Origin: an uncultured Clostridium sp.
GTDB lineage: Bacteria > Bacillota > Clostridia > TANB77 > CAG-508
Reading direction: 5' to 3'
DNA: 64,000 bases
Assembly (NCBI GenBank): GCA_947572725.1
Contig: CANPDB010000003.1
Location: forward strand, 2,296-66,295
Part shown: positions 1 to 64,000 of the stretch, one piece after another
How positions within the stretch are numbered: position 1 is the first letter of the stretch
How the letters are laid out: each line of letters starts with the position of its first letter
Notes under the pieces: generated by a model
What the model was told of the DNA's origin: nothing
Database searches by the model: none
The model's input: only the letters and a program-made list of their open reading frames with translations
Program-made: the position numbers and the translations under genes

Positions 1-207
1 TTTTTCATATTAGTAGAACAATGACATTGAATTATATTTTACAAATATTTTTCTAATATAGCTTAAAATGATTGTCAGAATAATTTGCAAATACTTACTT
101 GATATGATAAAATATGAATGTGCTGAAAATACTATAATTTAAATAGTTATAAACGAAAATAGTATAATTAAGTACGTTACAAAAATACAAATAAAAGGGA
201 AATTTTA

Positions 208-669
208 ATGGAAGAAAAATTTATGAAAATGGCACTAAAAGAAGCAAGAAAAGCATATGATAAGTTGGAAATTCCTGTAGGTGCTGTTATTGTAAAAGAT
301 GGAAAAGTTATTGCAAAAGCTCATAATTTAAAAGAAACAAAATATGATACAACAAAGCATGCAGAAATTCTAGCAATACAGAAAGCAAGCAAAAAGCTAG
401 AAAGTTGGAGATTATTAGATTGTGAAATGTATGTAACATTAGAGCCTTGTTTTATGTGTGCAGGAGCAATAATTAATGCAAGGATAAAAAAACTTTATAT
501 AGGGACACTTGATAATAAAACAGGAGCAGCAGGTTCAGTATTAAATTTATTTGAAGATTACCCATTTAATCATAAAGTAGAAATAGAAAAACAAATAATG
601 CAAGCAGATTGTGAAAAAATATTAAAAGATTTCTTTAAAATGTTGAGAGAACTTAAAAGAAATAATTAA
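208..669 (+). CDS. tadA: tRNA-specific adenosine deaminase (CDA fold)
   Basis: Zinc-binding deaminase motifs HAEILAI and PCFMCAGAI; about 150 aa; lies upstream of the ffs-dnaX cluster as in other Firmicutes. Confidence 0.85.
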   Translation: MEEKFMKMALKEARKAYDKLEIPVGAVIVKDGKVIAKAHNLKETKYDTTKHAEILAIQKASKKLESWRLLDCEMYVTLEPCFMCAGAIINARIKKLYIGTLDNKTGAAGSVLNLFEDYPFNHKVEIEKQIMQADCEKILKDFFKMLRELKRNN

Positions 670-691
670 TTATAATAATACGGAGGAAAAA

Positions 692-1441
692 ATGAAAGAA
701 CTTTTCAGAAAATTAATGAATAAAAAACATTTTCATATATCAGTAATAATAATTATTATTGCAATAATATTAGTTGTTTTAGGAGCTATTACTCTAAGAT
801 ATCATGTAGAAGGTGAAACTAATATGCCATTTAATTTATCTAAAATTACAATTATAAGCTCATCAGAGGGAATAGATAAAGAAGCGGGAGAAAATAGATG
901 GGCATTTAATGTTAATCAAAATAATGACATATTTTTATATATAGAAAAAAATAAAAATTATGAAAAAGATGAAGCAATAAAATCAGTAACTATTCAAAAT
1001 GTTCAAATTAATAAAACAAGCGAAAAAGGAGAGATTGCATTATATCATCCAGATAGATTGTTAGAAAGCGCAATATTTAGTAATAAAGATGAAAATAAAG
1101 TAGATAGTATTGAATATACAGGAGACATGGATTCAGATATGAAACAAATGAAAATATCAAATCAGGGTGGAATTGTGGCTTTTAGATATGCAAATAATAA
1201 CATAGCAGAATATATTTCAAATGATGAAGAAATTAATCATAGTAATTTGCTTAAAAAATTAGAATTTAAACAAGAAGATTTACAAGCAAAATTGACTTTT
1301 GATATTATAATAATGGTTGAATCAAGAAAAGAGTATCAAGCTACTATTTCCCTAGATGTTCCAATAGAGAATGTTATAGAAAATGGAACAACTTCTATAG
1401 AGATAACAGATTTAGATAATATTGTTTTTAAAAGAATTTAA
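692..1441 (+). CDS. hypothetical membrane-anchored protein
   Basis: ORF with RBS GGAGGA; N-terminal hydrophobic segment IIIIIAIILVVLGAI; no recognisable motif. Confidence 0.45.
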   Translation: MKELFRKLMNKKHFHISVIIIIIAIILVVLGAITLRYHVEGETNMPFNLSKITIISSSEGIDKEAGENRWAFNVNQNNDIFLYIEKNKNYEKDEAIKSVTIQNVQINKTSEKGEIALYHPDRLLESAIFSNKDENKVDSIEYTGDMDSDMKQMKISNQGGIVAFRYANNNIAEYISNDEEINHSNLLKKLEFKQEDLQAKLTFDIIIMVESRKEYQATISLDVPIENVIENGTTSIEITDLDNIVFKRI

Positions 1442-1496
1442 ATAAGATTTTTGTATATTACTTGATAAAATTAATAATTAATTATATAATACAAAT

Positions 1497-1631
1497 GGTA
1501 TGTACTTAATCTTTGTATGGAGAGTATCCAATAAAGACCTATGAATCTTGTCAGGTCCGGAAGGAAGCAGCAATAAATAGTCATCTTTATGTGGAAACTT
1601 TCCATAGAGAGATTGAGTGCAGCCATTTTTT
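1497..1631 (+). ncRNA. ffs: signal recognition particle RNA (scRNA/4.5S, ffs)
   Basis: Contains the SRP domain IV hallmark GTCAGGTCCGGAAGGAAGCAGC. 5' and 3' ends are complementary (ACTTAATCT / AGATTGAGT) and a T-run follows. Upstream promoter TTGATA-17-TATAAT. Sits directly upstream of dnaX. Boundaries approximate. Confidence 0.7.
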
Positions 1632-1654
1632 AAGTATAAAGGATGTGAAAAAAT

Positions 1655-3289
1655 ATGGGGTACACAGCTCTTTATAGAAAATTTAGACCTCTAACTTTTA
1701 GTGAAATAGTAGGACAAGAACATATTACGCAAACATTAAAAAATCAAATTATAGCAAATAGAGTAGGACACGCATATTTATTTAATGGTAGCAGAGGAAC
1801 AGGAAAAACAAGTGCTGCCAAAGTTTTAGCAAGAGCTATCAATTGCCTAAATCCGAAGGATGGAGAGCCTTGCAATGAATGCGAAATCTGTAAAGGAGCA
1901 ATAAATGGATCTATTACAGATATTGTTGAAATGGATGCTGCATCTAACAATAGCGTAGAAGATATTAGAAGTATTAGAGAAGAAGTTAATTTTTTACCAA
2001 CAAAAGCAAAATATAGAGTATATATTATAGATGAAGTTCATATGTTATCAACAGGAGCATTTAATGCCTTGTTAAAGACATTAGAAGAGCCACCAGAACA
2101 TGTTAAATTTATCTTAGCAACAACAGAACCACAAAAATTGCCAGCAACAATTCTTTCAAGATGCCAAAGATTTGATTTTAAAAGAATATCAAATGAAAAC
2201 ATAAAAAAAAGGTTAGAAATTGTTTGTGAAGAAAGCAAAATAGAAGTAACAGAAGAAGCTTTAAATATAATAGCTGTGCTTTCTGAGGGTGCAATGAGAG
2301 ATGCATTATCAATTTTAGAAAGATGTATACAAGATGGAGAAAATAAAATTGATGAAGATAAAATAAAGGATTTAGTAGGAATTCCTAAAATAACATTTAT
2401 TCACAATATAACAGAAGCAATCATAGATTATAATGTGGATAAAGCATTAGAAAGCATAGATACTGTTTTAGAACAAGGAAAAGATATTACAAATGTACTT
2501 TGGGAAATAATAAAATACAATAAAGATATTTTAGTATATAAAGCATCAGGAAAAGTAGATTTATATAATAAGGAAGAAGTAGAAAATATACAAAAAATTG
2601 CAAACAAAGTATCAAAAGAAAAATTAATTGATTTAGTATATCAGTTATCTGAACTAGAAAACAATATAAAATGGTCTACTCAAAAAACAATTATGTTTCA
2701 AGCAGGAATTATAAAACTATGTAATAAAAATGCAGAAACTAACAGTAATATAGAAGAACGAGTAGAAAAAATAGAAAAATATTTAAAGTCTGGAAAAGGA
2801 ATTAGCGCAGGAATAAACTCAATCCCAGCAAATAATAATCAGATAAATAACCAAAATATACAACCAAGAGCCAATAGTGTAGTACCTAAATCAACAGTTA
2901 ATAATACTACAACGAGTAAGTCAAAAACAATAAATACTACTAAAAAATATTCAAATAAATCTGAGGAGTATTGGCCAGAAATCGTAAATGACCTAAAGCA
3001 AAATGGAAAAATAGTTTTGTATACTAATTTAATGAATACAAAAGCAGTTGAAATGAATGATATGACAGTCGGAATACAATTTCCAAATGGTATGACATCT
3101 TTTGGAAAGACAGTGTTAGAGAAACCAGAAAATGTTAGGGAAATAACTAATTTAGTGTCTATAGCTTGTGGAAAAGAAATGCAAATAAAATATATAGATA
3201 ATTCACAAGTAGAGACGATAGTAGATAAAGGAGAAGACTTGAAGAATTTAGCAAATGAGTCAGATATACCTTTTAATATAATTGATTAG
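1655..3289 (+). CDS. dnaX: DNA polymerase III subunit gamma/tau
   Basis: Walker A GSRGTGKTS, zinc module CNECEIC and Walker B IIDEVHML; conserved ffs-dnaX-ybaB-recR order. Confidence 0.9.
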   Translation: MGYTALYRKFRPLTFSEIVGQEHITQTLKNQIIANRVGHAYLFNGSRGTGKTSAAKVLARAINCLNPKDGEPCNECEICKGAINGSITDIVEMDAASNNSVEDIRSIREEVNFLPTKAKYRVYIIDEVHMLSTGAFNALLKTLEEPPEHVKFILATTEPQKLPATILSRCQRFDFKRISNENIKKRLEIVCEESKIEVTEEALNIIAVLSEGAMRDALSILERCIQDGENKIDEDKIKDLVGIPKITFIHNITEAIIDYNVDKALESIDTVLEQGKDITNVLWEIIKYNKDILVYKASGKVDLYNKEEVENIQKIANKVSKEKLIDLVYQLSELENNIKWSTQKTIMFQAGIIKLCNKNAETNSNIEERVEKIEKYLKSGKGISAGINSIPANNNQINNQNIQPRANSVVPKSTVNNTTTSKSKTINTTKKYSNKSEEYWPEIVNDLKQNGKIVLYTNLMNTKAVEMNDMTVGIQFPNGMTSFGKTVLEKPENVREITNLVSIACGKEMQIKYIDNSQVETIVDKGEDLKNLANESDIPFNIID

Positions 3290-3478
3290 AAAATACTAGA
3301 AGAGATAAAAATGTCTAAAGATAAAGCATTAAAAAATACATACTATTTAATCATAAGAATATGTAAAGACGAAGCATTAAAATAAAGAAATGTTATTTAA
3401 TTAATAAAAATTAAAATATTAAGATAAATGGAGATATCGAGAGATAATTATTCATTTATAGAGATAGGAGGAAATAAA

Positions 3479-3826
3479 ATGAGTAAAAGAGGTGGATTCC
3501 CAGGAGGAATGGGAGGATTCGGAGGAATGAATATTAATAACTTAATGAAAGAAGCTAAAAAAATGCAAGCAGACATGGAAAAGTCTCAAGCAGAATTAGC
3601 AGAAAAAGAATTTGAAGCATCAGCAGGTGGAGGAGCAATTAATGTAAAAGTTTCAGGAGAAAAAGTAATAAAAGAAATAAAAATAAAACCAGATGTTGTT
3701 GATCCAGAAGATGTTGAAATGTTAGAAGATTTAATTTTAACATGTGTTAATGAAGCATTAAGAAAAGTAGACTCAGCACAAGCAGATCAACTTGGAAAAT
3801 TTAATATACCAGGATTAGGATTTTAG
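3479..3826 (+). CDS. ybaB: nucleoid-associated protein YbaB/EbfC
   Basis: Start chosen at MSKRGG with RBS GGAGG. Gly-rich N-terminus and NxxKEAKKMQ... are typical of YbaB. Lies between dnaX and recR. Confidence 0.8.
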
Positions 3827-3909
3827 AAATTTAATTGCGGTTTGATTTAGATTATTTTAAATAGTATAAATTTCAATATTGTAAGGCAATTAAAATGGAG
3901 GAAGTTTAA

Positions 3910-4509
3910 ATGTCACTATATTCACCATCAATAGAAAAATTAATAGAAAGTTTTGAGCGTTTACCAAGTATAGGACATAAAACAGCAGCTAGACTTGCTT
4001 TTTATATGTTAAACTGTACAGAAGAAGAAACAAATGAGTTTGTTTCTTCTATAATAAATGCTAAAAAAAGTCTAAAATATTGTAGTAAATGTTATAACAT
4101 ATCAGATACAGATCCTTGTTTTATTTGTAGTAATCCCAAAAGGGATGAAACTCAGATTTGCGTAGTAGAAGATGTAAGAGATATTATTGCCATGGAAAGA
4201 ACACATGAATTTAAAGGGGTTTATCATGTTTTACATGGTTCTATATCACCAATGAATGGAATTGGACCAGATGATATAAAAATTAAAGAATTATTATCAA
4301 GATTAATGGATGGACAAGTTAAAGAAGTTATTTTAGCAACAAATCCTAGAGTAGAAGGAGAAGCAACAGCTATGTATTTATCAAAATTAATTAAACCTCT
4401 TGGAGTTAAAGTAACTAGAATTGCTCATGGTATTCCAGTTGGTGGAGATTTAGAATATACAGATGAAATAACCTTAACAAAGGCATTAGAAGGCAGAAGA
4501 GAAGTCTAA
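3910..4509 (+). CDS. recR: recombination protein RecR
   Basis: C4 zinc finger [16 protein letters not shown] and Toprim region; 199 aa. Confidence 0.9.
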
Positions 4510-4682
4510 TTTTTTTCTTGAATTGCTTTTTTAGTAGCAATAATTCCTAGATTATCTCCAAGGCTATTAAAAAAATTAGATAAAATAGATAGTTCATCTG
4601 CATCTAGATTTTCTCCTAATAAAATAGCAAGAGAACTAGATAATCCAATTAAGTCACAACTAGATAAATTGTTAAAAGACAT
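4506..4682 (-). CDS. small hypothetical protein (58 aa)
   Basis: Minus-strand [61 protein letters not shown] with RBS GAGGTG. Its stop overlaps the recR stop (convergent). Shorter than the 60-aa ORF-track cutoff. Confidence 0.3.
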
Positions 4683-4875
4683 AAAAACACCTCATTAAAA
4701 TAGAAGATAACTAAATTTAGTAGTAAAAGATATTTTGTTATTGCAGATACTAAATTAAGTGCACTTTATATTATAATATGAAGTGTTTTTTATTTTGTTA
4801 TAAGTTATAACTTATATTAAGTTATATAAATTTATATTTAAAATAAGTTTGAATTTTTGAACGCTATATTAATTT

Positions 4876-5997
4876 TTATCCTAAAAGTATTTTACAGATT
4901 TCATCAGTTGAAAAAGGTTTTGCAAGAATATTTGTATTTTTTTTCATATTTTTTAATTTTTCTTTATTAGATAATAAAAGGTCAAATACAATTTTACTTT
5001 CATTACTATTTCTTATCCAAACGGCAATTCCCTTACTTTCTAGAAATTCTGCATTTTCTTTTTCTTGACCAGGAATAGGGTTAATAATAACCATAGGCAA
5101 ATGAGATGCAAGACTTTCTGAAGTTGTTAGTCCACCTGGTTTTGTAACAACTAAATTAGAAATACTCATTAATTCTGGAACTTTGTTTGTATATGATAGT
5201 ATTTTTACAGCTTCAGATTTATTATATTTTTTTACTACATTTTCGAAATTTTCTTTCATTTCTGGATTTTTACCAGCAATGGCAATTACTTGCATATTTC
5301 CATCAAATTGTACTAAATTTTCAAAAATTTTTATTGTTTTTGTTTTTCCAAGACCATATTCTCCGCCACCAAAAAATAAGATTGTCTGTTTTTCGGGAGA
5401 TAAATTAAATTCTTTTAATATGTTTTCTTTATTATGTTTTTCTGTAAAACGACTAGAAATTGGTATTCCAGTTGCATATACTTTTTCTTTAGGAATATTT
5501 TTGCTAATTAAATATTCTTTCATAGCTTCATGTGCAACAAAATAATAGTCTGTGAAATCATTCCCAACTAACCATTGATCATGTGGAGCAAAATCAGTCA
5601 TAATTGTCGCAATTTTCGCAGATATTTTTCCCTTTCGTTTTAGATAACTACACATTTGGCTTCCAAAAGGATGAGTAGAAATAATTAAATCTGGATTTTT
5701 TTCTCTTAATAATTTAAGAAGTTTTATTGCCATAATTTTGTTTGACCTAGAAGAAAGATGTGCTAAAGGTCCTTTTTGTGAATCAGCATATATTCTTCCC
5801 CAAGCCCAAGGTGCTTTTTTTGCCATTTCATTGTAAGCCGAAGTTGTTACTTTTTCAATTGTTTTATTAATATATTTCATACAATCTATTAATTCAATAT
5901 CTGAATTATGATAATTGTTTATTATACAATCATTTATTGATTTAGCAGCATTTAAATGTCCTCCTCCATAAGAGGCATAAAAAATTAGTATTTTCAT
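4876..5997 (-). CDS. diacylglycerol glycosyltransferase (MGDG synthase / UgtP-like, GT28 family)
   Basis: N-terminal YASYGGGHLNAAKSI motif and C-terminal GT-B domain (GGLTTSE), as in monogalactosyldiacylglycerol synthase family proteins. Start at MKILIF with RBS GGAGAA. Confidence 0.7.
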   Translation of the reverse strand: MKILIFYASYGGGHLNAAKSINDCIINNYHNSDIELIDCMKYINKTIEKVTTSAYNEMAKKAPWAWGRIYADSQKGPLAHLSSRSNKIMAIKLLKLLREKNPDLIISTHPFGSQMCSYLKRKGKISAKIATIMTDFAPHDQWLVGNDFTDYYFVAHEAMKEYLISKNIPKEKVYATGIPISSRFTEKHNKENILKEFNLSPEKQTILFFGGGEYGLGKTKTIKIFENLVQFDGNMQVIAIAGKNPEMKENFENVVKKYNKSEAVKILSYTNKVPELMSISNLVVTKPGGLTTSESLASHLPMVIINPIPGQEKENAEFLESKGIAVWIRNSNESKIVFDLLLSNKEKLKNMKKNTNILAKPFSTDEICKILLG

Positions 5998-6053
5998 AAA
6001 TTCTCCTTTTTGCATTAATTTTATCATTATTATAATTTAGATTTAAAATTATC

Positions 6054-6313
6054 TACTCGCTCCCAGGAGTTTATATTTTAATATTTTTTCGTTATCCCCA
6101 TTCTAAAAATACAAAACCAAGATTTTCTAAACAAGCTTGCTTGTAAGAAAATATAAATTTTGCATAATTAATTTCTACGTCAAGTGCATAAATGCACTTT
6201 CCTAGAACTTAAAAACCTAACAAAAGTTCATAGAACTTTTGAGGATTTTTGAACGGTCCCCACAATTTCACTTCAAAATATTAAAATATAGAACTCCTTC
6301 GCGCTATTTTAAA
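6054..6313. repeat. MITE-like palindromic intergenic repeat (full-length copy, family 1)
   Basis: About 260-bp element with terminal inverted repeats CTCCCAGGAGTTTATATTTTA ... TAAAATATAGAACTCCT and internal imperfect palindromes. Shorter copies are at 38712-38857 and 22781-22935, a left-end fragment at 20641-20690 and an inverted degenerate copy at 48893-49034. Confidence 0.7.
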
Positions 6314-6470
6314 TGTTTTGATTCTAAATTATAACTTACTATTACAAATTTTGTTAATTAAAATTTTAGTATAATGATTTTATCATATATAATAAAAAAT
6401 TTCAAAAAATGGAATATTTTTTAAGAAACAATACAAAATAAGTATAGTATAAAAGAAAAAGGGTGATATT

Positions 6471-6947
6471 TTGAAAAGTATAATAAAAATAGCAATACTA
6501 TTATTAACATTAATAGTGACAATAATTTCAATTATTTTATTAACAACCATTGTAGGAGAGCAAAATATAAGTTATGCTGCTGCATCAACAACTTCAGACA
6601 TTCAACTTATGGCAAGAGCAATCAATGGAGAAGCGAGAGGAGAACCTTATGAAGGGCAAGTAGCAGTTGGAGCTGTAATTTTAAATAGGGTCAAAAACTC
6701 AAGTTTCCCTAACACCATAGCAGGTGTAATATATCAATCAGGAGCATTTACAGCAGTAGCAGATGGACAAATTAATCAACCTATTGCAGAAGGATCAACA
6801 GTATATAAAGCAGCACAAGACGCAAGAAATGGATGGGATCCGACAAATGGCTGTATTTATTATTTTAATCCACAAACTGCTACTAATAAGTGGATATGGT
6901 CTAGACCATTAGTAAAAACAATTGGAAAGCACAGATTTTGTAAATGA
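6471..6947 (+). CDS. sleB: spore cortex-lytic enzyme, SleB/CwlJ family (Hydrolase_2 domain)
   Basis: TTG start with RBS. Motifs AINGEARGEPYEGQVAVGAVILNRV and GAFTAV of the SleB catalytic domain. Immediately upstream of a ypeB homologue. Confidence 0.7.
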   Translation: MKSIIKIAILLLTLIVTIISIILLTTIVGEQNISYAAASTTSDIQLMARAINGEARGEPYEGQVAVGAVILNRVKNSSFPNTIAGVIYQSGAFTAVADGQINQPIAEGSTVYKAAQDARNGWDPTNGCIYYFNPQTATNKWIWSRPLVKTIGKHRFCK

Positions 6948-7082
6948 GACACTTGGGACGGTGCGAAAATGTCTCATAATTAAATTGAAAAATGTCGAAA
7001 GTAAAATAAAATTATAATTAAATATGTTATGACAAAAAACGACAAAAAGATGAGACATTTTTGGACCGTCCCAAGTGTCTCA
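6945..7082. repeat. paired inverted hairpin repeats (pair A), TGAGACA stems around a GGGACGG core
   Basis: TGAGACACTTGGGACGGTGCGAAAATGTCTCA (6945-6976) and its near-exact reverse complement TGAGACATTTTTGGACCGTCCCAAGTGTCTCA (7051-7082). Together they fill the sleB-ypeB intergenic region. Confidence 0.7.
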
Positions 7083-7097
7083 AGAAAGGAAAGTTTT

Positions 7098-8471
7098 ATG
7101 AATAAATTAGTAGATTGGAAAAATAGGTTAAAAAAAGGGCATATGTTAAGTGTAATTTGTGCACTTTTAATTATTGTAGCTATATTAGGTGTTATTTTAT
7201 ATAAAAAGCAAAGAGAATATAGACAAGCATCTGAAAATAGTTATAATATGGCATTTTATGAATTAGTAGATTATGTACAAAACGTGGAAACATATTTAGC
7301 GAAATCGTTAATTTCTACAACTCCTGAACATGGAGCAGAAACTTTAACAAATTTATGGAGAGAAGCTAATCTTGCACAAAGCTATTTAAGTATGTTACCA
7401 ATAGAAAGTCAAGAACTAGCAAATACAGAGAAGTTTCTAAATCAGGTAAGTGATTATAGTTATTCATTATCAAGAAAGAATATTTATAATGAAAGTCTGT
7501 CAGATGAAGACTTAAAAAATTTAAAAGATTTATATGGATATAGTGTAGAATTAGAAAATACTTTAAATCAACTATCAGAAGATTTAAATACAGGAAGACT
7601 AGAATGGGGAGAATTAACTAAAAAAGGAAATATAGCATTTGCACAGCAAGTAGATAATATATCAAAAGAGAGTTTTAGTAATTTGGAAGAAAATTTCCAC
7701 GAGTATTCAGGATTAATTTATGATGGAGCATTTTCAGAACATATTACAAGTAATGAGGCAAAAGGTTTAACAGGAGAAGACATAAGCGAAGAACAAGCAA
7801 AAGAAAAGGCAGAAAATTTAATAGGAAAAGAAAATATAAAAGAAATATCAAACTTAGGATATTCAGAAAACGCAACTATTCCAGTATATGATTTTTCAAT
7901 AACAAATAATAATGATGAGTCAATAAATGTATCAATTTCGAAAAAAGGTGGACACATTGTATATATGAATTCAAACAGAGATGTAAATGCAGAAATGATA
8001 TCACAAGAAAAAGCAAATGAGAAAGGTAAAGAGTATTTAACACAAAAGGGATTTCCTAATATGAAAGAGACATATTATTTAAAACAAGAGGGAATAGTAA
8101 CAATTAATTATGCTTATACACAAAATAATGTAATTGTATATTCTGATTTAATAAAAGTAAAGGTTGCATTAGACAATGGGGAAGTCTTAGGGATAGAAAC
8201 AACAGGTTATCTAAATAATCACCAAGAAAGAGATACTAAAAATGTGAAAATTACTAAAGAACAGGCAAAACGAAATTTAAATAAAGAATTAACTATAGAA
8301 AGTGAAGGAATGGCAATTATTCCAACAGAATGGAAAACAGAAATACTTTGTTACGAATTTAAAGGAAGAGTAGAAGAAAAAGAATTTTTAGTTTATATTA
8401 ATGCGGAAAATGGAAGAGAAGAAGATATTTTAGTTATTACAAATACTCCAAATGGTACACTTACTATGTAA
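7098..8471 (+). CDS. ypeB: germination protein YpeB (PepSY domains)
   Basis: N-terminal TM segment, then PepSY-like repeats. Partner gene of sleB. Start at MNKLVD with RBS AAGGAAAG. Confidence 0.7.
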   Translation: MNKLVDWKNRLKKGHMLSVICALLIIVAILGVILYKKQREYRQASENSYNMAFYELVDYVQNVETYLAKSLISTTPEHGAETLTNLWREANLAQSYLSMLPIESQELANTEKFLNQVSDYSYSLSRKNIYNESLSDEDLKNLKDLYGYSVELENTLNQLSEDLNTGRLEWGELTKKGNIAFAQQVDNISKESFSNLEENFHEYSGLIYDGAFSEHITSNEAKGLTGEDISEEQAKEKAENLIGKENIKEISNLGYSENATIPVYDFSITNNNDESINVSISKKGGHIVYMNSNRDVNAEMISQEKANEKGKEYLTQKGFPNMKETYYLKQEGIVTINYAYTQNNVIVYSDLIKVKVALDNGEVLGIETTGYLNNHQERDTKNVKITKEQAKRNLNKELTIESEGMAIIPTEWKTEILCYEFKGRVEEKEFLVYINAENGREEDILVITNTPNGTLTM

Positions 8472-8472
8472 G

Positions 8473-8755
8473 TTGCCAAGAGGGACGGGTTTTTTTGGCA
8501 ACTTTTGTTTATCAATTAGAATAAAATAAAAAATTCTAAAATCTGAAAAAAGTGCATTGAAAGTAATTAAATTAGAAATTATTAATTTGGTTTATGGAAA
8601 TAGTTTATTTTTAATGAAAGGGTGCCATAAACCAAATTTAAAATTTCTATGAAAATTAGCTTGAACAAGCATTTTTGATAATTTTAGAATTATTTATTTT
8701 TATTATATATAAATAACGGATAAAGTTGCCCAAAAGACCCGTCCCTTTTGGCAAC
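8473..8755. repeat. paired inverted hairpin repeats (pair B), GTTGCCAA stems around a GGGACGGG core
   Basis: GTTGCCAAGAGGGACGGGTTTTTTTGGCAAC (8473-8503) lies directly after the ypeB stop. Its reverse complement GTTGCCCAAAAGACCCGTCCCTTTTGGCAAC (8725-8755) lies directly after the VanW-gene stop. About 220 bp of AT-rich spacer separates them and contains a further inverted repeat TTTGGTTTATGG...CCATAAACCAAA. Confidence 0.7.
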
Positions 8756-8765
8756 TTTTAGCATT

Positions 8766-10400
8766 TTAGTGTCTTTTATACATATCTCTTGATAATAATT
8801 CTTGAGATATTATTTTTCCATCTCGTTTTAAGATTTTATATGCTTCAGAATATATTGCTGTTCTACTTCTTCCTGTTTCATATGCACTAATTTGTACTTC
8901 GCAATCGTCTTCTTGTTTTAAACCAAATATTTGAAAATTAGCTACTCCATTTGCAACAGAACAAACTAGTTTAATTGGATATTGTCTATTGTTTTTAAAT
9001 TGAAAATCTATTGCACCATATACAACTGTTGCGTCTCTGCTTGCGGGTGCGTATGATGGAACGAATTGATGGTTTGTTCTTTGGACTATTTCTAAATTTG
9101 CATATAAAACTGCATTGTATAATGTTGTTGTTACTTGGCATATTCCTCCACCTATACCATCTACAACTTTTCCTTCAACATATATAGGAGCTTCTCTATA
9201 TCCTGCTGAGATTGTCCTTGCACCAACTACTTTATTATATGAAAAGGTTTCTCCTGACATTATTACAGTTCCATTAATTTTGTTTGCAGCTAATATTAAG
9301 TTTGTAGTTCTGTTTCTATTACTTACAGCGTAATTGGTAGAATATGTAGATAGCAAATCTGGAAATGCTTCTGTTCCTATCATATTTGTACTAACATTTG
9401 GGTATAATATCTTTAAAGGTATTGTATACTCTTCTTTTTTTTCAGATTCTATTATTGCTTTGGCTTCTTCTAATGAAATATTAAAATCTATACCATTTTC
9501 AGAAGGAAATACAGAAAATGGTTCTTTTGTATAATAAGCGTCAACAGGGTCTTTTTTTATTTCATTATATATTTTATCTATATCTATAGGATCTGGTTGT
9601 TGAGTTGTAACCGCTATTTCAATTGGAACATTATCATGGGAAAAATCGGAGATGGCAGTTTTTATTAATTCAGTTGTAGCGTTTATATCTACTACTTTAC
9701 CTTCTTTTCCTGGAGTTATAATTAGATTAGAGTCTTCTATATAATAACTACTTTGAATAACTGCATCTGGCAATTGTGTTGAAATATCTTCTAAATTTTT
9801 TGATAATTGTTCTTTATTAATAATTAATCTTGGTTCAATATTAACTTTTCCAAACATAGCAGATAATATGTATAAATTATTTTGAAAAATATTTCCTTGT
9901 CTTCCTATATGATATGCTGAATCAGTAGCTGATTTTATATCAAATGAAGTATCAATTTGTGAAAGTGAAATAGATGTCTCAAAATCTCCATATTTTAATG
10001 TTATTTCTTCAGGCAAGTTTTGTTCAACATATTTCTCTAGTTGATATTTGGCATCTGATTTGCTTAAATGTGAAACATTATATCCTTTAATATGTACACC
10101 TGAAATAATATTGCTGTTTAACATATTATAACAAGTTAAAATCAAAAATAATACTATTATAATTACAAATAATATAATAAGTAATATCTTAAATATTGAA
10201 AAAACACTTTTTTCGTTTTGGTTATTGTTTTCAGATATTTCTTTTACTGGTACAAATTTTTCTACACTTTTTTCAACAGACTTGTCTATATTAGTATTTT
10301 TGGTTTCGGATTGTTCAGTAGGTTCAGCTAAATTAGTATCAATATCTTCAGAAATAATTTCTTGTTTTTCTAAATCTTTTTCCTTTTCTTTAACGCTCAT
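8766..10400 (-). CDS. VanW domain-containing membrane protein
   Basis: N-terminal TM, peptidoglycan-binding-like region and C-terminal VanW-like domain (GGGICQVTTTLYNAV). Confidence 0.65.
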   Translation of the reverse strand: MSVKEKEKDLEKQEIISEDIDTNLAEPTEQSETKNTNIDKSVEKSVEKFVPVKEISENNNQNEKSVFSIFKILLIILFVIIIVLFLILTCYNMLNSNIISGVHIKGYNVSHLSKSDAKYQLEKYVEQNLPEEITLKYGDFETSISLSQIDTSFDIKSATDSAYHIGRQGNIFQNNLYILSAMFGKVNIEPRLIINKEQLSKNLEDISTQLPDAVIQSSYYIEDSNLIITPGKEGKVVDINATTELIKTAISDFSHDNVPIEIAVTTQQPDPIDIDKIYNEIKKDPVDAYYTKEPFSVFPSENGIDFNISLEEAKAIIESEKKEEYTIPLKILYPNVSTNMIGTEAFPDLLSTYSTNYAVSNRNRTTNLILAANKINGTVIMSGETFSYNKVVGARTISAGYREAPIYVEGKVVDGIGGGICQVTTTLYNAVLYANLEIVQRTNHQFVPSYAPASRDATVVYGAIDFQFKNNRQYPIKLVCSVANGVANFQIFGLKQEDDCEVQISAYETGRSRTAIYSEAYKILKRDGKIISQELLSRDMYKRH

Positions 10401-10587
10401 TTTAAATCTCCTCGTATAATATCAAATTTATTATATCATATTTTGTAAAAAAATATATAAAAATATAAAAAAATGTCAAAATAAAATAAAAAAAGTTGAG
10501 AATAATATTATTATAAATAAAATTTTAATTAAAGTTTTATTTTAATATATATGAAATCTTTTTTGTAAAGATGACAAGGAGGATATT

Positions 10588-10764
10588 ATGTCTCGAAATA
10601 GTAAATTAATATCTGAAAATTTAAGAGAAGAAATAGCTAAAGAATTAGGTGTATATGATCAAGTAAAACAAGATGGTGGTAGTTGGGCAAATGTTTCATC
10701 AAAAGATTGTGGTAATATAGTAAAAAAGGCAATTGAGATAGCAAATAGATCAGTAGAAAGTTAA
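10588..10764 (+). CDS. small acid-soluble spore protein, alpha/beta type
   Basis: 58-aa ORF (below the ORF-track cutoff) with RBS AAGGAGG. Sequence SENLREEIAKELGV...SSKDCGNIVKKAIEIA matches clostridial alpha/beta SASPs. Hairpin terminator downstream. Confidence 0.7.
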   Translation: MSRNSKLISENLREEIAKELGVYDQVKQDGGSWANVSSKDCGNIVKKAIEIANRSVES

Positions 10765-10780
10765 TAGTTATTTTTTAGTT

Positions 10781-10827
10781 GAAGCATTAGCTATGTTATA
10801 AGTTTTAGCATAGCTAATGCTTTTAAA
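10781..10827 (+). terminator. intrinsic terminator after the SASP gene
   Basis: GAAGCATTAGCTATG...CATAGCTAATGCTTTT stem-loop followed by a T-run. Confidence 0.6.
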
Positions 10828-10982
10828 ATTTATATTTACATAATTTATAGTTTTAGATTGACTTCTTATGTGAAATTGATTATAATTATGATAAGGCACA
10901 AGCCAATGTAGCAAATAAACTCAACATTCAGAAATGGACTACAGAAATATTATGCATTTAAGAACGAAAGGAGATTAACATT

Positions 10983-11549
10983 ATGGGAAAGAAAAATGCA
11001 TTGAAAAAGTTTAAGAGGAATTTAGAGGCTTATCCAGTTGAATATGCTGGACGGCGAACTGAAAGAGGTGATTGGCAAATTATTCAATTTACAGATAAAA
11101 TATCTGTAATCATTGATGAAGAAGGAAATGTAGCGCATGTTGTGAATCATTCTGTTAAAATCGACTCAGAGTATAAATATACAGAAGATTATATACTATT
11201 AGCAGGCAAGCTATATGAACGATTAGGATCAAAATTAAAACAAGTTAAAGCATATGAGTACAACATAAAGGATATTATTTATTATGATGGAACAGGATTA
11301 TTAGAAGTGCGTTTAAACACACAATCAATATTTATATATAATAGAAGATTGATTAAAAGTGGAATAATGAGTTCTTTTTCAATTCCAAGAAATTATATTG
11401 TTTTACGTGTTTCATGGGAAAATGGTGTGATGAAACTGGAAACTATAAAAGGAACTTATTATATGTCTATCAAAAATAACAGAATTTATTCAGAGACTAG
11501 ATGGTATGGCAAAAAACTAAAAAGGATATTTCTGACAAATGTTCATTAA
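10983..11549 (+). CDS. hypothetical protein (188 aa)
   Basis: ORF with RBS AAGGAG, followed by its own terminator; no recognisable domain. Confidence 0.5.
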   Translation: MGKKNALKKFKRNLEAYPVEYAGRRTERGDWQIIQFTDKISVIIDEEGNVAHVVNHSVKIDSEYKYTEDYILLAGKLYERLGSKLKQVKAYEYNIKDIIYYDGTGLLEVRLNTQSIFIYNRRLIKSGIMSSFSIPRNYIVLRVSWENGVMKLETIKGTYYMSIKNNRIYSETRWYGKKLKRIFLTNVH

Positions 11550-11582
11550 TTAGTTTTAAGAATGTAGAGAAGTTAAGCAGGA

Positions 11583-11617
11583 GACTTTGCAAATCATTTT
11601 GATTGCAAAGTCTTTTG
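11583..11617 (+). terminator. intrinsic terminator
   Basis: GACTTTGCAA-loop-TTGCAAAGTC followed by TTTTGG. Confidence 0.6.
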
Positions 11618-11812
11618 GCAATTAAAATGATTATAGCAAGTGTTATTTAAATTTATAAAACTTTAAAATATTCTATTTATGTTTACAATATAATATTTAA
11701 ATACAGTTTTTTTACCTATAGACTTTAAAAATTACGTAAACAATAGTATAATATAAATAACTAGTTGGTAGCATAAAGCTTGTAGAATAATACAGGCAGA
11801 AAGGAAAAAAAT

Positions 11813-11977
11813 ATGGAGAAAAAGGACAAAACAAAAACGAGTTGTTGTGGTAAAAGCAAAGGTGGATGCCCACGGAATATCTGTTGTGGACACTGCCCTG
11901 ATCGTGAGAAATGTCCATACGATCCATGTATGGAGTGCATAAGCAATACAAATGCTACAAATTCAAGTGAAAAATAG
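11813..11977 (+). CDS. cysteine-rich small protein (54 aa, 10 Cys)
   Basis: MEKKDKTKTSCCGKSKGGCPRNICCGHCPDREKCPYDPCMECISNTNATNSSEK; purine-rich RBS AGGAAAAAAATATG; strong terminator immediately downstream (11981-12019). Below the ORF-track cutoff. Confidence 0.5.
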   Translation: MEKKDKTKTSCCGKSKGGCPRNICCGHCPDREKCPYDPCMECISNTNATNSSEK

Positions 11978-11980
11978 TAT

Positions 11981-12019
11981 GGAGTCTCCCTTTTCCGTAA
12001 GGATAAGGGAGACTTTGAT
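11981..12019 (+). terminator. intrinsic terminator after the Cys-rich peptide gene
   Basis: GGAGTCTCCCTT-loop-AAGGGAGACTTT stem. Confidence 0.55.
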
Positions 12020-12203
12020 ATTATACTTAAAATTTAATTATGAAAGTTTAATATATACTTTTAATAATATTCTCTGTGAGTGGGTAGTTGTAAATGTATA
12101 AACTGTCATAATTAAATTTTAAGCAATTGCTATAATTTTTTTGACATTTTAAAAAAATAAAAATATAATATATAAAATATCAAGAAATTGAAAGGATACG
12201 AAT

Positions 12204-13607
12204 ATGAAAAATATAACTGTTAAAGATATTCTGAAAGTAACAAATGGGGAATTAATAATAGGAAATAAAGAACTAGAATGTGAAAACTTTTCAAAGGATA
12301 CAAGAGAACTACAAAAAGCTGATACTTATATAGGAATCAAAGGAGAAAATTTTGACGGAAATAAATTTTGGCAACAAGCATTAGAAAAAGGAGCTTCTTG
12401 TGTAATTGTAGAAAATGTTAAATTAACAGAAGATGAAAAAATTAGATGGAAAGATAGAACAGTAATTATTGTTAAGAATACTTTAAAAGCTTTATATGAG
12501 ATAGCAAAATTCAAAAGAAGTTTATATAACATACCAGTAGTAGCAATAACAGGTAGTGTTGGGAAGACAAGTACAAAAGATATTATTGCAAATGTAATTT
12601 CTCAAAAATATGATACATTAAAAACGGTAGGAAATAATAATAATAATATAGGATTACCATTTACTATTTTAAAACTAAAAGAACATAAGGCATTAGTAGT
12701 AGAAATGGGAATGAATCATCTAGGAGAAATTAGTTTGCTAACTTCAATAGCAAAACCTAATATTTGTGTTATAACTAATATAGGAACTTCACATATAGGA
12801 AACTTGGGATCTAGAGAAAACATCTTAAAAGCAAAGTTAGAAATATTAGAAGGGTGTGAAAATCCTACTATTATAATAAATAATGATAATGATTTGCTAC
12901 ATAAATGGTGTGAAGAAAACAAAACAAAATGGAATATAAAAACTTACGGAATAGAGAATAAAAGTGATTTTGAAGCAAAAGAAATTAGACTAAATACATA
13001 TGGCAGTGAATTCATTTGTAATATAGATGGAAAAGAGGAAAAAGTAAAAGTTCCAGTTGGTGGAGAGCATTTTGTTTTAAATAGTTTATGTGCAATTGCT
13101 GTTGGAAAAGAACTTGAAATAAATACAAATAAAATTATAACTGGCATAGAAAGATTTGAATTAACAAAAAAAAGAATGGATATTAAAGAGTTGCCTAATG
13201 GAATTAAAGTTATAAATGATGCATATAATGCAAGTTTTGAGTCTATGAAAGCTACTTTAGAATATTTATCTAAATTTAAGGAAAATAGAAAAATTGCAGT
13301 TTTAGGAGATATGTTTGAATTAGGAGAATATGCAGAAGATTTGCATAGAAAAGTAGGGAAAGAAGTTGCAAAAAATAAAGTTGATATTTTAATTTGCAAT
13401 GGAGAAAGTTCAAAATATATTGCTTTACAAGCAAAAGAAGAAGGAATGAATGAGAAAAACATACATATTATAGAAAATAGAGATGAAGTTTTAAAAGTAT
13501 TGAAAGATATATCAACAAAAGGAGATATAATCTTATTTAAAGCTTCTAATGGAATGAAGTTTTTTGAGTTAGCCAATGCAATAGAAGAAAAATCATTTTG
13601 GAAATAA
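12204..13607 (+). CDS. murF: UDP-N-acetylmuramoyl-tripeptide--D-alanyl-D-alanine ligase
   Basis: Mur ligase P-loop ITGSVGKTSTKD and C-terminal Mur ligase domain; adjacent to ddl. Confidence 0.85.
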   Translation: MKNITVKDILKVTNGELIIGNKELECENFSKDTRELQKADTYIGIKGENFDGNKFWQQALEKGASCVIVENVKLTEDEKIRWKDRTVIIVKNTLKALYEIAKFKRSLYNIPVVAITGSVGKTSTKDIIANVISQKYDTLKTVGNNNNNIGLPFTILKLKEHKALVVEMGMNHLGEISLLTSIAKPNICVITNIGTSHIGNLGSRENILKAKLEILEGCENPTIIINNDNDLLHKWCEENKTKWNIKTYGIENKSDFEAKEIRLNTYGSEFICNIDGKEEKVKVPVGGEHFVLNSLCAIAVGKELEINTNKIITGIERFELTKKRMDIKELPNGIKVINDAYNASFESMKATLEYLSKFKENRKIAVLGDMFELGEYAEDLHRKVGKEVAKNKVDILICNGESSKYIALQAKEEGMNEKNIHIIENRDEVLKVLKDISTKGDIILFKASNGMKFFELANAIEEKSFWK

Positions 13608-13624
13608 AAAAGGAGAGATTATTT

Positions 13625-14674
13625 ATGCAAAAAATAAAATTAGGTGTGGTTTTTGGAGGAATGTCAACAGAAAATGAAGTTTCTGTTATTTCAGCAAATT
13701 CTGTTATGAAAAATTTAAACAAAGAGACATATGACATATATCCTATATATATAGACAAAGATGGAATATGGTGGGAAGCAAAAATAGATTTAGAGCAAAA
13801 AATTAATTTTGGAGATGAAATTGAACATAAAGAAAAAATTGAAAATGTTATCCAATATCTTAAAAAATTAGAAATTATATTTCCTGTACTACATGGTCTT
13901 TATGGTGAAGACGGAACAATTCAAGGGTTATTTGAAATATCTAATGTTCCATATGTAGGTTGTAGAGTTTTAGCATCTAGTGTTGGAATGGATAAAGTAT
14001 ATACAAAAATAATATTTGAAAAAGCAGGGTTAAAACAAGCAAAATATGAATATATAAGAAAATATAAAGATAAATACATATTAATAGATGAAAAAATGAA
14101 TGAAACAATTATGGAGTTAGAAGAAGTCTTAAATATAATTACAAAAAAATTAACATTTCCAATGTTTGTTAAGCCATCTAACTCAGGCTCAAGTGTAGGA
14201 ATTCATAAAGCAGATAATAAAGAACAATTAAAAGAAGCTATAGAATATGCATCAGAGTTTGATAATAAAATTCTAATTGAAGAAGGTATAAATGGAAAAG
14301 AAGTTGAATGTGCAGTCTTAGGGAATGAAGAGGTAATAGCTTCTTGCGTGGGGGAAATCAAAGCAGCAGATGAATTTTATAGTTATGATGCAAAATATAA
14401 AAATCAAGAATCAAAGACAAATATTCCAGCAGATATTTCAGCAGAACTTCAAAATGAAATAAGAAAACAAGCAATTAAAGCTTTTAAAGCAATTGACGGA
14501 AAAGGATTATCAAGAGTAGATTTTTTTATAGAAAATAATACACAACAAATTTATATTAATGAAATTAATACTTTGCCAGGTTTTACTGATATAAGTATGT
14601 ATCCTAAGCTTTTTGAGGCAAGTGGGATTCCATATAAGGAACTTTTAAATAAGATTATAAATTTGTCATTTTAA
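13625..14674 (+). CDS. ddl: D-alanine--D-alanine ligase
   Basis: ATP-grasp fold with LGVVFGGMSTENEVS, FPVLHGLYGEDGTIQGL and a C-terminal SRVDFF motif. Start at MQKIKLG with RBS AGGAGAG. Confidence 0.85.
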   Translation: MQKIKLGVVFGGMSTENEVSVISANSVMKNLNKETYDIYPIYIDKDGIWWEAKIDLEQKINFGDEIEHKEKIENVIQYLKKLEIIFPVLHGLYGEDGTIQGLFEISNVPYVGCRVLASSVGMDKVYTKIIFEKAGLKQAKYEYIRKYKDKYILIDEKMNETIMELEEVLNIITKKLTFPMFVKPSNSGSSVGIHKADNKEQLKEAIEYASEFDNKILIEEGINGKEVECAVLGNEEVIASCVGEIKAADEFYSYDAKYKNQESKTNIPADISAELQNEIRKQAIKAFKAIDGKGLSRVDFFIENNTQQIYINEINTLPGFTDISMYPKLFEASGIPYKELLNKIINLSF

Positions 14675-14744
14675 TATAAATTATAGTTACAATTCACAAA
14701 TTATTTACATTTGCTAAAGAGTTATAATATATTATTTTTTATAC

Positions 14745-14980
14745 ATTCCCAACTGCTAACAGTTTGTAGATAAACTTCTGTGGTGCAGTTGCTCCTCGAA
14801 CTTAATATTATAAAAGTTCTTAGAACTTTTATAATATTAATACATTCCACAGAAAAAATTCTAAAGAATTTTTTCGCGGACGAACAAAGACGGAGCATAT
14901 AAGAAATCTAAAAGGTCAAAAAATTTTAATCATGCTCCTTTTGTTCTCTACAAACTATAAATTGTTGGTCCCCACATTCA
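14745..14980. repeat. palindromic intergenic repeat (family 2, TCCCAACTGC ... GGTCCCCAC ends)
   Basis: Nested internal palindromes (AACAGTTTGTAGA...TCTACAAACTAT; ATAAAAGTTCTTAGAACTTTTAT; AAAAAATTCTAAAGAATTTTTT). Ends resemble the repeat at 24191-24255. Confidence 0.55.
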
Positions 14981-15126
14981 TTCCTAAAAAATAATATATT
15001 ATAACTATTTAGCTATTATACTATTTTAAATAATAACAATAATTACGAAAAAATCCATAAAAACTATGGATTTTTTTAAAATTTATGATATAATAACCTT
15101 ACCTGTTTTAAGGGAGGATGTTTCAA

Positions 15127-16002
15127 ATGGTATATAAAAATTACTACAAAATATTAGGACTAGAAACAAGCAGAGTTTCTATAGATGAAATAAAAATAGC
15201 ATATAGAGCAGCAGCTAAAAAATATCACCCTGACTTAAATGTAGGGGACAACCTAGCAGAAGAAAAAATCAAAGATATTAATGAAGCATACAAAACATTA
15301 TCAGAACCTTCTTCAAAAAGAAAATATGATAGAATATGGAATTCTCGTTTTTCAGAAAATAAAAAAGCATTTTCAGGAAAAGGACAAAAAGGTGAAATTC
15401 TAAGTATGTTTTTAGGAAATACAGAAAAAATAAAAGAAGAGAATAAAACAAAAGAACCGCCAATAAAAGGAAAAAATATTGACACACAAATTAAAGCGAG
15501 TTTATATGAAGCATTTTTTGGACTAGATAAAAAGATATCATTAAAAACAGAAAATGGAGCAACGAAAACATACACAATTTCAATTCCAGAAGGGATAAAA
15601 AGCGGAGAGAAAATCAGACTAATTGGACAAGGTAGAAATGGAAAAAATGGCGGAAAGAACGGAGACTTATTTATAAAAGTAAATATAGAAGATGATAAAG
15701 ATTTCAAATTAAAAGGAAATGATATTTATACAGACCTATATTTAACACCTTGGGAGGCAGCATTAGGGACAAAAGCTATGGTTAAGTCAATAGATGAAGA
15801 AACTAAAGTATTTATACCAAAAGGAACACAAAGTGGAGAAAAAATTAAAATACCAGGAAAAGGATACAAAAGTGATAATGGAGCAAGAGGAGATTTAGTT
15901 GCAGAAGTAAAAGTTATGGTACCAAAACAATTAACAAAGGAAGAACAAGAAATATTTGAAAAATTAAATAAAATATCAAAATTTAATCCTAGAAATATAT
16001 AA
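15127..16002 (+). CDS. J-domain protein with DnaJ C-terminal domain (CbpA-like)
   Basis: J domain YYKILGL...KKYHPDLN with the HPD motif, then DnaJ_C-like beta domains; no Cys-rich zinc finger. Confidence 0.65.
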   Translation: MVYKNYYKILGLETSRVSIDEIKIAYRAAAKKYHPDLNVGDNLAEEKIKDINEAYKTLSEPSSKRKYDRIWNSRFSENKKAFSGKGQKGEILSMFLGNTEKIKEENKTKEPPIKGKNIDTQIKASLYEAFFGLDKKISLKTENGATKTYTISIPEGIKSGEKIRLIGQGRNGKNGGKNGDLFIKVNIEDDKDFKLKGNDIYTDLYLTPWEAALGTKAMVKSIDEETKVFIPKGTQSGEKIKIPGKGYKSDNGARGDLVAEVKVMVPKQLTKEEQEIFEKLNKISKFNPRNI

Positions 16003-16122
16003 AATGAAAGATTTACATAAAAAATTATTGACAAAAGTAGCATTATTAGTTATAATTAGAAATGGAGTTATAACAAAAGATGAACTATGGATTAAGAAAC
16101 ATAGAAATGAGGTGTAGTAATA

Positions 16123-16644
16123 ATGGACAATATACAAGGTAAACACTTTAGTATAACAGATCCAGAAGGAGTAAAAACAGTAATTTATCAAGTAAACAAG
16201 ACAGAAAAAGAATTTCAAAAAGATTATCCAAAATTCACTGTAGAAAGATTAGATCATACAGAGGAATTAGTTGGTGCGTATAATAGAAGGACTTTTTATG
16301 TTAGAGAACCACAAAAAGAAGGTAATCAATTAGCTATATTCTCCTTTACAAGAGATAAGGTAGTTATTAATACAGGACTACTATTAGGTGACGAAGTAAA
16401 AATCACAAAAAGACCAACACCATTCCAATTTAATACTTTATATTCTGAAAAAGAAGCAGAATATAAGGAATTTACTTATACGCCAAATTTAAAGAGACCT
16501 ATATCAATTATAGACCCAGAAACTACAGAAGAAATAAAACCAACACTTTATTTTGATGAAGAAACAAATGAAGTAAAGGGAAAATGTAAGTTAAAACCAT
16601 ATAAATCTTATTTTGCATTCGAAATAAGAGATAACAAGAAGTAG
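16123..16644 (+). CDS. hypothetical protein
   Basis: ORF directly upstream of the VirD4-like gene; no recognisable motif. Confidence 0.4.
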   Translation: MDNIQGKHFSITDPEGVKTVIYQVNKTEKEFQKDYPKFTVERLDHTEELVGAYNRRTFYVREPQKEGNQLAIFSFTRDKVVINTGLLLGDEVKITKRPTPFQFNTLYSEKEAEYKEFTYTPNLKRPISIIDPETTEEIKPTLYFDEETNEVKGKCKLKPYKSYFAFEIRDNKK

Positions 16645-16972
16645 AAAAAATGGTTAATAGGGAGGAGAATTGTAATGACAATTGAAAATTATACAGGAAG
16701 CGAAGGAAAAAAAGATGTTAAATATGTTAAGGGACAATTTGCTTTTGCGATTGCACCTATGGTAATAGAACTTCGGTAAAGACATTGAAAGGAGAAATGA
16801 ACCTGTTATTATTTCTTCAAAAAATGTAGACCCAGTTGAAAGTCCACTAAGTACAGAATTAGGAATAGGAAATATACAATCAATAAAAGCATATGATGAT
16901 GAAAAAGAAGTAAATAATGAAAAAGGTCAATCACAAGATGATAATATGAGATAATATGATACAAAAGAGTAG

Positions 16973-19028
16973 GTGAAAAGTATGAACTATAAAATTGAAG
17001 GAGCAATCAGAAGAAACAGAAAAAACTTTATAATATTTGCAATACTATGGGTATTTATAGCCTTAGTATTAGTTTCACCAATAGCATATGGTTCACATAT
17101 GGCAAAACTAAATGGAAGTTTCGATATAGAAGTATTTATAGAAACATTTACAAGTTCGATGACAAATCCACTTAGTACATTTGGAAAAGTATTTTCAAGT
17201 GGTGCGGCAAGTGGATTTTTTTCGACGTTATTGGTAGTAACAATATTTTATTCAGTATTTTTCTTTATAGGATTTGTAAGATCAGCTCCAAAAAATGAAT
17301 ATACTGATATTGAACACGGATCAAGTGACTGGAGTCAAAGAGGAGAACAATATCAAGTATTAAATAGAAATGAAGGAATAATATTAGCTGAAGACAATTA
17401 TTTACCAGTAGATAAACGTGGAAACGTAAATGTTCTAGTAGTAGGACGGATCAGGATCTGGTAAATCAGCATCATATTCAATACCAAATGCATATCAATG
17501 CTTGGGGTCATACATATTTACAGATCCTAAAGGAGAACTATATGATAAAACAGCAGGATACTTAAAAGAGCAAGGATATGAAATAAAAGTATTAAATTTA
17601 GTTAGACCACAATACAGTGATGGGTATAATCCATTAATGCATATATCATCAGAATTAGATGTCGATGTTATTGCTAACACAGTTGTAAAAGGACAAAAAA
17701 CAGAAAGTGGGTCAGATCCATATTGGGACGATATGGCAGAAATGCTATTAAAAGCATTAATTTACTATCTAATAGCGACAAGGCCAGAAGAAGAACAAAA
17801 CTTAGCAAGCTGTGCGGAACTAGTAAGAGCAGCCAATAATAATGGAGGAAGTAACTTATTAACAGAATTAATTAATCAACTTCCTTATGACCATCCAGCA
17901 AGAATGTATTATAAATCTATAGAAATAGCACCAGAAAAAACATATGGATCAATCTTAAGCTCATTGCAATCTAAACTAGGTAAATTCGACTCAAAAGAAA
18001 TTGCAGAATTAACATCAACAGATACAATAGATTTTGAGGAGATAGGAAGTAAAAAAACAGCAGTATATGTTATATCATCAGATACACATACAGCATATGA
18101 CTTTTTATTAACAATATTCTTCTCACAAATGATTCAACAACTATATGACTATGCAGACCAAAATGGAGGAGCACTAAAAGTTCCTACATACTTTATATTA
18201 GACGAGTTCGCAAACATTGGTAAAATACCAGACTTTGATAAAAAAATATCAACATCAAGAAGTAGAAAAATATCATTTAGTGTAATTCTACAAAATATAG
18301 ACCAATTAGAAGCAGTTTATGAGAAATCATATGAAACAATTATGGGTAACTGTGATACACACGTATTTTTAGGAAGTAACTCATATAAAACAGTAGAATA
18401 TTTCTCAAAAGCATTGGGAGAAAAAACAATAGGAAGAGATAGTATATCAGTTAATAGAGACAGACAAAACTGGAAAACGGGTAAAAGCGTTTCAGACCAA
18501 GTAATGGCAAGAGCACTAATGACACCAGATGAATTACGTAGGTTAGACAATGACCAATGTATTATATTTGAAAAAGGAATTAAGCCAGTAAAAGCAAGTA
18601 AATTTTACTATTTCAAACATCCAATGGCAAAGAAATTAGCAGCAGTTACAATTAGCCATAATGATATAGGTGAAATTGATAGAGGAACTTGGAGAAAGTA
18701 CAATCCATATAATCCGTATGTAGAGAAAAAAGATGAAAAAGATATACAAAACTTAAAGGTTGAATCTCTAGATGATTTGTTTGAAGATGAAGCACCTAAG
18801 GATAAACCAAATGTAGAACAGCCTAAGGCTCCAGAAGCCATAAATAGTTTAGAAGATTTAGTAGCATCAGAGCCAAAAAAAGAAGAGATGAAACCATTAG
18901 ATTTGAGTAGTCTTGATGAAGAAGCACCAATGTTACCACAAGATAGTGAAGATGAAGAAATGTATGATTTACAAAAAGAGCTAGAAGCTAAATTTGATGA
19001 GTTGTTTGGACCATTAGATGATAATTAA
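16973..19028 (+). pseudogene. type IV secretion coupling protein (TraG/VirD4 family), apparent frameshift near 17447
   Basis: The N-terminal ORF (two TM segments) ends just where Walker A GSGSGKS continues in the +1 frame; removing one C at 17447 restores VVGGSGSGKSAS. The C-terminal ORF carries Walker B YFILDEFANIG and an acidic C-terminal tail. No relaxase or T4SS genes nearby. Confidence 0.7.
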
Positions 19029-19043
19029 TTGAATAAGAAAAGA

Positions 19044-19079
19044 AAAGGGGTCACGAAGCATAATGCTTGTGACCCCTTA
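19044..19079. terminator. bidirectional intrinsic terminator between convergent genes
   Basis: AAGGGGTCAC-loop-GTGACCCCTT GC-rich stem flanked by A/T runs. Confidence 0.6.
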
Positions 19080-19101
19080 GAGGATTTTGCAAATTCTTAG
19101 G

Positions 19102-19377
19102 TTATTTTCTGTTAGATAAACCTAAGAATATAAGTCCTAATATCCACATAATAAAAGCTGGTATTACCTCTTTAGGAAACTTAACAATAATATCCCAAAT
19201 GGAACAATTTAAGTTTTCACCACTAATTACCAAAAGGATAATACTGCCTGAGATAAATAAGACTGAACCTAAATACTGTAAAACTTTTTTGGATTGAATA
19301 ATTGTTTCATTGTAATCCTCCTCTAGTGCAAAACCTACAGTTATGCTAATTATAACATATTCTAAAGTACATTGCAA
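19102..19377 (-). CDS. small hypothetical membrane protein (91 aa)
   Basis: ORF with two or three predicted TM helices; RBS-like GGAGG upstream. Confidence 0.4.
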   Translation of the reverse strand: MQCTLEYVIISITVGFALEEDYNETIIQSKKVLQYLGSVLFISGSIILLVISGENLNCSIWDIIVKFPKEVIPAFIMWILGLIFLGLSNRK

Positions 19378-19488
19378 ATGATAAAGAAGTATAGTAAAAT
19401 AGAGAAGACATAGAAATATTACTAGTCAGCCGTATTATTTGTTTTCTCACTAAAAGATATAGGAACACGCTGACTAGTAACATAGAAA

Positions 19489-19517
19489 TTGCCAAAAAGA
19501 CCCGTCCCTTTTGGCAG
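19489..19517. repeat. solo hairpin repeat (unit C) of the GGGACGGG-core family
   Basis: TTGCCAAAAAGACCCGTCCCTTTTGGCAG immediately upstream of the sbcD-like RBS. The ORF track's 19489 start runs through it, so the true start is taken as 19531. Confidence 0.65.
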
Positions 19518-19530
19518 AAAAGAGGTAAAT

Positions 19531-20616
19531 ATGAAATTTGTACATATTGCAGATATGCATTTTGATAGTCCTTTTGTAAATCTTTCAGACAAGGGAGAGC
19601 TAGGAGATTTAAGAAGACTAGAACAAAGAAAAGTATTTAAAAAAGTAATTGAATATATAAAAGAAAATAATATAAAATACCTATTTATTTCAGGTGATTT
19701 ATATGAACAAAAATATATAAAAAAATCAACAATAGAATATATAAATAAGCTTTTTAAGGAAATACCAGAAACTAAAGTATTTATCGCACCTGGTAATCAT
19801 GACCCATTTATTAAAAATTCATATTATAATCAGTTTGAATGGAACGAAAATGTTGAAATTTTTAATTCTAGCATTAAAAAAATAGAAACAGATGAAGCGG
19901 ATATTTACGGATATGGTTTTGACGATTACTATTGTACTGATTGTGGAATAGAAAATTTTGAAATAGATAATAAGGAGAAAACAAATGTGTTAGTTCTACA
20001 CGGAACATTAGATGGAGCAAGTATTGAAGATAAGCAATATAATTCTATATCTAAGAAGATGTTGAAGAATAAAGAATTTGACTATATTGCAATGGGCCAT
20101 ATACATAAGCTTGATTATAACACAGAAGAAGAGCAAAGAATTGCATATCCTAGTTCGCCTATTTCCCTAGGATTTGATGAATTAGGAGAACACGGAATGC
20201 TAGTAGGAGAAATAGAAAAAGACAAAATTAATTTAAAGTTTATTCCTTTAGATGAAGAAGAATTTGTAGAGATTGAACTTGATATAACAGATATTTATTC
20301 TAAAGAAGATTTGATAGAAAATATAAATGACCTTGAAATTAAAGAAAATCAATATGTAAAAATTATATTAATAGGAAATAGAAATTTCGAAATAAATACA
20401 TATGAAATTATTAAATTAATTACAAATGATAGAATTATAAAAATTAAAAATAAAACAAAGATAGCATATGATTTAGAAAAGATGTCTAGTAATAATACAT
20501 TAAAAGGACTATTTGTTAAAAAAATGTTAGAAAACTTAAATGGAGATAATGTAAACGAAGAGAAAAGAAAGATAATTGAAAATGCAATTGAAATCGGATT
20601 AGATGCTTTAGAATAA
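19531..20616 (+). CDS. DNA repair exonuclease, SbcD/Mre11 family (YhaO-like)
   Basis: Calcineurin-like phosphoesterase motifs FVHIADMHFD, GDLYE, GNHD, VLVLHGTL and GHIH. Confidence 0.75.
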   Translation: MKFVHIADMHFDSPFVNLSDKGELGDLRRLEQRKVFKKVIEYIKENNIKYLFISGDLYEQKYIKKSTIEYINKLFKEIPETKVFIAPGNHDPFIKNSYYNQFEWNENVEIFNSSIKKIETDEADIYGYGFDDYYCTDCGIENFEIDNKEKTNVLVLHGTLDGASIEDKQYNSISKKMLKNKEFDYIAMGHIHKLDYNTEEEQRIAYPSSPISLGFDELGEHGMLVGEIEKDKINLKFIPLDEEEFVEIELDITDIYSKEDLIENINDLEIKENQYVKIILIGNRNFEINTYEIIKLITNDRIIKIKNKTKIAYDLEKMSSNNTLKGLFVKKMLENLNGDNVNEEKRKIIENAIEIGLDALE

Positions 20617-20743
20617 AAGCTAATATACTATAATTTTAATTAGCTACATGTTCCCAGAAGTTTATATTTTAATATTTTTTTCGAGCTATTTAGAGTAGAT
20701 AATAATTTTAAAAATGGTTCATTCTATTTATACTTAGGAAGGA

Positions 20744-22714
20744 ATGATAGAGAAGATGAAAATAAATAAAATAAAAATAAACAATTATGGAAAATTAAAA
20801 GAAAAAGAAATAGAGTTTAAAGATAAAATAAACATTATTTATGGAGAAAACGAATCTGGAAAGTCAACTTTATTAAACTTTATTAGTAATAGTTTTTATG
20901 GTATTTCTAAAAATAAAAGAGGAAAAGAAATGTCAAACTATGAAAAATATACACCATGGACAGGAGAAGAATTTTCGGGAAAACTAGAATACCAATTAGA
21001 TAATGAAGAAAAGTTTGAAGTTTTTAGAGATTTCAGAAAGAAAAACCCTAAAATATTTAATCAAGACAAAGAAGATATATCAAAACAGTTTAACATAGAT
21101 AAAAATAACGGAAATGAATTCTTTTATGAACAAACAAAAGTAGATGAAGAATTATTTTTATCAACTGTCTTAGTAAATCAACAAGAGGTTAAACTAGGAA
21201 AATCAGAACAAAATATATTAATTCAAAAATTAGCAAATCTAGTTGGTACAGGAGATGATAAAGTTTCTTATCAGAGGGCAATAGATAGAATTAATAGAAG
21301 ACAACTAGATGAAATAGGAACACAAAGGTCTAGAGAAAAACCAATTAATATAGTAGAAAGAAATATTGAAGAATTACAAAGAGAAAAAGAAGAACTAGAA
21401 AAATATGAAGACTTTAAATATGAGATAGAAGAAAAAGAGAACAATGTGAATGAAGATATAACAAATTTAGAAAATGAAAACAACTACTTAAAAGAAATAA
21501 AACTAATGCATGAAAATGAAAAAATCGAATTAGAAAAAATCAAGCTAAAAGAAAATATGAAAAACGAAAACTTACAAAAAGTAGAAACATTAAAAAATAA
21601 ATTAGAAGAGATAAAAAGTAATAACATTTTAGAAGAAAATAATGAAAAAGCAATTAAAAATGATGAAAAAACTGTTAAAAAAGATAAATTAAATAAAGAA
21701 ATAGCTTTATTTTTTATAATTTTAGTAATAATTAATATTGCTCAATTTATATTTAATAAAGAAAATATAACTAAATATATATTTCTCTTAACAATACCAA
21801 TCTATTTAATAATTTCTATATTTATTAAATCTAAAGCAAATAAGAAACAAAACATACAAGAAATAGAAGATAATGAGCTAGAGGAAGGATTAAAACGAGT
21901 AAATTTAGAAATTAGTAATTTGAAAAATGAGATAAATCTATTAGAAAAGAATAATGACTCTTTAGAAGAAGAAATAAATGAATTAAAAAGTAAGTTTAAT
22001 TTAAAAGTAGGTTTGGAAAAAGAAAAGATACAAAATAAGTATTTAACTAAAATAGAAAAAGGTAAATTGGATAAGCTTAAAAATTTAGAAGACATTAATT
22101 ATGAGATACAAGTTTTAGAAAATAAAATAAATGCACAAAAGATTAAATTACATACTTTAGAAATAGATAAGAAAAACATAGAACCAAAATTAGAAAATTT
22201 ATCAAAGATTGAAGAAAAAATAGTTTACAATAATGAAAAAATGTCAACTTTAAAAACATTAGAAGAGAGTATGGAATTAGCAAAAAATATCTTAAGTGAT
22301 TCTTATGAAGAAATGAAAAGTACAGTTACCCCTAAGTTTACACAAAATTTGTCAGAAAATATTTCAAACATAACAGATGGCAAATATACAAATATTAGAT
22401 TTAATGATGAACAAGGATTAATAGTTGAGTTAGAAAATGGTAATTATGTATCTGCAACACAATTAAGTATTGGAACAATAGATCAATTATACTTATCTTT
22501 GAGACTTTGTATGCTTGAAGAATTGTCAGATGAAAAAATGCCAATTATATTAGATGAAGCTTTTGCTTATTATGATACAGAGAGATTAACTAATATTTTA
22601 AAATATATTAATGATAAATTTACTACTCATCAAGTTATTATTTTTACTTGTACTAATAGAGAAAAGGAGATTTTGAATAATTTACATATTAATTATAATT
22701 GCATTAATTTGTAA
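20744..22714 (+). CDS. SbcC-like AAA ATPase with central transmembrane hairpin (YhaN-like)
   Basis: Walker A GENESGKST, long coiled-coil, internal hydrophobic segments (ALFFIILVIINIAQFIF / LLTIPIYLIISIFI), and C-terminal Walker B/D-loop PIILDEAFAYYD. The true start may be 20756 (MKINKIKINNYGKL). Confidence 0.7.
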   Translation: MIEKMKINKIKINNYGKLKEKEIEFKDKINIIYGENESGKSTLLNFISNSFYGISKNKRGKEMSNYEKYTPWTGEEFSGKLEYQLDNEEKFEVFRDFRKKNPKIFNQDKEDISKQFNIDKNNGNEFFYEQTKVDEELFLSTVLVNQQEVKLGKSEQNILIQKLANLVGTGDDKVSYQRAIDRINRRQLDEIGTQRSREKPINIVERNIEELQREKEELEKYEDFKYEIEEKENNVNEDITNLENENNYLKEIKLMHENEKIELEKIKLKENMKNENLQKVETLKNKLEEIKSNNILEENNEKAIKNDEKTVKKDKLNKEIALFFIILVIINIAQFIFNKENITKYIFLLTIPIYLIISIFIKSKANKKQNIQEIEDNELEEGLKRVNLEISNLKNEINLLEKNNDSLEEEINELKSKFNLKVGLEKEKIQNKYLTKIEKGKLDKLKNLEDINYEIQVLENKINAQKIKLHTLEIDKKNIEPKLENLSKIEEKIVYNNEKMSTLKTLEESMELAKNILSDSYEEMKSTVTPKFTQNLSENISNITDGKYTNIRFNDEQGLIVELENGNYVSATQLSIGTIDQLYLSLRLCMLEELSDEKMPIILDEAFAYYDTERLTNILKYINDKFTTHQVIIFTCTNREKEILNNLHINYNCINL

Positions 22715-22780
22715 ATTATTTAGTATCAATTTTATTTAGCAATCAATTAATTTTCTTTTAGTTAATTATATTTTTTAAAC

Positions 22781-22935
22781 TACTCACTCCCAGAGGTTTA
22801 TAATTATATATTTTTTCACTGCCCCAACCTAAAAATTCTAAAGAAAAGTTTTTTAAACTTTTCTAAGAATTTTTGGATGGTCACCCCGGAGTCGTTCAAA
22901 AGGTATATAATTATAAACCTCTTCGCGCTATTTAA
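22781..22935. repeat. MITE-like palindromic repeat (family 1 copy)
   Basis: Left end ACTCACTCCCAGAGGTTTATAATTATAT and right end ...CTCTTCGCGCTATTTAAAT. Internal palindrome AAAAATTCTAAAGAAAAGTTTTTTAAACTTTTCTAAGAATTTTT. Confidence 0.65.
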
Positions 22936-23052
22936 ATTTTAACTTATAATTAACTAAAAGAAAATTAATCGATTGCTATATTAATATTGAAAAATATGCC
23001 AATTTGTGGTAATATTAACAAAGTAAAAACAAAAAGGTAAAGGAGAATTTTT

Positions 23053-24111
23053 ATGTTTGAAAAATTAGAAGCTGTTGAGAAGAGATATGATGAGTTAACA
23101 AAATTAATAGCAGACCCAGAAATAATATCAAACCAAGCAGAATGGCAAAAATTAATGAAGGAACATGCAAGTATAGAAGATATAGTAATAAAATTTAGAG
23201 AATACAAAAAAACAAAACAAGACATGGAAGAAGCAGAAGAACTAATGCAAGACCCTGATATGAAAGAATTAGCAGAAAGTGAATATTACACAGCAAAAGA
23301 AGCATTACCAAAAATAGAAGAAGAACTAAAAATATTATTAATACCAAAAGACCCAGATGATGACAAAAATATCATTTGTGAAATCAGAGCAGGAGCAGGG
23401 GGAGAAGAAGCAGCACTTTTTGCAGGAACATTATTTAGAATGTATACAATGTATGCTGAGAAAAAACATTGGAAACTAGAAGTTCTAAATGAAAACGATA
23501 CTGGACTTGGAGGATACAAAGAAATTTCTTTTATGATTACAGGAAAAGGTGTATATAGTAGACTAAAATTTGAAAGTGGAGTACATAGAGTACAAAGAGT
23601 ACCAGACACAGAAAGTAGTGGAAGAATACATACATCAACAGCAACAGTTGCAATGCTTCCAGTAGTAGAAGATGTGGAAATAGAAGTAAATCCAGCAGAT
23701 ATAAAAATGGAAGTATTTAGAGCTTCAGGAGCAGGAGGACAACATATTAACAAAACATCATCAGCCGTAAGACTAATCCACGAACCAACAGGGATAGTAG
23801 TAGAATGTCAAACAGAAAGATCACAATTCCAAAATAAAGATAACGCAATGAAAATGCTTAGAACAAAATTATATGAAATAGAAAAACAAAAACAAGACAG
23901 TGAGATATCAAATGCCAGAAAGTCTCAAGTAGGTTCAGGAGATAGAAGTGAAAAGATAAGAACTTATAACTATCCACAAGGTAGAATTACAGACCATAGA
24001 ATAGGAATGAGTATTTATCAAATGGAAAACTTCTTAAATGGAGATATTGATGAAATGGTAGATAACTTAATTGCAGCAGACAGAGCAGAAAGATTAAAAG
24101 GTGAAGAATAA
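23053..24111 (+). CDS. prfA: peptide chain release factor 1
   Basis: GGQ motif ([16 protein letters not shown]) and RF1-type codon-recognition region [15 protein letters not shown]; full-length alignment to RF1. Confidence 0.9.
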
Positions 24112-24119
24112 ATAATAAA

Positions 24120-24334
24120 TGTGACAAAAGGGGCGTCCCTTTTTGTCACATAAAAATTATATATTTAAAATGTTATTATATTTTTTATTTGCAACTCCCA
24201 ACTGCACACAGTCTGTAAATTCTTAACAGACTGTAGCTTGTCGGTCCCCACGAAATGTTGCTTCATAAAGAAATATAATAACATTTTATAAAAAACAAAT
24301 TTGTGTGACAAAAAAGGGCGCCCCTTTTGTCACA
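24120..24334. repeat. paired inverted hairpin repeats (pair D) flanking a family-2 palindromic repeat
   Basis: TGTGACAAAAGGGGCGTCCCTTTTTGTCACA (24120-24150) and TGTGACAAAAAAGGGCGCCCCTTTTGTCACA (24304-24334). The first directly follows the prfA stop. The second directly precedes the RBS of the next gene. The repeat at 24191-24255 lies between them. Confidence 0.65.
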
Positions 24335-24347
24335 GGAGGTAAAAAAC

Positions 24348-24890
24348 ATGAAATTATTAGTAGTATCAGATATTCATGGGTCAGGATATTATGCGAAAAA
24401 GATAAAAGAAATTTATGAAAAGGAGCAACCTGATAAATTGATTTTATTAGGAGATTTATATTATCATGGACCAAGGAATCCATTGACGGAAGGATATAAT
24501 CCAGGTGAAGTTGCAAGTATATTAAATGGTCTTAAAGATAATATAAAATGCATTAAAGGAAATTGTGATGCAGAAGTAGATGAGATGATTTCAGAGTTTC
24601 CATTAGAAGATTATATTATTATGGATGTTAATGGGTATAAAATCTTTTTTACACACGGACATAAATACAATATAGATAAACTTCCAAAAGAGGATTTTGA
24701 TATTCTTGTTTATGGGCATTTCCACACAGGTTTTATAAAAGAGAAAGATGGTAAATTGTTTATTAATAGTGGCTCAATTACTTTACCAAAAGATAATACA
24801 GAACATAGCTATTTAATAATAGATGAAGATAAAATTGTGTTAAAAAATATAGATGGAAAAATAATAGAACAAAGAGATTTAAAAGCTTAA
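24348..24890 (+). CDS. metallophosphoesterase (YfcE-like)
   Basis: Motifs LVVSDIHG, GDLYYHG, GNCD and THGH of the calcineurin-like phosphoesterase superfamily; about 180 aa. Confidence 0.7.
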   Translation: MKLLVVSDIHGSGYYAKKIKEIYEKEQPDKLILLGDLYYHGPRNPLTEGYNPGEVASILNGLKDNIKCIKGNCDAEVDEMISEFPLEDYIIMDVNGYKIFFTHGHKYNIDKLPKEDFDILVYGHFHTGFIKEKDGKLFINSGSITLPKDNTEHSYLIIDEDKIVLKNIDGKIIEQRDLKA

Positions 24891-24902
24891 GGAGGGAAAA
24901 TA

Positions 24903-26021
24903 TTGAAAGATAAAAGAATAGAAAAGCTTGCAAATAATTTATTGACTTATTCAATTGATTTAAAACCAAATGAAAATTTATTAATTGAAGTTTTAGGAGA
25001 AGATGGGATACCTCTAGCTAAAGAGTTAATTAAACAAGCAGAAGAAATGAAAGCAAGACCATGTTTCAATATTATAAATTATGAATTATTACGCGAAATG
25101 CTTAAAAATTGTAGCGAAGAACAAATCAAACAGTATGCTAAATATGACTTAGTAAAAATGAAAGATGCAGATGCTTATATTGGAATTAGGGCAAGTAGTA
25201 ATATAGCAGAATTAAGCGATATAGATAATGAGAGGATAGAGTTGTATAACAAATATTATACTTTGCCAGTTCATTTTGAAGAAAGAGTGAAGAATACCAA
25301 ATGGTGTATATTAAGATACCCTAACAATTCTATGGCACAAATGAGTAATATGAGCTTAGAAAAGTTTGAAGATTTTTATTTTGATGTTTGTAATTTAGAC
25401 TATAAAAAAATGTCAAAAGCAATGGATAATCTAGTAAATTTGATGAATAAAACAGATAAGGTACATATACTTGGAAAAGATACAGACTTAACATTTAGTA
25501 TTAAAGGAATACCAGCAGAAAAGTATTGTGGAAACTTTAATATACCAGATGGTGAAGTTGCATCAGCACCAGTAAAAGATAGTGTAAATGGTTATATTAC
25601 ATACAACACAGAAACTTCTTACAATGGAAAGCATTTTAATAATATAAGATTTGAATTTGAAAATGGAAAAATTATAAAAGCAACTTCTAATAATGACGAA
25701 GAACTGAACAAAATACTAGATACTGATGAAGGTGCAAGATATATAGGAGAATTTGCAATTGGTTTAAATCCATATGTCCAAAAGCCAATTGGTGATACAT
25801 TATTTGATGAGAAAATCAAAGGTAGCTTTCATTTTACACCAGGTGATAGCTTAGAAGAAAGCGATAATGGTAATCGTTCAAGTATTCATTGGGACATTGT
25901 AATGATTCAAACACCAGAATATGGCGGAGGAGAAATATGGTTTGATGATGTGCTAATTCGTAAGGATGGAAGGTTTGTATTAGATGAACTATTAAAATTA
26001 AATTCTGAAAACCTAATATAA
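24903..26021 (+). CDS. aminopeptidase, M29 (AmpS / aminopeptidase T/II) family
   Basis: TTG start with RBS GGAGGG. Conserved M29 features: ANNLLTYS..., a DGEVASAP-like region and HWDIV. Confidence 0.7.
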   Translation: MKDKRIEKLANNLLTYSIDLKPNENLLIEVLGEDGIPLAKELIKQAEEMKARPCFNIINYELLREMLKNCSEEQIKQYAKYDLVKMKDADAYIGIRASSNIAELSDIDNERIELYNKYYTLPVHFEERVKNTKWCILRYPNNSMAQMSNMSLEKFEDFYFDVCNLDYKKMSKAMDNLVNLMNKTDKVHILGKDTDLTFSIKGIPAEKYCGNFNIPDGEVASAPVKDSVNGYITYNTETSYNGKHFNNIRFEFENGKIIKATSNNDEELNKILDTDEGARYIGEFAIGLNPYVQKPIGDTLFDEKIKGSFHFTPGDSLEESDNGNRSSIHWDIVMIQTPEYGGGEIWFDDVLIRKDGRFVLDELLKLNSENLI

Positions 26022-26183
26022 TAAATAAAATATTATATTAGGTTTTATGGTTACAGTTTAGTATAGAAATTATTTAATTGCTTCCATATGTTTATACTAA
26101 ACTGTAACATTTTATGTTAAAAACTATAAAGATAATATTTACAACAACATATTAAAAAGATATAATAAATTTAGGTGATGATA

Positions 26184-26930
26184 ATGAAGAAAAAGGAAAC
26201 ATATTTAAATAGACTATTGAATGATATAGTTTTTATAATAATGGGAATTGTAATTTCAATTATTATAGCTAGTGGCTTTTTTTATTTATTTTTTGCAAAG
26301 GATATAGGATTGAAGAATGCTAAAGAAAAAGGAACAAAAGTAATAGCTACAATAGCTGATATAGAAGAACGTGGAAACCCACTTCATAATCCATATGAAG
26401 AAAATCGTTCTATAAGAAATATGACATTAACTTATAGTTATAGAGGAAAGGAATATACAAATGTAACTTCTAGTTCATATAAAAAAGCTAGTATTGGAGA
26501 TGTAATTACAATTTACATTATAGATAATAATCCCAATAATATTGTTGTAGAGCTTCCAAATTCATCATGGATTCCATATTTTGCATTTGCTTTGTTAGGT
26601 TTAATCTTAATTGGTTGTATTTATTCGTTGATTGTAACGATAAAACAATGCTTACTATATAAAAAATCACAGAAATTTACAACTATTACAGGAAACTTTT
26701 CACATATAGAATCACGAAATCATATGGGATATACTAAATATTATATAATTTGTGAATCAGATGAAATAGGAGGATTCAATAGAAGTTTTAAAAGCCATTA
26801 TTATTCTGAAAATCCTTCTGACTTTATAGAAAAGCGTAACAGAAAGACATTTAAAATAAAGTATAATCCAGCAAAGCCAAAAGAGTACATCGTAGATACA
26901 GATGGTTTTGACAACCAATTTTTAAAATAG
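26184..26930 (+). CDS. hypothetical membrane protein
   Basis: ORF with two TM segments; no recognisable domain. Confidence 0.45.
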   Translation: MKKKETYLNRLLNDIVFIIMGIVISIIIASGFFYLFFAKDIGLKNAKEKGTKVIATIADIEERGNPLHNPYEENRSIRNMTLTYSYRGKEYTNVTSSSYKKASIGDVITIYIIDNNPNNIVVELPNSSWIPYFAFALLGLILIGCIYSLIVTIKQCLLYKKSQKFTTITGNFSHIESRNHMGYTKYYIICESDEIGGFNRSFKSHYYSENPSDFIEKRNRKTFKIKYNPAKPKEYIVDTDGFDNQFLK

Positions 26931-26990
26931 AAATCATAGATAAAAAGTTCTAAAAAATGATTAAAAAATTGGAAATTTTTAGAAAATTGT

Positions 26991-27240
26991 TTGACAAATG
27001 CAAAAGAATACGTTACTATTTAATTACAAAATAAATGAACTTTGAATGTCGCTAGTATTCAAATCATAACAGTGTGTGTACCACGAATACACATGCTATT
27101 TTTTGTCAAAAATAGAGCAGACCACGAATATGCTCTACGACTAAATACAGCTAATTAGTCTTAACTTTGTTGTCATCTTGCATTTGCTTATGTTGTTGTT
27201 CTAATTGTTGTTGTAATATAATGTTTTTTTAAATGAATAA
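26991..27240 (+). ncRNA. sigmaA-type promoter plus three-hairpin structured RNA element, copy 1 (upstream of zupT)
   Basis: TTGACA-17-TACTAT promoter (26991-27019) followed by hairpins at 27041-27063, 27073-27093 (loop CCACGAA) and 27114-27136 (loop ACCACGAA). Copy 2 at 29666-29822 keeps all three stems through compensatory substitutions. Confidence 0.5.
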
Positions 27241-27294
27241 AATAAAGCTCTTTAAAATAAACTGTATATAAGAATATTTAAAGGAGTTTTTTTA

Positions 27295-27786
27295 GTGGAA
27301 GAAATATTAAAAACAACATTATTAGGTTTATTTTTTGGAACATTTGGTACTACATTAGGAGGAATTATAGGAGTTATTATAAAAAAACACTCAAATAAAT
27401 TTTTGAGTTCAATTTTATCATTTGCATCAGGACTAATGATGGCAGTAATATGTTTTGATTTAATTCCTGAGGCATTAGGAATTAGCAGTATTTTTAATAT
27501 AATAGTTGGAATAGTAGTTGGTATAATTGCAATGATATTTTGTGATATATTAGTTGAAAGAAAATTCAGTAATACAAAAAGATTTGAAGGAGAAAAGAAT
27601 TCATTATTAAAAACAGGCATTATTGTATCAATTGGTTTGGCAATTCATAATTTTCCAGAAGGATTAGCAATTGGATCTGGATTTGAAGCTTCAATGAAAT
27701 TGGGACTAAGTTTAGCTTTAGCAATTTGCTTGCATGATATACCAGAAGGAAGATTCCAAAGTAGACACCAAGTGAAATATGCTTGA
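27295..27786 (+). pseudogene. zupT: ZIP-family zinc transporter ZupT, N-terminal fragment (disrupted by insertion)
   Basis: GTG start with RBS AAAGGAG. ZIP TM helices up to LHDIPEG, then non-homologous tail RFQSRHQVKYA. The reading frame resumes at 34862 (ISMAVPMKNGG...). Confidence 0.75.
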
Positions 27787-28182
27787 TAAACGATTTGAAT
27801 TTAAATTAAATTTTAAATAGAAAATGCATACGTTATTAAAATAAGTAAAGTATGTATTTTTTTTGCTCAAAATAATTAGATAAATGAAGAATTTTTTGTA
27901 TTAAAAGTATAAAATTTTTGATAATTTGTAAAGTAACAAAATTTGATAGGTATCGAAATGAGCAAACCATTGAAAACAAAAGAGTTTATAATATTGATTT
28001 GATAGTTTTGTGAGTGGAGGTAAGTAGACGATAGCGTATGCTATCGAATATCTTACCATAAGGGACAATTTAGTGATAAATTATAAAAAGAATTTTAAGT
28101 GAACAAATGAAAAGGAATAGAAGATAAAAAAGTTGATTTTTTATTGATTTTAATGTTAATATATATACTAGGAGATTTTTAA

Positions 28183-29106
28183 ATGAACAGAATAAAACAG
28201 AATATAAATGAATTTTTAATGCAATTATGTATTTATTGTATAGTGTTTGTTCCAATAGGAGCTGTTATGATATATGTAAAAGCTAATTTTATAAGTGAAA
28301 TAATAATATGCATTATATCTTTTATAATATTTACATATATTAAAATAAAAATTGAAAAAAAAATAAGAATAAAGCCAATTTTTAATGAAAAATATTATAG
28401 AGATATTCCAAATATAAAACCTGCAATATTGAAATTTTATATTTCTAAAGGAAAATATTATAATGATTATTATGATTTTTATGCTACAATTTTAGATTTA
28501 ATAAATAGGAGATATTTATTATTAAATTTTAAAACAAAAATATTAACAATAAATCAAGGAGCAAATTTAAATAATTTAGAAACATTTGAATTAAATATTA
28601 TTGAATTATTATTTTATAAGAGAAATCAAACAGAGATAGACTTTACAAAACTGAAATATGAATTAGAAAATGATGAATTATTTTATGCAAAAATAGAAGC
28701 ATGGAAAATGCTTGTTATAATAGCAGCTAATAATAATATATATTTAGACACTAATAAGAAAATTGATTTATTAAGAAAAATATCAGGATTAATAGCGGGT
28801 GTTATTCCTTTTATATTTTTAATATTACCTTCAATGTTTCAAATTAATGATATTTGGTGTGGCTTTGTTTGTGCTATCGAAATAGGTGGTTGGTGTTTAG
28901 CAAGTATAAACAATAAAACATATTCAAAAGAAATAATAGAAGAAATTGAAAAATCAAAAGCATTAGCGAGATATGTAAAAGATTATTCAATGATCAAGGA
29001 AAAAGGTATAAATGATGTAGTAATTTGGGAAGGATATTTAGTATATTCAGTTATATTAAATACACCAGATAAAATAAAAAAATATTTCGATGATATATTT
29101 AGATAA
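28183..29106 (+). CDS. hypothetical polytopic membrane protein (possibly DUF2207-like)
   Basis: Several TM helices with long cytoplasmic segments; no enzymatic motif. Confidence 0.4.
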   Translation: MNRIKQNINEFLMQLCIYCIVFVPIGAVMIYVKANFISEIIICIISFIIFTYIKIKIEKKIRIKPIFNEKYYRDIPNIKPAILKFYISKGKYYNDYYDFYATILDLINRRYLLLNFKTKILTINQGANLNNLETFELNIIELLFYKRNQTEIDFTKLKYELENDELFYAKIEAWKMLVIIAANNNIYLDTNKKIDLLRKISGLIAGVIPFIFLILPSMFQINDIWCGFVCAIEIGGWCLASINNKTYSKEIIEEIEKSKALARYVKDYSMIKEKGINDVVIWEGYLVYSVILNTPDKIKKYFDDIFR

Positions 29107-29136
29107 TAAAACATCAAATGTGTTTCTTTATTAAAA

Positions 29137-29598
29137 ATGAAAGGAAGTGTTGTTATGAATTTTTTTAGGAGAAATTCTGGAGCATTAATTATAGTTGGAA
29201 TAATATTAATAATTTTTTATTTTACAGTTTTATTTTATAATAATTTTTATGAAGATAAAATGAAAACTACAGTATTAAGAACTGGAGAGATCCAAGTTTT
29301 TTATGGAGATGGTTTAAAAGATTTAAAAGATGTTAATACTACAGGATTGGATGATATTACATATTATAAAGACATAACAATAGAGATTAATGGAAAAGAG
29401 ACAGTTTTTAAAGATTCACAACAAACTGTAAGAAAATTAGCAAATATAAATGAAGAAATAACTATATATAAAGATAAAAATGGAAATATACAGAGATATA
29501 CAAACACGACAAAGTTTATGAATTTTTTCTGCCTATTTACTGGAATTATTCTATTGAGTACGGCATTTATTAGCAAAATATCAATAAAAAGAAAATGA
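29137..29598 (+). CDS. hypothetical membrane-anchored protein
   Basis: N- and C-terminal hydrophobic segments; alternative start at 29155 with RBS AAAGGAAG. Confidence 0.4.
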   Translation: MKGSVVMNFFRRNSGALIIVGIILIIFYFTVLFYNNFYEDKMKTTVLRTGEIQVFYGDGLKDLKDVNTTGLDDITYYKDITIEINGKETVFKDSQQTVRKLANINEEITIYKDKNGNIQRYTNTTKFMNFFCLFTGIILLSTAFISKISIKRK

Positions 29599-29665
29599 TT
29601 ATCCATCCTTATATTCTAATTGCAAATTTGGTACAGAAAATATTGGAAAATTCTAGAAATTTGAT

Positions 29666-29822
29666 TTGACAAATGCAAAAGAATATGTTATTATTTAATT
29701 ACAAAATAAATGTGTTTGATTTACCAATGGTCAAACTTGTAGATGTAGATGTATGTGTATCCGCGAATGCACATACTTATTTTTTTGCACTAAAAATAGA
29801 GTAGACCGCGAAATCTACTCTA
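29666..29822 (+). ncRNA. sigmaA-type promoter plus three-hairpin structured RNA element, copy 2 (inside the integrated element)
   Basis: TTGACA-17-TATTAT promoter (29666-29694). Hairpins at 29714-29736, 29751-29776 (loop CCGCGAA) and 29799-29822 (loop CCGCGAA). Confidence 0.5.
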
Positions 29823-29843
29823 TCGACTTATGTATGTCTACAA

Positions 29844-38857: not shown

Positions 38858-39219
38858 TATTCTATACTAAATTGTAAACAATAATATTTTATAAATAATT
38901 ACTTGAGTTAGAGGTTTGTAAATTAAATGCAAACTTCTTAATTATTACCTATAATGTTACAATCCATAGTTTATATAAATTTGTGTATAAAATCAATAAC
39001 AATGAATTGTAAAAAATATAAATTGCTAGAATAACACAGAAGATAAAAATGGGAGATAAAGCGAAAAAAAGAGAGATAATCAATAAAAAAGAAACAAAAC
39101 ATACAAAAATTGGCCTTTTTAATCTTTGCAAAAAAACAAATATTACAATAATATTACAATAACATTACAAATATTTCAAACATACAAGAGAATTAATAAT
39201 AGTACAAAGGAGCCTAAAA

Positions 39220-40239
39220 ATGTTTAAAAAAGTAATGATACATATGAGAAAGGGAATTAAATTTATAATTATCTTTATGATTGCAACATTTTTAATAATT
39301 GGTGCAGTAACATTTTTATATAAACCTATATATAGTGTACATATTAATGGTGAACAAATTGGCTATACTGAAAACAAAGCAGAATTACAACATAAAATAA
39401 ATGATTATATAGAAAATGGAGAGGGAAAAGAAAACACCGCATTTGTACAAGTAGAAAATCTTCCAGAATATAAATTATGTTTATTGAAAAAAGATATTGT
39501 AACAGATGATGATAAAATTTTTAATGAAATAAAAGACCATGGAGTGACATATTATAGATATTATGCTATTACAGAAAATCAAGAAGAAAAGTTATATGTT
39601 GCTAATTTTGAAGAGGCAGAAAATATAGTTAATGCTTTAAGACAGAAAAATAGTAGCAATATAGACAGTATTTCAATTATAGAAAAATATGAGCCAGATA
39701 TGCAAGACTTGATTTCAACAGAGCAAGCAATATCAAAATTATATGTAGAAACACCAGAAGCAATACAAATGGCAAAAACCTCAACAAATGCTACAATAAA
39801 TTATAGCACAACAGGAAGTGTAAATACATCACTAGCAACATCTAAAGCAAAGGTAAATTTAGGGATCTCATTAAAAAAGCCTATATCAGGAACAATAACA
39901 TCAAGATTTGGAGCTGGAAGTTCAATTAGAAGATCATCTCATACTGGATTAGATATAGCAGCTTCAACAGGAACACCTATATCTGCAGCAGCATCAGGTG
40001 TAGTTACATTCTCTGGATATAAAGGATCTTATGGAAATATGATTGTTATATCTCATGGAAATGGAATACAAACATACTATGGACATTGTAGTAAATTATA
40101 TGTGTCAGCTGGAACTCAAGTTTCTCAAGGTCAAAAAATTGGAGCAGTTGGTTCAACAGGAAATTCGACAGGACCACATTTACATTTAGAAGTAAGAGTT
40201 AATGGAGTAGCACATAATCCTCAAAATTATATATATTAA
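39220..40239 (+). CDS. M23 family metallopeptidase (LytM domain), membrane-anchored
   Basis: N-terminal TM. C-terminal M23 motifs HTGLDIAA and GNMIVISHGNGIQTYYGHC plus the HLH of PHLHLEV. Confidence 0.75.
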   Translation: MFKKVMIHMRKGIKFIIIFMIATFLIIGAVTFLYKPIYSVHINGEQIGYTENKAELQHKINDYIENGEGKENTAFVQVENLPEYKLCLLKKDIVTDDDKIFNEIKDHGVTYYRYYAITENQEEKLYVANFEEAENIVNALRQKNSSNIDSISIIEKYEPDMQDLISTEQAISKLYVETPEAIQMAKTSTNATINYSTTGSVNTSLATSKAKVNLGISLKKPISGTITSRFGAGSSIRRSSHTGLDIAASTGTPISAAASGVVTFSGYKGSYGNMIVISHGNGIQTYYGHCSKLYVSAGTQVSQGQKIGAVGSTGNSTGPHLHLEVRVNGVAHNPQNYIY

Positions 40240-40264
40240 TTATAAATAACATATTAACTTTTTT

Positions 40265-40317
40265 GAAGTGTACCACTAAATGTTAGATAAAAATCTAATG
40301 TTTAGTGGTACACTTTT
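40265..40317 (+). terminator. long hairpin / intrinsic terminator
   Basis: GAAGTGTACCACTAAATGTTA...TAATGTTTAGTGGTACACTTTT. Confidence 0.55.
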
Positions 40318-40560
40318 ATATATTATGACAATAAATGTATAAATGTAATATAAAACTAAAGTAAACGTAATATATGAAATGATATTGGCGAAATCCTTAT
40401 ATCCTTAGGAAAGCAAAAGATATGAATTTTATATCTAATAATATGCATATTGACATTGAACTAAAAAGAAGATTAAATAGAATTAGGAAATTAAAATATA
40501 CCGAGATAAATTATGTTTAAAATAGTTCAAAATAAGAGGAATTTTTTAGGAGGAAAGATT

Positions 40561-43500
40561 ATGGAGGAAAAACGAAAGAAAAAAATTGTTGGAGTAGCAG
40601 TTATAAGTGGTGTAATATTAGTTAGTGTTACAGTGGGAACTATTAGATTAGCTGCAAAGAGAGATGAAACAGAGATAAAAACATATGCTACAACAAACAT
40701 AGCAAACTACAATTCAACTCCAACTCAAACTATTGATGGAATAAGATACAATTTAGATGCAAGTAATAAAACTGCAACTGCAATGTATCCAGATAATATT
40801 AGTGCAATAGCTCAAATGCCAAGCGATGCTTCATTAAATGGAGTAATAGGATATAGTAATAGTTCTGGAGTGTGGATAGATATACCACAAGTTGTTACAT
40901 ATAATAATACTGAATATACAGTAACTGCTATCGGAGAAGGAGTACAAAGTTTTATATCAACACCATTAGCATCTCTTATAAGCTCAGTTTCAAATAAAAA
41001 TTTATCAATAATACTACCAAGAACTGTAAGAAATGTAAGTGCAAGTGCATTTGTTTTAAGTAGTGGAACATCTGCGATGGATAGTATAAAAATTATTAAC
41101 TTATCTAATGAAACAACATATGGAAGTTATCAATTATCTTCAAAAATAAAATTTTATGCTGTTCCTGGAAGCGGAATAGAAAAATTAACTACGCAAGCAA
41201 CTAGCTTATATAGTTATACTAAATCAGGAAGTAATGGTAATATTACAATAACTGGATTTAATAATGGAGTATTTGATAACATACCAACACTTGCAAAAGT
41301 AAATATACAACTTCCAGATTTTATATATGAGAATGGAAGTTCTACTCAAAAAGGAATTAAATTCACAGTAAACAAAATATCTAGTTATGCATTCAATGAT
41401 AATGATAGATTAAAAAACATAATAATTCCCGCTAATATAAAAAGTATTGAAACAGAAGCATTTGGAAATTGTGATAATGTAGAAATAGTTAAATTTTTAG
41501 GAAAAGATAAGAATATAAGTGACAATGCATTTTTAAGAACAAATCCATCTAATGTATATTACATTGGAAATGGAACAGTAGGAGATTATGTCTCTAGGTA
41601 TATGTCAACAGTAAGCAAAACTCCTATGAGCTTAAATTCTTTCGAAGTAATGCAATCACCAACTAGGACAAGTTATCAAAGAGGAGAAAGTTATGATGGT
41701 AGAGGTGGAATATACAAGTTAGTATATACTGGAACAGATGGAAATATTAATACTTGTTATTTAGCAGGAGAATCCAGTGATATTACATATTCTCCAAGTA
41801 CGTTTAATACGACAGGAACACAATATGTTTCAGCAACATATGAAGGAAAGACTATTGGCAATTTAGTAGCAATTGTAAGTGATACATCGCAATCTCATGT
41901 GACGATACAAACAAATCAAAATATTACTATAGAAGTAGGAAAAACTCAAGAAATTACTCCATCAGTAATTGGTGCATCAGACACTAGATTGGATTGGAGT
42001 AGCGGAAATCCTAACATTTTAAGTGTAAGTGGAGGAGATAATTCAGCATCTATAACAGGACTGAATACTGGGACAACTACTTTAACTATACGATTACGTA
42101 GCGATAGCAATACATATATTATATGTAAGGTAACAGTAGTGGATATAGAAGGAAAAACTATAAAGATGAACCAAAAGAATGTAATACTTGATGCTGGTGA
42201 ACAAAGGCGATTAAGCTGTACCACAGAACCAAGTGATGCTACAGTTACATGGGAAATATATGATAAAGATAAAAAAACAACAATAGATTCTGCAGGATTA
42301 TTAACAGCGGGTAATGAATACGAAGATGGAGTAGTTAATGCGATAATAAATAAAGATGATTTCGATAAATATGCTACTGATACTTGTAAATATTTTGTGG
42401 GTAGCAGATTGCGAATGTTTAAAAATATATCAAAAACGGAAGATATGTTTAATCAAGAAAGGATAGTTAATAGAACAGGAACACTAACAACAGATGTACC
42501 AACAAGGGAAGGATATAAATTTAAAGGTTGGGCATTAGGAAAAGATAAAAACAAAAAAGTTGTAGGACCAGGGGAAAGATATAATTTTTCAAAAGATGAT
42601 ATAAATATTATAGGAGGATCATTTGCAGCTATAGATTTATATGCTATATGGCAAAATGTAGAATTAGACAATAATACATATACTATGGAAATTGGAAAAA
42701 CAGCTCAAGTAAATGCAAAAGTATTAGTGAATGAAATACAAAATACAAATGAAAGAGTAACTTATGAAATTGCTAATACAGATATAGCTACAATAAATAG
42801 CAATGGCTTAATAACTGGTAAAAAAGCTGGAACAACAACTGTAAAGGTAAAAGATACCTTAGGTAATGAAGTAATAGCAAAAGTACGAGTAGATGAGCCA
42901 ACAGTAACAAGAATAGCAATAACAGCACCAACAAAAAAAGAATACCTTAAAGGAGAATCATTAAATCTTGAAGGTGGAAAAATAAAAGTATTTTATAGCA
43001 ATGATACAGAAAAAGAAATACCATTAACAGAAATAAGTGATAAGATATCAGGGTACAATGCAAATATTACAGGAACACAAACAATAACAGTAACATATGA
43101 TGGACAATCCAATACGTTTAATGTAGAAGTTAAAGAACCAATAATTCATGTAAATAATGTTACATTAAATAAAACATCTTTAAATATAGAAGTAGGACAA
43201 ACAGATAAACTAGAAGCAACAATAAATCCAGAGAATGCATCAAATAAGAATGTAGAATATAGTAGTAGTAATCCAGAAATAGTAACAGTAGAACAAGATG
43301 GTACAATAAGAGGAATAAAAGCAGGAACAGCAACAATAACAGTAACAACAGAAGATGGAAATCACACAGCTACATGTAATGTTGCCGTAGAAGTGCCAAT
43401 AATCAGCGTAGAAGGCATTGAAATAACAAATAAGCCTACAACTAATATGAATATAGGCAATGAGTATGAACTAAACTATGAGATAAGACCAGAAAATGCA

Positions 43501-44832
43501 ACAGATAAAAATGTAACTTGGTCATCAACAGATGAAAATGTAGTATATGTAGATAGTAACACAAATAAATTAATTGCTAATGGAGAAGGAACAGCAACAA
43601 TTACAATAACTACTAGAGATGGAAATTATACAGATTCATTTGAGGTTACAGTAAATCCAGAAATAATTCATGTAGACAGTATTACATTAGATAAATCTTC
43701 ATTAGAAATAAAAGTTGAAGAAACATACAAATTAGAAGCTACTATAAACCCAGAGAATGCATCAAACAAGAATATAACATATAGTAGTAGTAACACAGAA
43801 GTAGCAACTGTAGATGAAAATGGAACAGTAACAGGAATATCAAAAGGAACAGCAACAATAACAGTAACAACACAAGATGGAGCTAAAACAGCTACATGTA
43901 ATGTGACTGTTAAAGAAAAGGCAAGACCTGTAATAACCAATGTTGAAGCTAAAATAGAAGATGATATAAACTATATTGTATATATATCTATAACAGATGA
44001 ATCTGGAGTAAAATCTGTAAAAGTTGCAGATGATGATATAACATTAAATAAAACAGATGATGGAAGATATTATTTTAAACCAAATGAAAATGGAACTTAT
44101 ACAATAAAAGTTATAAATAATGATGGAAATTCTATAACATATAATTACGAAGAAAAAGGCTTAAAGGAACAAGCAACAGCAGATGCAATAACAGATTCAC
44201 AATCAAATAACGTAGTTGGAGTATCTCCAAAAACAAATCATAAAGTTAGTAAAATAACAGTTGAAGGAAAAGAAATTAATTTAAGACCAAAAGATGGAAA
44301 ATACTTATTTACAACGGAAAAAAATGGTACATATAATATTGTTATAACTTACGAAGATGGTGAAACTGAAAGATTAGTATATGAAGAAACCAGATTTAAA
44401 ACTAATGGGGATAATGATGACGACAACAAGGATGACGACAACAAGGGAGACAACGACAACAAGGATGACGACAACAAGGGAGACAACGGAAACAAGGATG
44501 ACGACAACAAAGGAGACAACGGAAATAAGGATGATAACAACAAGGGAGACAATGGAAATAAGGGTGATAACAACAAAGGAGACAATGATAATAAAGGTAA
44601 CAATAGTGTAAACAATGGAAATAGTAGCAACAATAATAGTAGTAATGGAAGCAACAATAGTGGAAATAAAATTAGCAATAATAGTAGTAATAGTGCAAAG
44701 ACAGGAACAAAAACAGATACAAGTACAGCATTAAAAACATTACCTAAAACAGGTACTATAATAAGTCAAGTATTAGCAACAATTACAGGTGTGGCTACAG
44801 CGATAATAGCATGGTTTAAAATGAAAAAATAA
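40561..44832 (+). CDS. LPXTG-anchored surface protein with multiple Big_2 (bacterial Ig-like) domains
   Basis: Signal peptide, repeated Big_2-like modules (ATINPENASNKN...TATITVTTEDG), a low-complexity D/N/K/G-rich stalk, and C-terminal LPKTG plus hydrophobic segment plus KMKK. Confidence 0.8.
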   Translation: MEEKRKKKIVGVAVISGVILVSVTVGTIRLAAKRDETEIKTYATTNIANYNSTPTQTIDGIRYNLDASNKTATAMYPDNISAIAQMPSDASLNGVIGYSNSSGVWIDIPQVVTYNNTEYTVTAIGEGVQSFISTPLASLISSVSNKNLSIILPRTVRNVSASAFVLSSGTSAMDSIKIINLSNETTYGSYQLSSKIKFYAVPGSGIEKLTTQATSLYSYTKSGSNGNITITGFNNGVFDNIPTLAKVNIQLPDFIYENGSSTQKGIKFTVNKISSYAFNDNDRLKNIIIPANIKSIETEAFGNCDNVEIVKFLGKDKNISDNAFLRTNPSNVYYIGNGTVGDYVSRYMSTVSKTPMSLNSFEVMQSPTRTSYQRGESYDGRGGIYKLVYTGTDGNINTCYLAGESSDITYSPSTFNTTGTQYVSATYEGKTIGNLVAIVSDTSQSHVTIQTNQNITIEVGKTQEITPSVIGASDTRLDWSSGNPNILSVSGGDNSASITGLNTGTTTLTIRLRSDSNTYIICKVTVVDIEGKTIKMNQKNVILDAGEQRRLSCTTEPSDATVTWEIYDKDKKTTIDSAGLLTAGNEYEDGVVNAIINKDDFDKYATDTCKYFVGSRLRMFKNISKTEDMFNQERIVNRTGTLTTDVPTREGYKFKGWALGKDKNKKVVGPGERYNFSKDDINIIGGSFAAIDLYAIWQNVELDNNTYTMEIGKTAQVNAKVLVNEIQNTNERVTYEIANTDIATINSNGLITGKKAGTTTVKVKDTLGNEVIAKVRVDEPTVTRIAITAPTKKEYLKGESLNLEGGKIKVFYSNDTEKEIPLTEISDKISGYNANITGTQTITVTYDGQSNTFNVEVKEPIIHVNNVTLNKTSLNIEVGQTDKLEATINPENASNKNVEYSSSNPEIVTVEQDGTIRGIKAGTATITVTTEDGNHTATCNVAVEVPIISVEGIEITNKPTTNMNIGNEYELNYEIRPENATDKNVTWSSTDENVVYVDSNTNKLIANGEGTATITITTRDGNYTDSFEVTVNPEIIHVDSITLDKSSLEIKVEETYKLEATINPENASNKNITYSSSNTEVATVDENGTVTGISKGTATITVTTQDGAKTATCNVTVKEKARPVITNVEAKIEDDINYIVYISITDESGVKSVKVADDDITLNKTDDGRYYFKPNENGTYTIKVINNDGNSITYNYEEKGLKEQATADAITDSQSNNVVGVSPKTNHKVSKITVEGKEINLRPKDGKYLFTTEKNGTYNIVITYEDGETERLVYEETRFKTNGDNDDDNKDDDNKGDNDNKDDDNKGDNGNKDDDNKGDNGNKDDNNKGDNGNKGDNNKGDNDNKGNNSVNNGNSSNNNSSNGSNNSGNKISNNSSNSAKTGTKTDTSTALKTLPKTGTIISQVLATITGVATAIIAWFKMKK
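44410..44600 (+). repeat. tandem 30-bp coding repeats (DDDNKGDNGNK) within the adhesin gene
   Basis: About six tandem units of GATGACGACAACAAGGGAGACAACGGAAACAAG with minor variation. Confidence 0.7.
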
Positions 44833-44844
44833 TTAAACAATAAA

Positions 44845-44872
44845 AAACAAGTCTTTATAGACTTGTTTTTTA
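44845..44872 (+). terminator. intrinsic terminator
   Basis: AACAAGTC-TTTATA-GACTTGTTTTTTAT. Confidence 0.6.
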
Positions 44873-45058
44873 TATATTAAAAAGTCATACTGACTTTCTA
44901 ATATATAAAACCCATTGCACACAAATTTATTACATAAATTTGGCGCACGAACAAATTTACGGAAAGCCAAAGGATAAAGTTAAAGTTATGCTAATATTAA
45001 GGCTTTCCGATTTGTTCTTGTAATATTAAGGTTTAATCATATATGTTATCATATGTAA

Positions 45059-45703
45059 TTAAACAAAATACTTTATTCCTGTATCAATAGCATTCTTTTT
45101 GATAATTACTTTACCATATTCAAGAAGTTTATTTTCAAAACTCTTTGAGGGAGATAACAATTTTCCAAATTCTGATGCTATAGAATAGAATGCATTAACA
45201 GATTCATATTTTATATTAATATTTTTAACTACTAAATAGTATGTATTATTATACAAAAATAAAGAAATGTTTTTGGAAAATTTTTTAATATCAAATTTTC
45301 CTGTATTGTTAATACAACTACAGAAATTACAAAATTCTTCAAAAGAATTAAATGAATATATTATATGTTTACTAGAAAAATTAATTGATTTTCTTTTAAC
45401 ATTAATCTTTTTCTTTTTTAGTGTATCTAAAGAGTTATTACAATTAGATAAATCTTTTGGCTGATATTTTGTTATAGTAAAAACTAGAACTTCATCGGTA
45501 GATGAAAAAGCTTCAATTAAAAGTTTGTATCCATCTATATTAAAATTAAGTTCTTCTTCTGCTCTTTCTAAAATTTCAAGAAATAAATTCTGTGTTTCTA
45601 CAGAACGATTCATTATAGCGTTAAAATCTATATTGTTCTTGTCTAAATCATCATTATTTACGATAACGCGTATTTTATTTTCTGTAAGCTTTTCAATTTT
45701 CAT
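45059..45703 (-). CDS. mecA: adaptor protein MecA
   Basis: N-terminal MKIEKLTENKIRV...DLDKNNI is typical of MecA; about 214 aa. Confidence 0.65.
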   Translation of the reverse strand: MKIEKLTENKIRVIVNNDDLDKNNIDFNAIMNRSVETQNLFLEILERAEEELNFNIDGYKLLIEAFSSTDEVLVFTITKYQPKDLSNCNNSLDTLKKKKINVKRKSINFSSKHIIYSFNSFEEFCNFCSCINNTGKFDIKKFSKNISLFLYNNTYYLVVKNINIKYESVNAFYSIASEFGKLLSPSKSFENKLLEYGKVIIKKNAIDTGIKYFV

Positions 45704-45958
45704 AAAAAAAGTTGCCTCCTTCTATAGTACTAATTATATTATACTACTATTATCATTATATTTAAATGCACAATTTTTGGTAATAGATTTATGAAAAATA
45801 TCTATGATACTATAGCATAGTTAAAAACATAATGCAATAGCAATATTGTAAAAATTTATTAAATTCTCTTGAAAAAAATGCTAATACAGGGTATAATATC
45901 CATATGCGATAAAGAAGAAATATCCGTAGAAGAAAATGTAATTTTAGGAGGGTACAAA

Positions 45959-46216
45959 ATGGCAACAAAAGAGAAAAACATATGGATACTATTAGTATTT
46001 ATTTTATCAGGTTTAGTAGTAGGGGGACTATTAGGAGAACTAGCATCAAAAGTAAACTGGCTTTGGTGGTTATCATATAATCAAAGCTTTGGATTAGAAA
46101 ATCCAATCACTTTAAACTTAAGTGTTGTAACAGTTACATTTGCAATGATGTTTAAAATAAGTATTTCAAGTATTATAGGAATGGTACTAGCTATTTTTAT
46201 TTACAAGAAAATATAA
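45959..46216 (+). CDS. small membrane protein (DUF4321-like)
   Basis: Two TM helices; RBS GGAGGG; conserved position upstream of radC in Clostridia. Confidence 0.5.
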   Translation: MATKEKNIWILLVFILSGLVVGGLLGELASKVNWLWWLSYNQSFGLENPITLNLSVVTVTFAMMFKISISSIIGMVLAIFIYKKI

Positions 46217-46273
46217 TTTAAAACAAATAGGGCAAAATAGGGGGAATATAACAAAAAAGAAAGGACTGATATT

Positions 46274-46969
46274 TTGTCTATCAAAATCAAAGAATTACCA
46301 GAATCAGAAAGACCATATGAAAAATTAGAATTATATGGAGAACAAAACTTATCAAATGCAGAATTATTGGCTATAATTATAAAGTCAGGAACGAAAAACG
46401 AAACATCTGTGCAAATAGCACAAAAAATATTAAATTTAAATGATACAAAAATAGATAATCTAAACTTTTTACAGAACTTATCGCTACAAGAATTAATGCA
46501 AATTAAAGGAATTGGAAAAGTGAAGGCAATTCAACTAAAAGCGGTATGTGAATTAAGTCTTAGAATGTCAAAACCATCTAATTATAAAAAAATAGTAGTA
46601 AAAGAACCATATGACTTAGCAAAAATTTTAATGAGTGAATTTAGATTTGAAAAAAGAGAAATAGCAAAAATAGTTGTTTTAAACAATAAAAATCAAATTC
46701 TAAAAATAAAGGATATTGCTTATGGAGGTAGCAATTTTGCTAATGTATCTATTAAAGATATTTTGGTAGAGCCAATTACAATGAAAGCACCAAAAATTAT
46801 ATTAGTGCATAACCATCCAAGTGGCGATTCTACGCCAAGTGAGCAAGATATTCAATTTACAAATAGAGTATTTGAAAGTGCAGAGACATTTGATATACAA
46901 TTAATAGACCATTTAGTAATTGGGGATATGAACTACACAAGTATTTTTTCTCAAATGTTCTCTGATTAA
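46274..46969 (+). CDS. radC: RadC-like JAB domain protein
   Basis: N-terminal ELPESERPYEKL and HhH region; C-terminal JAMM motif HNHPSGDSTPSEQD. Confidence 0.8.
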   Translation: MSIKIKELPESERPYEKLELYGEQNLSNAELLAIIIKSGTKNETSVQIAQKILNLNDTKIDNLNFLQNLSLQELMQIKGIGKVKAIQLKAVCELSLRMSKPSNYKKIVVKEPYDLAKILMSEFRFEKREIAKIVVLNNKNQILKIKDIAYGGSNFANVSIKDILVEPITMKAPKIILVHNHPSGDSTPSEQDIQFTNRVFESAETFDIQLIDHLVIGDMNYTSIFSQMFSD

Positions 46970-46975
46970 ACATAA

Positions 46976-48035
<1,060 letters not shown>

Positions 48036-48052
48036 AAAGTTAGGAGTAAGAA

Positions 48053-48868
48053 ATGTATAAAAACAAAAAAAGTGGAATAATAGGCATTATTATAACAATT
48101 ATAATACTAATATTAATTGTAATTTTTTCAAATGGTGAAAATGGTTCATCATTTTTAGAAAATGCTGCAAGCAATTTAATTATGCCAATACAAAACGGAC
48201 TAACTTATTTAAAAAATAAAATAGGTGGAAATGATACATTTTTTACAGACATTAACAATCTAAAACAAGAAAATAAAAGACTAAAAGAAAAAAATAGTGA
48301 ATTGGAGCAATCATTAAGAGAACTAGAAAATATAAAAACACAAAATGAAACCTTAAAAGAATATTTAGACTTAGCTGAAAAATATGGAGAATACAAAACA
48401 ATACCAGGATATATAATAAATAAAGATATTAGTAATTATTCTAAAACAATTGTTATCAATATAGGTAAAAAAGATGGAGTAGAAAAAGACATGACAGTTA
48501 TAGGCAATGAGGGATTAGTAGGACATATTATATCTGTTACAGATTCTACTGCAAAAGTACAAACGATTATTGATACAGCAAGTTCTGTTAGTTCTATGAT
48601 GAGTACTACTAAAGACAGTATTGTATGCAAAGGAACATTAGATAATTCATCTATATTGAAAGCAATGTATATTCCTACAGATGCAAACATTATACAAGGT
48701 GATAGTATAGAAACATCTGGATTGGGAGGAATATATCCAAAGGGAATTCATATAGGCACAATTAAAAAAGTAACGAATACTCTAAATATGACAGATAGAT
48801 ATGCTGAAGTTGAAACAGCAATTGATTTCGAAAAGCTCAATACAGTTTTGGTTATTACTAACAAGTAG
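48053..48868 (+). CDS. mreC: rod shape-determining protein MreC
   Basis: N-terminal TM, coiled-coil and C-terminal beta domain; position after mreB. Confidence 0.8.
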   Translation: MYKNKKSGIIGIIITIIILILIVIFSNGENGSSFLENAASNLIMPIQNGLTYLKNKIGGNDTFFTDINNLKQENKRLKEKNSELEQSLRELENIKTQNETLKEYLDLAEKYGEYKTIPGYIINKDISNYSKTIVINIGKKDGVEKDMTVIGNEGLVGHIISVTDSTAKVQTIIDTASSVSSMMSTTKDSIVCKGTLDNSSILKAMYIPTDANIIQGDSIETSGLGGIYPKGIHIGTIKKVTNTLNMTDRYAEVETAIDFEKLNTVLVITNK

Positions 48869-48892
48869 AAATTGTAATTCAATCTATTAAAA

Positions 48893-49111
48893 TATTAGCG
48901 CGAATGATGTTATATATTTTATTTTTTGAGTGGTTCCAGGGTGACCGTTTTAGAATATGTTTGAACGAATGTGAAATACATATTCTTAAATGGGGCAACG
49001 AAAAAAAATACAAATATATAACATTATGGGAGCGGAAATTTATAGATTAACTTTAATATGACAAATAGAAGGCGGAAATTTATAGATTAGTTATAAGATA
49101 ACAAATAAAAG
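48893..49111. repeat. inverted degenerate MITE-like copy fused to two 41-bp tandem direct repeats
   Basis: 48893-49034 resembles the reverse complement of the family-1 element (AGCGCGAA..., GGTGACCGTTTTAGAA, AATGGGGCAACG, TGGGAGCGG). Direct repeats GAGCGGAAATTTATAGATTAACTTTAATATGACAAATAGAA and GGCGGAAATTTATAGATTAGTTATAAGATAACAAATAAAAG occupy 49029-49111. Confidence 0.55.
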
Positions 49112-49117
49112 AAAGAG

Positions 49118-49660
49118 GTGAATCAATTGAAAAAGACTATTATTAATATTATTCTTGTTGTAATTGCATTATTTATATACTTTTTACAATCAAACTTTTT
49201 CAATTGGTTTAACATAGCAGGCATTATGCCAAATATGTTTGTTATATTTGTTTTATTTATAGGATTATTTGCAAGTACAAAAATGGGAAGTATTTATGGC
49301 TTAGCACTTGGTTTTATATTGGATTGTGTCATAGGAACAAAAATAGGGATTTATGCAGTATGTTTAGGGATTGTAGGATTTTTATCAGGAACATTTGATA
49401 AAAATTTTTCTAAAGATAGTAGAATGACAATTATGCTAATGGTATTAGGAAGTACAATAGTTTTTGAAGTAATTAAATATATATTAAATTATTTCTTTAT
49501 TTCATCAAATGTTGAAATATTTAATTTTATAAAGATATTAATAATAGAAACTTTATACAATATTATTTTAACAATTATTTTATATCCAATATTCAGAAAA
49601 TTTGGATATTATATAGAAAATGAATATAAAGGGAATACAGTATTAACACGATATTTTTAA
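49118..49660 (+). CDS. mreD: rod shape-determining protein MreD
   Basis: Polytopic small membrane protein after mreC; start ambiguous (GTG 49118 or TTG 49127). Confidence 0.6.
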   Translation: MNQLKKTIINIILVVIALFIYFLQSNFFNWFNIAGIMPNMFVIFVLFIGLFASTKMGSIYGLALGFILDCVIGTKIGIYAVCLGIVGFLSGTFDKNFSKDSRMTIMLMVLGSTIVFEVIKYILNYFFISSNVEIFNFIKILIIETLYNIILTIILYPIFRKFGYYIENEYKGNTVLTRYF

Positions 49661-49681
49661 TATAGAAAAGAAGGTGAAAGT

Positions 49682-51799
49682 TTGGCAAAAAATACGAAGA
49701 ATATAAGTAAAAGTAATATTAATTTAAGATTTAATATTTTAACAGTATTAACATATATAGTAGGAATTATACTAATTGCCAGACTATTTAATCTTCAAAT
49801 AGTGCATGGTGCTGAGTATAGGGAAGGATCTAATACAAGACTTACAAGAGAAAGTGTTTTAGAGGCATCAAGAGGTTCAATAATAGACAAAACAGGAACA
49901 ACCTTAGTAAATTCAAAAATGGAATTTTCTTTAGAAATGTATAAAAGTAAAGTTGATACTGAAGTTTTAAACCAATCAATTTTGAATATGGTAAATATAT
50001 TAGAAAAATATGAACTTGATTATGTGGATTCTCTACCAATAAAAGTGGAACCTTTTGAATATAAAATTTCTGAAAAAGAATTAGAAAATTGGAAAAAGGC
50101 AAATAACTTAGAAAATGACTTATCAGCAGAGCAGGCTTTTTACAAGTTAAAAGATAAATACAAAATTAAGAATGATGATATACAAGAAACAAGAAAGATT
50201 ATGACCTTAAGATATGAATTATCTCAAAAGGGATATAGTAGCACTAAAGCTGTTAAAATAGCTGGAAATATATCAAGAGAAGCTGTTGCAGAATTTAGTG
50301 AAAGTTCAGAAAAATTTGCAGGTATTAACATTGTAGTGCAACCTATAAGACAATATACTTCTGGAAACTTAGCATCACACATTTTAGGATATGCGGGAAA
50401 AATAAGTAGTGAAGAGTATGAAAAAAGGAAAAGTACTTACGGCAGTAATGACCTGATAGGAAAAACTGGAATTGAATATGTATTTGAAGAATATCTAAAA
50501 GGAAAAAACGGAACAAAACAAATCGACATGGCCGTTGATGGAACAACAACAGCGGAATATGTTTCACAAGAAGCAATAGCAGGCTCAGATATTGTATTAA
50601 CAATAGATGCTAATTTACAACACATAGCAGAAAATGCACTTGCATCTAACATTCAAAAAATATCTAGTGGAGGATTTGGACGAGCATATGATGCTAAAGC
50701 TGGTGCTTGCGTAGTTATGAATGTTAACTCAGGAGAAGTATTAGCAATGGCAAGTTATCCAGATTACAATCCAGAAGATTTTGTTGGTGGAATAAGTAAT
50801 GAAGCATGGAATAAATATACAAATAATTCAGCTAAACCACTAGTAGATAAAGCAATACAAAATTCATATTCACCAGGTTCAACATTTAAGATGATAACAG
50901 CTATAGCAGGACTAGAATCAGGAGCAATAAATTTAAATACAAAAATCAATGATACAGGTGTATATAAAAAATATGGAATTTCAATGAATTGTTGGTATTA
51001 TACAGATTACCATAGAGGACACGGATACTTAGATGTATCAGGTGCAATTGAAAAGTCATGTAACTATTTCTTCTATGAAACAGGAGATAGAATGGGAATT
51101 GACAAATTAGCAGAATTTGCTAGATATTTTGGACTTGGTGGAAAAACAGGAGTAGAGCTACAAGGAGAAACAGGAGGAGTATTAGCAAGTAGAGAAACAA
51201 AAAGTCAAATGCATCCAGATGATCCAAACTGGAATCCAGGAAACACTCTAAATGCTACAATAGGACAAGGAGATAATGAATTCAGCCCAATACAAATGGC
51301 CAGATACATAAGTATGCTCGCAAATGGAGGACACAAAATCGATGTTAGTATAGTAAAAACAATAAGGAATGCAGATGGGTCAGAGGTATCTCGAGAAGAT
51401 ATTAATAAATTTGTAAATAAAAAATTAGGGCTAGAGGAAGATACCACAGAAGAACTACAAATAAATCAAAATCATTTAAAGGCTGTATTACAAGGTATGA
51501 AATCTGTTACAAGTGATACAGAAGGAACAGCATACGTTAGATTCAAGGATTTTGATATAAGTGTAGGTGGTAAAACAGGTTCAGCAGAAGCACCAAATAA
51601 TCAAGTACATGCATGGTTTGTTGGATTTGCGCCATTTGAAAATCCTGAAATAGCAATAGTTGTTATGGTAGAAAATGGAGGTCATGGAAACTATACAGCA
51701 GAAGTAGTTAGGGATATTATGGCTGAGTACTTTGGAATGAATACTCAAAATATAGAAGAAAATATGAATGCAACACCATTTATAGAAATAATGCAATAG
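49682..51799 (+). CDS. mrdA: penicillin-binding protein 2 (class B PBP, elongation-specific)
   Basis: N-terminal TM, PBP dimerisation domain and transpeptidase motifs STFK, SCN and KTG; position after mreBCD. Confidence 0.85.
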   Translation: MAKNTKNISKSNINLRFNILTVLTYIVGIILIARLFNLQIVHGAEYREGSNTRLTRESVLEASRGSIIDKTGTTLVNSKMEFSLEMYKSKVDTEVLNQSILNMVNILEKYELDYVDSLPIKVEPFEYKISEKELENWKKANNLENDLSAEQAFYKLKDKYKIKNDDIQETRKIMTLRYELSQKGYSSTKAVKIAGNISREAVAEFSESSEKFAGINIVVQPIRQYTSGNLASHILGYAGKISSEEYEKRKSTYGSNDLIGKTGIEYVFEEYLKGKNGTKQIDMAVDGTTTAEYVSQEAIAGSDIVLTIDANLQHIAENALASNIQKISSGGFGRAYDAKAGACVVMNVNSGEVLAMASYPDYNPEDFVGGISNEAWNKYTNNSAKPLVDKAIQNSYSPGSTFKMITAIAGLESGAINLNTKINDTGVYKKYGISMNCWYYTDYHRGHGYLDVSGAIEKSCNYFFYETGDRMGIDKLAEFARYFGLGGKTGVELQGETGGVLASRETKSQMHPDDPNWNPGNTLNATIGQGDNEFSPIQMARYISMLANGGHKIDVSIVKTIRNADGSEVSREDINKFVNKKLGLEEDTTEELQINQNHLKAVLQGMKSVTSDTEGTAYVRFKDFDISVGGKTGSAEAPNNQVHAWFVGFAPFENPEIAIVVMVENGGHGNYTAEVVRDIMAEYFGMNTQNIEENMNATPFIEIMQ

Positions 51800-51915
51800 G
51801 TTGCCAACGGTTCCGGGTTTTTTTGGCAACTTGTAATACATATATTTATTATTTATAGCTGAATATAAGTTTAATGTTGTAATAGTTGCCAAAAAAACCC
51901 GGAACCGTTGGCAAC
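51800..51915. repeat. paired inverted hairpin repeats (pair E), GTTGCCAA stems around a CGGTTCCGGG core
   Basis: GTTGCCAACGGTTCCGGGTTTTTTTGGCAAC (51800-51830) directly follows the mrdA stop. Its exact reverse complement GTTGCCAAAAAAACCCGGAACCGTTGGCAAC (51885-51915) lies just upstream of minC, after a 54-bp AT-rich spacer. Confidence 0.7.
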
Positions 51916-51939
51916 CTCTTAGCAAGGAAAGGATGTAAA

Positions 51940-52551
51940 ATGAAAAATTGTGTTAGTATTAACTTAAGAACAGACAAAATAGTAATCAAATTAAATGACG
52001 AAGTAGAACATAAAGATATAGTTGAATGTCTAAAAAAGAAATTACCAGAGCTTAAAAAGTTATATAAAGATGAGAAAACGCCAATTAACGTTACAGGAAG
52101 AGTACTAAAGAATAAAGAAATAAAAGAACTGGAATCACTAATTAAGGAAAAAATTGATGTTGAAATTGATTTTGATATGCCAAAGACTCTAGGGCTACAT
52201 AGCATTAAGAAAACTTTTGAAAAGGACATAGTATTGTCAGAGACGAAGTTTCACGTTGGTTCTTTACGTTCAGGAAAGAAAATAGAATCAGAGGGCAGTA
52301 TTGTTATTGTTGGAGATGTTAACTCAGGGGCAGAGGTAATAGCATCAGATAATATTGTAATACTTGGCACTTTGAGAGGGCTAGCGCATGCAGGAGCAAA
52401 AGGTAATAGGCAAGCAATTATTGCAGCAGGACTAATTGATACTGTTCAAATAAGAATTGCAGATATTGTAAAAGAAATAAATAGAGCTGAAGAGCCTATG
52501 CACAAACAATCCTGTGTTAGAATTATAGATGAAAAAATAGTAATAGAATAA
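51940..52551 (+). CDS. minC: septum site-determining protein MinC
   Basis: C-terminal beta-helix with repeated G-rich motifs (IVIVGDVNSGAEVIASDNIVILGTLRGLAHAGA). The ORF-track start at 51886 reads through hairpin E2 and was rejected in favour of 51940. Confidence 0.8.
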   Translation: MKNCVSINLRTDKIVIKLNDEVEHKDIVECLKKKLPELKKLYKDEKTPINVTGRVLKNKEIKELESLIKEKIDVEIDFDMPKTLGLHSIKKTFEKDIVLSETKFHVGSLRSGKKIESEGSIVIVGDVNSGAEVIASDNIVILGTLRGLAHAGAKGNRQAIIAAGLIDTVQIRIADIVKEINRAEEPMHKQSCVRIIDEKIVIE

Positions 52552-52632
52552 TTATATTAAAAGATATACTAATATCATATAGCAAATGAAACTAGCTTGT
52601 AATAAAAAACAACTAGTCCAAAAATAACAAAA

Positions 52633-53073
52633 TTAGCTTAATAGTAATAAAATTAATGCAATAAATAGCATTTCATCTCTAACGTCTTCTTTATACAAAA
52701 GAAAAAGCAAGCATAAAATAATAATATCATCTAAATATAATTTAATACCAAATGCTTCTATTATAGGACTATCAGAGTCAGAAAGACCATTAAAATCAAA
52801 GGCAAAAGGTAAAGAAAATAGGTTATTTATTTTAGGTGATGACATCTTTCTAGTATTAAGAAGGCTATTTCTGTTTTGTACAGAAGAGGAAGCCTCTTCT
52901 GTATTTGCATTGTTATGGCTTTGAGAATTATCATTTTGAGAATTACTATTGCTTATTTGCAAGTCCGTGTTTTGTTGCTTCTCAGAATGATTGTAATTAT
53001 GATATTGATTTTGATTATAATACCTGTAATACGGATGCTGAAAAGGAAATCCAAAGTACGGAAACCTAGCCAT
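52633..53073 (-). CDS. hypothetical Tyr/Asn/Gln-rich low-complexity protein with hydrophobic C-terminus
   Basis: MARFPYFGFPFQHPYYRYYNQNQYHNYN... N-terminus; start overlaps the stop of the upstream gene (operon). Confidence 0.4.
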   Translation of the reverse strand: MARFPYFGFPFQHPYYRYYNQNQYHNYNHSEKQQNTDLQISNSNSQNDNSQSHNNANTEEASSSVQNRNSLLNTRKMSSPKINNLFSLPFAFDFNGLSDSDSPIIEAFGIKLYLDDIIILCLLFLLYKEDVRDEMLFIALILLLLS

Positions 53074-53587
53074 TGTTATTCTCCTTTTGGTTATCTTTGA
53101 AAATATCTGCCATTTTAGTAATATTAAGCAGATTTACATATTGGTCTAATTTATCTTTTTTGCCATCTCTAAGATATGGTTTTAAAGAATATAATAAATT
53201 TGCTCTAGGATCATTTTTATCATTCATTTTTCCTAAAGCAGAAGTTAATTTCATAATTGTTGCAGGATCAATATTATTAAAATCAAAACCAGAAGAATTA
53301 GAAGAACTATTAGAATTACTAGAATTATTATTTATATTACCATTATTATGATTATTGCTATTTTGGGAATTTGCACTGGTATTAGAATTAGGATTATAGT
53401 TAGAATTATTAGAAGCATTATTATTAGAACTATTAGAATTATTATTACTTAACATTTTAGAGACATTTTCTAACATCTCTGGAGAAATCTGTGATATAGC
53501 ACCTGAAAAGTCACCACTATCAACCATATTCTTGATGTTATTCATAGTATTCTCATCTAAATTTAAATTATTGCTCAAAGTAATCAC
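53066..53587 (-). CDS. hypothetical Asn/Ser-rich low-complexity protein
   Basis: Globular N-terminal about 50 aa, long N/S-rich linker, conserved-looking C-terminal region YSLKPYLRDGKKDKLDQYVNLLNITKMADIF. Confidence 0.4.
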   Translation of the reverse strand: MITLSNNLNLDENTMNNIKNMVDSGDFSGAISQISPEMLENVSKMLSNNNSNSSNNNASNNSNYNPNSNTSANSQNSNNHNNGNINNNSSNSNSSSNSSGFDFNNIDPATIMKLTSALGKMNDKNDPRANLLYSLKPYLRDGKKDKLDQYVNLLNITKMADIFKDNQKENNNG

Positions 53588-53857
53588 CTCTTATAATATA
53601 ATATTAAAGTATGTAAGTATATATTAGTAAGATATGAAAAAAAATATAAATAGTTACAAATTTTAAAATATTACAAAATGTAACAAAAAAGTAATATATT
53701 TTTAATAATCACAAAAGAAAAATAGAAAAATAAATGTCCATACACAAAGAAGACATAATATGGAAAAATCGTAAAAAACTGACATTGAAATACATAAGAA
53801 GAATCTTATATAATATAAGAGAAGGATTAGATTTTATTGCAAATTAAGGAGGAAATT

Positions 53858-56800
53858 ATGAAAGGTAAAATTTTAAAGGCAAGTGTTATTATCTTATTAA
53901 TTATAACTATGACTATTGCAAATTTTATATTTGTAGGCAATACATTAATTAGTTATGCTTTAGATAATATAAGCACAAATAACAATAACATCGAATTTAG
54001 TGCATATTTTAGAAACGAAAATGGAGACGAAGTAACCAATATAGAAAGAGGAATAAATTCTTCTAATACAAATTTATATTTTCGTCTAAAAGTAAAGAAA
54101 CAGGGATACTTTAATGGGAAGATATTGCTAAATGAATCAAACTTTAAATTAGGAGAAGTTAAAAATACATACATAAACAAAATAGATGGAAATGTAATAA
54201 AATTAAATCAAATTAATGCAGGAGAAGATATTGAAATTGAGATACCAGTAGAATTTACTCGTACAGAAACATTTGATTTAAGTGTATTAAGTATGGAAAG
54301 TAAAATTAGATTAGAAGGAATATATAAAGATAGTAGTGAAAAAGATAAAGAAATAGAAGCTGATAAATCTGTAACTTTAAAAATAGTACCTGAAAACAGT
54401 TCTCCTGAAAATATAGAAAATTCTAGCAAAATACTTACAAATAAAACATTAACGGTTGCTGGAGAAGAAAAAAGAGTAGTTCAACTTTTATTAAATATAG
54501 GATTAAAAGATAATAATTATCCTGTTAAAGAAATTAATATAAGTACAAATGTACCAGATATGAATAAAGAACAACCACAAGTAACTACAATTTCTAACTT
54601 AAACACAATGACAAATTATCAAGATAATTATGAGAATAAACAATTAAATATCAATTTCCAAAACAATAAAACACAAGAAAACACTGTGTTATGGAAAAAT
54701 AGTGGAAGTGAATCAGTTGTATTAACTTACTTGTATAAAGCGACAGATATAGAAGATATAAAAATAAATGGAAAAATATCAGTAACTTTATATGATGAGA
54801 CAAAAATAGAAGCTGATTTACAAGAAATTATAGTTAATAAAGATGAGGAAAAAGAAGAGATAGTAACAACAAATATAGAGCAATCTGAAACAACAATGTA
54901 TAAAGGGAAACTTTATCAAGGAATTGATAGAGATTATGCAACAAAATCATCTATTAATGTAAATACAGAAAACATTATAAGTTATATGGAAATAAAAGAA
55001 AAACATGTATTTGTTAAAACTGCTGATTATGAAATAAATACTCCTTTACAAGGAACAACAGCTAATGTTATATACAAAAATACAATTATTAATAAAGAAC
55101 AATTATTTAACATATTAGGCGAAGAAGGAAATGCTGTTATAACAAACGAAAATGGAGAAACTATAACAACTATAACAAAAGATACACAAGCAGGAGAAGA
55201 TGGAAACATAGTAATAAACTATGGAGACGAAGGGCAAAAAGGAATTACAATAAAAACAACAGCACCTGTTAAAGGTGGAAGAATAGATATTACAAATTAT
55301 AAAACAATTAAGCAAAGTGATGAAAATTTAATAAGAGAAAGTATCAATTTTAATACTGCATTATTTGTTACAACAAATCTAAATGAAAACACAGAAGATA
55401 GAGAATATCCAAAACAAATAGTAAAAACAGAATTAAAAGATACAGTAACAGAAGCTACATTAGAAACAAATAGAAAAGAATTATCAACAGTTATAGAAAA
55501 TGAAGTTGAACTAAAAGCTATACTAAAATCTAAAAGTGAATCAAATGACTTATATAAAAATCCTATTTTAAATGTAGAATTTCCAGAAGATGTAGAAGAA
55601 ATTACAATAAATGATGTTTCAATTATGTATGAAGACGAATTAAAAGTAAAAAATTGTGCATTAGATGGACGAGTTCTAAAAATAGAAATTGAGGGAGAAC
55701 AAACACAATATAGCGGAAGTGCAGTTGAAGGAGCAAATATTGTAATTAATGCAAAAGTAAGATTAAATAAAAAATCTGCAACAAAAGATACAAAAATTAC
55801 AATGACATATGCTAATGAAAATGCAAAAGCATATGCAAATGAAGGGAGAGCATTTGCTGATATAAAAGTAGTAGCACCTACTGATGTAACAACAGTAACA
55901 ACAATTGAACAATTAAATGTAGAAGAAGTTAGCCAAGATACTACAAAAGAAGTTATGCTTCAAAGAGGTACAGAACAAAAAGAAATTACACCTAAAATAG
56001 AGGTAATTAATAATAAAAATGTAACTATTAAAGATGTTAAAGTACTAGGGAACTTCCCAACAGAAGAAGGAGAAGGAGCTGTTGGAATTAATCTTACAAG
56101 TCCAATTAATGTAGAAAATGGAACAGTATATTATACGGAAAATGAACATGCAACAGATGACTTATCAAACCAAGAAAATAAATGGAGTGAACAAATAGAA
56201 AATCAATCAGCAGTTAAGAAATACTTAATAGTAGCAAATGAAGTTAATTCACAAGATAGCATTATTGCAAGTTATAATGCAGTAATACCTGCAAACTTAG
56301 AATATAACGAAAATGCAAGCCAAGATTATCAAGTAACATATACAGATAGTGAAACAAACTTATATAGCACAGTAAAATCTACACAAGTAACAATGACAAC
56401 AGGTACAGGACCAAAATTAGAAGCTAAAATAACTGCAAAAGTTGGAAATGATGAAATAAAAAATGGAGACCAAGTAAAAGCAGGAGAAGTTATTAGATAC
56501 CATATAGAAGTAGCTAATACAGGAACAGAGACAGTGAATAATGTAACAATATCTGCACCAGTACCAGAAGGAACAACTTATGTACAAGCAAAAAAAGACT
56601 TTGAATTTGAAGGAGCTTCTTATTATGTAGAAGTTGACAAAGACAAATGTGAAGAAACAATTGATCAAATATCAGTGGGAGAAACGATTACAAGAGAATA
56701 TGAAGTAAGAGTAAATAAAGACATATCAGATGGAACAACTACAAGTAATAAATGTACAGCTAAATTTAATGATGTAACAACAGAGTCAAATGAAATTAGT

Positions 56801-58735
56801 AATATATTAAAATCAGGAGATATTAGAGTTAGCCTTAAGAGAATAACTACTAATGAAGTTATATTATACAAGAATCAGGTTATAAAATATTATGTTTTAG
56901 TAGAAAATTTAGCATCAAAACAACAAAAAAATGTAAAATTGAAAACAAATCATATTGATGGAATAGATGTAGAAAATATAGAATTAATTACAGGAAGTGT
57001 CGATGAAGAGCTGTCAAATAAAGATGGGCTAACTTCAACAGAGATTTCTCTTACTAATGAGATTGATCTAGGCGATTTTGCAGTAGGAGAAATGAAGTTG
57101 TTATATTATGTTATTAACCCTAAAATATCAGGAAAAATACATCTTTCTATGGTAGCAGAACAAGAAAACAATAAATATAGGTCAAATGAATGGGAAGATA
57201 CAGTTGTAGAAAAAAAAGCAGAAATTTCTATAGCCAGTGAGCAAAAAAAATATGTAAAAAGTGGAGATACAATAGAATATACAATAACTGTTACTAATAC
57301 AGGTACAGCAGAAATTGAAGGTTTAGTAATTAATGATGAAATAAGCCAATTCTTAGAAGTCAACAATATAACGCTAAATGGTGAAAAGATAGAACTTGAA
57401 GAAGAAAATAAAGTAGATATTGTAGTTGATTTGGAAGTAGGAGAAAAAGCAGTTGTTAAAATATTTACTAAAACAATAGATGAATCAGATATAGATGTCA
57501 ATTCAAATACAGTAATAATAACTAATAAAGCTATTTTAAAATATAGTGGAGAAGAAATTGCAAAGACAGAAGAGATAACACATATTATGCAATTAACAAA
57601 TCAATCAATATATGATGAAAATCCAGATGGTGTTGAAAATAATCCTAATGAAAATCCTGATGATAATAACGAAGGTAATGATATAACAAATGGAAAAAAT
57701 ATAATTAGTGGTATAGCATGGTATGATGAAAACAGAAATGGTAAAAAAGATGATAATGAAAAGACATTAAGTGGCATTACAGTTAATTTATTAAATTCTG
57801 AAACAAATAAATTAGTAAAAGATAAATCAGGAAATGTGATTACAGCAACAACAAGTGAAAATGGTACATATATAATAAATAATGTAGCTAAAGGAAAATA
57901 TATTGTTATATTTAATTATGATACAAAAGCATATACAATAACAAAATATAAAGCAGAAGGAATAGATGAATCAAGAAATTCAAATGCTATAATAAATGAA
58001 ATAACAATAGATGGAAATAGTAAAAATGTAGCGTCAACAGATATAATTCAAATTGTGGATAACAATATTTCTGATATTAATATAGGATTAATAAGATTAC
58101 AAAATTTTGATTTAAAATTAGAGAAATTTGTAAGTAGAATACTAATCCAAAATAGTGCAGGAACAACAGTAAAAGAATATAATGATGCTACTATGGCAAA
58201 AGCAGAGATACATTCTAAATTTATAAATGGTTCAACTGTAATTATAGAATATAAAATAAGAGTAACAAATGCTGGTGAAGTAGATGGATATGTTAAGAAA
58301 ATAGCAGACTATATACCAAATGATTTAAAATTTAGTTCAGAATTAAATAAAGATTGGTATCAAACTGGTTCAAACTTATATAATACAAGTTTAGCAAATG
58401 AAAAGTTACTTGCAGGGGAATCAAAAGAAATAACTCTATTATTAACAAAAACGATGACAGAAAATAATATAGGAAGAGTTAATAATACAGCAGAAATTGC
58501 AGAAGCATATAATGAGTTAGGATTACAAGATAGTAATTCTATACCAGGAAACAAAACTCAAGGAGAAAATGATATGGGTTCAGCAGATGTTATTATAAGT
58601 ATTCAAACAGGTGAAGCTATATTATATACATCAATTATTGTCATATGTGCGATTGCAATATTAAGTGGAGTTGCAATAATACTAGTTAAGAAATTAAAGA
58701 AAAATGAAATAGGTCAAAAGCCTAAGAAAATTTAG
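53858..58735 (+). CDS. giant cell-surface protein with DUF11 repeats and SdrD/CnaB-type domain, C-terminal TM anchor
   Basis: Signal peptide. Repeated DUF11-like modules (e.g. VKAGEVIRYHIEVANTGTETVNNVTISAPVPEGTTYV; IEYTITVTNTGTAEIEGLVINDEI). A CnaB/SdrD-like segment (GIAWYDENRNGKKDDNEKTLSGITVNLL...GTYIINNVAKGKYIVIFNYD). C-terminal hydrophobic helix plus KKLKK. Confidence 0.75.
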   Translation: MKGKILKASVIILLIITMTIANFIFVGNTLISYALDNISTNNNNIEFSAYFRNENGDEVTNIERGINSSNTNLYFRLKVKKQGYFNGKILLNESNFKLGEVKNTYINKIDGNVIKLNQINAGEDIEIEIPVEFTRTETFDLSVLSMESKIRLEGIYKDSSEKDKEIEADKSVTLKIVPENSSPENIENSSKILTNKTLTVAGEEKRVVQLLLNIGLKDNNYPVKEINISTNVPDMNKEQPQVTTISNLNTMTNYQDNYENKQLNINFQNNKTQENTVLWKNSGSESVVLTYLYKATDIEDIKINGKISVTLYDETKIEADLQEIIVNKDEEKEEIVTTNIEQSETTMYKGKLYQGIDRDYATKSSINVNTENIISYMEIKEKHVFVKTADYEINTPLQGTTANVIYKNTIINKEQLFNILGEEGNAVITNENGETITTITKDTQAGEDGNIVINYGDEGQKGITIKTTAPVKGGRIDITNYKTIKQSDENLIRESINFNTALFVTTNLNENTEDREYPKQIVKTELKDTVTEATLETNRKELSTVIENEVELKAILKSKSESNDLYKNPILNVEFPEDVEEITINDVSIMYEDELKVKNCALDGRVLKIEIEGEQTQYSGSAVEGANIVINAKVRLNKKSATKDTKITMTYANENAKAYANEGRAFADIKVVAPTDVTTVTTIEQLNVEEVSQDTTKEVMLQRGTEQKEITPKIEVINNKNVTIKDVKVLGNFPTEEGEGAVGINLTSPINVENGTVYYTENEHATDDLSNQENKWSEQIENQSAVKKYLIVANEVNSQDSIIASYNAVIPANLEYNENASQDYQVTYTDSETNLYSTVKSTQVTMTTGTGPKLEAKITAKVGNDEIKNGDQVKAGEVIRYHIEVANTGTETVNNVTISAPVPEGTTYVQAKKDFEFEGASYYVEVDKDKCEETIDQISVGETITREYEVRVNKDISDGTTTSNKCTAKFNDVTTESNEISNILKSGDIRVSLKRITTNEVILYKNQVIKYYVLVENLASKQQKNVKLKTNHIDGIDVENIELITGSVDEELSNKDGLTSTEISLTNEIDLGDFAVGEMKLLYYVINPKISGKIHLSMVAEQENNKYRSNEWEDTVVEKKAEISIASEQKKYVKSGDTIEYTITVTNTGTAEIEGLVINDEISQFLEVNNITLNGEKIELEEENKVDIVVDLEVGEKAVVKIFTKTIDESDIDVNSNTVIITNKAILKYSGEEIAKTEEITHIMQLTNQSIYDENPDGVENNPNENPDDNNEGNDITNGKNIISGIAWYDENRNGKKDDNEKTLSGITVNLLNSETNKLVKDKSGNVITATTSENGTYIINNVAKGKYIVIFNYDTKAYTITKYKAEGIDESRNSNAIINEITIDGNSKNVASTDIIQIVDNNISDINIGLIRLQNFDLKLEKFVSRILIQNSAGTTVKEYNDATMAKAEIHSKFINGSTVIIEYKIRVTNAGEVDGYVKKIADYIPNDLKFSSELNKDWYQTGSNLYNTSLANEKLLAGESKEITLLLTKTMTENNIGRVNNTAEIAEAYNELGLQDSNSIPGNKTQGENDMGSADVIISIQTGEAILYTSIIVICAIAILSGVAIILVKKLKKNEIGQKPKKI

Positions 58736-58756
58736 AGAGAAAGGAGGGAAAAATAT

Positions 58757-61700
58757 ATGAAAAAAGAAAATACAACAAAAATAAAAGATATAGTACTAAT
58801 TATAATAATGTTTATCCTAATTATATTAGGAATAAGTACTACCTCAAATGCTAAGCATTATGGTACGACAATACCAGATGATATCCATAATATAAAAATG
58901 AGAGATACATTTAGTTTATCTTATACTGAATATGAGTCTAATAAAAATAAATTATTCTGTATAGAGCATGAACAGAAATTAAAAGGAGATAAGTATAACG
59001 ACTACAAAGTAGTAAGAAAGCTTTATATTGATGGAAAAACTGTTTCAAATGATAAAGGACAGACTAACACAAGTAATAGAAATGCAAAGTTAGCATATGT
59101 TTTACATCATACTAGTGGAGAGCAGAGGCGTAAAGCCATATGGTATTATTTCCCTGATTGGGTAGACAAAATTGGTTCAGATTTAGGTGTATCTTCGCAG
59201 TGGGTAACCGATAACAATGAAGGAAGAAAGGATTTACCATCAGATAGTAGTATTCAGAAATATATAGACAATATAAACAACCTAGAGGGAAAAAAGGGAG
59301 CTTTTGTGAAACAAAAAAATACAGATGAAAAGCCCACAGCAAAATTGCCTACTAGTTCAAAATATAGAGACGAATTTGTTAAAGTTGGTCCATTTAAACT
59401 TGATTTTTATCCAAAGCTTGCATCTATGAAAATAAAAGGGATAAAACCTAATGGAGATAGTGTATCAATAGATGATAGTGATATAAAATTTGTAATTGAT
59501 GGTAGGGTATGTGAAGATATTGACAAATTGAAAAGCAATGAGGAATTTTCAATATTGATACCAATAGAAAAAAGAATAACTATAATAACAAATATGGAAG
59601 TAACAACAAAGATGATAGACAGTAATGTTAAAGTTATTTGTGCAGATATTATAATTTTAAGAACAGGCAGTGGTTCAGAAGCCTTTCAGAATCTGGCTAT
59701 TGTAGAAACTTCAGAAGAAGGTATTAATTCAACACCTGCTTCACTAAATATGGATTTAGATATATCTACTTTAGTAGATATTAGAATAACAAAAGTAAAC
59801 TCTCAAAATACTAATGAAAGACTTCCAGATGTTGGATTTAAACTATATCACAAACAATTACAAAGATGGGTAAGACAAGTAGATGGTAAAACTACATATG
59901 TAGAAAATGAATCAAGTGCTACAGAATTTAAAACAAACAGAGGAAGTATTATTAGTAGAGGTCAAAAAGTAATTACAGATTTATTGTTAGGAGACTATAG
60001 ATTTGTAGAAACAGAACAACCAGACCATAGATTTGAAATGGCGAATAAAGACTTTACACTAAGTTCAAATAAAACAACTGTACTTGAAGGGTTACTTGTA
60101 CCAATAGAAATTCCAAACGATCCAACAGGTGGTATGCTAATAGAAAAGGTAGATGAAAGCAATGAAAGTATTAAAATTCCAGGTGTTAAATTTAAATTAA
60201 GAAACATAAGTTTAACAGGAAGTTATCAATGGGTAACTCAAGATTCATCTGGAAATATATCATATACTGATGAGGAAAAGGCTAAAATATTTGAAACAAA
60301 TTCAAGTGGTCAAGCAAGCGTTCAAAAATTGGCAGTTGGTGAATATGAGTTCAAAGAAATAGAAGTGCCAGAAGGATATGAGTGTGCAAGCAAATACTTT
60401 ACAGTAACAGAAGGAGACGTAAATTCACAGTCAACTATAAAATATACAATTAAAAACAAACCAATAGGTGATGGTGGCATATTAATAGAAAAAGTTGATG
60501 AAGAAAATACAAATATAAAAATTCCAGGAGTTAAATTTAAATTAAAAAATACAAGTTTACCAGGAGAACAATGGGTATATAAATTAAATTCAGGAGAAAT
60601 CACATATGTGGCCGAAGTAGCTGCTACAGAATTTTGTACAGATCAATATGGTAGAGCTAAAATAAGTAAATTAGAACCAGGAAATTATGAATTCTGTGAA
60701 ACAGAAGTACCTGAAGATTACGAATGTACTACTAAGTATTTTACAGTAACGCAAGACGAATCAGATAAAATGGAAATGGAAACAATACCATATACAATTA
60801 CAAACAAGAAGAAAGAAAAAGATCCTGTAACTATAATTATAGAAAAAGTAGATTCAAATAATCAAAGGATTAAACTTTCAGGTGTTGGATTTAAATTAAG
60901 ATTTATACAAGATAACAAGTGGATATATCAAGATTCATCTGGAGCAACTACATATGTAGATAGTGAATCAAGTGCTACAACATTCTATATAGAAAGTAAT
61001 GGTCAAAAGACAATTAATAATTTATATGAAGGCGATTATGAGTTTAAAGAAGTTGTACAACCATATTATGGATATGAATGTATAAGTAAAAACTTTATAG
61101 TAAAATCAAGTGAAGAAGCAACTATACAATATTTTACAGTTACAAATAAGCAGGAAAGAATAAAACTTTCTGGTAGAGTATGGTTAGATAAACATTCAGG
61201 AAAACAAAACATAAGAAATGATTTATATATGACAAATTACCATTATAATCAACCAGAATATGTAGATGATTCAGATCAGGCAATTGCAGGCTTAACAGTT
61301 AAATTAATGAAAAATGGAGTGACCGAAAGAACAGCTGTAACAGCATCAGATGGAACATATATGTTTGAAGATGTTTTAGTAGATGATTTAAATAATTATT
61401 ATGTAGAATTTGAATATAATGGATTAATTTATACAAATGTAGAGCCACATCTTGATAATAATAATGGGTCAAAAGCAATAGAAGGTGCAGATGCAAGAGA
61501 TGAATTTAACAAAGGATTTAATTACATTGAAAATGGAGGTTCACAAACTAAAGGAGTTACTAAAGGACCAGAACCAGATAGAAATGTTGTTCACGAATTA
61601 GAATATGAGATTGACAGTAATGCTCATACAGCAACTCTTGGAGGAAATAGTAAAGACATAAACAATTCACAATTCCGTATAACTGCAAATACCCAAAAGG

Positions 61701-64000: not shown

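What the first reader, a model, noticed from the sequence alone, without database searches (positions are those of the whole stretch)
8473..8755. Family of 29-32 bp hairpin repeats with a GC-rich GGGACGGG-type core, occurring as exactly inverted pairs abutting stop and start codons
Five loci carry units of the form [7-8 bp stem][A-run][GC-rich 8-10 nt core][T-run][stem']: pair A 6945-6976/7051-7082 (stems TGAGACA), pair B 8473-8503/8725-8755 (GTTGCCAA), solo C 19489-19517 (TTGCCAA), pair D 24120-24150/24304-24334 (TGTGACAA) and pair E 51800-51830/51885-51915 (GTTGCCAA). Within each pair the second unit is the near-perfect reverse complement of the first, with a 54-220 bp AT-rich spacer between them. 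Stems and cores differ between loci: GGGACGG in A, B and C; GGGGCGTCCC in D; CGGTTCCGGG in E. Units begin at or 1-2 nt after a stop codon, or end just before an RBS. The ORF track translates through several of them (PKRPVPFG, KKPGTVG). This recalls REP/BIME elements of enterobacteria, which are palindromic units in inverted pairs and substrates of RAYT transposases. It is unusual in that the partners match exactly while loci diverge. That points to local duplication-inversion, gene conversion, or a shared function such as a bidirectional terminator/attenuator, a long-range stem or a protein binding site.
Basis: seen in the sequence. Interest (0 to 1): 0.65.

Follow-up and report, generated by a model that had tools for sequence, protein, structure and literature searches.

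The report
REP-like hairpin doublets of gut Clostridia
The paired hairpins are small repeated palindromic DNA elements of the REP/REPIN kind, whose matching transposase gene I found flanked by the same hairpins in related gut Clostridia, a bacterial group for which the papers I searched describe no such system.

Summary

Each "unit" is a hairpin with an 8-10 bp stem that differs between loci. GGGACG sits on the 5' side of the loop. Each "pair" is in fact one long palindrome of 80-290 bp.

In 80 related genomes and 120 gut-metagenome contigs the same units recur. 83% of motif copies lie in the 16% of DNA that is non-coding. Neighbouring units were convergent 81 times and divergent 0 times. Stems covary fully, almost never through G-U pairs.

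Orthologous intergenic regions are empty in some species, hold a single unit in others, or hold doublets of different subfamilies.

The decisive result is a REP-associated tyrosine transposase (RAYT)-like gene in the relatives. It lies between an ABC-F gene (a cytidine deaminase gene in some) and tex, and is flanked by these units in the same polarity. One flanking unit is identical to a dispersed doublet on the same contig. A RAYT clade with loop variant GGGGTCGG matches dispersed units that carry that variant.

Verdict: a REPIN-RAYT system, a new variant of a known kind, because it has a loop motif and no 5' GTAG tag. A terminator or insulator role is plausible but only inferred. I could not check for the RAYT in the window's own genome.

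The parts
6944..6977 (+). REP-like unit A1. Stem ATGAGACA/TGTCTCAT, with GGGACGG in the loop at 6955-6961. Its TGA serves as the sleB stop codon.
7051..7082 (-). REP-like unit A2, the inverted partner of A1, with the motif at 7066-7072 on the minus strand. It ends at the ypeB ribosome-binding site.
6944..7083 (.). Doublet A as a whole (REPIN-like palindrome), inserted between sleB and ypeB. Many relatives have only a stop codon plus ribosome-binding site here.
8470..8504 (+). REP-like unit B1. Stem GTTGCCAA/TTGGCAAC, motif at 8482-8488. It starts inside the ypeB stop codon and is terminator-like as RNA.
8722..8758 (-). REP-like unit B2, the inverted partner of B1, with the motif at 8739-8745 on the minus strand. 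It lies 8 nt from the stop of the convergent vanW-like gene.
8470..8758 (.). Doublet B as a whole, a 289-nt nested palindrome that fills the ypeB/vanW convergent intergenic region.
   Evidence: (I5, I13)
19490..19516 (-). Single unit C, with the same stem family as B and the motif at 19502-19508 on the minus strand. It sits directly before the ribosome-binding site of the sbcD-like gene. It is probably the remnant of a doublet.
   Evidence: single/doublet differences at orthologous sites in relatives
24119..24151 (.). Unit D1. Stem TGTGACAAAAGGG/CCCTTTTTGTCACA with a near-palindromic loop. GGGACG is on the minus strand. It lies 8 nt after the prfA stop codon.
24304..24334 (.). Unit D2, the inverted partner of D1. 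Its loop is GGGCGCCCC, with no exact motif. It abuts the ribosome-binding site of the next gene.
24119..24335 (.). Doublet D as a whole, with 67-nt arms. The centre holds a copy of a second repeat family (about 24190-24255).
   Evidence: (I1)
51800..51830 (+). Unit E1. It has the stems of B, but the loop variant is CGGTTCCGGG. It starts 1 nt after the stop of the penicillin-binding-protein gene.
51885..51915 (-). Unit E2, the exact reverse complement of E1, lying before the minC ribosome-binding site.
51795..51920 (.). Doublet E as a whole, with 47-nt arms. It lies within the penicillin-binding-protein/minC gene run.
   Evidence: (I2)

Best explanation
The units are REP-like hairpins, and each pair is a REPIN-type element.

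Anatomy (shown). Two copies of a roughly 30-nt hairpin lie in fixed convergent polarity around a variable centre. The stem is 8-10 bp and free to vary. The loop is 9-12 nt and begins (G)GGGACG[G/T]. The whole element is a long palindrome.

Family behaviour (shown). The elements form a dispersed, fast-turning-over family. They lodge almost only between genes, typically from the stop codon to the next ribosome-binding site, or from stop to stop between convergent genes.

Mobilisation (inferred). The family is spread in trans by a chromosomal RAYT, a Y1 HUH transposase. In related genomes this gene sits between an ABC-F gene (a cytidine deaminase gene in some) and tex, and it is itself enclosed by two such units. 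By analogy with IS200/IS605 TnpA and E. coli TnpArep, the enzyme would recognise the folded single-stranded hairpin. The loop motif probably acts as the specificity determinant, and the element would be cut and rejoined as single-stranded DNA.

Effect on the host (inferred). The GGGACG strand always points into the element. A transcript entering from either side therefore meets the more stable RNA hairpin, often followed by a run of T. The elements probably act as terminators or 3' stabilisers for the flanking genes, and as insulators for whatever sits in the centre. In a read-through transcript the two units could pair into a duplex of 30 bp or more.
For: 1. Real and non-random in the window.

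2. Conserved loop, covarying stem. An alignment of 30 distinct units has 7 of 7 stem pairs with changes on both sides and 88% of cells paired. It has 77 double-change cells against 25.7 in shuffles, and GGGACG is invariant. Changes on one side only, such as G-U, are nearly absent, which points to a constraint on DNA rather than RNA.

3. A family tied to intergenic DNA. GGGGACG is enriched 12-fold in 1.3 Mb of related loci. 122 of 147 GGGACG copies lie in the 16% of DNA that is non-coding. 97 of those 122 follow the stop codon of a co-oriented gene, mostly 8-23 nt downstream.

4. Fixed polarity. Among neighbouring motifs 25-400 nt apart, 81 pairs are convergent, 31 tandem and 0 divergent.

5. 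Turnover and dispersal.
- The sleB-ypeB and ypeB-vanW intergenic regions are empty in many relatives and hold doublets of different subfamilies in others.
- Single units and doublets alternate at orthologous sites: L015/L052, L062/L056 and L082/L079.
- Identical 30-48-nt arms occur at non-orthologous loci.
- At least 11 of the 80 listed metagenome contigs end within 50 nt of a unit.

6. The enzyme.
- In L194 two convergent units enclose a 246-aa Y1_Tnp protein.
- Ten such proteins score 59-81 bits on NCBIfam REP_Tyr_transpos (cut-off 80) and 19-23 bits on the IS200 model.
- The only match among solved structures is 4ER8 TnpArep.
- The HUH histidines and the tyrosine of YIHxNP are invariant.

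7. RAYT loci. 30 contigs with 10 distinct proteins at 48-100% identity were examined: L194, L203 and 28 fetched loci. All 28 fetched loci sit upstream of tex and carry a minus-oriented unit 13-69 nt after the stop. Eight of the ten proteins also have a plus-oriented unit upstream. None has the opposite polarity.

8. Link to the dispersed copies. The unit beside the RAYT on contig JAAWAM010000029.1 is identical, 29 of 29 nt, to the ypeB-downstream doublet on the same contig.

9. Motif and enzyme vary together. The P0005/P0007/P0009 clade is flanked by GGGGTCGGAG units, and dispersed units with that variant exist.
Against: - No RAYT gene lies in the 64-kb window, and I could not search the rest of this organism's genome.
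- The classical 5' GTAG/GTGG tag of REPs is absent.
- The RAYT-like proteins mostly fall just below NCBIfam's equivalog cut-off (1 of 10 passes), so they form a divergent group.
- Subfamilies are many and each has few copies in the DNA I hold. This differs from the few, very abundant REPIN families of Pseudomonas or E. coli.
- No clean filled-versus-empty pair between very close strains was found, so the insertion mechanism and target are not resolved.
- Mobility is inferred from comparison, not observed.
- Terminator features are modest. Only 31% of units have at least 5 T in the next 8 nt, against 20% on the other strand.
- The E-type loop (GGTTCCGGG) and the D loop have no enzyme assigned.
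Confidence: 0.8

Rival explanations
1. The units are ordinary intrinsic terminators that arose separately at each locus. Some are bidirectional, and there is no mobility and no dedicated enzyme.
For: - 97 of 122 intergenic motifs lie just after a co-oriented stop codon.
- Convergent intergenic regions are occupied most often: 32 of 205, against 27 of 718 co-directional and 7 of 196 divergent.
- In L012 the doublet is the only sequence between two convergent stop codons.
- The simple terminator scan flags B1 and C.
- The hairpin of the GGGACG strand is more stable as RNA, -8.4 against -5.4 kcal/mol.
Against: - An invariant loop motif on unrelated stems is not expected of independently evolved terminators.
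- The same 30-48-nt arms occur at non-orthologous loci.
- Units also sit in reverse orientation directly before ribosome-binding sites inside operons.
- Contigs break at the units.
- The units flank a RAYT gene.
- Loops of 9-12 nt and a T run in only 31% of units are poor terminator design.
- Plain terminators of a different look exist in the same genome.
- Terminator activity is compatible with the main explanation as a secondary role.
Confidence: 0.05
2. The units are the ends of miniature elements (MITEs) derived from a conventional DDE insertion sequence. The 30-nt units would be terminal inverted repeats bound as double-stranded DNA.
For: The elements have inverted ends, are small, lie between genes, differ in presence between species, and sometimes carry cargo. 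An example is the AbrB-like gene between units in L030 at 7677-8256.
Against: - No target-site duplication is visible at the sleB-ypeB site when compared with empty sites.
- Each end is itself a hairpin whose stem covaries freely while only the loop is conserved. This fits recognition of a folded single strand, not of duplex ends.
- No DDE transposase was seen between units.
- The gene found between units is a Y1 HUH enzyme.
Confidence: 0.06
3. The pairs are invertible DNA switches (invertons). Inverted repeats would flank a promoter that a site-specific recombinase flips.
For: - The inverted repeats lie upstream of genes.
- The centre of doublet A holds a promoter-like TTGAAA-16-TAAAAT at 6985-7012.
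- A large serine recombinase gene, split into two reading frames, lies in the window at 30606-32178.
Against: - Centres can be as short as 19-46 nt, too short to invert and too short to hold a promoter.
- Many doublets lie between convergent stop codons, where no promoter is needed.
- There are dozens of copies in many subfamilies.
- I did not look for flipped centres, and none came to notice in the elements I compared.
- The associated enzyme is a RAYT.
Confidence: 0.02
4. The doublets are RNA-level devices kept by selection at each locus. The two units would pair in read-through transcripts into a long duplex cut by RNase III, or act as attenuators, and the DNA family would be a by-product.
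For: - Whole elements fold into near-perfect hairpins of -40 to -130 kcal/mol as RNA.
- Several sit inside likely operons, such as sleB-ypeB and the penicillin-binding-protein/minC run.
- From my own knowledge, not checked here: other bacterial palindromic repeats, such as the Correia/nemis elements of Neisseria, are reported to be processed in this way.
Against: - Stem changes go almost only from one Watson-Crick pair to another, with 0-1 G-U per pair, unlike RNA helices under selection.
- Doublets between convergent genes would seldom be transcribed across.
- Orthologous sites are often empty.
- This idea explains neither the conserved loop nor the RAYT link.
- It is compatible with the main explanation as a side effect.
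Confidence: 0.05

Closest known systems
REPIN-RAYT systems of Pseudomonas, enterobacteria and Neisseria (Group 2 and 3 RAYTs; PMC3116915, PMC5581495, bioRxiv 10.1101/2021.07.10.451892)
   Same: - Two short palindromes lie in inverted orientation around a variable spacer and form one long hairpin.
- They are extragenic, and single units occur as remnants of doublets.
- A chromosomal Y1 transposase is flanked by the same repeats and stays at a conserved locus, here upstream of tex.
   Different: - The host is a low-GC (27%) uncultured gut Clostridia lineage.
- The conserved sequence lies in the loop (GGGACG[G/T]), not at a 5' foot tag.
- Many stem subfamilies exist per genome, each with few copies in the DNA I hold.
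- The RAYT carries an extra, conserved C-terminal region of about 100 aa.
[quoted passage not shown]
E. coli REP/BIME with TnpArep (structure 4ER8; PMC6006769)
   Same: - Imperfect palindromes in inverted pairs lie at the 3' ends of genes and between operon genes.
- The enzyme has an HUH motif and a YIxxNPVKxG motif.
- 4ER8 is the only solved structure matched.
   Different: - There is no GTAG tag.
- Stems are AT-rich, with loops of 9-12 nt.
- Protein similarity is weak: E = 0.0015, 21 bits.
CGTC-tagged REPs (PMC3733652)
   Same: - They are short palindromic extragenic repeats, mostly found as head-to-head dimers.
- The tetranucleotide CGTC is present, as the reverse complement of GACG in the loop.
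   Different: - In that family CGTC is a terminal tag beside an 8-9 bp stem with a 4-5 nt loop, and no transposase is associated.
- Here the sequence is inside the loop and a RAYT is associated.
- That survey reported the family in five phyla, none of them Firmicutes.
IS200/IS605 elements and their transposase-less derivatives
   Same: - The enzyme belongs to the Y1 HUH superfamily.
- Ends are recognised as folded hairpins.
- There is no target duplication.
   Different: - From my own knowledge: the two end hairpins of IS200/IS605 lie in the same orientation on one strand. Here they are inverted.
- The proteins score 19-23 bits on the IS200 model and 59-81 bits on the RAYT model.
Correia/nemis and ERIC-type palindromic repeats
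   Same: They are small intergenic palindromes that can be co-transcribed and fold into long RNA hairpins, with possible effects on mRNA processing. That role is stated from my own knowledge.
   Different: From my own knowledge: those repeats have duplex terminal repeats and target duplications and are linked to DDE transposases. None of this was seen here.

Membership tests
REP/REPIN-RAYT system | Short (20-40 nt) imperfect palindrome as the repeated unit | tested here: met
   The units are 27-37 nt hairpins. The stem is supported by covariation in 30 distinct units.
REP/REPIN-RAYT system | Over-represented and largely extragenic | tested here: met
   GGGACGG occurs 5 times against 0.18 expected in the window. 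GGGGACG is enriched 12-fold in relatives. 122 of 147 GGGACG copies lie in non-coding DNA, which makes up 16% of the sequence.
REP/REPIN-RAYT system | Two units in inverted orientation around a variable spacer, forming one hairpin (a REPIN) | tested here: met
   Four doublets lie in the window. Dozens more occur in relatives. Polarity among neighbouring motifs is 81 convergent against 0 divergent. Whole elements fold as long hairpins.
REP/REPIN-RAYT system | A RAYT (Y1 HUH transposase) gene flanked by units of the same family | tested here: met
   Met in related genomes and gut-metagenome contigs: L194, L203 and L204-L231. One flanking unit is identical to a dispersed doublet on the same contig. 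This was not testable for the window's own genome, because no RAYT lies in the 64 kb.
REP/REPIN-RAYT system | RAYT kept at a conserved chromosomal locus and inherited vertically | tested here: inconclusive
   All 28 fetched RAYT loci (48-100% protein identity) lie upstream of tex, after an ABC-F gene or a cytidine deaminase gene. L194 and L203 were not checked for these neighbours. Copy number per genome and agreement with the host tree were not measured.
REP/REPIN-RAYT system | Conserved GTAG/GTGG tetranucleotide 0-2 nt 5' of the stem (PMC6006769, PMC3733652) | tested here: not met
   The first stem columns vary (GATG, GCTG, GTTG, TGAG, GGGA and others) and are base-paired. The invariant block is GGGACG in the loop.
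REP/REPIN-RAYT system | Mobility of the doublets | tested here: inconclusive
   The evidence is indirect only. Orthologous sites are empty, single or doubly occupied. Identical arms occur at non-orthologous loci. Contigs break at units. No fresh insertion was caught.
RAYT protein family (NCBIfam NF047646, Pfam PF01797) | Score above the curated cut-off, with the HUH and catalytic Tyr motifs | tested here: inconclusive
   On Pfam Y1_Tnp, the one protein scanned scores 50 bits against a cut-off of 23, so it passes. On NF047646, ten proteins score 59-81 bits against a cut-off of 80, and 1 of 10 passes. H63, H65 and Y123 are invariant. 4ER8 is the only solved structure matched.
IS200/IS605 transposase-less derivatives | End hairpins in the same orientation on one strand; IS200-type TnpA | tested here: not met
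   The units are always inverted. The IS200 model scores only 19-23 bits.
Intrinsic (Rho-independent) terminator | Stable GC-containing hairpin followed directly by a run of U on the transcribed strand | tested here: inconclusive
   B1 and C are flagged by the scan. Over 233 units, 31% have at least 5 T in the next 8 nt, against 20% on the other strand. Hairpin energy is -8.4 against -5.4 kcal/mol. No transcript data are available.
Invertible promoter switch (inverton) | Inverted repeats around an invertible segment that holds a promoter; both orientations present in populations | tested here: not met
   Centres as short as 19-46 nt cannot invert or hold a promoter. Many doublets lie between convergent stop codons. 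Read-level data on orientation were not available.
DDE-transposase MITE | Duplex terminal inverted repeats with a target-site duplication | tested here: inconclusive
   No duplication is evident at the sleB-ypeB site when compared with empty sites. The compared species are too far apart for single-base resolution.

The most novel reading that the evidence does not exclude
This may be a previously undescribed, clade-wide REPIN-RAYT partnership in uncultured gut Clostridia.
- The transposase would read a motif in the hairpin loop (GGGACGG, with GGGTCGG in one RAYT clade) rather than a 5' GTAG tag.
- The RAYT has kept one chromosomal slot upstream of tex while diverging to 48% identity.
- The doublets would have been taken over as the terminators and insulators of a very compact genome. 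They even supply stop codons and enclose cargo such as an AbrB-like gene and the RAYT itself.
Probability: 0.45. Interest if true: 0.7.

Novelty: new variant of a known kind. Interest (0 to 1): 0.6.

Why it matters
The papers I read state that only Group 2 and 3 RAYTs, mainly of Proteobacteria, are associated with REPINs. They mention Clostridia only for a RAYT group that lacks abundant repeats.

A REPIN-RAYT system in low-GC Firmicutes would matter in three ways:
- It would widen the known range of these long-lived repeats within genomes.
- It would give a second, independent example for testing how a RAYT chooses its hairpin, because here the motif and the enzyme appear to change together.
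- It would help explain why metagenome assemblies of these abundant, uncultured gut Clostridia break at intergenic sites.

It also bears on annotation. In these genomes, stop codons, terminators and 5' leaders are partly built from repeat DNA.

Tried and rejected
1. Rfam, at gathering and at permissive thresholds, found no bacterial family at the units. Doublets E and A drew only weak matches to the plant and animal microRNA-precursor models MIR399 and mir-548, which simply reflect long hairpins.

2. Scans of viral contigs with two unit patterns gave 0 matches, so there is no sign of a phage origin.

It found nothing. This said little, because all those loci cover the same 20-kb region. The RAYT was found only after the metagenome scan.

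4. I looked for a transposase between distant unit pairs in the syntenic loci. I found only an AbrB-like cargo gene (L030) and ordinary genes between separate elements.

5. Filled-versus-empty comparison among close species gave single/doublet differences. It gave no clean empty site for a whole doublet, so the insertion target stays unresolved.

6. A fold-back or template-switch origin in place was considered. It would put the hairpin at the centre of the palindrome, not at both ends, and it cannot explain identical arms at unrelated loci.

7. Rolling-hairpin "flip/flop" ends were considered and rejected, because polarity is fixed at 81 to 0.

8. Naming the organisms that carry the RAYT homologues through cluster members gave no organism names beyond "Clostridia bacterium".
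Full report
**The observation**

The window is 27% GC and comes from a spore-forming member of the Clostridia. It carries sleB, ypeB, a vanW-like gene, a penicillin-binding-protein gene and minC, and prfA.

The inverted-repeat scan ranks them among the longest in the window:
- D: 67-nt arms, 84% complementary.
- E: 47 nt, 89%.
- B: 36 nt, 92%.
- A: 33 nt, 94%.

GGGACGG occurs 5 times against 0.18 expected. The GTTGCCAA-type frame occurs 3 times against 0.01.

Placement at gene boundaries is as described:
- A1 provides the TGA stop of sleB, and A2 ends at the ypeB ribosome-binding site.
- B1 begins inside the ypeB stop codon, and B2 lies 8 nt from the stop of the convergent vanW-like gene.
- C, D2 and E2 abut ribosome-binding sites.

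**Anatomy**

Each unit is itself a hairpin. The "A-run, GC core, T-run" is the upper stem and loop.

Each pair is more than two units. The whole interval is a nested palindrome that folds, as RNA, at -59 (A), -110 (B), -94 (D) and -72 (E) kcal/mol.

B and E have identical stems and differ only in the loop, AGGGACGGG against CGGTTCCGGG. D has a nearly self-complementary loop.

**Relatives**

I used YpeB as a handle and fetched 80 loci of about 20 kb from related uncultured Clostridia, such as Clostridium sp. CAG:343. YpeB identity is 79-89%.

- GGGGACG is enriched 12-fold in this 1.3 Mb.
- Listing every GGGACG with its context shows one design throughout. A 5' arm of 8-10 nt is followed by GGGACG[G/T], then a few bases, then the complementary arm.
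- The arms fall into about ten subfamilies shared between species, for example GATGATTTTG, GCTGTTTTTT, GGTTGCCAA, GTGTCCAATT, GGGATTTTA, GGGAAATT and TGAGACA.

An alignment of 30 distinct units gives these results:
- 7 of 7 stem pairs have changes on both sides.
- 88% of cells are paired.
- There are 77 double-change cells against 25.7 in shuffles, and far fewer when the partner column is slid.
- Changes on one side only, such as G-U, are nearly absent. This argues for a constraint on DNA, where both strands must fold, rather than on RNA alone.

**Distribution**

- 122 of 147 GGGACG copies lie in the 16% of DNA that is non-coding.
- 97 of those 122 follow a co-oriented stop codon, mostly 8-23 nt downstream. 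The other 25 face a gene start, typically 22-29 nt from it.
- Convergent intergenic regions are occupied most often: 32 of 205. Co-directional regions are occupied in 27 of 718 cases and divergent ones in 7 of 196.
- Among neighbouring motifs 25-400 nt apart, 81 pairs are convergent, 31 tandem and none divergent. The GGGACG strand therefore always runs into the element.

**Turnover**

- In many relatives the sleB-ypeB junction is just a stop codon plus a ribosome-binding site. In others it holds doublets of different subfamilies, as in the window, L015, L021, L027, L035 and L052.
- The ypeB-vanW region ranges from a plain 33-nt terminator to doublets of at least eight subfamilies. In L012 the doublet is the only sequence between the two stop codons.
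- Close species differ by a single unit against a doublet at the same site: L052/L015, L056/L062 and L079/L082. The stems are also short direct repeats, so a doublet can lose one unit by simple deletion. This would account for the single unit C.
- Identical arms of 30-48 nt occur at non-orthologous sites, for example in L024, L029, L075 and L059. Their centres differ.
- Some arms carry tandem copies of the 5' half of a unit, and the other arm mirrors them, as in L058 and L061.
- One element encloses an AbrB-like gene, L030 at 7677-8256.

**The enzyme**

At least 11 of the 80 listed contigs end within 50 nt of the unit, as expected where assemblies break at repeats.

In L194, two convergent units 1,060 nt apart enclose a 246-aa protein.
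- It scores 50 bits on Pfam Y1_Tnp.
- It scores 78.7 bits on NCBIfam REP_Tyr_transpos against a cut-off of 80, and 20 bits on the IS200 model.
- It has 1,554 homologues at E ≤ 1e-10, many on contigs of about 1 kb.
- Nine further homologues score 59-81 bits on the RAYT model, and the three that match the IS200 model at all score 19-23 bits there.
- The only match among solved structures is E. coli TnpArep, 4ER8.
- The HUH histidines and the tyrosine of YIHxNP are invariant across 17 homologues. A C-terminal region of about 100 aa is also conserved.

I fetched 28 loci for nine of these proteins (48-71% identical to the L194 protein).
- Every one lies upstream of tex. The gene before it is an ABC-F gene or, in one clade, a cytidine deaminase gene.
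- Every one has a minus-oriented unit 13-69 nt after the stop.
- Counting the L194 protein, eight of the ten distinct proteins also have a plus-oriented unit upstream. The other two keep only the 5' arm.
- None shows the opposite polarity.

Two links tie enzyme and repeats together:
- The unit beside the RAYT on contig JAAWAM010000029.1 is identical, 29 of 29 nt, to the ypeB-downstream doublet on the same contig (L012).
- The P0005/P0007/P0009 clade is flanked by units whose loop reads GGGGTCGGAG. Dispersed units with that variant occur in L018, L019 and several metagenome contigs.

**Interpretation**

These features define a REP/REPIN-RAYT system. It has short extragenic palindromes, inverted doublets with variable spacers, single-unit remnants, and a chromosomal RAYT enclosed by the same repeats at a conserved locus (PMC3116915, PMC5581495, PMC6006769).

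The mode of movement is inferred by analogy with IS200/IS605 and TnpArep. It would involve recognition of the folded single strand, with cutting and rejoining without a target duplication. The role of the loop motif as the specificity determinant is also inferred, from its invariance and its change together with the enzyme.

**Effects on the host (inferred)**

- The GGGACG-strand hairpin is the more stable one as RNA, -8.4 against -5.4 kcal/mol.
- It is followed somewhat more often by a run of T, in 31% against 20% of units.
- Together with the fixed polarity and the preference for gene ends, this suggests the elements serve as terminators or 3' stabilisers and insulate their centres.
- Inside operons the two units could pair in a read-through transcript.
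- None of this has been tested with transcript data.

**Comparison with known families**

- The classical 5' GTAG tag is absent. The CGTC of "CGTC-tagged" REPs is a terminal tag in a different design, and that family has no associated transposase (PMC3733652).
- Neither REP survey I read reports such repeats in Firmicutes (PMC3733652, PMC12306157).
[quoted passage not shown] It mentions Clostridia only for Group 1 (PMC5581495; bioRxiv 10.1101/2021.07.10.451892).
- I therefore file this as a new variant of a known kind.

**Limits**

- The RAYT was not sought in the window's own genome, because no tool remained for that.
- No fresh insertion or exact target site was seen.
- The E- and D-type loops have no assigned enzyme.
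- Copy number per genome is extrapolated only. The window holds about 9 units in 64 kb.

Noticed in passing
window 6050-6310, 22775-22930, 38710-38860; related cores at 14745-14980 and 24190-24255: A second family of structured intergenic repeats, all on the plus strand. Shared blocks include ACTCNCTCCCAG, CGTTATCCCCATTCTAAAAAT, GAACGGTCCCCACAATTTCAC and TTCGCGCTATTTAAAT, around variable nested hairpins. Some copies are flanked by their own AT-rich inverted repeats (I4 and I6). One copy sits in the centre of doublet D. There is no Rfam match.
   Followed up: partly
L022 13262-13540, L074 16487-16765, L055 1448-1710, L018 8921-9056, L061 5090-5178: Relatives carry further palindromic intergenic insertions of other families that are present in one species and absent in its neighbour. 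They often start right after a stop codon. One family shares the blocks TCGCAACC, GGTTGCTCCAATCGCACTCGC and GGTCGCTTACGCGGTATTT.
   Followed up: no
L047/L071/L077/L080 versus L063 7469-7470: In L063 two adjacent genes overlap as ATG-TAG-GAGG. In the other four species a 70-230-nt hairpin-bearing block sits exactly after the TA of that stop codon and restores it as TAA. Window doublet A does the same kind of thing, supplying a TGA stop for sleB.
   Followed up: partly
L075 1097-1444, L080 7739-8086, L071 5504-5898; L030 7677-8256: Small AbrB/SpoVT-like genes with their own promoter-like sequence appear as insertions of 350-520 nt after a stop codon. In L030 the gene lies between two REP-like units.
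   Followed up: no
L058 about 10590-10670, L061 11400-11450, L004/L009/L011 just after the ypeB stop codon: There are tandem arrays of the 5' half of a unit (arm plus loop, about 20 nt) ahead of a complete hairpin. Where the other arm is visible (L058 near 10759), it mirrors the array.
   Followed up: no
window 30606-31232 and 31369-32178: A large serine recombinase gene appears split into two reading frames. It is followed by a Fic-like protein gene at 32247-33185. By the look of the sequences, this is probably part of an integrated element. It was not scanned against family libraries.
   Followed up: no
window 37277-37372 (+): There is a match just below threshold to Rfam RF03531 (n00280, a Clostridioides difficile sRNA inside a helicase gene), at 61.3 bits against a gathering score of 65.2. 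It lies within the helicase-like gene at 35441-37846.
   Followed up: no
window 8504-8721 (centre of doublet B): The 220-nt centre is itself a nested palindrome. It shares short blocks, ATTGAAAGTAATT and AAAATTTCTATGAAAATT, with the ypeB-downstream regions of L038 and L074. It may therefore be a third repeat or a conserved element.
   Followed up: no
window 1515-1610 (+); window about 58740-64000 (+): A bacterial small SRP RNA lies at 1515-1610, at 63.9 bits. An open reading frame of at least 1,755 codons starts near 58740 and runs off the end of the window, which explains why that stretch looks free of genes.
   Followed up: yes
L014 9075, L021 9070, L036 3976, L079 7876, L082 9064 (minus strand, about 900 nt upstream of ypeB): A conserved block, GCACCTTGGG...GGGGACGAAT...TCTCAAAAGG, contains the motif but does not have the unit design. 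It recurs at the same position in several species. It was left unclassified.
   Followed up: no
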